Assembly (NCBI GenBank): GCA_964610875.1
Contig: CAZSWP010000038.1
Coordinates: 1-34,384 of the forward strand
Direction: 5' to 3'
Source of the DNA: an uncultured archaeon
Lineage (GTDB): Archaea; Asgardarchaeota; Thorarchaeia; Thorarchaeales; Thorarchaeaceae
DNA: 34,384 nucleotides
Made by a program: the position numbers and the translations under genes. Positions within the stretch are counted from its first letter, which is position 1, and every line of letters begins with the position of its first letter. The notes under the pieces were generated by a model that was not told where the DNA came from, made no database searches, and was given only the letters and a program-made list of their open reading frames with translations. This document shows, in pieces, positions 1 through 34,384 of this stretch.

Positions 1-150
1 CTCTATGGGGGATTGACTGTCATTACCTCTCAGAATATCATGACATCTTCTTAGGATTCTCTGAAGACGTGAGAGGTCCTTTATTGGATCCAGCTGCTTG
101 CCTATACTATTTCCATATCTGAATTTAATAGAAATGAATCTCAGCTCCAT
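1..150 (-). CDS. Partial hypothetical protein (N-terminus; runs off the window's left edge)
   Basis: ATG at 150 opens a frame of 50 codons with no stop (MELRFISIKFRYGNSIGKQLDPIKDLSRLQRILRRCHDIL...) reaching position 1; co-directional with, and 68 bp downstream of, the radical SAM gene. Confidence 0.4.
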   Translation of the reverse strand, partial: MELRFISIKFRYGNSIGKQLDPIKDLSRLQRILRRCHDILRGNDSQSPIE

Positions 151-218
151 TAGTTGATGTTATTATATTGTAATTGGAGATTCGATAAAAATGTGCTTCA
201 TATTAGAAACACTAGTAC

Positions 219-1100
219 TCATAATCCTCTCATATAACCCAGTCTCAATGAAGTTTCATCTCCTGATTGGAGTACATCTTCAAGTGTTTGAAGCAATGCC
301 GCTTTGTCCCTATTGAGTGTACCACGTAGCGGCAAATAATTCGAAGCATGGTTTGTTCGGAAAATACAATCTGTCACGTTCAAATCCTTAATCAACCAAT
401 ATAGTTCCTGTAGAGTCTCGAATGGATTTATGGTCTTGAATTCTCCCTGATTAACCATGTCGTAAATTGGAGTGCCAGGCGGTGTCATCAGAGTGAGAGC
501 TCCGATAAATTCGGGGTTAATTTCATTTAGAACATTAGCTGTTGCTTTTGCATGTTTTTTTGAACCATCTTTTCCACCAAGGCCAAGAATAATTGTTATT
601 GATAAATTAATACCTGCCTTTCTAATTTTTTTACAGGCTTCAATATTCTCTCTTGAATTCACTCCTTTTCTGACCCATCTCAATAGGTCATCATCGCCTG
701 TTTCTAGACCATAGTAAGCTATGCCAAGTCCTGAATCTCGTAGTGTTTTTAAGTCGTCAACTGTTTTATCTCTGACATCCTTTGCATAGGCATAGATTCC
801 AACTCTTTCAAGACTTGGTAAATTCTCACTCAATACATTTAGAGTGGAAAGAAGTTCTTCTGTTGGCATTGCTAGAGCATTACCATCTGCGAGAAAGACT
901 CTCTTCACTGAATTTTTGTAGTGCTTTGGTAACCCATCCAAATCTTTCAGAATAGCACTAGTGCCTCTCACTCGATATTTTTTCCTCTTGTAAGAAACGC
1001 AAAATATGCATGCATTATGGGAGCAACCAACGGTAGCTTGTAATATCAACGAACGAGCTTCACTTGGAGGTCGCCAGATTGAACCCTCATATGTTAGCAT
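219..1100 (-). CDS. Radical SAM protein (short 'RPPSEA' family)
   Basis: CxxxCxxC motif GCSHNACIFC; N-terminal YEGxIWRPPSEA; FLADGNAL, YYGLETG and FRTNHASNY motifs typical of this uncharacterised family. Confidence 0.9.
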   Translation of the reverse strand: MLTYEGSIWRPPSEARSLILQATVGCSHNACIFCVSYKRKKYRVRGTSAILKDLDGLPKHYKNSVKRVFLADGNALAMPTEELLSTLNVLSENLPSLERVGIYAYAKDVRDKTVDDLKTLRDSGLGIAYYGLETGDDDLLRWVRKGVNSRENIEACKKIRKAGINLSITIILGLGGKDGSKKHAKATANVLNEINPEFIGALTLMTPPGTPIYDMVNQGEFKTINPFETLQELYWLIKDLNVTDCIFRTNHASNYLPLRGTLNRDKAALLQTLEDVLQSGDETSLRLGYMRGL

Positions 1101-1261
1101 AGCATCAGTACCTCTCAGATTGCAACTGTGTCTGAAGTCTTTTGAATGGAACGCTATAAGATAATTTTCATTTCTAGCTAGATTTAATGAATAAACAGAT
1201 ATTATCTTAAGACCGTATTAATGCCTCATATCCTGGAATCCAAAGAAAAACTCGAGGTAAT

Positions 1262-2509
1262 TTGATGGCCATAGATTCAATTAGCAAGGACAGGATTAGC
1301 TCAGGATTTTTGGGATTGAGCAGGAATCTATGGAAACTTGCCCTTGTGATGGGGATTTCGCAGCTAGCAATCAGTTTATGGAAATGGCAATTCAGCATCT
1401 TTCTTGAAACGTTTATGGCCCCGTGGCAAATGGGACTAGTATTTTCTATCGGAACATTTGCTGGACTAATTGCAGCTTTTGTATCAGGAACAATTGCTGA
1501 TTATATCGGTCGTAAGCGCACAATGGCATCAGGCTACATACCAATGCTAGTTGGTCTATTTACCTTAGCTTTTTTCCCCATGTGGCCATATGTTATTCTA
1601 GAATGGGGACTGATATGGTATGGACAAGGTAATGTATGGATAACAGCTGCAGCTATTCCAGCTGATGAAATTGCTAGGGATGAAGGAAAAAACCCTGCTC
1701 GCCGTTTTATGATGGTAATGATGCCACTCTGGTTTTTTGACGCCCTTGGTCCCCTATTTGGGTCCTTTCTTTTGAGTTCTGGATTTACTTCATCATATCT
1801 TCATTTCATTGGAGGTTTTGGTTCCATTATCGCACTCATTGCTACTCTTCTCTTTGTAGATGAATCATTAGGAGATCGAACAATCGAAAAGGCAAAATCG
1901 GGACCAGTTATATCCTTTAGAGAACTTGGGACTGATTTTTGGAAACTTGTAGTAGGTATGCTAATTTTCTCTTTCTTTTGGTCTTCAGCTATACAATATC
2001 TTGGAAATCTCTGTGTAAACGATTGGCAAGTGGATACAATTACATACGGAATGACTTGGAGTGCTTTCTCCTTTACTAGTGCTATATTGATGTATTCTGC
2101 CAGTGTCTTGGTTGATAAAAACCTCAAAGTAGCGCTTATCATATCGGTTATTGGAAATGGAATTGTATTCATAATTTTTGGACTTGGCTCTGGTGCAACC
2201 GGTCTCTACATCCTGAATATAGTATGGGCAATCCCATTCATTGCTTGGAGAGGTTCTGAAAGAAGTATTCTTGTGGCAAACATCACAGAAGAGAGAAAAG
2301 GTCGTGCTCTTGGAACATTTGACTTTCTGATGCGTGGGATTTCCATTTTATCATCGATTTTTGGAGCTTTATTATGGGAGCTCTCTGGTAGTCTCCGACT
2401 TGTATGGATAGTAGCGGGAGCTGGAATGTTTCTTTCATCTGTCATCCTTATTGCAGTTCTCAGAGATACTGAAATCCCTGCGAAAACAGAAGATATGATT
2501 GAACAATGA
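1262..2509 (+). CDS. MFS transporter
   Basis: About 12 hydrophobic segments; MFS motif A GTIADYIGRKR; C-half ERKGRALG. Confidence 0.9.
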   Translation: MMAIDSISKDRISSGFLGLSRNLWKLALVMGISQLAISLWKWQFSIFLETFMAPWQMGLVFSIGTFAGLIAAFVSGTIADYIGRKRTMASGYIPMLVGLFTLAFFPMWPYVILEWGLIWYGQGNVWITAAAIPADEIARDEGKNPARRFMMVMMPLWFFDALGPLFGSFLLSSGFTSSYLHFIGGFGSIIALIATLLFVDESLGDRTIEKAKSGPVISFRELGTDFWKLVVGMLIFSFFWSSAIQYLGNLCVNDWQVDTITYGMTWSAFSFTSAILMYSASVLVDKNLKVALIISVIGNGIVFIIFGLGSGATGLYILNIVWAIPFIAWRGSERSILVANITEERKGRALGTFDFLMRGISILSSIFGALLWELSGSLRLVWIVAGAGMFLSSVILIAVLRDTEIPAKTEDMIEQ

Positions 2510-2696
2510 TTTAGTATACCTATAGTTACTGCTCAATAGATCAGGACACATCGATTCTCGGGTATTTTATATTAGATATACAAACAAGTCAATGTTTTAT
2601 TGACTGAGTATCTAGTTATGCACTACACCAAAATTCATTTTTGGAAACAGATATGATATACAGAGTTAGAAACTGTTACTACGGGGGACATAGCTG

Positions 2697-5597
2697 ATGA
2701 CCATTAAGGTACTTCTTGTAGATGACAACGATGATTTTCTTCTGCTTTCGAAAAAATATCTTGAACAGATATCAGATGGTCTTGATATCGATGTATGTAC
2801 ATCTGCAAGTGATGCTTTGCAGAAAATGGAACACTCACATTTTGATGTTATTGTGTCCGATTATCGGATGCCCAAAATAGATGGACTAGAATTCTTACGT
2901 ATATTGCGCGACCGAGGTTTTAGTACTCCATTTGTTGTGTTTACTGGCCGAGGACGCGAAGAGGTTGCTATCAGGGCTTTGAATCTTGGGGCTTCCTATT
3001 ACGTTACAAAAGGTGCTGATGTAAAAAGCCAGTATACACAGCTCTATCATATTATCAAGCAGTTGTCAAAACATGCTACTGCAGAAAAGAAGCTGGTTGA
3101 AAGTGAGGAGCGATACCGATCCCTTGTACACTCAGCACCATACGGAATTGCTGTTCATAAGAACTATAAACTAGTTTTTGCCAATCAATATTCCTTGAAT
3201 ATTTTAGGAATTGGCTCGATTCATGAAATTCAGAACAAATCAATTCTCGAATTAGCTCACCCTGATAGTCGTGAATTCATAGAAAAAAGGATACGGTCGA
3301 TTTACTCTGAAGCAACTGAAACTCAAGTAGTGGAACAGAAATGGATTAGACCAGATGGTTCAACAATGTACGTTGAAGTGGTGGCGAAAAGCATCGAGTA
3401 TGAAGGCGAACCTGCATCCCTAGTCATGTTTCATGATATAACCGCAAGGAAAGAATCAGAGCAGGTTATGGAAAAAAGCGATCAAAGATATAGAGATCTT
3501 TTTGACGAGCTACCGATTGGTATAGAAATAATGACTTATGATCCATATATGATCATATATGCAAATCGAGCCATGGAAGATATCACAGAGTTTACTAGTG
3601 AAGAGCTAATTGGGATGAGTTGGAACGAGATATTGAGTACAATTCATCCTGAGGATGCAAAGAAAGTGAGCGAGTACTTTCAGCGCAGAATTGTTGGTGA
3701 ACCGGCACCCAATAATTATCAAATTCGTGGCACACGAAAAGATGGTAGTACAATATGGCTAGATATCACAGCATCAAATATCGAATTTCAAGGAAAATCA
3801 TCATCGCTGGTTATCTTCAGAGATATTACTAAACAAAAAGAAATCGAACAAAGATTAAAGATTACTGAAATCAAATATCATGAAATTTTCAATTCTATTT
3901 CATCTGGAATCTATGTCTATGAGCTAAATGAAAAAGATGAATTGATCTTGGTTGACGGTAATCCAGCAGCAGCTATTATTACTGGAGTTGAACCAAAAGA
4001 ATGCATAGGTCTTGATTTTGATACGATCTGGCCTGAAGCTAAAAAATCAGGTATAACAGATGAGTACCTTAAAGTAGCTAAGACTGGTGAACCATTTTCT
4101 TCAGAAGCTTTCTATTATCAAGACGAACATACCGAGGGTGTTTTCAAGATTACAGTAACTCGACTACCAGATGGGCGAATCTGTAGTCTTTTTGAAGATA
4201 TCAAAGAAATGATAGAGATGGAACGTAATCTAAGCTATCGAATTGACGAACTCAATACTCTCTATCAATGCACTCGCGAACTCAACCGCAGTGATAAGGA
4301 GTTCGATTCACAAATAGAGGAGATCTTAAGGGTTCTACCTCAAGGACTGCTAAAGGAAATTACTAAGTATGTTAGAATCGTGATAAATGGTGAAGAATGG
4401 AAATCTTCTGGTTTCCAAAAGCTAGATGACTGCTTTGTTACATCGATTGAAGTTTCTGGTCAGTCTAGAGGATTTATTGAACTCAAACGTTCAAAAAGTC
4501 CCCCTCAAAGAGAATTTGGTGATAGAAGTAGTGATGAAACTCTTGTTGAAGCTCTATCTGAGCAGATAGCACAGACACTTGCACGAATAGAAGCTGAACA
4601 AAGGATTAGAGAGAGTGAACTGCGATACAGGACCCTCGTTCAGTCTTTTAGAGACCTTGTGTTCGTTTATGATGAAAACGATAGAATAATAGAATTCTAT
4701 GCTTCTGGACCAGATTTGCTCTATACTCAACCAGAGAATTTTCTTGGAAAAACAATGAATCAAGTATTGCCAGATTATATTACAAATCAAATTTCTGAAC
4801 ACCTGGAAAGAACAAGGAAGACGGGTTCGAGTCTAGGATTTGATTATCAATTGGAAATTCAAGATGAAAAGAAATGGTTCACAGCAGATTTTATGTCCCA
4901 TGAGATTGAGGGACAGGTTGTTAGCGTGGTACGTGAAATAACAGAGAGAAAGATGCAAGAAACAGCATTAGAGAACCAAAGTAGAGAACTGAGTAGGTTG
5001 GCTCATAGAATGCATCATGATCTTAGTACACTTCACGGAAATGTTATGGCCTATCTTGAATTAATGGATTCGAACGATGAGGAATATATCACTGGAATAA
5101 AAAAGACAATCAATAGAGCGCAAAATATTCTTGCTAGGTCTGTTGAACTGGCAGATTCTGGACAGGTAATTGGTGATCGTGAAGATGTTGATCTGAGTCT
5201 TCTGGTTCAAGAAATCGGTAGAGCGAGTGTTCCTAGAAGTATGACTATTGAAGTAGGTACTCTGCCTGTAGTAAAAGGGGATAAGGAGAAAATTGAGCAA
5301 GTAGTTCTAAATCTAATTAATAATGCTGTTATCCATGGGAAACCATCTAGAATCTGGATAGGAACCGAAGTGACTGATTGTTCTACAATAATTCAGTTCT
5401 GCAATAATGGAGAAAAAATAGATGAAGGTACAAAAGAAGCACTGTTTCAGGATTCCTTGAAGTCTAGTATTAGGAAGGGATTAGGTCTCTCAATCGCAAA
5501 GAGAATTGTTCTCGCTCATGGATGGGATATCTATTTAGAAGATGATGAAAATACGTGTTTTTGTATCTCAATTCCCAGAAATGACATTATTGTATAG
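2697..5597 (+). CDS. Hybrid sensor histidine kinase: REC - multiple PAS/PAC - GAF-like - PAS - HisKA - HATPase
   Basis: N-terminal receiver (VLLVDD, IVSDYRMP, FTGRG, YYVTK); PAS/PAC repeats (HPD..., RPDGS, RKDGS, DIT.RK); H-box HHDL; N-box NLINNAVIHG; G2 box GLGLSIAKRIV. No TM segment, so cytoplasmic. Confidence 0.92.
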   Translation: MTIKVLLVDDNDDFLLLSKKYLEQISDGLDIDVCTSASDALQKMEHSHFDVIVSDYRMPKIDGLEFLRILRDRGFSTPFVVFTGRGREEVAIRALNLGASYYVTKGADVKSQYTQLYHIIKQLSKHATAEKKLVESEERYRSLVHSAPYGIAVHKNYKLVFANQYSLNILGIGSIHEIQNKSILELAHPDSREFIEKRIRSIYSEATETQVVEQKWIRPDGSTMYVEVVAKSIEYEGEPASLVMFHDITARKESEQVMEKSDQRYRDLFDELPIGIEIMTYDPYMIIYANRAMEDITEFTSEELIGMSWNEILSTIHPEDAKKVSEYFQRRIVGEPAPNNYQIRGTRKDGSTIWLDITASNIEFQGKSSSLVIFRDITKQKEIEQRLKITEIKYHEIFNSISSGIYVYELNEKDELILVDGNPAAAIITGVEPKECIGLDFDTIWPEAKKSGITDEYLKVAKTGEPFSSEAFYYQDEHTEGVFKITVTRLPDGRICSLFEDIKEMIEMERNLSYRIDELNTLYQCTRELNRSDKEFDSQIEEILRVLPQGLLKEITKYVRIVINGEEWKSSGFQKLDDCFVTSIEVSGQSRGFIELKRSKSPPQREFGDRSSDETLVEALSEQIAQTLARIEAEQRIRESELRYRTLVQSFRDLVFVYDENDRIIEFYASGPDLLYTQPENFLGKTMNQVLPDYITNQISEHLERTRKTGSSLGFDYQLEIQDEKKWFTADFMSHEIEGQVVSVVREITERKMQETALENQSRELSRLAHRMHHDLSTLHGNVMAYLELMDSNDEEYITGIKKTINRAQNILARSVELADSGQVIGDREDVDLSLLVQEIGRASVPRSMTIEVGTLPVVKGDKEKIEQVVLNLINNAVIHGKPSRIWIGTEVTDCSTIIQFCNNGEKIDEGTKEALFQDSLKSSIRKGLGLSIAKRIVLAHGWDIYLEDDENTCFCISIPRNDIIV

Positions 5598-5744
5598 GTC
5601 GCTTTCATTCTTATCATCCCATTTTGGAATGATAACTATTCTTAACAAGTTAACCTCATTCAAAATCAGTCAAGAACGTGTTACATTGTTTTATCAGGCT
5701 AGTTGTATTTTATGTGATGGCGTACTAGGTATGAGGAAGAAAAA

Positions 5745-6284
5745 ATGACCATTCCTGTATACAAAGTTTTACTCGTAGGTTCTTCAAGTGTGGGTAAGAG
5801 CTCTATTATACGGAGATTACTCTTAGGCGAATTCGATGATGATTATACAGCTACGGTCGGTGTTGATCTGAGTGCAGTACCCATGAACATCGATGCATTT
5901 ACTCCAGTAATCTTAACTGTAATCGACCTTGGTGGACAAGCTGATTTTAGTCACCTAAGAACACAATACTACAAAGGATCTCATTTTCCAATTCTTGTAT
6001 ATGATATATCGAACCGTGAATCATTTGAATCTTTAGAAGATTGGCATGATGGACTGATGGAGCACATTGGTCAGCTCAGGAGTTCACCATTGCTTGGCAT
6101 TGTGATCGGCAATAAAGCAGATCTAGAAGATCGTCGCGTTGTTAGTCAATTAGAAGGTAGACAATTCGCTGAAAAGATCGGATGGGTATTTTTCGAAACT
6201 AGTGCCAAAAATGGGCAAAACATAGAAGTTGTTTTTGGTAATGTGGCAAAAGAGTGTTTCACTAGACATCCACCGAGAAAATAG
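5745..6284 (+). CDS. Rab-like small GTPase (Ras superfamily; eukaryotic signature protein)
   Basis: G1 GSSSVGKS, G2 TVGVD, G3 DLGGQ, G4 NKAD, G5 TSAK; no C-terminal prenylation motif; GAGG upstream of the ATG. Confidence 0.95.
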   Translation: MTIPVYKVLLVGSSSVGKSSIIRRLLLGEFDDDYTATVGVDLSAVPMNIDAFTPVILTVIDLGGQADFSHLRTQYYKGSHFPILVYDISNRESFESLEDWHDGLMEHIGQLRSSPLLGIVIGNKADLEDRRVVSQLEGRQFAEKIGWVFFETSAKNGQNIEVVFGNVAKECFTRHPPRK

Positions 6285-6285
6285 A

Positions 6286-6510
6286 TCAGGATACTAATTT
6301 TGCGGATTGTTTAGATTTCTTCTCAAGAAACAAGGTTCTGCCCGGTCCAAATGCATGTTTCGTGGCTTCAAAATCACAATCGAGCATTGTAGCCCTCCAC
6401 ATGTCCCCTGCGATTTCGTCTTTCCTACTTTTTGTCTGAATGAAATCCCTTCTACTATCCAAGCTCCCGTAGAGAAGCAATCCTATGACTAAGAGAAATA
6501 GCACTCCCAA
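6286..6510 (-). CDS. Small hypothetical membrane protein (one N-terminal TM)
   Basis: Hydrophobic N-terminus LGVLFLLVIGLLLYG followed by a charged tail; fills the gap and converges on the GTPase stop; start uncertain because the frame stays open upstream without ATG. Confidence 0.5.
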   Translation of the reverse strand: MGVLFLLVIGLLLYGSLDSRRDFIQTKSRKDEIAGDMWRATMLDCDFEATKHAFGPGRTLFLEKKSKQSAKLVS

Positions 6511-6541
6511 AAATTGTAGTATTAACAGCTCAATATCACCA

Positions 6542-6570
6542 TTAACTATAGTAAATTTTAACTATAATAA
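6542..6570. promoter_or_regulatory. Tandem direct repeat TTAACTATA(G/A)TAA between divergent genes
   Basis: 13-mer repeated at 6542-6554 and 6558-6570 with one mismatch, in an AT-rich divergent intergenic region. Confidence 0.35.
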
Positions 6571-6681
6571 ATATTTCTGTTTTAGTCCCCTTGCATAAAA
6601 GAAATTAGAGGTGTAAAGTTAATATTCCCTCACGTCAAGAAAACAACAGTGGTTGCAGGTCAGAGGGAACGTGCTTATCAA

Positions 6682-7425
6682 GTGAAATCAATACTACTGC
6701 TATCTCTGGTAAGAATTCTTCTTGGTTTTAGCCAAGACTCACGTTTCAAATCGCTATTTTGGGATGAATTGGAAGAACTCCTTGGACCAATACTGGAACC
6801 AATTGTGTCACCCATTTTTGACATCCTAAGAGATGAAGCAACTAGATTGGCATTATTGTCAACAATCGCAATTACATCCATCATCATTGCTGTAATGATA
6901 TTCGTCGTTTTTGAACTTCCCTTGTTCTTCAAGTGGTTTGTTGGAGTTTTTGATCCTGATGCTAGTCCAGTATCTACGAGTCCGAGTGTACATGGAACAC
7001 CAACATCCATTACAAGACATGTCACACCATCCAGAGTGGTTGCACGAAGGACCACAAAAGGAAAAGGCGAAGAAGAGAAAGCAAAAAGAGAAGTAATCGA
7101 AAATGTTGATGGAGTTGAAGTAAGGGCTTTTATAATCAAGAACAGAGAGGAAATACAGCTTGATGTAATAGTCGATAATCAAGGTGATAGTAAGATTGAG
7201 ATGGCTGTTGTTGATATTGACCTTCCATTTGGTTTTGAAATATTGACAAAAAGTTTCAGAATGTACAGACTTGGAACTGTCGAGGCTGGAGACAAAGAAG
7301 TCGCAACCTTCTACATGCGTCAAATTGGTGGTAAAATCGAAGATATAACAGGTCATATTGAATTCATGAGTGCAGCATATGAAGTAACAAAAATCAATTT
7401 ACCTCTTCCTCAAATGAAAGAATAA
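6682..7425 (+). CDS. Membrane-anchored protein with Ser/Thr/Pro linker and C-terminal Ig-like beta-sandwich
   Basis: TM segment LALLSTIAITSIIIAVMIFVVF; low-complexity linker; C-terminal LDVIVDNQG...LPFGF...LGTVEAG pattern resembling CARDB/appendage-type Ig folds. GTG 6682 preferred over 6649, but the start is uncertain. Confidence 0.7.
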   Translation: MKSILLLSLVRILLGFSQDSRFKSLFWDELEELLGPILEPIVSPIFDILRDEATRLALLSTIAITSIIIAVMIFVVFELPLFFKWFVGVFDPDASPVSTSPSVHGTPTSITRHVTPSRVVARRTTKGKGEEEKAKREVIENVDGVEVRAFIIKNREEIQLDVIVDNQGDSKIEMAVVDIDLPFGFEILTKSFRMYRLGTVEAGDKEVATFYMRQIGGKIEDITGHIEFMSAAYEVTKINLPLPQMKE

Positions 7426-7443
7426 CTAATTGATTTTTGTTTT

Positions 7444-7956
7444 CTAATACATGCCATATCCAGAGTCAGTCAAACGTTCTTCTGCTCCAACCTTTCCTCT
7501 TATGAGTCCTGTATTTGCCATATGTTCTCTATATTTCTCACCAAAGATTTTGATCATCTCGTTATCTTGATATCTGGCAAGAATATACCAAAACGCTCCA
7601 AAGATGGGAACAAATGTAATGAGCGCAAGAGACCTAGATATGAGTAACAACGCTATGTTCAGGTAGATCATACTTGCAGCTACTGGATTTCTTATTTCAC
7701 CATAGACACCCTTTTTCAGAATATAATCACGATGTTTCGGGCTGATTCTAGTTTCGGGAAACTCGTGTGATTTAGTCAGAAGTGAAATAAATTTCCAAGT
7801 GAAAAATACTCCTGCAAGCACGAATACGCCATCCCAGAATCCTGCTGTAATACTCAACGTATTGATTGCAACTGGAACGACAGCTAATAGATTCACAATT
7901 GCTAGAAATACTGGGAACCCATTCGTATGTGCATTGGGAATTTTTGATTCTGTCAT
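7444..7956 (-). CDS. ICMT/PEMT-family integral membrane methyltransferase
   Basis: About 4 TM segments; LKKGVYGEIRNP resembles the GPY..IRHP motif; C-terminal FGEKYREH resembles FG.EY..Y. Confidence 0.75.
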   Translation of the reverse strand: MTESKIPNAHTNGFPVFLAIVNLLAVVPVAINTLSITAGFWDGVFVLAGVFFTWKFISLLTKSHEFPETRISPKHRDYILKKGVYGEIRNPVAASMIYLNIALLLISRSLALITFVPIFGAFWYILARYQDNEMIKIFGEKYREHMANTGLIRGKVGAEERLTDSGYGMY

Positions 7957-8029
7957 CGATAAGTTACTACCCTCAGGAATTTCTTAACGGGTAACCAAAT
8001 AACTGTTATCACAAAAATGAGGATGTTAA

Positions 8030-8197
8030 GAGCGGGTTGTACACCCGCTCCTTTGTTTCGGGGGGGAGATATAGAGTATCGCAGTTTATTCCCTGAAAAG
8101 GGTCTTCCCAAGAAGTCAAATTTTCCAGCAAATAGGCTGTTTAGTTGTAGCTTCAAGGGGGAAGCCAGAAGCCAAGCAATTCGACTCAGGAAAACCT
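8030..8197. ncRNA. Candidate structured RNA (hairpin array), family unknown
   Basis: Perfect 8-bp stem GAGCGGGT/ACCCGCTC at 8030-8050, plus short hairpins at 8091-8102 (GAAA loop), 8104-8115, 8126-8139, 8150-8165 and 8188-8197, in a purine/GC-richer intergenic patch. Confidence 0.3.
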
Positions 8198-8324
8198 CGC
8201 ATTCAACTCCGGACTTCTAACGTTTGTTAAATCTACTGAAATAAGGTTGGTGTTGCACGCCATTAATGCCGTTTTTGAATGGTTAAAGTATAATAATTCA
8301 GACCTTTGAATGATCTACCAAAGG

Positions 8325-8360
8325 TTACCAAACTTCTGCGTGAATAAAATCATATAGCAT
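8325..8360 (-). CDS. Candidate micro-ORF MLYDFIHAEVW (11 aa)
   Basis: GGAGGAGG (8363-8370, minus strand) lies directly upstream of ATG 8360; TAA at 8325-8327 abuts a 7-bp hairpin (8302-8325). Confidence 0.35.
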   Translation of the reverse strand: MLYDFIHAEVW

Positions 8361-8658
8361 TTCCTCCTCCAGTACGTCAATATCATTAGCTTTAAGCTCG
8401 GTGTATTTGGACGCTAACCGTAATATTGTGTTATATAGAGTGCAGGATAATGAATGAACTAAGAATGATATATTGAAGCCAAATTATGGTAATAACCAAC
8501 CGAAAAATGGGTTAAAAGGCACGATAGAGAATACGAGATAATTATAAGCCTGATAACATGAGGTCTGCCCAGATTAACGAAATGGTCACTAGTTACCAGT
8601 TCCTAGATATATGGTGACCACAACAATTGAACTTAATGAAACCAAACGAGGTGTAAGA

Positions 8659-10086
8659 ATGATTGATGAAATGAAGGAATACGTTCATTTTGGAGAAAAG
8701 CTTGGAGCTGATTTTGTCGAGGTCAGATATGAAGACTTAACTCTGAGAACTCTAGAACGTACGGATGATATATGGAAAGAAATGAGAGTTATGACCAGAA
8801 AAGGTTACGCCATAACTTGTTATGTTGAAGGTGTTTCAGGTTTTTCATTCTCAGCTAGTACAGAACCTTCTGCAATTAAGGATGCTACTACGAGTGCTTA
8901 CAAAATGGCAAAAGCTTCTGCAGCTGCTGCTTTATTAAAACTACCTTTTGAAGGTCGAGATCCTATAAAGAGCAAAACTTCTGATACTAGAAGCTACAAA
9001 CTTCATTCAAAAGAAGTTGAGCTTGAAGAAAAAGCTGAACTTGTTAATAGAATAGTAGAAACAGCTAAAGCACATGGAGAGAATATCAGGAATATAATTG
9101 GTCGATTCGGAGAACTGTATGGACAAAAATTATTCACTAGTAGTGATAATGATGAAATAGAATGGGAGTTCAATGTTGTTGATCTTGGAACTACCGTAAC
9201 ATCACAAACCACTGCAGGAGATTTAGTGACGGGTTCAGGTTCACATGGTGGTTCTTTTGGGTTGGAGGTGTACAAGATAGATGAGTATACTCCCGAACAT
9301 CTTGGTAAAAAAGCGGCTGATTTCGCTAAAGAACAGTTGAAAGCAAAATCCTGTCCCCCTGGAAAACATCGTGCATTAATTGACGAGAAGCTTGTTGGTG
9401 TTCTTGCCCATGAATCCTTTGGACACCTGAGTGAGTCTGACTTTGTGATCATGGGTGCTTCTCCATTATCAGGTAAGATTGGAGTAAAGATGGGGACTGA
9501 AAAAGTGACTATAGTTGACAAAGGCAGAGTTGATGTTGACAAATTCGGTGGCATTTGGATTCCCTATGACGACCAAGGTACTCCATCGAAAGGTACAGTA
9601 ATAATGAAGGAAGGAGTTGTGAAACACTACCTCCATAACAGAGGTACAGCCAAAAAACTCGAACAATCGCCAACCGGCAATGCACGAGCTGTAAATTTTT
9701 CATTCCCGGCAATTCCCAGAATGACAAACACATACGTTGAACCTGGTGATCTGAAAAGTGAGGAGGAAGCAATAGAACAGCTTGGCACAGGTGTATATGC
9801 TAGGGAAACAACCGGCGGACAAGTCGAGCTTGATGGTGGATTCCTTTTCATTTCAAGAGGAGGTTACTGGGTTGAGAATTGTGAAATCAAGTATCCAATA
9901 AAATCGGTTGCTCTATCTGGAAATATCTTAGAGCTTCTTGGAAAAGTAGAAGCAGCGACAAACGAATTGAAGATAATAGGAGGATATTTTGGAGGCTGTG
10001 GAAAGGGTGAACAATATCCACTTCCCAATGGAATTGGAGGTCCAAAATTGGTCATTGAAGAAGTCACTTTCGGAGGACAGGAATAG
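8659..10086 (+). CDS. tldD: TldD-family metalloprotease (catalytic subunit)
   Basis: HESFGH (HExxGH) motif, YDDQG, TGNARA, PIPRMTNT-like segment and the C-terminal CGK Cys ligand; start placed at ATG 8659 after GAGGTG. Confidence 0.93.
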   Translation: MIDEMKEYVHFGEKLGADFVEVRYEDLTLRTLERTDDIWKEMRVMTRKGYAITCYVEGVSGFSFSASTEPSAIKDATTSAYKMAKASAAAALLKLPFEGRDPIKSKTSDTRSYKLHSKEVELEEKAELVNRIVETAKAHGENIRNIIGRFGELYGQKLFTSSDNDEIEWEFNVVDLGTTVTSQTTAGDLVTGSGSHGGSFGLEVYKIDEYTPEHLGKKAADFAKEQLKAKSCPPGKHRALIDEKLVGVLAHESFGHLSESDFVIMGASPLSGKIGVKMGTEKVTIVDKGRVDVDKFGGIWIPYDDQGTPSKGTVIMKEGVVKHYLHNRGTAKKLEQSPTGNARAVNFSFPAIPRMTNTYVEPGDLKSEEEAIEQLGTGVYARETTGGQVELDGGFLFISRGGYWVENCEIKYPIKSVALSGNILELLGKVEAATNELKIIGGYFGGCGKGEQYPLPNGIGGPKLVIEEVTFGGQE

Positions 10087-10094
10087 GAGGCATA

Positions 10095-11486
10095 ATGATG
10101 GAATTTGATATTCTAAAATCTGAACTGCAGTCCGTTGTTGATACGGGACTGAAATATGGGAAATCCCTTGATGACTCATGCGAGTACGAAGTATTCATGT
10201 ACTATCGACAATTTGCTGAAGCTAATATCAGACAGGGAATTGTTACTGCTTCAGACGGTGCTATCGCTGGAAATGCTGTTCGTGTGGCAAAAGGAAAGAG
10301 AGTTGGTTTCGCTGCGTCAAGTGGTGTGTCAGAAGAGAGTGTGAAGAAATCAGTTTCTGAAGCACATTCAATTGCACAACTTCTCAAGCAAGATGACGAA
10401 AGATTTCCTGGTTTTGCAGAACCTGCTACTCCTGGCAAGGATGGAATAATAAACAAAGATATACTGGCATTGGGTATCGATGATCTAATTGAAGCATCAG
10501 GAAGTTTAGTCAAAAATGCTCAAACTGTCGGTAAAGATGTCAAAATGCTAGTGCAGGCCGGTACAGAAATTGAATGGGGCTCTTATGCTGTTGGAAATAC
10601 ACATGGTGTGCAAGAAGCAACACTCTTTGCAGACAATAATTGTGTTGCATATGTCCAAGCTATTGAGGGTGAGGAACGACACTCCGCTTACGGATTTGAC
10701 GTAACCAGAGAACGCCCTATTAATATTGAAGGAGTTGGTGAGAAAGCAGCAAAGGATGCAATTGCCCTTCTTGGCTCAAAGAAATTTGAGCATACAGGAA
10801 AATTGACCACCATTTGGAATCCAATTCCTATGACAAGTTTTCTTGGAGCGTCACTCGCACAAGCTGTACAAGGAAAACCTGTTGTAGAGAAGAGGTCTCC
10901 TCTTGTTGATATGATGGGTGATGAGGTAGGTCCGGAGGAATTGAGTATCTACTCAAATGGTCAGAAACCAACTGGTTTTGGAACCTTTGCAATAGATGCT
11001 GAGGGAGTGCCACAGAAAAAGAACTCGATAATAGAAAGGGGTGTTTTGAAAGGATTTATTTTTGACTCATATTGGGGTAATGCCTTCGGTGTTGAATCAA
11101 CTGGAAATGCCGCCAGACAGGGTGGTCGACTACCCTATGAAGGAACCGTAAGTACATCAGTAAAATGGCTTGATGTATCACCCGGTAAAAGGAGCTATGA
11201 AGAGATAATCGCTTCAATTGATGGTCCTGCAATTGAATTGGTGGATATTCCAATAGGAATTGGTCATTCAAACATTTCAACTGGTGAATTCTCATGTGTT
11301 GCGAATTCTGCATATCTTGTAGAAAATGGAGAGCGAAAACACTCGATTAAACAAGTGTCATTTGCTGGTCATTTCTATAAAGGTCTGAAAAACGTCGTTG
11401 AAATTGGATCAAATGTCGAATCTTTGCCATTCGGCATGGATGTACCCACCATGGTATTTGATGGTTTTACAATTACTGTTGGGTAA
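10095..11486 (+). CDS. pmbA: PmbA/TldE-family protein (non-catalytic partner)
   Basis: IDAEG, STGNAAR and STGEFS motifs; lacks HExxH; starts 8 bp after tldD with a GGAGG SD. Confidence 0.9.
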   Translation: MMEFDILKSELQSVVDTGLKYGKSLDDSCEYEVFMYYRQFAEANIRQGIVTASDGAIAGNAVRVAKGKRVGFAASSGVSEESVKKSVSEAHSIAQLLKQDDERFPGFAEPATPGKDGIINKDILALGIDDLIEASGSLVKNAQTVGKDVKMLVQAGTEIEWGSYAVGNTHGVQEATLFADNNCVAYVQAIEGEERHSAYGFDVTRERPINIEGVGEKAAKDAIALLGSKKFEHTGKLTTIWNPIPMTSFLGASLAQAVQGKPVVEKRSPLVDMMGDEVGPEELSIYSNGQKPTGFGTFAIDAEGVPQKKNSIIERGVLKGFIFDSYWGNAFGVESTGNAARQGGRLPYEGTVSTSVKWLDVSPGKRSYEEIIASIDGPAIELVDIPIGIGHSNISTGEFSCVANSAYLVENGERKHSIKQVSFAGHFYKGLKNVVEIGSNVESLPFGMDVPTMVFDGFTITVG

Positions 11487-11492
11487 TTAGCT

Positions 11493-11521
11493 GGGAGTCA
11501 ACTAGGACTCCCTTTTTTTTT
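11493..11521 (+). terminator. Hairpin plus T-run terminator after tldD-pmbA
   Basis: GGGAGTC-aactag-GACTCCC followed by 9 T. Confidence 0.8.
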
Positions 11522-11579
11522 ATCGAATCCCTTTTCAGGTAGTGTAGCTCTAATTTTGAACTACTAAACCTTTCATTAA

Positions 11580-12161
11580 ATGGGAAATGGAGATTTGAAA
11601 GTGACATCTGAGATTGATACATTAAAAATCCTCGTTGCAGGAGATATAGAAATAGCATTTAGTCTATGCACAAAACTTGTTAACATGGGTCTTAAAGCTG
11701 TACGATCTCAGGCATCTTCACAACTAGAAAGGGAGTTTCCCAAAGATGAATGGGAGAAGTATTTTACTCTATCAATTGGTGGCGCAATCCACACTCTGAA
11801 ATTGGATTTGGAACTGCATGGTCCTTGGATATGGGAGTTATACTCGGTCATGGAGCCTCGTGATTATTTCAGGAGGTTTGATGCAGCCGTTCTCGCTGTT
11901 GACCCTCATCATATGGAGTCTTTCAATAGAATCCCCAGTTTTATTCAATCGCTGGAAACACATATCGGTACGAGGATTCCTCTCCTCTTGATATGCGATA
12001 TTTCAGAAGAGATCAATGAAGACGAACGTATCATCTTTGAACAAATGGCCATATTATTAGAGAGCAAGTATGAATACGTTGATATTGAAACGGGTGAAAA
12101 TTTGGAGAGTGCTTTCAGGAAAATTGCTCTGGATGCATTCAGACCAACTATCCCTCAATGA
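11580..12161 (+). CDS. Degenerate Ras/Rab-fold protein (pseudo-GTPase)
   Basis: Keeps the scaffold (KILVAGD; YFRRFDAAVLAVD...ESF; IPLLLIC; TGENLESAF), but G1 GK[ST], G3 DxxG, G4 NKxD and G5 SAK are all lost. Start may be GTG 11601. Confidence 0.7.
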   Translation: MGNGDLKVTSEIDTLKILVAGDIEIAFSLCTKLVNMGLKAVRSQASSQLEREFPKDEWEKYFTLSIGGAIHTLKLDLELHGPWIWELYSVMEPRDYFRRFDAAVLAVDPHHMESFNRIPSFIQSLETHIGTRIPLLLICDISEEINEDERIIFEQMAILLESKYEYVDIETGENLESAFRKIALDAFRPTIPQ

Positions 12162-12173
12162 GAAGAAATAGAC

Positions 12174-12194
12174 GGAGGATGTTTATCACCCTCC
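12174..12194. terminator. Possible hairpin between convergent genes
   Basis: GGAGG...CCTCC inverted repeat in the 47-bp gap between stops at 12161 and 12209. Confidence 0.35.
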
Positions 12195-12208
12195 CTAAAT
12201 ATAGAATG

Positions 12209-13714
12209 TTATTCATAGATAGCTGAATATTTCTCATCGATGTATTTCAGGAAAGGCTTTGCAGTGAGGTTCTTCCCTGTTACTAGTTTAGCAAGATCAA
12301 CTGGGAAATGTCGATTGGCTTGATGATGAATATTCTTCTTCATCCATTCAATTGATGTAGTGACCTCTCCTTCAGCTAGCTTATCCTGCCAGTCAGGTAT
12401 TTCTTCGGTTATTTTATCATACCACATTCCATCGTAGATGTTACCCAAGGCATATGTTGGGAAGTAACCGTAGTAACCAAAACTCCAGTGAACATCCTGC
12501 AACACTCCTTCAGCATCATTCTCAATGTCTATGCCCAAATACTCTGAATATTTCTGATTCCAGATGTTAGGAAGATCTGAAACCTCGATTTTTCCACCTA
12601 GTAAGTCTCTTTCTATTTCGAATCTGATAATGATATGGAGGCAGTAAGTGACTTCATCAGCTTCAATCCTGATTTTAGAAGGTTGGACAGTATTAACTGC
12701 TTTGACAAAATCAATGGTTGAGATTTTTGAAAACGCACCGTTTGTGATATCGTTGAGTTTTGGTAAGTAGTATTCGAGGAACTGAGGTGATCGTCCGATC
12801 ATATTTTCTACCCATCTTGACTGTGATTCATGAATACCCATACTCGCTGCAGTGCCGAGGGCTCTAAATTTCCAATCAGGATTCAGATTCTGTTCATACA
12901 GTGCATGACCTGCTTCATGGAGTATAGCATACATAGCTGATGCAAAATTGTCTTCGTGATATTTTACAGTGATTCGCACATCATCATAATATCCATTGGT
13001 AAAAGGGTGCTCAACTTCATCTATACGCCCACCAGCTTGATCAGATGTGGTATCATATCCAACAGCGTTAGCAAGTTCGACTGCTATCTTTTGTTGGATT
13101 TCCTTTGGTATCGTTTTCTTCATGAAGGATTTATCCACAGAAGCAGTAATCTCTGAATATTTTTGTACTAGAGGTATGAGTCCTCTCTTTAGTTGATCAA
13201 AGACTCGAGAGATTTCATCTGCAGTCGTCTGAGGTTCGTAATCATCAATCATGGTGTCATAGATATTATCAGTGCCTTTGATGTCCTGAAGAATTTCAGC
13301 ACGTTGAATTTGAAGTTCAATAGTTTTCTTCAATTCTGGTTCAAACATTTTCCAATCGCTTGCTGCTTTGGCTCTCCTCCAAGTGACAGATGAGGCAGTC
13401 TGTTGTTCCGCAATATCTGCAACTAGTTTCTCAGGTAATTTGATTGCTTCATCGTAATTCTTTTTCACGAGATAGAAATCTCTCTGATCCACTTCGGAGA
13501 GTGTATCTTTATCTACCTTTTCTATCAGTTTTCTCAGAGCTGGGTCTATTGTCATACGATGAACTATTTTTGAGAGCATTCCAATTTGAGCTCCCCTCTG
13601 TCGTGCTCCTTTCGGGGGCATATAGGTTTCTAAATCCCAATTTAAAACACCAAGAGAAGTACCAACAAGAACTATGTCTTTTCCCTTTGCTAACAATTCT
13701 TCAAAAGCAGTCAT
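12209..13714 (-). CDS. Carboxypeptidase M32 (Taq-like)
   Basis: HEAGH zinc motif, HPF, HESQS, IRIEADE, QDVHW and GYFPTYALG motifs. Confidence 0.97.
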   Translation of the reverse strand: MTAFEELLAKGKDIVLVGTSLGVLNWDLETYMPPKGARQRGAQIGMLSKIVHRMTIDPALRKLIEKVDKDTLSEVDQRDFYLVKKNYDEAIKLPEKLVADIAEQQTASSVTWRRAKAASDWKMFEPELKKTIELQIQRAEILQDIKGTDNIYDTMIDDYEPQTTADEISRVFDQLKRGLIPLVQKYSEITASVDKSFMKKTIPKEIQQKIAVELANAVGYDTTSDQAGGRIDEVEHPFTNGYYDDVRITVKYHEDNFASAMYAILHEAGHALYEQNLNPDWKFRALGTAASMGIHESQSRWVENMIGRSPQFLEYYLPKLNDITNGAFSKISTIDFVKAVNTVQPSKIRIEADEVTYCLHIIIRFEIERDLLGGKIEVSDLPNIWNQKYSEYLGIDIENDAEGVLQDVHWSFGYYGYFPTYALGNIYDGMWYDKITEEIPDWQDKLAEGEVTTSIEWMKKNIHHQANRHFPVDLAKLVTGKNLTAKPFLKYIDEKYSAIYE

Positions 13715-13858
13715 TATATTGCACCAACTTCGCTAAACTCACCGGGTACTTCTCGTATTTATTTACATTACTAATCATGCCAGAATCCAATAAACCATCT
13801 CACTTATAACACAAGAACAAACTTGAACAAATCACGAGATTCCAAAGTGAGGCATTGA

Positions 13859-14536
13859 GTGTCATTGTCCGAATCAGAGGATGATAACCCAGATGAAATT
13901 CAGGAGCCTATTCCTGAAGAAATCGGTTTTATTGAAGGAATTATGAGAGCACTAGAACTTACTCGAGGTATAGAGATTGCAAGACGATATCTCGCGATGA
14001 ACGCCTTCGATGGTGCACTAACAATGCTTGGACTTATTCTGGGTGGCCTTATTCTGTTGGTTTCAGAAGCACCCAATACGGTATATAGAACTGTATTATT
14101 AGCAGCTGTTGGTTCTAGCGTAGCTATGGCCATCTCTGGATTTAGTGGGTCTTATCTCGCTGAATCTGCTGAACGTGATAGAGAGGTCGAGGAAATTGGA
14201 CGTGCAATGCTGAGTGATATGACTAACACAATATATGCACATGCAACAAGAGTGACTTCTGTTGTCGTTGCACTTGTTGATGGTCTATCTCCAGCAATTG
14301 CAGCGATTATCACAATCACTCCATTAATACTAGTTTTGACCGGCATTTTTGAAGTGTATTTTGCTTTCTATCTTTCTATAATAGTATGTATGTTTGTACT
14401 CTTCCTTCTAGGATTGTTTCTAGGTAGGGTTTCTGGGAAGAGTATGTGGAAATATGGTGCTAAAACTCTCTTAGCTGGAATACTAACAGCGATACTCATG
14501 TTCATAATATCTCTAATTACTGGTGCAACTGGGTGA
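13859..14536 (+). CDS. VIT1/CCC1-family membrane protein (Fe/Mn transporter-like)
   Basis: ARRY..NAFDG..T; AMAISG..GSYLAESAE; five TM segments. Confidence 0.85.
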   Translation: MSLSESEDDNPDEIQEPIPEEIGFIEGIMRALELTRGIEIARRYLAMNAFDGALTMLGLILGGLILLVSEAPNTVYRTVLLAAVGSSVAMAISGFSGSYLAESAERDREVEEIGRAMLSDMTNTIYAHATRVTSVVVALVDGLSPAIAAIITITPLILVLTGIFEVYFAFYLSIIVCMFVLFLLGLFLGRVSGKSMWKYGAKTLLAGILTAILMFIISLITGATG

Positions 14537-14540
14537 TTTG

Positions 14541-15533
14541 ATGTTAGAAAACATCCCTAGGGAACGATTTGCTTTCCTTCCTACGCCATTGCATCGAATG
14601 AAGAATCTCGGTGAATCAATAGGAATTGAAAACTTATGGGTCAAGAGAGATGATTTTACTGGTCCTGCTATTGGTGGAAACAAGATTAGAAAACTGGAAT
14701 TCGTTCTTGGCGATGCAATAGAAAAGGGATGTGACACCGTAATTACAGCTGGAGCAATACAGAGTAACCATTGTCGTCAAACAGCTTCTGCAGCAGCTAA
14801 ATTAGGTTTAAGATGTATATTGCTTCTCTCAGGAGAAGAACCTGAAGTCGACACGGGCAATCTTCTCCTAGACAAGCTTTATGGTGCAGAGATAAAGTAC
14901 TTTCCAGACATCAAAGATATTTTCCAACTAAACCAAAGTATCAATGATGTAATGGAAACTTTGATAGAATTTGGACTTACGCCATACGCAATTCCTGTTG
15001 GAGCGGCAGTTCCTCTAGGTTGTGTAGCATTTGCTAGTGCTACTCTTGAATTGAAAGAACAGTGTGATATCCAGAAATTTAATCCAAATATTATCATATC
15101 AGCTGTTGGCACAGGCAGTTCATTAGCGGGTCTTGCTCTTGGTGTCAGAGCACTAGAGATGGATACAGAACTAATAGGTGTCAGTGTGATTTCAAAAAAG
15201 AACGAGTTGAGAAATCGAGTCAATGAATACATAAAACAGACCGAGCAAGCATATTCCCAATTGAGCAAGGGGAAACTACCACGGATAGATATCATTGATG
15301 AATTCTTGCCAGAAACTTATGGGGTACTTGACTCGAGTGGTAGAAGTGCCATTGAAACATTTGCGAAGATGGAAGGGATTCTTCTGGATCCAGTGTATAC
15401 TTGCAGAGCAGGTCTTGCATTGATGAGAATGGGTATGATGGGTGGAGTGCAACCGGATTCATCTGTTGTATTTTGGCATACAGGTGGATTACCAACTCTA
15501 TTCAATGAAGATAACACCTTTTTCACTGATTAG
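14541..15533 (+). CDS. D-cysteine desulfhydrase / ACC deaminase family PLP enzyme
   Basis: PTPLH, VKRDD, GGNKIRKLEF (PLP lysine), QSNHCR, LDPVYT and WHTGG motifs; ATG 14541 follows GGTGA. Confidence 0.93.
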   Translation: MLENIPRERFAFLPTPLHRMKNLGESIGIENLWVKRDDFTGPAIGGNKIRKLEFVLGDAIEKGCDTVITAGAIQSNHCRQTASAAAKLGLRCILLLSGEEPEVDTGNLLLDKLYGAEIKYFPDIKDIFQLNQSINDVMETLIEFGLTPYAIPVGAAVPLGCVAFASATLELKEQCDIQKFNPNIIISAVGTGSSLAGLALGVRALEMDTELIGVSVISKKNELRNRVNEYIKQTEQAYSQLSKGKLPRIDIIDEFLPETYGVLDSSGRSAIETFAKMEGILLDPVYTCRAGLALMRMGMMGGVQPDSSVVFWHTGGLPTLFNEDNTFFTD

Positions 15534-15619
15534 CGGATATGACAAAGATGAAAAGAATTATGCGTGGTCTTTTTAATAGTATGACAATTACAAGATTATG
15601 TTTACGGGGGTAGGCAGAG

Positions 15620-16531
15620 TTGCAGAAAGAGGCCGAAATTTTTGCATCGAAATTCAAGGAACAAGTCGAAGCGGCTACAAAAGAAAAAGTTACCATTGTG
15701 ATCAAGGAACAGTACAAGGAAGCATTTGAGGTCTTGGAAGACTGTGAAAATGCCGGATTGATTCCAGGAATTATTGGACCTCCAGGAGTAGGAAAGACAC
15801 TTATTCTTCGTGCCTATGCTGAAAAGAGTGGAAGGGATTTTGCATGGATAACTGGAGATGAAGGTGTACGTCCCTCACATCTTATCGGGTCATTTAATCC
15901 ATCGATAGTTCTGAAAAAGGGATTCACACTAGAATCATTTGACCCTGGTCCTCTGCTGAAAGCAATGGTCTTTGGAGGAGTATTTGGCTTAAATGAAGGA
16001 AATAGACTTCCCGAGTATGTTCAAAACTCACTTCTTGAGCCTTTTGAAGAACGATCCGCAGTTGTCCAAAGATTGGGTCGAGTGAAAGCAAATGATGATT
16101 TCTTTCCAGTCCTGACAATGAATCCAGAAGAGATGGCTGGAGCCCATAGACTCAGTGAAGCATTGCGCGATAGGATAAGAGTTTGGATTAGACTAGGTTA
16201 TCCCAGAAAGGAAACAGAGATAGAGATCGTGAAAGTCAACTGTCCTGAATACAAATTATCTGACGCAGTACTCGACAGTATCTATTCTCTAGTGTCTGCT
16301 ACGAGAAACAGTACAGACATAGAGATACCCGCCTCCATTAGAGCAGGAATATCAATATCTAGACTAGCTGCTCAAATGGCCAAGAGAAAAAAGGAGAAAG
16401 AAATCTCTTATGAAATCATAAGAAATGCTGCAATGTACGTGCTTTCAGGAGCTCTCAGGTTTCGACCAGGAATAGACCCAGAACCTGCTGTTCAGGGACT
16501 AATTCGTAGAGTTCTTGGTAGCAAGGAGTGA
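15620..16531 (+). CDS. MoxR-family AAA+ ATPase
   Basis: Walker A GPPGVGKT; variant Walker B FGLNE; MNP sensor 1; LSEALRDR arginine finger; lid ASIR. Confidence 0.92.
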   Translation: MQKEAEIFASKFKEQVEAATKEKVTIVIKEQYKEAFEVLEDCENAGLIPGIIGPPGVGKTLILRAYAEKSGRDFAWITGDEGVRPSHLIGSFNPSIVLKKGFTLESFDPGPLLKAMVFGGVFGLNEGNRLPEYVQNSLLEPFEERSAVVQRLGRVKANDDFFPVLTMNPEEMAGAHRLSEALRDRIRVWIRLGYPRKETEIEIVKVNCPEYKLSDAVLDSIYSLVSATRNSTDIEIPASIRAGISISRLAAQMAKRKKEKEISYEIIRNAAMYVLSGALRFRPGIDPEPAVQGLIRRVLGSKE

Positions 16532-16539
16532 CCTGTGAC

Positions 16540-19050
16540 ATGGCTTCACCCCGTCTTGCTCCTCGTCTCACAAATGTGCCAGATTTTGCACATCAATTCG
16601 TCACTCGAATGAGAGAGCACGATGAGGTTAAAGTGAAACCAAGCGTCAGACAGACTTCAGCCATTCCAAGCTTTTTATCTGCAAGATTCTTTAGAAACGG
16701 TAAAGTCACGTTAGAAGATTTTGTAGAAGCTGCAGTATACACTACATTTCCATCAGATCAGGATATTGCTAGATATATCGCTGAAGAGATTCTTCTTGGA
16801 CCGAAAACAGACCCTGAATTAATGAAACTTGCAACAAAGCAGAAAGAAGCAGTTATCCAGAAACCGGATGGCAGTCTCCAGACAAGTTTAGAAAAGGCTG
16901 TAGAAAAGATACGACGCGAGTTGGAATTGGCAAAAACACTTGATCAAGACAAAGCGGAAGCTGGCTACGAATATTATAAGGATATTAGCAGTCGAGATGA
17001 TCGGACTCTTTTGCAGGCAGCATTAGATTATCTACAAGAAGGAGATATTGTGCTCAGGGGAATATCCAGCGACGAACAACTTCGTGAAACTGCATCTAAG
17101 GAACTCCTTGATAAATTAGGTAATCTCGATGCAAAGGATATTCGAAATTCATCAATTCTTGATGCACTCAACCAAATCTGTAGCTCCGATATCACCAGAG
17201 AAAGTCTCGCAGCTAAGCAAATGCGAGGTGATAAAGATGTGCTTGAGCAGTTCAAAAAACTAGCTTATAGAGATCCAAATACAGCTGCGAGTACACTTGG
17301 ACTGATTGAGCAGGTTGATGCTGCTGACAGTACTTTGCTGGAGAAAATGGATGCTGCATTGACAAAAGCTCTACATGATTTATCACAAGCTGCACAATAT
17401 AGTCGTCAGCTTGGAAGGGCACCTTCAAATCTTCAAGAACTTACAAGAAAAGCATCATCTCAATTCCAATTGGCAGATGCAATGGAATTTACTAAAGCAA
17501 TCAAAAAGCATAGTGGGAGTGATATCTCTGTAGATGTGATACAATCATATTTGGACAACTTCGATCAAGGTGCAAGACAAAGAATGGATATGCAACAATT
17601 AGGTCAGACAATGAATAATTCAAAAGCTTGGCAAGATTTGATGTTAAAATATAGTGATGAGCTAATTCAAGATGCTCGATCAAGATCATCTCCTTCTGAT
17701 TACCTTCTTCAGAAACTTTCAGATGCAACACTATTGGGTAACAAGATGAATGGGCTTTCATCAGAAAAAGAATGGCAGAAGATGAAACAGAAATTGGCTG
17801 ATGCCACAGCTCAACAATCCCCATCATCGAGGGATTTGAGAAGAAACGTCCGTCAAACAAGGAAACTTGGTAATTCTCCATCTGAAGAAGCTCTGAGGGA
17901 AGCTGGTAAAAAACTAGGAATGACAGAACCTGAGATTGATGAACTCCTCAATCCTTCCTTTGAAGTCATAAAGAAACTAATTGAATCTGGTTTAGATGAC
18001 TTTGAACGTCTCAGTAATTTAATAGGGTCTGCAGGACTTTCACCACACCAATTCCGACAGCTTGCAGATATCGCTAATGATCTTCAAAACCAATCTGCTC
18101 TGGGAGCAATTGGCCACCATGATTTGAAAGCTGCATTAGGAATGGATGGTAGAGGCGACGGTCAGCAAATAGCTCCTGATTCCAATAGGATACAAATGAC
18201 TATGGGCGGGTTGTTGGGTGGTCCAGCAACTAACATTGTTAGAATGTGGTACACATACCGTGATGAACTACCTGGACAGGTGAAAGAAGAGCTTAGACGT
18301 ATAGCCAAACGATTACTGATAGACTTGGGAAAGAGATATTCCAAAGCCACTATGGGTTCAAGTATGCTTGGTGGAATTCAAGAATCAACAACTGTGCGGC
18401 CATTTCGAATTGGTGACGATATTACACTAATAGATCTTGAAGAAACAATTGACAGACTATTGTCTGAAGGAAGGTCAAATTTTGAGACTTTGAATGCAGA
18501 TGATTTCCTAATTCGGGAAACCTACCAAGGGCATCGTGCTTTCTACTGGGCTCTCGATAAATCTGGCTCGATGGATTCAGCAGAGAAACTTGGAATGCTC
18601 TCCGTTTCAGTGATGGCTGGTCTTTATGGTGTTCAAAAAGATGATTTTGGTCTCGTTCTGTTTGATAACGTTACACATGTTGTAAAAGATATCAAAGACA
18701 AGAAAGTATCAGTGGATAAAGTAGCTGCAGACCTATTGGATTTGAGAGCTGGAGGAGGCACAGGAGCAGCTTCCTCAATGCGTCTTGCACTACAGAACTT
18801 TGAGGACACGAGAGCTAAAGAGAAGATATTCATTCTTAATACCGACAGCTATCTCTCTGATCAGGATGAATGTGAGAAGATAGCACAAGAACTGAAACAT
18901 CACAATGTTGATACCATCATTTTGATTCCAAAACATCAATCAGATCGCAATTCTGCAGATAGACTGGCAAAGAAATCCAAAGGTGTCGTTCTAGAGATTG
19001 GCAGTGTTACTGAACTGCCTGAAAAATTACTGAGAATCACCAATTACTAA
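16540..19050 (+). CDS. Large VWA-domain protein (MoxR partner)
   Basis: C-terminal MIDAS DKSGS...GGT...TD, preceded by RPFRIGDD..IDLEET; long helical middle; directly follows the MoxR gene (start ATG 16540, or the overlapping GTG 16528). Confidence 0.9.
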   Translation: MASPRLAPRLTNVPDFAHQFVTRMREHDEVKVKPSVRQTSAIPSFLSARFFRNGKVTLEDFVEAAVYTTFPSDQDIARYIAEEILLGPKTDPELMKLATKQKEAVIQKPDGSLQTSLEKAVEKIRRELELAKTLDQDKAEAGYEYYKDISSRDDRTLLQAALDYLQEGDIVLRGISSDEQLRETASKELLDKLGNLDAKDIRNSSILDALNQICSSDITRESLAAKQMRGDKDVLEQFKKLAYRDPNTAASTLGLIEQVDAADSTLLEKMDAALTKALHDLSQAAQYSRQLGRAPSNLQELTRKASSQFQLADAMEFTKAIKKHSGSDISVDVIQSYLDNFDQGARQRMDMQQLGQTMNNSKAWQDLMLKYSDELIQDARSRSSPSDYLLQKLSDATLLGNKMNGLSSEKEWQKMKQKLADATAQQSPSSRDLRRNVRQTRKLGNSPSEEALREAGKKLGMTEPEIDELLNPSFEVIKKLIESGLDDFERLSNLIGSAGLSPHQFRQLADIANDLQNQSALGAIGHHDLKAALGMDGRGDGQQIAPDSNRIQMTMGGLLGGPATNIVRMWYTYRDELPGQVKEELRRIAKRLLIDLGKRYSKATMGSSMLGGIQESTTVRPFRIGDDITLIDLEETIDRLLSEGRSNFETLNADDFLIRETYQGHRAFYWALDKSGSMDSAEKLGMLSVSVMAGLYGVQKDDFGLVLFDNVTHVVKDIKDKKVSVDKVAADLLDLRAGGGTGAASSMRLALQNFEDTRAKEKIFILNTDSYLSDQDECEKIAQELKHHNVDTIILIPKHQSDRNSADRLAKKSKGVVLEIGSVTELPEKLLRITNY

Positions 19051-19775
19051 GACTCGGGCACATAGCCTGTCTTCGATGCAAGAGTTTTTTCTAAGATTTC
19101 GGATATCCAGATTCTATATGCAGAGATGTAATTTGGTCCTCTTAGACTGATAAATTTCTGAGTAAACAGTGTCCTACTTAATTGCATGAAAGTGTAGAAT
19201 GGAGTCCCTTTAGGTATTACTTCCGCAATACCATTGATTTGATAACTGACCACTTCCATATAGTCTGGACTAGGCCAATAGGTTACTAAAGAAACTCTCG
19301 GGTCTCTCTGAATATTTCTATAGGTTGTATCTCCATACATCTCAGCTATACCAAAGCAAAGATGGTTTATTTTTTTGTCATCAATGTAGAGATTTCGGTA
19401 GATACTGAATCGTTCTTCTAGTGTTTCTTCAAAGGGTATTCCTTGAAGCGCTAATACCTGTTCCTGCAAGTATTGAGCTTTTTCCTCTAAGACATCATCT
19501 GTGGGTACTAATCGAATTAATTTCGCTGATGCATTAACGGGAAAAGGAGTGGCATTGTTGTTGGTGCACAAGATTGGTTTCATTGCTGTTCCTTGGTAGA
19601 ATGCCTCTAGTTGTTCTTCTGGTGTATCATGCCCATCTACGGCTGCAACCATTATTTCATAAAGATCATCGGGTATTGTGTTTAGTGGATATATTGATAG
19701 CACGCCATTCATTGATAACTCAATGCGTCTTCTCTCTTTATCAATGAAATGAATCCGTGCTACTTGTTCGGTCAT
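19047..19775 (-). CDS. Pyridoxamine 5'-phosphate oxidase-like FMN-binding split-barrel protein
   Basis: TTYRNIQRDPRVSL and SYQINGIAE motifs; start reset to ATG 19775 (MTEQVAR) because the longer ORF overlaps the gelsolin gene. Confidence 0.75.
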   Translation of the reverse strand: MTEQVARIHFIDKERRRIELSMNGVLSIYPLNTIPDDLYEIMVAAVDGHDTPEEQLEAFYQGTAMKPILCTNNNATPFPVNASAKLIRLVPTDDVLEEKAQYLQEQVLALQGIPFEETLEERFSIYRNLYIDDKKINHLCFGIAEMYGDTTYRNIQRDPRVSLVTYWPSPDYMEVVSYQINGIAEVIPKGTPFYTFMQLSRTLFTQKFISLRGPNYISAYRIWISEILEKTLASKTGYVPES

Positions 19776-19941
19776 ATTTCTACACAAACCTATGAAATTG
19801 CTTGGACTTATACTACTTTTATTATTGTGTGATATATATCGGAGAAAGAATGATGAAAAAAATGTCCCTGCACGAAAGCTACATATCCTATTATATAATC
19901 TAAGAATTACGTGTTCTGAAAAGCATTCAGAGGTATTACAT

Positions 19942-20208
19942 ATGGTCGAGACTCTTGAGATTGACTCTGACGCTGAATTAATAGAACGTGGTACTGAAAA
20001 AGTTCCGCTAGATACCAACAAAGTACTCGTTTTTATCGACCATGAGAATAAAGTAGTGTATCTTTGGAGAGGCAAAAAAGCTAGTCTGTTCAAGAAGTTG
20101 ATGGGTACACGTGTTGCTGCACGTCTCAGTAAGAAATATAGAGATTATAGAATACGTCCAGTTTCAGAAGATCATGAACCTGCAACGCTGAAGGAGCTTA
20201 TCAGGTAA
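19942..20208 (+). CDS. Single-domain gelsolin-like protein (actin regulator; eukaryotic signature protein)
   Basis: 88 aa from ATG 19942 (GAGGT upstream); LDTNKVLVFID...VYLWRGKKAS...A..L...EDHEP..L matches the gelsolin repeat pattern LDSxDxFxLD...IYxWxG...EGxEP. Confidence 0.85.
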   Translation: MVETLEIDSDAELIERGTEKVPLDTNKVLVFIDHENKVVYLWRGKKASLFKKLMGTRVAARLSKKYRDYRIRPVSEDHEPATLKELIR

Positions 20209-20252
20209 TAGCATGTTTTGTTTTTGTAACCAATAGATACTTAGAAGAACTC

Positions 20253-20543
20253 TTGAAGTATATTATTTGGGTATCTCAACTGACTATTGATAGGCGTGCT
20301 TTTCTTCATTGGATACGGAATGTTAGACCTGGCATTGAAACAAGGTCAAGAATCATTCATATCTTGGAAGAGAAGGAAAGTTGTAGTACGAAGGATTTGG
20401 CGGATGATATCTCGCTGTCCTATAATGCAATCCATTATCATCTTCAAAATCTCTTAAGAGAGAAAATAGTTGTAAGAGATGAAGAAACTCTTCTGTGGGC
20501 TCTAAGTCCCTTCTCACAGGCAAAATTGCAGGATTTCACCTGA
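20253..20543 (+). CDS. Small winged helix-turn-helix protein (ArsR-like) with C-terminal PIP-box-like motif
   Basis: TRSRIIHIL...TKDLA..ISLSYNAIHYHLQNL..EKIV HTH pattern; ends in QAKLQDFT. Start uncertain (TTG 20253 or CTG 20280). Confidence 0.8.
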   Translation: MKYIIWVSQLTIDRRAFLHWIRNVRPGIETRSRIIHILEEKESCSTKDLADDISLSYNAIHYHLQNLLREKIVVRDEETLLWALSPFSQAKLQDFT

Positions 20544-20606
20544 TATCTTTTTCAGCTTGTTTCTATCAAAAGCGCTATAGCCTGCTTATACCAAGAGAAA
20601 TTGTGA

Positions 20607-21026
20607 GTGATTTGGATGAAGGAAGGAGAATTGTTTGATTTCTGTACTGAATGGTTATCTGCGTGGACTGGGAATCAACCAGAAAAACTACTTTCTTTCT
20701 ATCACGAAGATGCACTCTATTCTGATCCTGCTAATAGAAAGGGTCTGAAAGGGCATGATGAAATATTACCATACTTCGAACGTTTACTACGATTCTATCA
20801 TGATTGGGTCTGGAAACCATTAGAGGTATTTCCTATCGATAATGGTTTCATTGTAAAATGGCATTGTGAGATCCATGTCGGAACCGAATTATTAGAGGAG
20901 ATAGGCGTCGATATTGTCGAGTTGGATGATATGAAAATAACTCGAAATGAAGTATACTTCGACAGAACAAGACTGATGGCTGCAGTCGAAAGGAGAAAGC
21001 AAATCGAAAGACTAAGAGTGGGTTAG
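20607..21026 (+). CDS. SnoaL/NTF2-like protein
   Basis: WLSAW...FYHEDALYSDP...GHDEI..YF and GVDI...KITRNEVYFD; start may be ATG 20616. Confidence 0.88.
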   Translation: MIWMKEGELFDFCTEWLSAWTGNQPEKLLSFYHEDALYSDPANRKGLKGHDEILPYFERLLRFYHDWVWKPLEVFPIDNGFIVKWHCEIHVGTELLEEIGVDIVELDDMKITRNEVYFDRTRLMAAVERRKQIERLRVG

Positions 21027-21031
21027 AGGGA

Positions 21032-21973
21032 TTATTCACAATACAATCGGAAAGCATTTTCCCAGTATATTTTCTCTAACACTCCATCAGGTAGACAGAG
21101 TCCATTTATGTATGTACCTCCTTTACCAACAGTATCCTTGTCAACAAAGGGAAGTGGACGCATTCTGACATTGCTTTCGAAAATAAGCCTCTCGGTTAGA
21201 TGCCTCCCATCATAATAGTCATTCTCAAGTGTTCTGGCAACACAATCAGTTCCAAAAAGAATTCTAGCTTTATATTTCCCAACGAATCTTCTAGCATTGT
21301 CTGGATCTTTACTTAATTCTCGTGCCATCCATCTGGCTGAACTAGTATCTACACTCAAGTTAGGATATGTATCAAACAGTCTTTCTAGATTTGGCAGACG
21401 ATGTTGTTCTGCTTGTGCTGCAAAATGCGCCGCTTGAAATCGAAGTTGTTTATTCTTCTTAAGCCTGTCTTCAAATTCTTGAAGATGGTCTTCTTTAGTG
21501 CCATAGACCTCAGAATTTGTGTAACGAGATTGAAAATATGTATCTGGGTCTGCGATATGTATCAAAACAGGAATATCTGCATCCTGAAAAGCATCAAAAA
21601 GAGGATCAAAAACATCGCTATCTACAGAAGAAACTCTCTCTGAATTTGATAACCTGTCACTCCAGAATGGTGCAAAATGCATCTTTGCCAGTGAATATCC
21701 AGTTGCACGCAAGTCTTTAACTTCTTGAATTGCTGCATCTGGTCCATCAGTAAAGAGTGTCCATCCAGAAAAATATCTTGCAAAAGAAAATCTATCTGGA
21801 TATCTTTCCTGGTATTGCGAGATATCATCTCCGTGTACTATCAAGACAGATTGCTCTACACCATACTTTCTCCCAATCCTCACATAGATATCTAGAGCGT
21901 CAATGTCTATAACATGAGCATGACTATCAAATATAGGTCCTTCATATCGGAAATTGTCATTACAATCTGTCAT
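21032..21973 (-). CDS. Amidohydrolase-2 family metal-dependent hydrolase
   Basis: DSHAH, PVLIH, AAH, VDTS, ILFGTD and KIYWENA motifs. Confidence 0.9.
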   Translation of the reverse strand: MTDCNDNFRYEGPIFDSHAHVIDIDALDIYVRIGRKYGVEQSVLIVHGDDISQYQERYPDRFSFARYFSGWTLFTDGPDAAIQEVKDLRATGYSLAKMHFAPFWSDRLSNSERVSSVDSDVFDPLFDAFQDADIPVLIHIADPDTYFQSRYTNSEVYGTKEDHLQEFEDRLKKNKQLRFQAAHFAAQAEQHRLPNLERLFDTYPNLSVDTSSARWMARELSKDPDNARRFVGKYKARILFGTDCVARTLENDYYDGRHLTERLIFESNVRMRPLPFVDKDTVGKGGTYINGLCLPDGVLEKIYWENAFRLYCE

Positions 21974-22120
21974 CAGTTTTTATTCCAAGCGAGTTATTGA
22001 AAACGTTGTTCATATATCATGTTTGAAAATGCTATGTTCGCGGTCTTTTTTAGACTGTATGCCATATAGTCGTATTAGCTAAAAAATGGGGATTAATTGG
22101 TGTTCCGATTATGTAGAAGA

Positions 22121-22795
22121 ATGATTGTAAACGCATTATCTTTGATTTTACTTCTCATGGTGCTTGTGACCATTCCATCGACATATGCTGTATCAAGACA
22201 TGGATTGTACTGGGCTGTAGAAGAGGGGGACACATTTTCTTTCCATCTGGATATTTTTGAGAATGAAACTAATCTAGTAAGTGAAACCATTGTACTCAAG
22301 GTTACGGAACTTCCGAATTTGAATACAACATTGGAATATCAAAATAGAATTCCTCTTATTCTTTATGAAGTTACTTGGGTGAATGGAACTGATCTAGGTG
22401 ATTATAATCAATGGAACTACTACGTGGAACACTTGGCGTATCCATTAGGTAATTGGGTTTATGTTACAGAGAGTATCACGGCTGACATGTCAGATTATGA
22501 ATTGATATCTACAGAAGACTTCTGGGGATACGAGTGGACAATTATCGTTGGGCCGCAGAGTATTCTCCAGTATACTGTTCGTGCGGTCTTCTCGACTAAT
22601 GATGGATTTTTGACGAGATATCTATTCATCAAGAATAACACAGAGACTGGGCAAGTTTTGGGTCTCGTTGACGCTTATCGGTTGGATATCGAATTTGATT
22701 ACAGAACTCTTGCGATAAATGCTTCTATTACAGTGATAATTGGTCTTTTGATTATTATTGGAATTCGAGTAATATGGAATAAAAGAAAAAGATAA
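22121..22795 (+). CDS. Secreted, C-terminally membrane-anchored hypothetical protein
   Basis: Signal peptide, then GLYWAVEEGDTFSF; aromatic-rich beta domain with NxT sequons; C-terminal TM and KRKR tail. Confidence 0.8.
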   Translation: MIVNALSLILLLMVLVTIPSTYAVSRHGLYWAVEEGDTFSFHLDIFENETNLVSETIVLKVTELPNLNTTLEYQNRIPLILYEVTWVNGTDLGDYNQWNYYVEHLAYPLGNWVYVTESITADMSDYELISTEDFWGYEWTIIVGPQSILQYTVRAVFSTNDGFLTRYLFIKNNTETGQVLGLVDAYRLDIEFDYRTLAINASITVIIGLLIIIGIRVIWNKRKR

Positions 22796-22831
22796 CAATT
22801 TCTCTGATTGAAAGAAGCGCTTCTAAAGCTG

Positions 22832-23578
22832 TCATGTAACAAGACTAGCTATTCCCTTATTGTAGAGCCAAAATGATTCTCCTTTCAATCCTCCAATCAA
22901 AGTAAGCCCTGCATTCATTGCTGTTTGAACACCCAAATCTGTTCCTACTGCCAGTGAACCCAATAGCGGGATTTTCGATTTGACAGCTTTGAGAACCATC
23001 TCAGATGTGAGTCGACCCGTAACTAGAAGAACACAGGATGTAAAATCATAATCTTTCTTGGCAGCATGTCCAATGACCTTGTCTATGGCATTTAAACGGC
23101 CTATATCTTCGACGACAAAATATTCGTTGTTTTTTAGGTCAATCAATAATGCACCATGTACTCCTCCTGTCTTAGAGTGCATCCCTTGTTTTGATTCAAG
23201 AACCTGTTTATACTTCATAAGCTGCTCTACTGAAAGCTCAATGCTATTTTCTTTATCAAGTGAATCAACCTTAGAGATGGGCTCAGTTTGAGATATTAGG
23301 AATTTCCGAATCAATCCCGATTTATTCTTTGAAGAAATAACAATTCTACCAATTTCAGATGATAGCAGTTCAAAGTCAGTATAATCATCAATGTACCCAC
23401 TCGAAATAAGATGACCTAGAGTGAGTTCTTCCTCTAAACCTGGACTGTTTACGAATTTTCCTATCATCACATCCTCAAGCCATAACTCAGTACTTGATTC
23501 AGTGATGATCTCTTCAGGTTCCTCAATGAATTTCTTACCAGTATATCTGAGGAAATTTGTTTTCCTTGAGAGCTGCAA
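22832..23578 (-). CDS. fdhD: FdhD-like formate dehydrogenase accessory protein (divergent)
   Basis: EELTLGHL.S.G, TGGVHGA, EDIGRLNAIDK and TGRLTSEMVLKA motifs; no SCGxCG loop. Confidence 0.85.
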   Translation of the reverse strand: MQLSRKTNFLRYTGKKFIEEPEEIITESSTELWLEDVMIGKFVNSPGLEEELTLGHLISSGYIDDYTDFELLSSEIGRIVISSKNKSGLIRKFLISQTEPISKVDSLDKENSIELSVEQLMKYKQVLESKQGMHSKTGGVHGALLIDLKNNEYFVVEDIGRLNAIDKVIGHAAKKDYDFTSCVLLVTGRLTSEMVLKAVKSKIPLLGSLAVGTDLGVQTAMNAGLTLIGGLKGESFWLYNKGIASLVT

Positions 23579-23668
23579 TATTAGGCCTCAACGCTGTTTC
23601 AAGATTATTTCCATTAATATCTGTCCATTTGCTTTCGGTCATCAAGTGAGTACATTAGTATGATAATT

Positions 23669-24994
23669 CTATTCAATTCTGGCCCAGAGCTTTTCAGCTG
23701 ACTTCATAGAAACTTCGCTTACTTTATGATCTTCGATTTTGGCCATTTTATAATTCTCTATGACCATTTCTCCATTAACCAAAACATCTCTGACATCTCT
23801 ACCGCCAAATGAGTTGACAAGATGACCAATGACTGTGTCTTGACGAAGTGGAGTAGGTATTCTCTCTCCATTTAGTATCACAATATCAGCTAGTTTTCCT
23901 TCTTCCAAGCTACCAATCTCATCCTCCAAACCATAACATTTGGCGCCGCCTAATGTTGCCATATGGAAAACTTCAGAAGGGCCAATTATACTTGGATTTC
24001 CACTTTTTAGTCGATGGACGGTCATTGCACAGCGCATGTTTTCAAAGGGGTCATATATCCAGCCATCATTACCTAAACCAACAGTAATTCCCATTTCAAG
24101 CATTTCAGGAACTGGCGATGTTCCTACCGCATTCAGCATGTTACTCATTGGATTATGCGCTACAGAAGTATTATTCTCTTGGATTAATTCAAGTTCTCTT
24201 CGGTTGACATGAACGCAATGGGCTAGGATTGTCCTATCGCTCAGAACTCCCATCCTGTGAAGACGTTCCACTGTACGCTCACCATAATTCTCCAGATTAT
24301 GATAGAGGTCAACCAACCCCTCTGATGTATGAACTGTCAAAGGGAGTTGCATTTTACTTGCGTTATCAACCGTTTCTGCGATAATATCATCTGTTACCGT
24401 GAACGAAGCATGAATGCTCAACATGCAAGAAATTAACGGATCTCCTTCAACCTTCTTCGCAAATCTGACACCTTCTTGGAGACCCCGCTCACCTTCTTCT
24501 TCTGAACGACGTTCTGTCAATTCAAATGCAAGCATCCCTCTCATACCAACTTCTCTTGCTCCTCGAGCAACAGCATCAAGACTAGATTCAATTGAATTTG
24601 GGCCTGAATATGTATCGGCAAAGAATGTGGACCCATTTCGAAGCATATCCGCACTTGCTGCTAGAGAACTTGCATATGCATCATCTATTGAGAGTGCGAG
24701 GTCCACTGGCCACCAGACTCGCTGTAGTATCTGAGCAAAATCCGTAGGAGGTTCGATATCTAAAGCCGCTCCTCTCAATAGAATACCATAGAGATGTGTA
24801 TGTGCAGTTATGAGACCTGGAATCACGACACAACCATTGCAGTCAATTTTTCTATCAGCAGACCCTGAATAAGTTCCCTTCTCTATTTTCGAGATTCGAT
24901 TGCCCTCGATAAGTAGGTGACCTCTTGGGATAACGATACCATTATTGCTTCCGGTCACTATTAGCGCATTTTCCAGTAGTAGGGTCTCTGACAT
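23669..24994 (-). CDS. SsnA/AtzA/MTA-SAH deaminase-like amidohydrolase
   Basis: PGLITAHTHLY, PPTDF.QIL..VWW, HASFT, HTSEG, AHCVH, HNPMSN, GND and GKLADIV motifs. Confidence 0.92.
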   Translation of the reverse strand: MSETLLLENALIVTGSNNGIVIPRGHLLIEGNRISKIEKGTYSGSADRKIDCNGCVVIPGLITAHTHLYGILLRGAALDIEPPTDFAQILQRVWWPVDLALSIDDAYASSLAASADMLRNGSTFFADTYSGPNSIESSLDAVARGAREVGMRGMLAFELTERRSEEEGERGLQEGVRFAKKVEGDPLISCMLSIHASFTVTDDIIAETVDNASKMQLPLTVHTSEGLVDLYHNLENYGERTVERLHRMGVLSDRTILAHCVHVNRRELELIQENNTSVAHNPMSNMLNAVGTSPVPEMLEMGITVGLGNDGWIYDPFENMRCAMTVHRLKSGNPSIIGPSEVFHMATLGGAKCYGLEDEIGSLEEGKLADIVILNGERIPTPLRQDTVIGHLVNSFGGRDVRDVLVNGEMVIENYKMAKIEDHKVSEVSMKSAEKLWARIE

Positions 24995-25045
24995 ATCTCA
25001 ACCTCTCAATTGTAAGTATCCCAGTTTGCGATAAACTCTTCGGAA

Positions 25046-26500
25046 TTAGAAATCAATATCCACACGTTTTACTGTACCCTTGCTAGAACGATACACAATT
25101 CCTTCTTTTTCTAGTTCCTCGAGCGCTTCTACTACTTCTTCTGCAGATAACTCCACTTCAGGGCCATGTTCCTTTAGATCATCCATTGTCACTTCGACGG
25201 TATTGTTCTGTGATAATTTCTTCAATATCAAGAGAAACCTATCAGTTGTAGGAGAACTACTATCAACTGCATCCATGTCAATCTCGAGTGGAATACTCTT
25301 CTCTTTGGATTCTCTTTTTCCATCTGATGCATCTTTTCGGGCTTGCAATAGAGCAGCCATGAGGTCTACCTTCTCTTTCGGCTCCTCCTTCTCTCCGTCT
25401 TTTCTATGTAGATCTGCAAGACTAACACCATCATCCTCTTCAAGATCTCCATCTTCTATGTATGGAATTGGATCTTCAATGATTTCAACACCAAGCCAAG
25501 ATGCATCAACATCTTGGTTTTTACCAGCAGCTCTAAGTAATTGTCGTCTGTATTTCTTCTCGATTCTCTTCCTCTGTTTTTCAAGAGTTGATTTATGACA
25601 CTCTATAGAGCCCAACTGTAGCATAATACGTTCTGCTTGTCCCCTCACTCGTGAATGTGAATCTGTTATCATATATCCAAGGATTTTCAATATGCTTGTG
25701 AATCTTGATTCTTCAATATTGATATTCTCTAGTAATGCTTGTTTGACTCTCCAATCTGGGTCTGCAACGATTTCCATGACAAGTCCGGAGGCGGAAGTTA
25801 TACCTATCTTACCAAGAGTCGCTGCAACTTCAGCTCTATCCTGCCAATCTCCCTTCACGAGATATGTAGAAAGGTGCTTAACAGATTTCTTATCTACAAT
25901 CCCACAAATGTATGGTAACAACTCTGGTTTCTTCTTTACGGATTTTTGTACTAGCAACTTCACAATTCCGCTATGCTTCTTCCTTGGCATCACAAGCATC
26001 TTGGGGATTGTGCCATATTGGATTGTTTCAATATGATTACGGATACGTTTTCTCACCCATCTGATACCAGGGTCTCCTAGAAGGATCATCAAGCCAAAAA
26101 CTGTTGGTTGATGTTCTCTCCCAAGCTTCTTCAGTGCTTCTATCCAATTCTTTTTCTCAGATTTGCTTACTGGAGGTCCAATCATGCTGAAAGATTCCTC
26201 TATTCCTTGCAGCACCTGTTCACGTTCTGCAGAATTAAGATTCTTCATCGACTCGAAAAGCTCTGAGATATACTTCCCATAGGCATTTCTTCCAGCTGTT
26301 CTAAATACGAGTCTTCTGAGTGTTGCATCGTTTGTATCCAGAAGAGCCATGGTCTTCGGTAGCAACGACTTAGCAGTTTCATGCATCATTAATTTCCCTG
26401 CTGAAGAATACATTACTCCCAAATCAGGAGAATCAAGGTTTGAATAAATGGACCTTAGCTCACGAATTTTCTTCGTTTCAGCTTTTTCAAAATCCATCAT
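25046..26500 (-). CDS. HEAT-repeat protein with acidic linker and C-terminal winged helix
   Basis: HEAT-like repeats (DWQDRAEVAATLG, DPDWRVKQAL, DSHSRVRGQA); C-terminal ALEELEKEGIVYRSSKGTVKRV resembles the wH at the end of archaeal MCM or RPA32. Confidence 0.8.
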   Translation of the reverse strand: MMDFEKAETKKIRELRSIYSNLDSPDLGVMYSSAGKLMMHETAKSLLPKTMALLDTNDATLRRLVFRTAGRNAYGKYISELFESMKNLNSAEREQVLQGIEESFSMIGPPVSKSEKKNWIEALKKLGREHQPTVFGLMILLGDPGIRWVRKRIRNHIETIQYGTIPKMLVMPRKKHSGIVKLLVQKSVKKKPELLPYICGIVDKKSVKHLSTYLVKGDWQDRAEVAATLGKIGITSASGLVMEIVADPDWRVKQALLENINIEESRFTSILKILGYMITDSHSRVRGQAERIMLQLGSIECHKSTLEKQRKRIEKKYRRQLLRAAGKNQDVDASWLGVEIIEDPIPYIEDGDLEEDDGVSLADLHRKDGEKEEPKEKVDLMAALLQARKDASDGKRESKEKSIPLEIDMDAVDSSSPTTDRFLLILKKLSQNNTVEVTMDDLKEHGPEVELSAEEVVEALEELEKEGIVYRSSKGTVKRVDIDF

Positions 26501-27438
26501 TTCTCGCCTCCTTTCGTAGCCTTTTTCTTGCTACGTCTGGCCTTCATTCTCTCCCTGCTAGATTTCTTCGGACTTGTTTTCTTCTTCCTCTTCTTTTTAT
26601 CAGGTATAAATTCGGTAAGAGTAGCCTGTGAATCATCATCTTTTTTCTTGGTTTCAGTTTCTTTAGGTGTAGTCTCTTCTTCATCCAATGTCTTGCCGTC
26701 TAGAGTAAGTTGTTCCGTCAGACCTGTTAATTCATCAATTCGAGTACTATCGATTTCCAATTCGAGGAGAATATTTTCATAATTCTGTTCTAATTCTTTG
26801 GCTCGAGAATCATCCATAGGTATAGTTTTTTCAGTAAGTTGACGTTCTCGCAGCACTCTTCTACCAATGACTGTTTTATGCAATTTGGAAATGTCTAGTT
26901 TATCGTTCTTAACTTCGGGCTTAGCTTTGCCGAATTGTTCTATTTTTGCTTCCTCTAATTGTGGTACTAGATACCCAAAATTATCTCTCTTGAGGGCGGA
27001 TGATTCAAGATAATCAAGACTTCTTTGCTTAATTAATTTCTCAGCAGCATCAGAAACAGTGTTACGGACATCCTGTCTCCCTGCCTTCCAGCTCTTAGCT
27101 TTTGTTAGAATAGAGAGTATTCTAAAAGAGGATTCATCAATTGCCAAACTGAGACAATGAATATCAAGAGATGCAAAGACCGCATCTCGTATCAAAATCA
27201 TGGTTTCAGAAATATCCTCGGTTGTTTTCTCTTTGTCCCAATATTTTTCAAGTAATTTATCAATACGATGCCAAGGATTATTTCGTTTGTCTTCCCAATA
27301 TAATTTCATACTCTCAATAAGATAATCAATATCCCCTCGTTTTACGGAGTCGCATATCCCATCAACAAATGCGAGTTTGCCTTTAGATTTCTTACGGGGA
27401 TTTGGCAGGATTGTTTTCCTCCGATTCAGTAGACTCAA
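26497..27438 (-). CDS. Hypothetical helical protein with PIP-box-like motif and Lys/Arg-rich tail
   Basis: 313-aa ORF with TTG start; QATLTEFI followed by PDKKKRKKK; its stop overlaps the next start (ATGA). Confidence 0.8.
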   Translation of the reverse strand: MSLLNRRKTILPNPRKKSKGKLAFVDGICDSVKRGDIDYLIESMKLYWEDKRNNPWHRIDKLLEKYWDKEKTTEDISETMILIRDAVFASLDIHCLSLAIDESSFRILSILTKAKSWKAGRQDVRNTVSDAAEKLIKQRSLDYLESSALKRDNFGYLVPQLEEAKIEQFGKAKPEVKNDKLDISKLHKTVIGRRVLRERQLTEKTIPMDDSRAKELEQNYENILLELEIDSTRIDELTGLTEQLTLDGKTLDEEETTPKETETKKKDDDSQATLTEFIPDKKKRKKKTSPKKSSRERMKARRSKKKATKGGEK

Positions 27439-27692
27439 GAAACAATCTATAATTTATTCCTTTTCTGTCGTTGTATCACAAGGTATTTTCATTTTGCTAA
27501 TAATTTTGACGTAATATCCTCCGATTTCTTATTTGAGTAACACAACTTCCACTTTGCAATACGAAAATTCATTCCTTATATTTCTGATATTAGTACTTTG
27601 AATAGTTTAATATTCATTTTATCTTTCCAAAGAATGATATACTAGTATATACATAGGATATTTTCGGATGTACACTAGAGAGGTGTAGGTTA

Positions 27693-30245
27693 ATACAGGG
27701 AAAGAGAATTTTTTCGTTATTTCTAATTAGCTTTCTTTTTACAATGCTCTTATTTTCTTCAATACAAAATTTAGCAGTCAATCCTGAAATTGGAACACGC
27801 AGTGATATAACCATTAGAGTGAATGATGGACGAGTATTGGAAAATAATGATGAAAACGTATTTTATCCAAAGGAAATCTCTCCTGATTTAGAAACTCAAA
27901 CCAATAATTTTGGTTCTGCTGCTGACTTTCCTGAAGAAGGGTCTGATGGTGACTATTACTGGATGAAATTACTAAATTCTGGCACTTCAGAATCAGTAGA
28001 GTCCATCATTGAAGTCAGTACTGGAGGCTATCTTTTGTGCGCAGTTGCAAGTGTCTACAACTGGGTAATACGGATTGATGAGAATGGAAATCACCTGTGG
28101 AATATGACTTATGATACGCAGACGGAGAACTATCCAAATAATGTGATAGAAACTAGTGATGGTTGTTTTGTCATAGTAGGTTATTCTTATAATTATACAT
28201 CGATGGTGTATGATGCATTTGCTTTGAAAATAGATGCAAATGGAGATCATATGTGGAATAAGACATATGGAGGGTCAAAGACCGATAAGGGAAATGACAT
28301 CGTCGAAACTGAAGATGGAGGATTATTCATTTTTGGGAACAGTATGAGTTACGGCTCAGCTGTGGAGGACTTCTGGCTGTTACGTTTAGATTTCAATGGC
28401 AATGCAATGTGGAATAAAACCTATGGTGATGCAAGTGGTAGAGACTACGGAAATGCAATTTTAAAATCGAGCGCAGGTGATTACATACTCGCAGGAGGCC
28501 GCTGGAGTGGGTCCACAGACATGGGTGATGTTTGGTTAATCTGGGTTGATTCTGAAGGTGTAGTTCAAGATGATTATCTTTATCCATTACGTGCAGGATT
28601 ATCTGAAGGAGCAAACGACATAATCGAGTGTGCAAATGGTGATTTCGTTGTTACCGGGTATTGTTATGATTCATCAACAAATTATGGTGATGCTATTACT
28701 ATGCGTACTGACGCAAGTGGTGCACATCTTTGGAATTCAACATACAGACTTAGTAACCAATCTAACGGGGCTAATTCTGTTATAGAAATGAGTAGTGGCG
28801 GTCTTGTTATTTGTGGAGATTCTTGGTTTGGTTCACCTTATGGATCTGATGCATTCATATGTCGTTACAATGATGAGGGTGAATTATTGTGGAATCAGAC
28901 TTATCGGGGTGGATGGAGTGACTATCTTTATGACCTCGTTGAACATGAATCTGGAGGTTTCCTTTTTGCAGGTGAAACAAATGGATTTGGAGCAGTGGGT
29001 AACGATGGGTGGCTAGGTCTTGTACCCGAGCCAAAGTGGATTGATGCACCTGGCGAGATTGAGTGTGAGTTAGATATTTCATCTTGTTATGACATTGGTG
29101 CAACTTCTGCCGCAGGTATTGATACATGGTATGTAAATGACACTGCTTTCCAACTTGATGACAATGGGTTACTCACACATTCTACCAGCTATTTGGCAAC
29201 ATATCCTATATTTATCTGGTTCAACGATACTATGGGTAACTCAATATCAAAGGAGATAGACATTACCTTTGTAGATTCAATTGCACCTACATGGGTAGTT
29301 GTGCCCGAGGATACTGTCATTGAATATGGCGAATCATTTGTCTGTGATCTAGATGCAACTGATAAATCTGGAATAAGTCGATTTTGGCTTGAAGAAACTC
29401 CATGGTTCACAATAGATCCAGCTGGCATCATAAGAACAAGAGATACACTCCCTCTCGGTCCTTATGGAATAAAGGTCTGCGTGAATGATAGTAATGGAAA
29501 TGCAGCGTCAACAATCTTCATTGTCACAATTGAAGATACTACAGCTCCAACTTGGGTTTATGCACCTCACCATATTTACGTAGAATATGGCGAACCGGTT
29601 GAATTCCATTTAGAAGCTGAAGACCCATTTGGTATCAGTTCATGGGTATTAAGTGATACTGAGAATTTCACCATTAGTGAAACAGGATGTATTGTGAGCA
29701 ATGAAATTCTAGAAGTCGGAACTTATGGTCTCGAAGTTACAGTAACTGATGGAAATGATAATTCAGTATCGGAGAGTTTCAATATCATAATTCGGGATAC
29801 TACATGTCCTAATTGGCTTGAAGAACCATTGGACCAAGTGTTAGAATATGGACAATCTTTGGAATATGACATACCCATCTGGGATCTCTCTGGAGTATGT
29901 GATTGCGAGATTGATGATGAACACAACTTCGATATTGAATTGAATGAAAATGGTGATGAGGACATAATTACCATAACAAACCAAGTTGAACTTGAAGTTG
30001 GAACATATGAATTGTTGATCACTGTATCAGATAAGTATGATAATTCATTGAGCACCAAAATCCATGTTTTTGTGATAAGCATCGGGCCTGAATCGTCATC
30101 TGATACAGCCACATCTACGAATACATCAACAGGTGGTGATATCGCGCCAGTTGATCCATTAGTTCTAGGAGTAGCAGTAAGTGGCGGAGGTATCGCCGCT
30201 GCAGTCATTATTTTCATACTCTACAAGAAATATCGTTCAACCTAG
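27693..30245 (+). CDS. Cell-surface glycoprotein: 7-bladed beta-propeller + 4 Ig/cadherin-like repeats + S/T linker + TM
   Basis: Seven W.xTY..D....I.E..GG...G repeats; four PxW...P...EYG...D.SGI repeats; C-terminal TM and KKYR. Start proposed at ATA 27693 after GAGGTG; the first ATG is 27744. Confidence 0.88.
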   Translation: MQGKRIFSLFLISFLFTMLLFSSIQNLAVNPEIGTRSDITIRVNDGRVLENNDENVFYPKEISPDLETQTNNFGSAADFPEEGSDGDYYWMKLLNSGTSESVESIIEVSTGGYLLCAVASVYNWVIRIDENGNHLWNMTYDTQTENYPNNVIETSDGCFVIVGYSYNYTSMVYDAFALKIDANGDHMWNKTYGGSKTDKGNDIVETEDGGLFIFGNSMSYGSAVEDFWLLRLDFNGNAMWNKTYGDASGRDYGNAILKSSAGDYILAGGRWSGSTDMGDVWLIWVDSEGVVQDDYLYPLRAGLSEGANDIIECANGDFVVTGYCYDSSTNYGDAITMRTDASGAHLWNSTYRLSNQSNGANSVIEMSSGGLVICGDSWFGSPYGSDAFICRYNDEGELLWNQTYRGGWSDYLYDLVEHESGGFLFAGETNGFGAVGNDGWLGLVPEPKWIDAPGEIECELDISSCYDIGATSAAGIDTWYVNDTAFQLDDNGLLTHSTSYLATYPIFIWFNDTMGNSISKEIDITFVDSIAPTWVVVPEDTVIEYGESFVCDLDATDKSGISRFWLEETPWFTIDPAGIIRTRDTLPLGPYGIKVCVNDSNGNAASTIFIVTIEDTTAPTWVYAPHHIYVEYGEPVEFHLEAEDPFGISSWVLSDTENFTISETGCIVSNEILEVGTYGLEVTVTDGNDNSVSESFNIIIRDTTCPNWLEEPLDQVLEYGQSLEYDIPIWDLSGVCDCEIDDEHNFDIELNENGDEDIITITNQVELEVGTYELLITVSDKYDNSLSTKIHVFVISIGPESSSDTATSTNTSTGGDIAPVDPLVLGVAVSGGGIAAAVIIFILYKKYRST

Positions 30246-30255
30246 TGAATTGGTT

Positions 30256-30286
30256 AAGAGCTCCAAAATGAACTCACGGAGCTCTT
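30256..30286. terminator. Inverted repeat between convergent genes
   Basis: AAGAGCTCC-13 nt-GGAGCTCTT perfect 9-bp stem. Confidence 0.6.
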
Positions 30287-30303
30287 CCCTTTATTATCAT
30301 CAT

Positions 30304-31056
30304 CTAGAAAATAATCGAGAGACATGTCAGCGCTCCATCACAAAAACAAAACTGTGTTGTATCGATTGTTTGAACCTCAAAACCTTGCTCCCTTACGGAT
30401 TTCACTGCATTATCATAACCTCTGGGCATAATCACAACTTCATCAAGAGTGAGCGTGTTGGAAGCATAAGCTTCTTTTTGTTCCAGTTCGATTTTACTAA
30501 ATTCGGAGAATACACTGTGCTTCAAAAATTCTTTTTCACCTATCACCCAATCATCCTTTAGATATGTGACATGGCTCTTAAGATGCATAATCGAAGGCTT
30601 GTGCACTATCTGAACATTCACCTGTAGCGTGTGTTCCATTATGTTGATCCCTTGCTGATTAGTTCTGGATGTCAGTCCCACGATAAGTCCATCATCTAAA
30701 TGGATAACATCCCCTCCTTCCAAATATGCCTCTCCTGCCAATTGTTCTACACTCAGGTAGTCTTTCAGTAGATCTGCTATTGATTCGTGTTCACCTTGCC
30801 TTTCACGCATTCTTGTGTTTGCTATGATTGCCTTATTTCCATGAACAACGACTGTATCTTCGACAAAGCATGCATCAGGATGATTTTCCAGTGGAGGGAG
30901 TGTAATTACTTCTATACCTAACTCCTTGAGTAGATTGCCATAGACAATATGCTGCTCAATTGCCCTCGTAAAACTGATACGGTTTCTATCAGGATGTGTG
31001 GATAGACATGATTGGAATTCTTTTCCTGGTCTTCGAATAATTGCATGTTTTGCCAT
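30304..31056 (-). CDS. Dimethylarginine dimethylaminohydrolase (DDAH) / amidinotransferase family
   Basis: PDACFVED, LEGGDV, SRTN, HLKS and C-terminal GALTCLS (catalytic Cys). Confidence 0.93.
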   Translation of the reverse strand: MAKHAIIRRPGKEFQSCLSTHPDRNRISFTRAIEQHIVYGNLLKELGIEVITLPPLENHPDACFVEDTVVVHGNKAIIANTRMRERQGEHESIADLLKDYLSVEQLAGEAYLEGGDVIHLDDGLIVGLTSRTNQQGINIMEHTLQVNVQIVHKPSIMHLKSHVTYLKDDWVIGEKEFLKHSVFSEFSKIELEQKEAYASNTLTLDEVVIMPRGYDNAVKSVREQGFEVQTIDTTQFCFCDGALTCLSIIF

Positions 31057-31158
31057 GCGAATGAATTAGGTTAGGATGTGGAAAAGTGAATCGGTATGTT
31101 AAGAAAGAGAGGCTCATCTTTTACCACTAGATGGTCTTCTCATAGTAAATCTATGAAA

Positions 31159-31755
31159 TCATTTCTCGGATACCTTTTTCCAGATTTCAACACCTAATAA
31201 TTTGTATCCCTCAAGACTGAGATGTAATCCATCACCCGAGTCATACATAGGTAACAAGAGACTATTTTCGTCTGCCATTGTGGTAAAAATATCAACAGAT
31301 GTGTATTTGTCATCTTTTTGCCAAGACAGAATATGTTTGTTTAATTCCTGCTGAGCTAGTTGTATTCTACCGAACTCTGTAGCAATTGGTGGAACTGTAA
31401 CTCCAACCACGTTTGCACCCGATTTTAATGCAAGATTCCATAGACTTGTTATCGATACTTTGATGTCATCAACTGGGAGACCCCATCCTATGTCATTGGA
31501 GCCAGCCAGGATTATGATGTGTGAGAAGTGTTCATTTTGTATTAAACGAGTTAGACGAGGTTTCATATGTGCTGCTAACTCGCCAGGATATCCTGCATTG
31601 TAAAATGATATCGAGGTATATCCCTCATTCTTTGCACGAGTTTGTAACCAATAACCATATTGCCATTTTGGATCGCCGCCATAACTTGGATCGTACCCTG
31701 GTGTACCTGCTGTGAGACTATCTCCAAACCCTAGAATCTTCACTTCTCTATCCAA
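31159..31755 (-). CDS. SGNH/GDSL hydrolase
   Basis: FGDSLT, NAGYPG, GSND and DGLH blocks. Confidence 0.93.
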   Translation of the reverse strand: MDREVKILGFGDSLTAGTPGYDPSYGGDPKWQYGYWLQTRAKNEGYTSISFYNAGYPGELAAHMKPRLTRLIQNEHFSHIIILAGSNDIGWGLPVDDIKVSITSLWNLALKSGANVVGVTVPPIATEFGRIQLAQQELNKHILSWQKDDKYTSVDIFTTMADENSLLLPMYDSGDGLHLSLEGYKLLGVEIWKKVSEK

Positions 31756-31771
31756 GATGGTCGAATTCTCC

Positions 31772-32146
31772 TCACTCTAAAAGATAGTATGTGTCGTTTC
31801 TGAAATCTTCATTCTTTACATTCAACTCAAGAAATATGATATCTGTGAGTGCATGTAACTCGTGGTATATTCCAGCGGGGACTTCAATCAACATGTTCTC
31901 TTCAATCTCATATGACTCCTCAACATTTGTTTCTATATTCTTAGCTATCAGTCTTGCCTTTCCAGAAATACTATAGAATATCTCAGGGTTTTTTGAAGAG
32001 ATAGTTCCCTTATGGTAATGCGAACCACTCACAGTTCCCTTTTTCCTTCGGAGAATTAGAATATATCCACTTGGCCTGATTTCAACACCTCGAGTACTAC
32101 CTCTCTCATCTGGACCAAATGAATCTATTTTCTGTATCTTGATCAA
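31772..32146 (-). CDS. Cupin-domain protein
   Basis: GSHYH...PE..Y.ISG and VPAGIYH motifs. Confidence 0.85.
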   Translation of the reverse strand: MIKIQKIDSFGPDERGSTRGVEIRPSGYILILRRKKGTVSGSHYHKGTISSKNPEIFYSISGKARLIAKNIETNVEESYEIEENMLIEVPAGIYHELHALTDIIFLELNVKNEDFRNDTYYLLE

Positions 32147-32203
32147 GTCACTTTCCCTCAGAGGATGAATGGTAAGTAGTGATACTCACCAATATCAAGC
32201 CCA

Positions 32204-33406
32204 CTAAAAGAATGATGGTTCTGTTTCTGATACACTCTTTGGTGCTTTCATCTTAAGAGTTTCTTCTGGTGAAAGGACTTCTACTAGCTCATATTCTCGA
32301 CTGCCCATCCCTAGATCCTCTGAATAGCCTGTCACAAGATATGGGTCTTTCCATGGCCCATGAATTCTAGCGAATGGATGTAAGTCAGCATCAGGATTGA
32401 GGTTGACATTCTTGAAGAAGGGTGGTATCATACCCTCGATGAGACCTTCGTTAGCTATAAGGTCCAGTGTAGCTTGTTCAATAGCTACAATGTCCTTGCT
32501 ACCCAGAATACCGATGTCATTGATAACTCCCGGTTGTGCAATTCCCCAGCAGTCACAAAGTGCGGTGATATCTATTGCGAAGTTCAGGAAGAAGACCTTG
32601 TCATCATCATATGTTTTCAGGATCTCATGAGCACCTCTTGCCATAAGCTCTTGGAACAATGCATAGTTCTCAGGCTTCAATTCAAGACATCCCACTTCCT
32701 CATCTGCATCCATGCATTCCAAGCACTGGTTGCACATTCCGAAACTTACGCTAATCTCATGTTTTTCTTCATCGTATTTGATATGACCATCTGGGCACGC
32801 TTCTACCAGTTTCTTGGCATGTTCAGGGGTACATTTGTCTGAATCCCAATATGGTATACTTGCTTCAACACCGTGGATCTTTCTCCATCTGCTTGGTCCG
32901 TGGTATCCTCCTAGAGCTATGTTCTTGATTGCACCGCCATATCCACAGGAGTTGTGTCCTTTGGCATGTGATAAATCAATCAATACATCAGCATCACGTA
33001 AGACTCCTGCTAGCTCGAGTGAATCGACATTGTGAAAATCAAATGTGACCTTCTCAGTATAACCATCCTTTACGCCTGCAACTGGAATCAGGGGTGCACC
33101 ACAGGTTTCTGCAGTGTATCCTCTATTAACAGCATTATACACAGCAGTGGGATTATCCGTAATGAATGGAAAACCACCTTCCTTCTTTACTGCTTCCACT
33201 ACTCGTCTAACAAAGAATACTGGTACTGTCTGATATCCATCTCGAAAACCAAGGTGCATCTTCACAGCAACTTTGTCCTTTGGCTTGATTGTGGAAAAGT
33301 CAAGATGTTCAATAATCTTGTCTAGTTTTGCAGCAAGTGATGCAAACGCTCCTCTATTTCCATGTTTTACAGACCCAAAATAGACCTTTGAAGAATCCGA
33401 TGTCAT
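32204..33406 (-). CDS. DUF362-domain Fe-S protein
   Basis: VAVKMHLG, HAKGH, GGAIKN.ALG, CDC and DIVAIEQA motifs; internal ferredoxin-like insert with CNQCLEC. Confidence 0.9.
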   Translation of the reverse strand: MTSDSSKVYFGSVKHGNRGAFASLAAKLDKIIEHLDFSTIKPKDKVAVKMHLGFRDGYQTVPVFFVRRVVEAVKKEGGFPFITDNPTAVYNAVNRGYTAETCGAPLIPVAGVKDGYTEKVTFDFHNVDSLELAGVLRDADVLIDLSHAKGHNSCGYGGAIKNIALGGYHGPSRWRKIHGVEASIPYWDSDKCTPEHAKKLVEACPDGHIKYDEEKHEISVSFGMCNQCLECMDADEEVGCLELKPENYALFQELMARGAHEILKTYDDDKVFFLNFAIDITALCDCWGIAQPGVINDIGILGSKDIVAIEQATLDLIANEGLIEGMIPPFFKNVNLNPDADLHPFARIHGPWKDPYLVTGYSEDLGMGSREYELVEVLSPEETLKMKAPKSVSETEPSFF

Positions 33407-33475
33407 ACAGTGACAACATGTATTATAGAATAAAACAGTTTGGAAACGCCTGTGATTGGCGAAAGAACTGTCTTC

Positions 33476-34030
33476 CTACATTAGCTCTAGACCAGATGCT
33501 CGTCTAATTAGAGTTCCGAGTCCAAGACTTGAGAGGAAGTAAAATGAAAAGAGGTTCAATCCAAAGCCTGCTCCTGGGACATTGTATCCAAGCCAGCCAT
33601 CAATGAAGAAGAGTAAATCTTGTACGTTGAAGGGTAGAATGGCAACTGCCGCACCTCCATATATTGCTCCCAATATGGCCCATATCAACAGCAGTGGAAT
33701 ATAGAACAAGAGCATGGGTTTACATCTGGATGTCATCATTCTCGATTGGATTGACATTATCCTTCTCTGACTGTCCATTACTTCTTGAAGCAGCATTGGA
33801 TCATTTGTTTTCCTTGCTTCATTGAATTTATCCCTCCATGCTTTGACTTCTTCCATGTCTGTTTTGAGCTGCTCCACATCTGTAAACTTTTTTGTTAAAA
33901 ACAAAGAGATGAGAGATATCCCCACACTTATTCCTAGGATGAATGGTACAGACATGGGAAAGCTCGAAACTGGTTCAAAGAAGCTAGCAATACCTTGAAT
34001 GATGTCGCCATAGAGGTCCAAATGTTCCAC
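33476..34030 (-). CDS. DUF106 / EMC3-TMCO1 (Oxa1-superfamily) membrane insertase
   Basis: TM, coiled coil, KPMLLFYIP, TM, and a final FYFLSS TM segment; GTG start. Confidence 0.88.
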   Translation of the reverse strand: MEHLDLYGDIIQGIASFFEPVSSFPMSVPFILGISVGISLISLFLTKKFTDVEQLKTDMEEVKAWRDKFNEARKTNDPMLLQEVMDSQRRIMSIQSRMMTSRCKPMLLFYIPLLLIWAILGAIYGGAAVAILPFNVQDLLFFIDGWLGYNVPGAGFGLNLFSFYFLSSLGLGTLIRRASGLELM

Positions 34031-34384
34031 CTGCTTGTTGGTGCCTGTTCTCTTGTCAATTAAAACCTTCCTAGCGATGAAATATCATACTACGATAAAC
34101 TTCTCAGTTTCATGCTGGTGTTTAGTACATGTCAACATTGCTTTCTAGTAAACGTTAGTCTATCTCTATGGCGCGAATATTAAATTTGTAGTACACGCAT
34201 TAATGTTTATACATCTTCCATTTCGCGCGAGCTTTGTAAATGCCTTTTCAAATAGCTAATATGTACAGTTTAAGGAGTGTATTACGCCATTTTTGAACTA
34301 TTTATGGAAGTATTACAGAGCTTATGTGCAAGTGGAAGCTTCCTATACTATACAAACGTGTACTGTTTGAAACCTGTTGTCTTT

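Follow-up and report, generated by a model that had tools for sequence, protein, structure and literature searches.

A conserved Thorarchaeota gene pair encoding a putative sliding-clamp-binding protein and a HEAT-repeat winged-helix partner

In the window, a stretch of 34,384 nucleotides from an uncultured archaeon of the Thorarchaeaceae, we identified two neighboring genes whose products may work together on DNA at the sliding clamp as a non-catalytic accessory complex specific to Thorarchaeota; our confidence in this reading is moderate. The upstream protein (UP) combines a helical domain with a disordered tail that carries a conserved motif resembling the PIP box, the PCNA-binding sequence QxxLxxF[F/Y]. 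Its partner (HEAT-wH) consists of a HEAT solenoid, an acidic linker and a terminal winged helix (wH). The two genes are linked in every locus examined and were found in a single Asgard family among the genomes compared. A PCNA-docking role of the PIP-box-like motif is supported in silico. The features of both genes are listed in Table 1; a literature search for the UP/HEAT-wH family returned no paper.

Table 1 Features of the UP/HEAT-wH gene pair, with positions in the window.
Feature	Position	Strand	Details
UP gene	26497..27438	-	313 aa, TTG start, orphan family
UP globular helical domain	26737..27381	-	UP residues ~20-234; AlphaFold2 pLDDT >90 over 20-234
Motif T-E-Q-L-T-L-D-G	26695..26718	-	UP residues 241-248, domain/tail boundary
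PIP-box-like motif QATLTEFI	26605..26628	-	UP residues 271-278; strict pattern in 53/61 tails
K/R-rich disordered tail	26500..26604	-	UP residues 279-313, net +16
ATGA stop/start overlap	26497..26500	-	4 nt; GGAGG at 26507-26511
HEAT-wH gene	25046..26500	-	484 aa
Basic HEAT solenoid	25505..26500	-	HEAT-wH residues 1-332; net +21, pI 9.8; model pLDDT >90
Acidic disordered linker	25271..25489	-	HEAT-wH residues 338-410; net -13; contains EDGDLEEDDG
C-terminal winged helix	25049..25258	-	HEAT-wH residues 415-484; acidic, pI 4.6

Linkage and distribution of the gene pair

Both open reading frames are present and overlap by ATGA, as the sequence-only reading had noted. The junction reads GAG AAA TGA / ATG ATG GAT, and a Shine-Dalgarno sequence (GGAGG) is positioned six bases ahead of the HEAT-wH ATG. 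From its TTG start, the N-terminus of UP lines up with those of its homologues. The overlap itself is not kept among relatives, in which the genes are separated by 0-34 nt, but the adjacency is: at 63 of 63 loci examined, covering 16 genera at 30-57% protein identity, UP is the gene immediately upstream of HEAT-wH, so that the linkage on which the sequence-only reading depended holds in all of them. Replication or repair genes were not found among the neighbors of the pair, whose conserved downstream neighbors are amidohydrolase genes.

The two genes share their phyletic range. HEAT-wH was detected in 66 of 76 genomes of one Thorarchaeota-like Asgard family and UP in about 63 of these 76, while both were missing from all 225 other Asgard genomes; the pair is therefore conserved within one family and not across Asgard archaea at large. 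All source names among the 120 matches listed for the HEAT-wH homologues (n=157) are Thorarchaeota or Promethearchaeota (Asgard), and only 43 relatives of UP were found among 1.84 billion representatives. At least one genome of the family, which is 97% complete (G128), lacks both genes, which indicates that the module is dispensable.

Additional evidence on the relationship of the two proteins comes from domain rearrangements. In genus g4 (L005, L074, L080), an HhH2 domain takes the place of the basic tail on the C-terminus of UP, and in L022 and P0059 an HhH2 domain is found on the N-terminus of HEAT-wH. PIP motif, basic tail and HhH occur all together in P0163. Furthermore, the same genome encodes a paralog (L036:5131-6384) in which, as in the proteins P0162 and P0166, a UP-like core (hhalign probability 95-96%) and HEAT_2 repeats follow each other on a single chain, in the order of the gene pair. 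In hhalign comparisons, the HEAT part of P0162 and L036 showed no specific similarity to the HEAT-wH profile; these paralogs thus show a UP core beside HEAT repeats rather than a fusion of the orthologues. A search among longer proteins for a UP-HEAT-wH fusion of ~800 aa found none, which we regard as weak evidence.

A conserved PIP-box-like motif in the tail of UP

UP residues 253-313 are disordered in the AlphaFold2 model (pLDDT <50). The sequence-only reading had described UP as ending in QATLTEFI and PDKKKRKKK; motif and basic stretch are indeed present, but 26 further K/R-rich residues follow. QATLTEFI has the residue pattern of a PIP box, with Q at position 1, an aliphatic residue at 4, an aromatic one at 7 and an aromatic or hydrophobic one at 8. 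It also lies in a disordered segment, as is usual for PIP motifs, which are mostly terminal; at 35 residues from the C-terminus, it is less terminal than the PIP motifs of the genome's other clients. In orthologues, 13-78 residues follow the motif.

Among 61 distinct tails of orthologues, the strict pattern is present in 53 and near-matches were found in 5 more, in agreement with the expectation that PIP residues should be conserved. Three lineages (L022, L076, L077) have lost the motif altogether, and five lack Q or position 8. In the 57 tails that could be aligned, we counted Q in 53, L and F/Y in all 57, T in 48 and D/E in 51; position 8 is aliphatic in 55 (I/L/V/M/F in 56), and position 3 is proline in 31. 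The resulting consensus, Q-x-x-L-T-[ED]-[YF]-[ILVM], is kept within an otherwise unalignable disordered region. For comparison, of the 2698 ORFs of the genome, only 31 (1.1%) have the PIP pattern within their final 50 aa. Most orthologues have a basic tail (+9 to +24); in others it is non-basic (-1 to -8).

Known PCNA clients encoded in the same genome have very similar motifs at their ends, namely the Y-family polymerase (QCVLTEFL), Nre (QTTILDFL), PolD DP2 (QTVLSDYF), FEN1 (QSSLSDFF) and RNase HII (QQTLLDF). The core L-T-E-F-[LI] is common to the UP motif and the terminus of the Y-family polymerase.

Predicted docking of the UP tail on PCNA

Complex prediction for the UP tail and the single PCNA of the host (L027:1501-2253) gave an ipSAE of 0.68 in three of three runs, compared to 0.00 for the best of three controls; this pass may, however, be driven by resemblance to PIP-PCNA complexes already solved. 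In calibration, 58 of 80 solved complexes attained this ipSAE mark, as did 2 of 110 mismatched pairs; these counts are only rough here because we used our own alignments. Contact agreement was at least 44% and partner pLDDT at least 43. The predicted interface involves UP residues 270-275 and 277-279 and PCNA residues 40, 43-47, 123-128, 227, 243 and 245-249, which form the canonical PIP site, a pocket made up of the interdomain connector loop (IDCL), the C-tail and the hydrophobic cleft. The association with the sliding clamp put forward from the sequence is thus supported in silico by score, pocket and motif likeness, while the wider assignment to a replication, repair or chromatin module finds partial support.

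Globular domain of UP

The helical domain of UP appears, from its model and the searches made with it, to be an orphan fold that matches nothing solved. Pfam and NCBIfam gave no match except for a sub-threshold ARID hit (E 0.059), a PDB sequence profile search found nothing, and Foldseek against the PDB returned nothing at E<=0.001. The best hit of the wide VIA-align search (Z 6.4) covered a helical hairpin only, the ESM Atlas fold search stayed below TM 0.3, and the Atlas feature search yielded nothing credible. At the boundary of domain and tail, Q243, L246 and G248 of the motif T-E-Q-L-T-L-D-G are invariant and T241 and T245 nearly so. This motif is kept even in lineages lacking the PIP motif and is a candidate contact for the HEAT partner.

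The HEAT-wH protein

HEAT repeats, acidic linker and terminal winged helix had all been recognized from the sequence, and Pfam HEAT_2 together with the AlphaFold2 model (pLDDT 85 overall) bears this out. The HEAT_2 match (PF13646; E 2e-6) scores 28.4 bits against a cut-off of 27.7, and the model shows an alpha-solenoid of helical hairpins over residues 1-330, disorder in the acidic linker over 346-406 and a winged helix at 415-480. Fold searches with the solenoid (pI 9.5-9.8) returned generic HEAT/ARM repeat proteins only (Z 14-15), and Atlas features recovered only its own Thorarchaeota cluster. Short conserved motifs in the linker are DPIP, GVSLxD and an LLxALLxA helix.

C-terminal wH domains occur in archaeal MCM and RPA32. 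The best structural match of the HEAT-wH winged helix is the archaeal MCM C-terminal wH 2ma3 (Z 10.6, rmsd 1.7 A over 66 residues); in the profile search, the domain weakly matched the Sulfolobus MCM wH 2m45 (E 7e-4). Many other wH domains are nearly as good (SAMD1, ORC/Cdc6, histone H5 and Scc1-C, Z 9-9.7). Weak Pfam matches at residues 412-475 (RPA_C with E 0.007, MCM8-WHD and Stork_head) all fall below their cut-offs, so that membership in the MCM/RPA32-type wH domains holds at the level of the fold only. As the domain is acidic, it is unlikely to bind DNA. We considered HEAT-wH as an MCM helicase and rejected this, since the NCBIfam MCM model aligns over no more than its last ~80 positions (E 0.003) and the remainder of the protein is of HEAT type, in place of an AAA+ ATPase core and an N-terminal OB/zinc domain. 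Overall, the Pfam, NCBIfam, profile and fold searches matched neither UP nor HEAT-wH to a known enzyme.

Proposed mode of action and rival explanations

In the mechanism that we propose, the PIP box on the disordered C-terminus of UP would enter the hydrophobic PCNA pocket below the IDCL, while the lysine-rich tail, or HhH2 in some lineages, would touch duplex DNA non-specifically. The orphan helical domain of UP would hold HEAT-wH, whose solenoid, linker and wH could serve as a platform for more protein, and possibly DNA, contacts. Taken together, the adjacency of the genes, their common phyletic range, the migration of HhH2, the fused paralogs, the conservation of the PIP motif and the docking prediction suggest that UP and HEAT-wH probably act as such a complex, an accessory to DNA replication or repair. 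Against it may speak the loss of the motif in some lineages, the dispensability of the pair, the non-terminal motif, the lack of replication neighbors, the acidic wH and a docking result that is possibly template-driven.

Several of these points would also fit a clamp-independent heterodimer on nucleic acid, a scaffold for nucleoid, chromatin or RNA, in which the motif docks on the HEAT solenoid, the wH or another protein instead of PCNA. Solenoids often bind extended peptides, the motif has an internal position in the tail, three lineages keep the pair without it, replication genes are not close by, and T at position 5, D/E at position 6 and P at position 3 are conserved more tightly (48, 51 and 31 of 57 tails) than a minimal PIP box needs. 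We nevertheless consider this alternative rather unlikely: the L-T-E-F-[LI] core also ends the Y-family polymerase of the genome, the model places exactly QATLTEFI in the PIP pocket while controls score 0.00, and the HhH2 variants suggest duplex DNA over RNA. That the two genes are functionally unrelated neighbors and the motif a chance match is hardly credible. The pattern does occur near the C-terminus of 1.1% of ORFs, and synteny within a family can last by descent, as the equally conserved but unrelated amidohydrolase gene downstream illustrates. This is countered by the adjacency at all 63 loci despite the sequence divergence across 16 genera (30-57% protein identity), by HhH2 crossing the gene junction, by the fused paralog architecture and by a motif that is kept where the surrounding region cannot be aligned.

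The sequence-only reading had also suggested that the linker or solenoid of HEAT-wH could chaperone the basic tail of UP in a karyopherin-like manner. In such a pair, HEAT-wH would shield the tail, much as an importin does, until delivery to its target. The opposite charges of tail (+16) and linker (-13) fit this idea, and the Foldseek hits include importin-alpha as well as designed armadillo proteins with (KR)n peptides as ligands. Such matches are generic for solenoids (TM 0.2-0.3, rmsd 12-16 A), and a solenoid of such basic pI should repel a K-rich tail. Moreover, the linker keeps its acidity (-9 to -15) in lineages with a short, non-basic UP tail or with HhH in its place, and its charge (-6 to -21 with basic or non-basic tails) showed no covariation with that of the tail. 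We therefore regard a chaperone pair as very improbable and favor the accessory complex at the clamp.

To our knowledge, most of the archaeal PCNA partners described to date are enzymes (polymerases, nucleases, ligase, helicases), and scaffold adaptors hung on the clamp are typical of eukaryotic replisomes. If our proposal is true, an Asgard lineage has a dedicated two-subunit, non-catalytic HEAT/wH scaffold on its clamp, and the pair extends the inventory of Asgard replication and chromatin factors, which is still poorly charted. The restriction to one family and the loss in some genomes point to an accessory rather than a core role and argue against a direct relevance to eukaryote origins.

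Comparison with known systems

UP shares a disordered C-terminal PIP peptide with the archaeal PIP clients FEN1, Y-family polymerase of the Dbh/Dpo4 type, Nre, PolD DP2 and RNase HII. It differs from them in lacking a catalytic or known domain, in the 13-78 residues that follow its motif and in the dedicated HEAT/wH partner gene. The eukaryotic PIP degrons of p21, Cdt1 and Set8 have T-[DE] at positions 5-6, which are also conserved in the UP motif. The hallmark of a PIP degron is a basic residue at +4. We rejected this reading for UP because only 33% of its orthologues have such a residue; in addition, CRL4-Cdt2 machinery is not known in archaea.

HEAT-wH shares the repeat signature and the solenoid fold with PBS-lyase-type HEAT proteins (HEAT_2; alphaRep designs), but it has no bilin-lyase context. 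Linker and wH are additions, as is a conserved patch that is specific to the family (AEREQVLQ, LGREHQPTVFG). Its wH resembles in fold those of archaeal MCM (2ma3, 2m45) and RPA32C, which are likewise placed on a flexible linker, whereas the AAA+ or OB-fold body of these proteins is missing.

A further possible parallel is the CAF-1 large subunit (Cac1/p150), which contains PIP boxes, a basic DNA-binding KER region, an acidic ED region and a C-terminal winged helix. The present pair has such a set of elements too (PIP, basic segment, acidic segment, terminal wH), distributed over two chains. By analogy, the pair might be a functional counterpart of CAF-1 that arose independently in an Asgard lineage, a PCNA-tethered factor for chromatin assembly or histone handling; UP would provide PIP box and DNA anchor, and the linker and wH of HEAT-wH may act on histones, or on other basic proteins of chromatin, behind the replication fork. 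We consider this reading very unlikely. The genome also encodes a histone. Compared to CAF-1, homology was found neither in sequence nor in fold, the basic segment of UP is a disordered tail and not a long single helix, WD40 partners are absent, and the wH is acidic (pI 4.6-4.8), whereas the WHD of CAF-1 binds DNA.

Organization and distribution of the gene pair

The genes for UP, the upstream protein, and HEAT-wH, the downstream protein, share the ATGA overlap (4 nt) that a sequence-only reading had claimed. The junction reads ...GAG AAA TGA over ATG ATG GAT, GGAGG lies six bases ahead of the HEAT-wH start codon, and the TTG start of UP is backed by an N-terminal alignment with homologues. 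The overlap is not kept across relatives, with gaps of 0-34 nt elsewhere. UP lies directly upstream of HEAT-wH in 63/63 loci with enough flank (16 genera). Conservation of the pair holds for adjacency, but its range is narrower than Asgard as a whole and covers one family: among 301 Asgard genomes, HEAT-wH was present in 66 of the 76 family genomes and in 0/225 genomes of 29 other families, and the UP profile matched 65/76 and 0/225, respectively, two of the 65 through a paralog only. A large protein collection held 157 HEAT-wH homologues; the 120 listed all have Thorarchaeota or Promethearchaeota (Asgard) source names. Both genes are absent from at least one 97%-complete family genome (G128), and the module is therefore dispensable.

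Two amidohydrolase genes follow the pair downstream; distant family members (L001, L003, L005) show the same synteny, with no functional link evident. The window also encodes an EMC3/TMCO1-like membrane protein of a eukaryote-type insertase family, whose gene is close to the pair in locus L005 as well. Two interrupted UP copies are either decaying genes or assembly errors.

Coordinates and C-terminal motifs of the gene pair, its neighbours and related genes
Feature	Position	Strand	Remarks
UP ORF	26497..27438	minus	313 aa, TTG start
HEAT-wH ORF	25046..26500	minus	484 aa
HEAT-wH solenoid	residues 1-330		AlphaFold2 model
HEAT-wH disordered stretch	residues 346-406		AlphaFold2 model; one conserved helix, 380-393
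HEAT-wH winged helix	residues 415-480		AlphaFold2 model; three-helix plus hairpin
HEAT-wH acidic linker with short motifs	25271-25489	minus	D-P-I-P, G-V-S-L-x-D, L-L-x-A-L-L-x-A helix
Amidohydro_1 gene	23669-24994	minus	
Amidohydro_2 gene	21032-21973	minus	
EMC3/TMCO1-like gene	33476-34030	minus	Pfam E 7e-16
Interrupted UP, L011	G146:C80		in-frame TAA
Interrupted UP	G155:C3:156893-158214		TGA; HEAT-wH split too
Fused paralog, L036:5131-6384	G000:C3:101130-102383		418 aa, window's own genome
XPG_I-only gene, L071	G000:C4:65528-66061		ends in QLTLETWV
Tandem PCNA genes	G093:C50:12131-13824		
Tandem PCNA genes	G108:C38:24920-26565		
Tandem PCNA genes	G103:C6:122906-124540		
Y-family polymerase			QCVLTEFL, window's genome
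Nre			QTTILDFL, window's genome
PolD DP2			QTVLSDYF, window's genome
FEN1			QSSLSDFF, window's genome
XPG-like protein			QLTLETWV, window's genome
RNase HII			QQTLLDF, window's genome; outside strict pattern

UP combines an orphan domain with a PIP-like motif

UP has no family in Pfam or NCBIfam. Residues 20-234 are modelled with confidence as a helical domain (pLDDT >90), and the tail is disordered from 235. No credible match to the fold was returned by Foldseek against the PDB, by exhaustive VIA-align over 48,161 chains (top Z 6.4, one helical hairpin) or by an ESM Atlas fold search (TM <0.3), nor did Atlas features give anything credible; the domain profile found only 43 matches, 33 below 1e-30, among 1.84 billion representative proteins. 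The sequence QATLTEFI (271-278) followed by PDKKKRKKK is present as previously read, but it is not the terminus, since 26 more K/R-rich residues follow.

The pattern Q-x-x-[LIVM]-x-x-[FYW]-[FYWLIVM] is matched by 53 of 61 distinct UP tails; another 5/61 retain L-[TSM]-[DE]-F-[LE] without Q or position 8, and three lineages in this set lack the motif. Counted by position in 57 tails (Q 53, L 57, T 48, E/D 51, Y/F 57, I/L/V/M 55), the PIP residues are conserved, as had been asked of the assignment, with variable flanks. A PIP-degron reading fits only in part: T-[DE] is kept, but B+4 is basic in just 33%. The pattern occurs near the C-terminus in 31/2698 ORFs of the window's genome (1.1%), six of them recognisable replication or repair proteins (Pfam-verified), and the C-terminal motifs of these six and of RNase HII closely resemble that of UP. 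This genome has a single PCNA.

Besides canonical FEN1, L071 is a second, truncated FEN1/XPG-like gene (short protein, 178-204 aa, PIP-like end). Two tandem PCNA genes in each of three family genomes, 65-69% identical to the window genome's PCNA, suggest a recent duplication in genus g9.

For PCNA (23-row alignment) and UP residues 222-313 (21-row alignment), complex prediction gave an ipSAE of 0.68 in 3/3 runs (best of three controls, 0.00), a mark reached by 58/80 solved complexes and 2/110 mismatched pairs, though this pass may reflect likeness and not the behaviour of this copy because solved PIP-PCNA complexes are numerous. Contact agreement reached 44% or more, with a partner pLDDT of 43 or above. 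The confident interface comprises exactly the motif in UP (270-275, 277-279) and, in PCNA, residues 40, 43-47, 123-128 (interdomain connector), 227, 243 and 245-249 (C-terminal tail); the predicted surface corresponds to the canonical PIP site.

HEAT-wH and its proposed connection to UP

All three elements earlier read from HEAT-wH, HEAT repeats, acidic linker and terminal winged helix, were recovered by Pfam, by an AlphaFold2 model (37 homologues, pLDDT 85) or by charge. The HEAT_2 match (E 2e-6) is barely above cut-off, and residues 412-475 gave below-threshold matches to RPA_C, MCM8 WHD, MCM4 WHD and Stork_head. Fold matches of the solenoid (PP2A-mimic effector, IntS4, importins; Z 14-15) are generic HEAT/ARM only, with Z within the range expected of any helical repeat. 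For the winged helix, 2ma3, the C-terminal domain of archaeal MCM, ranks first (Z 10.6, rmsd 1.7 A over 66 residues), narrowly ahead of further wH domains, and a profile search of PDB sequences matched the Sulfolobus MCM wH (E 7e-4). The family has a basic solenoid (median pI 9.5; +21 in the window copy), an acidic linker (pI 4.2) and an acidic wH (pI 4.8). Three short family-conserved linker motifs are candidate docking peptides.

Two lines of observation suggest that UP and HEAT-wH act jointly. In genus g4 (L005, L074, L080), the UP C-terminus carries HhH2 (Pfam HHH_5) in place of the basic tail. In L022 and P0059, UP ends immediately past its T-x-Q-x-T-L-D-G motif, and HhH2 with a basic linker stands at the HEAT-wH N-terminus; P0163 combines PIP-like motif, basic run, HhH2 and a second basic run. 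As HhH2 is carried by either protein depending on lineage, a putative non-specific duplex-DNA-binding module belongs to the pair, whichever the chain. Thorarchaeal genomes also encode single-chain paralogs (L036:5131-6384, P0162, P0166) with a UP-like core (hhalign probability about 95-96%, E 5e-8 to 6e-9) and then HEAT_2 repeats, matching the gene order of the pair; these are supportive, not conclusive, because the HEAT portions of the paralogs do not specifically resemble HEAT-wH. Proteins like the L036 paralog (410-462 aa), including second UP-profile matches, occur in many family genomes. The L036 copy (core probability 94.8%) lacks a PIP motif, and the adjacent genes (HypF, ADP-forming acyl-CoA synthetase) are uninformative.

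Interpretation and comparison with known systems

Overall, we see about an even chance that UP and HEAT-wH form a lineage-specific, non-catalytic complex, in which the PIP box of UP would tether to PCNA, the basic tail or HhH2 would tether to DNA, and HEAT-wH would provide a platform for protein interactions. The leading alternative, a heterodimer on nucleic acid whose motif docks another partner, possibly the solenoid itself, appears rather unlikely. The earlier suggestion of a karyopherin-like role, or of the acidic linker chaperoning the basic tail of UP, lacks support: the linker of pairs with a non-basic UP tail is no less acidic, and the solenoid is basic as well.

Clamp tethering through PIP is already known. 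New are the UP/HEAT-wH family, its orphan UP domain and its HEAT/wH partner, which are undescribed, as had been supposed, as far as libraries and literature searches show. A CAF-1-like reading is kept at low probability. The set of elements in UP/HEAT-wH (PIP motif, putative basic anchor on DNA, acidic disordered segment, wH at the terminus) may resemble that of the CAF-1 large subunit, and the window's genome encodes a histone; a DNA-binding WHD is disfavoured by the acidity of the wH.
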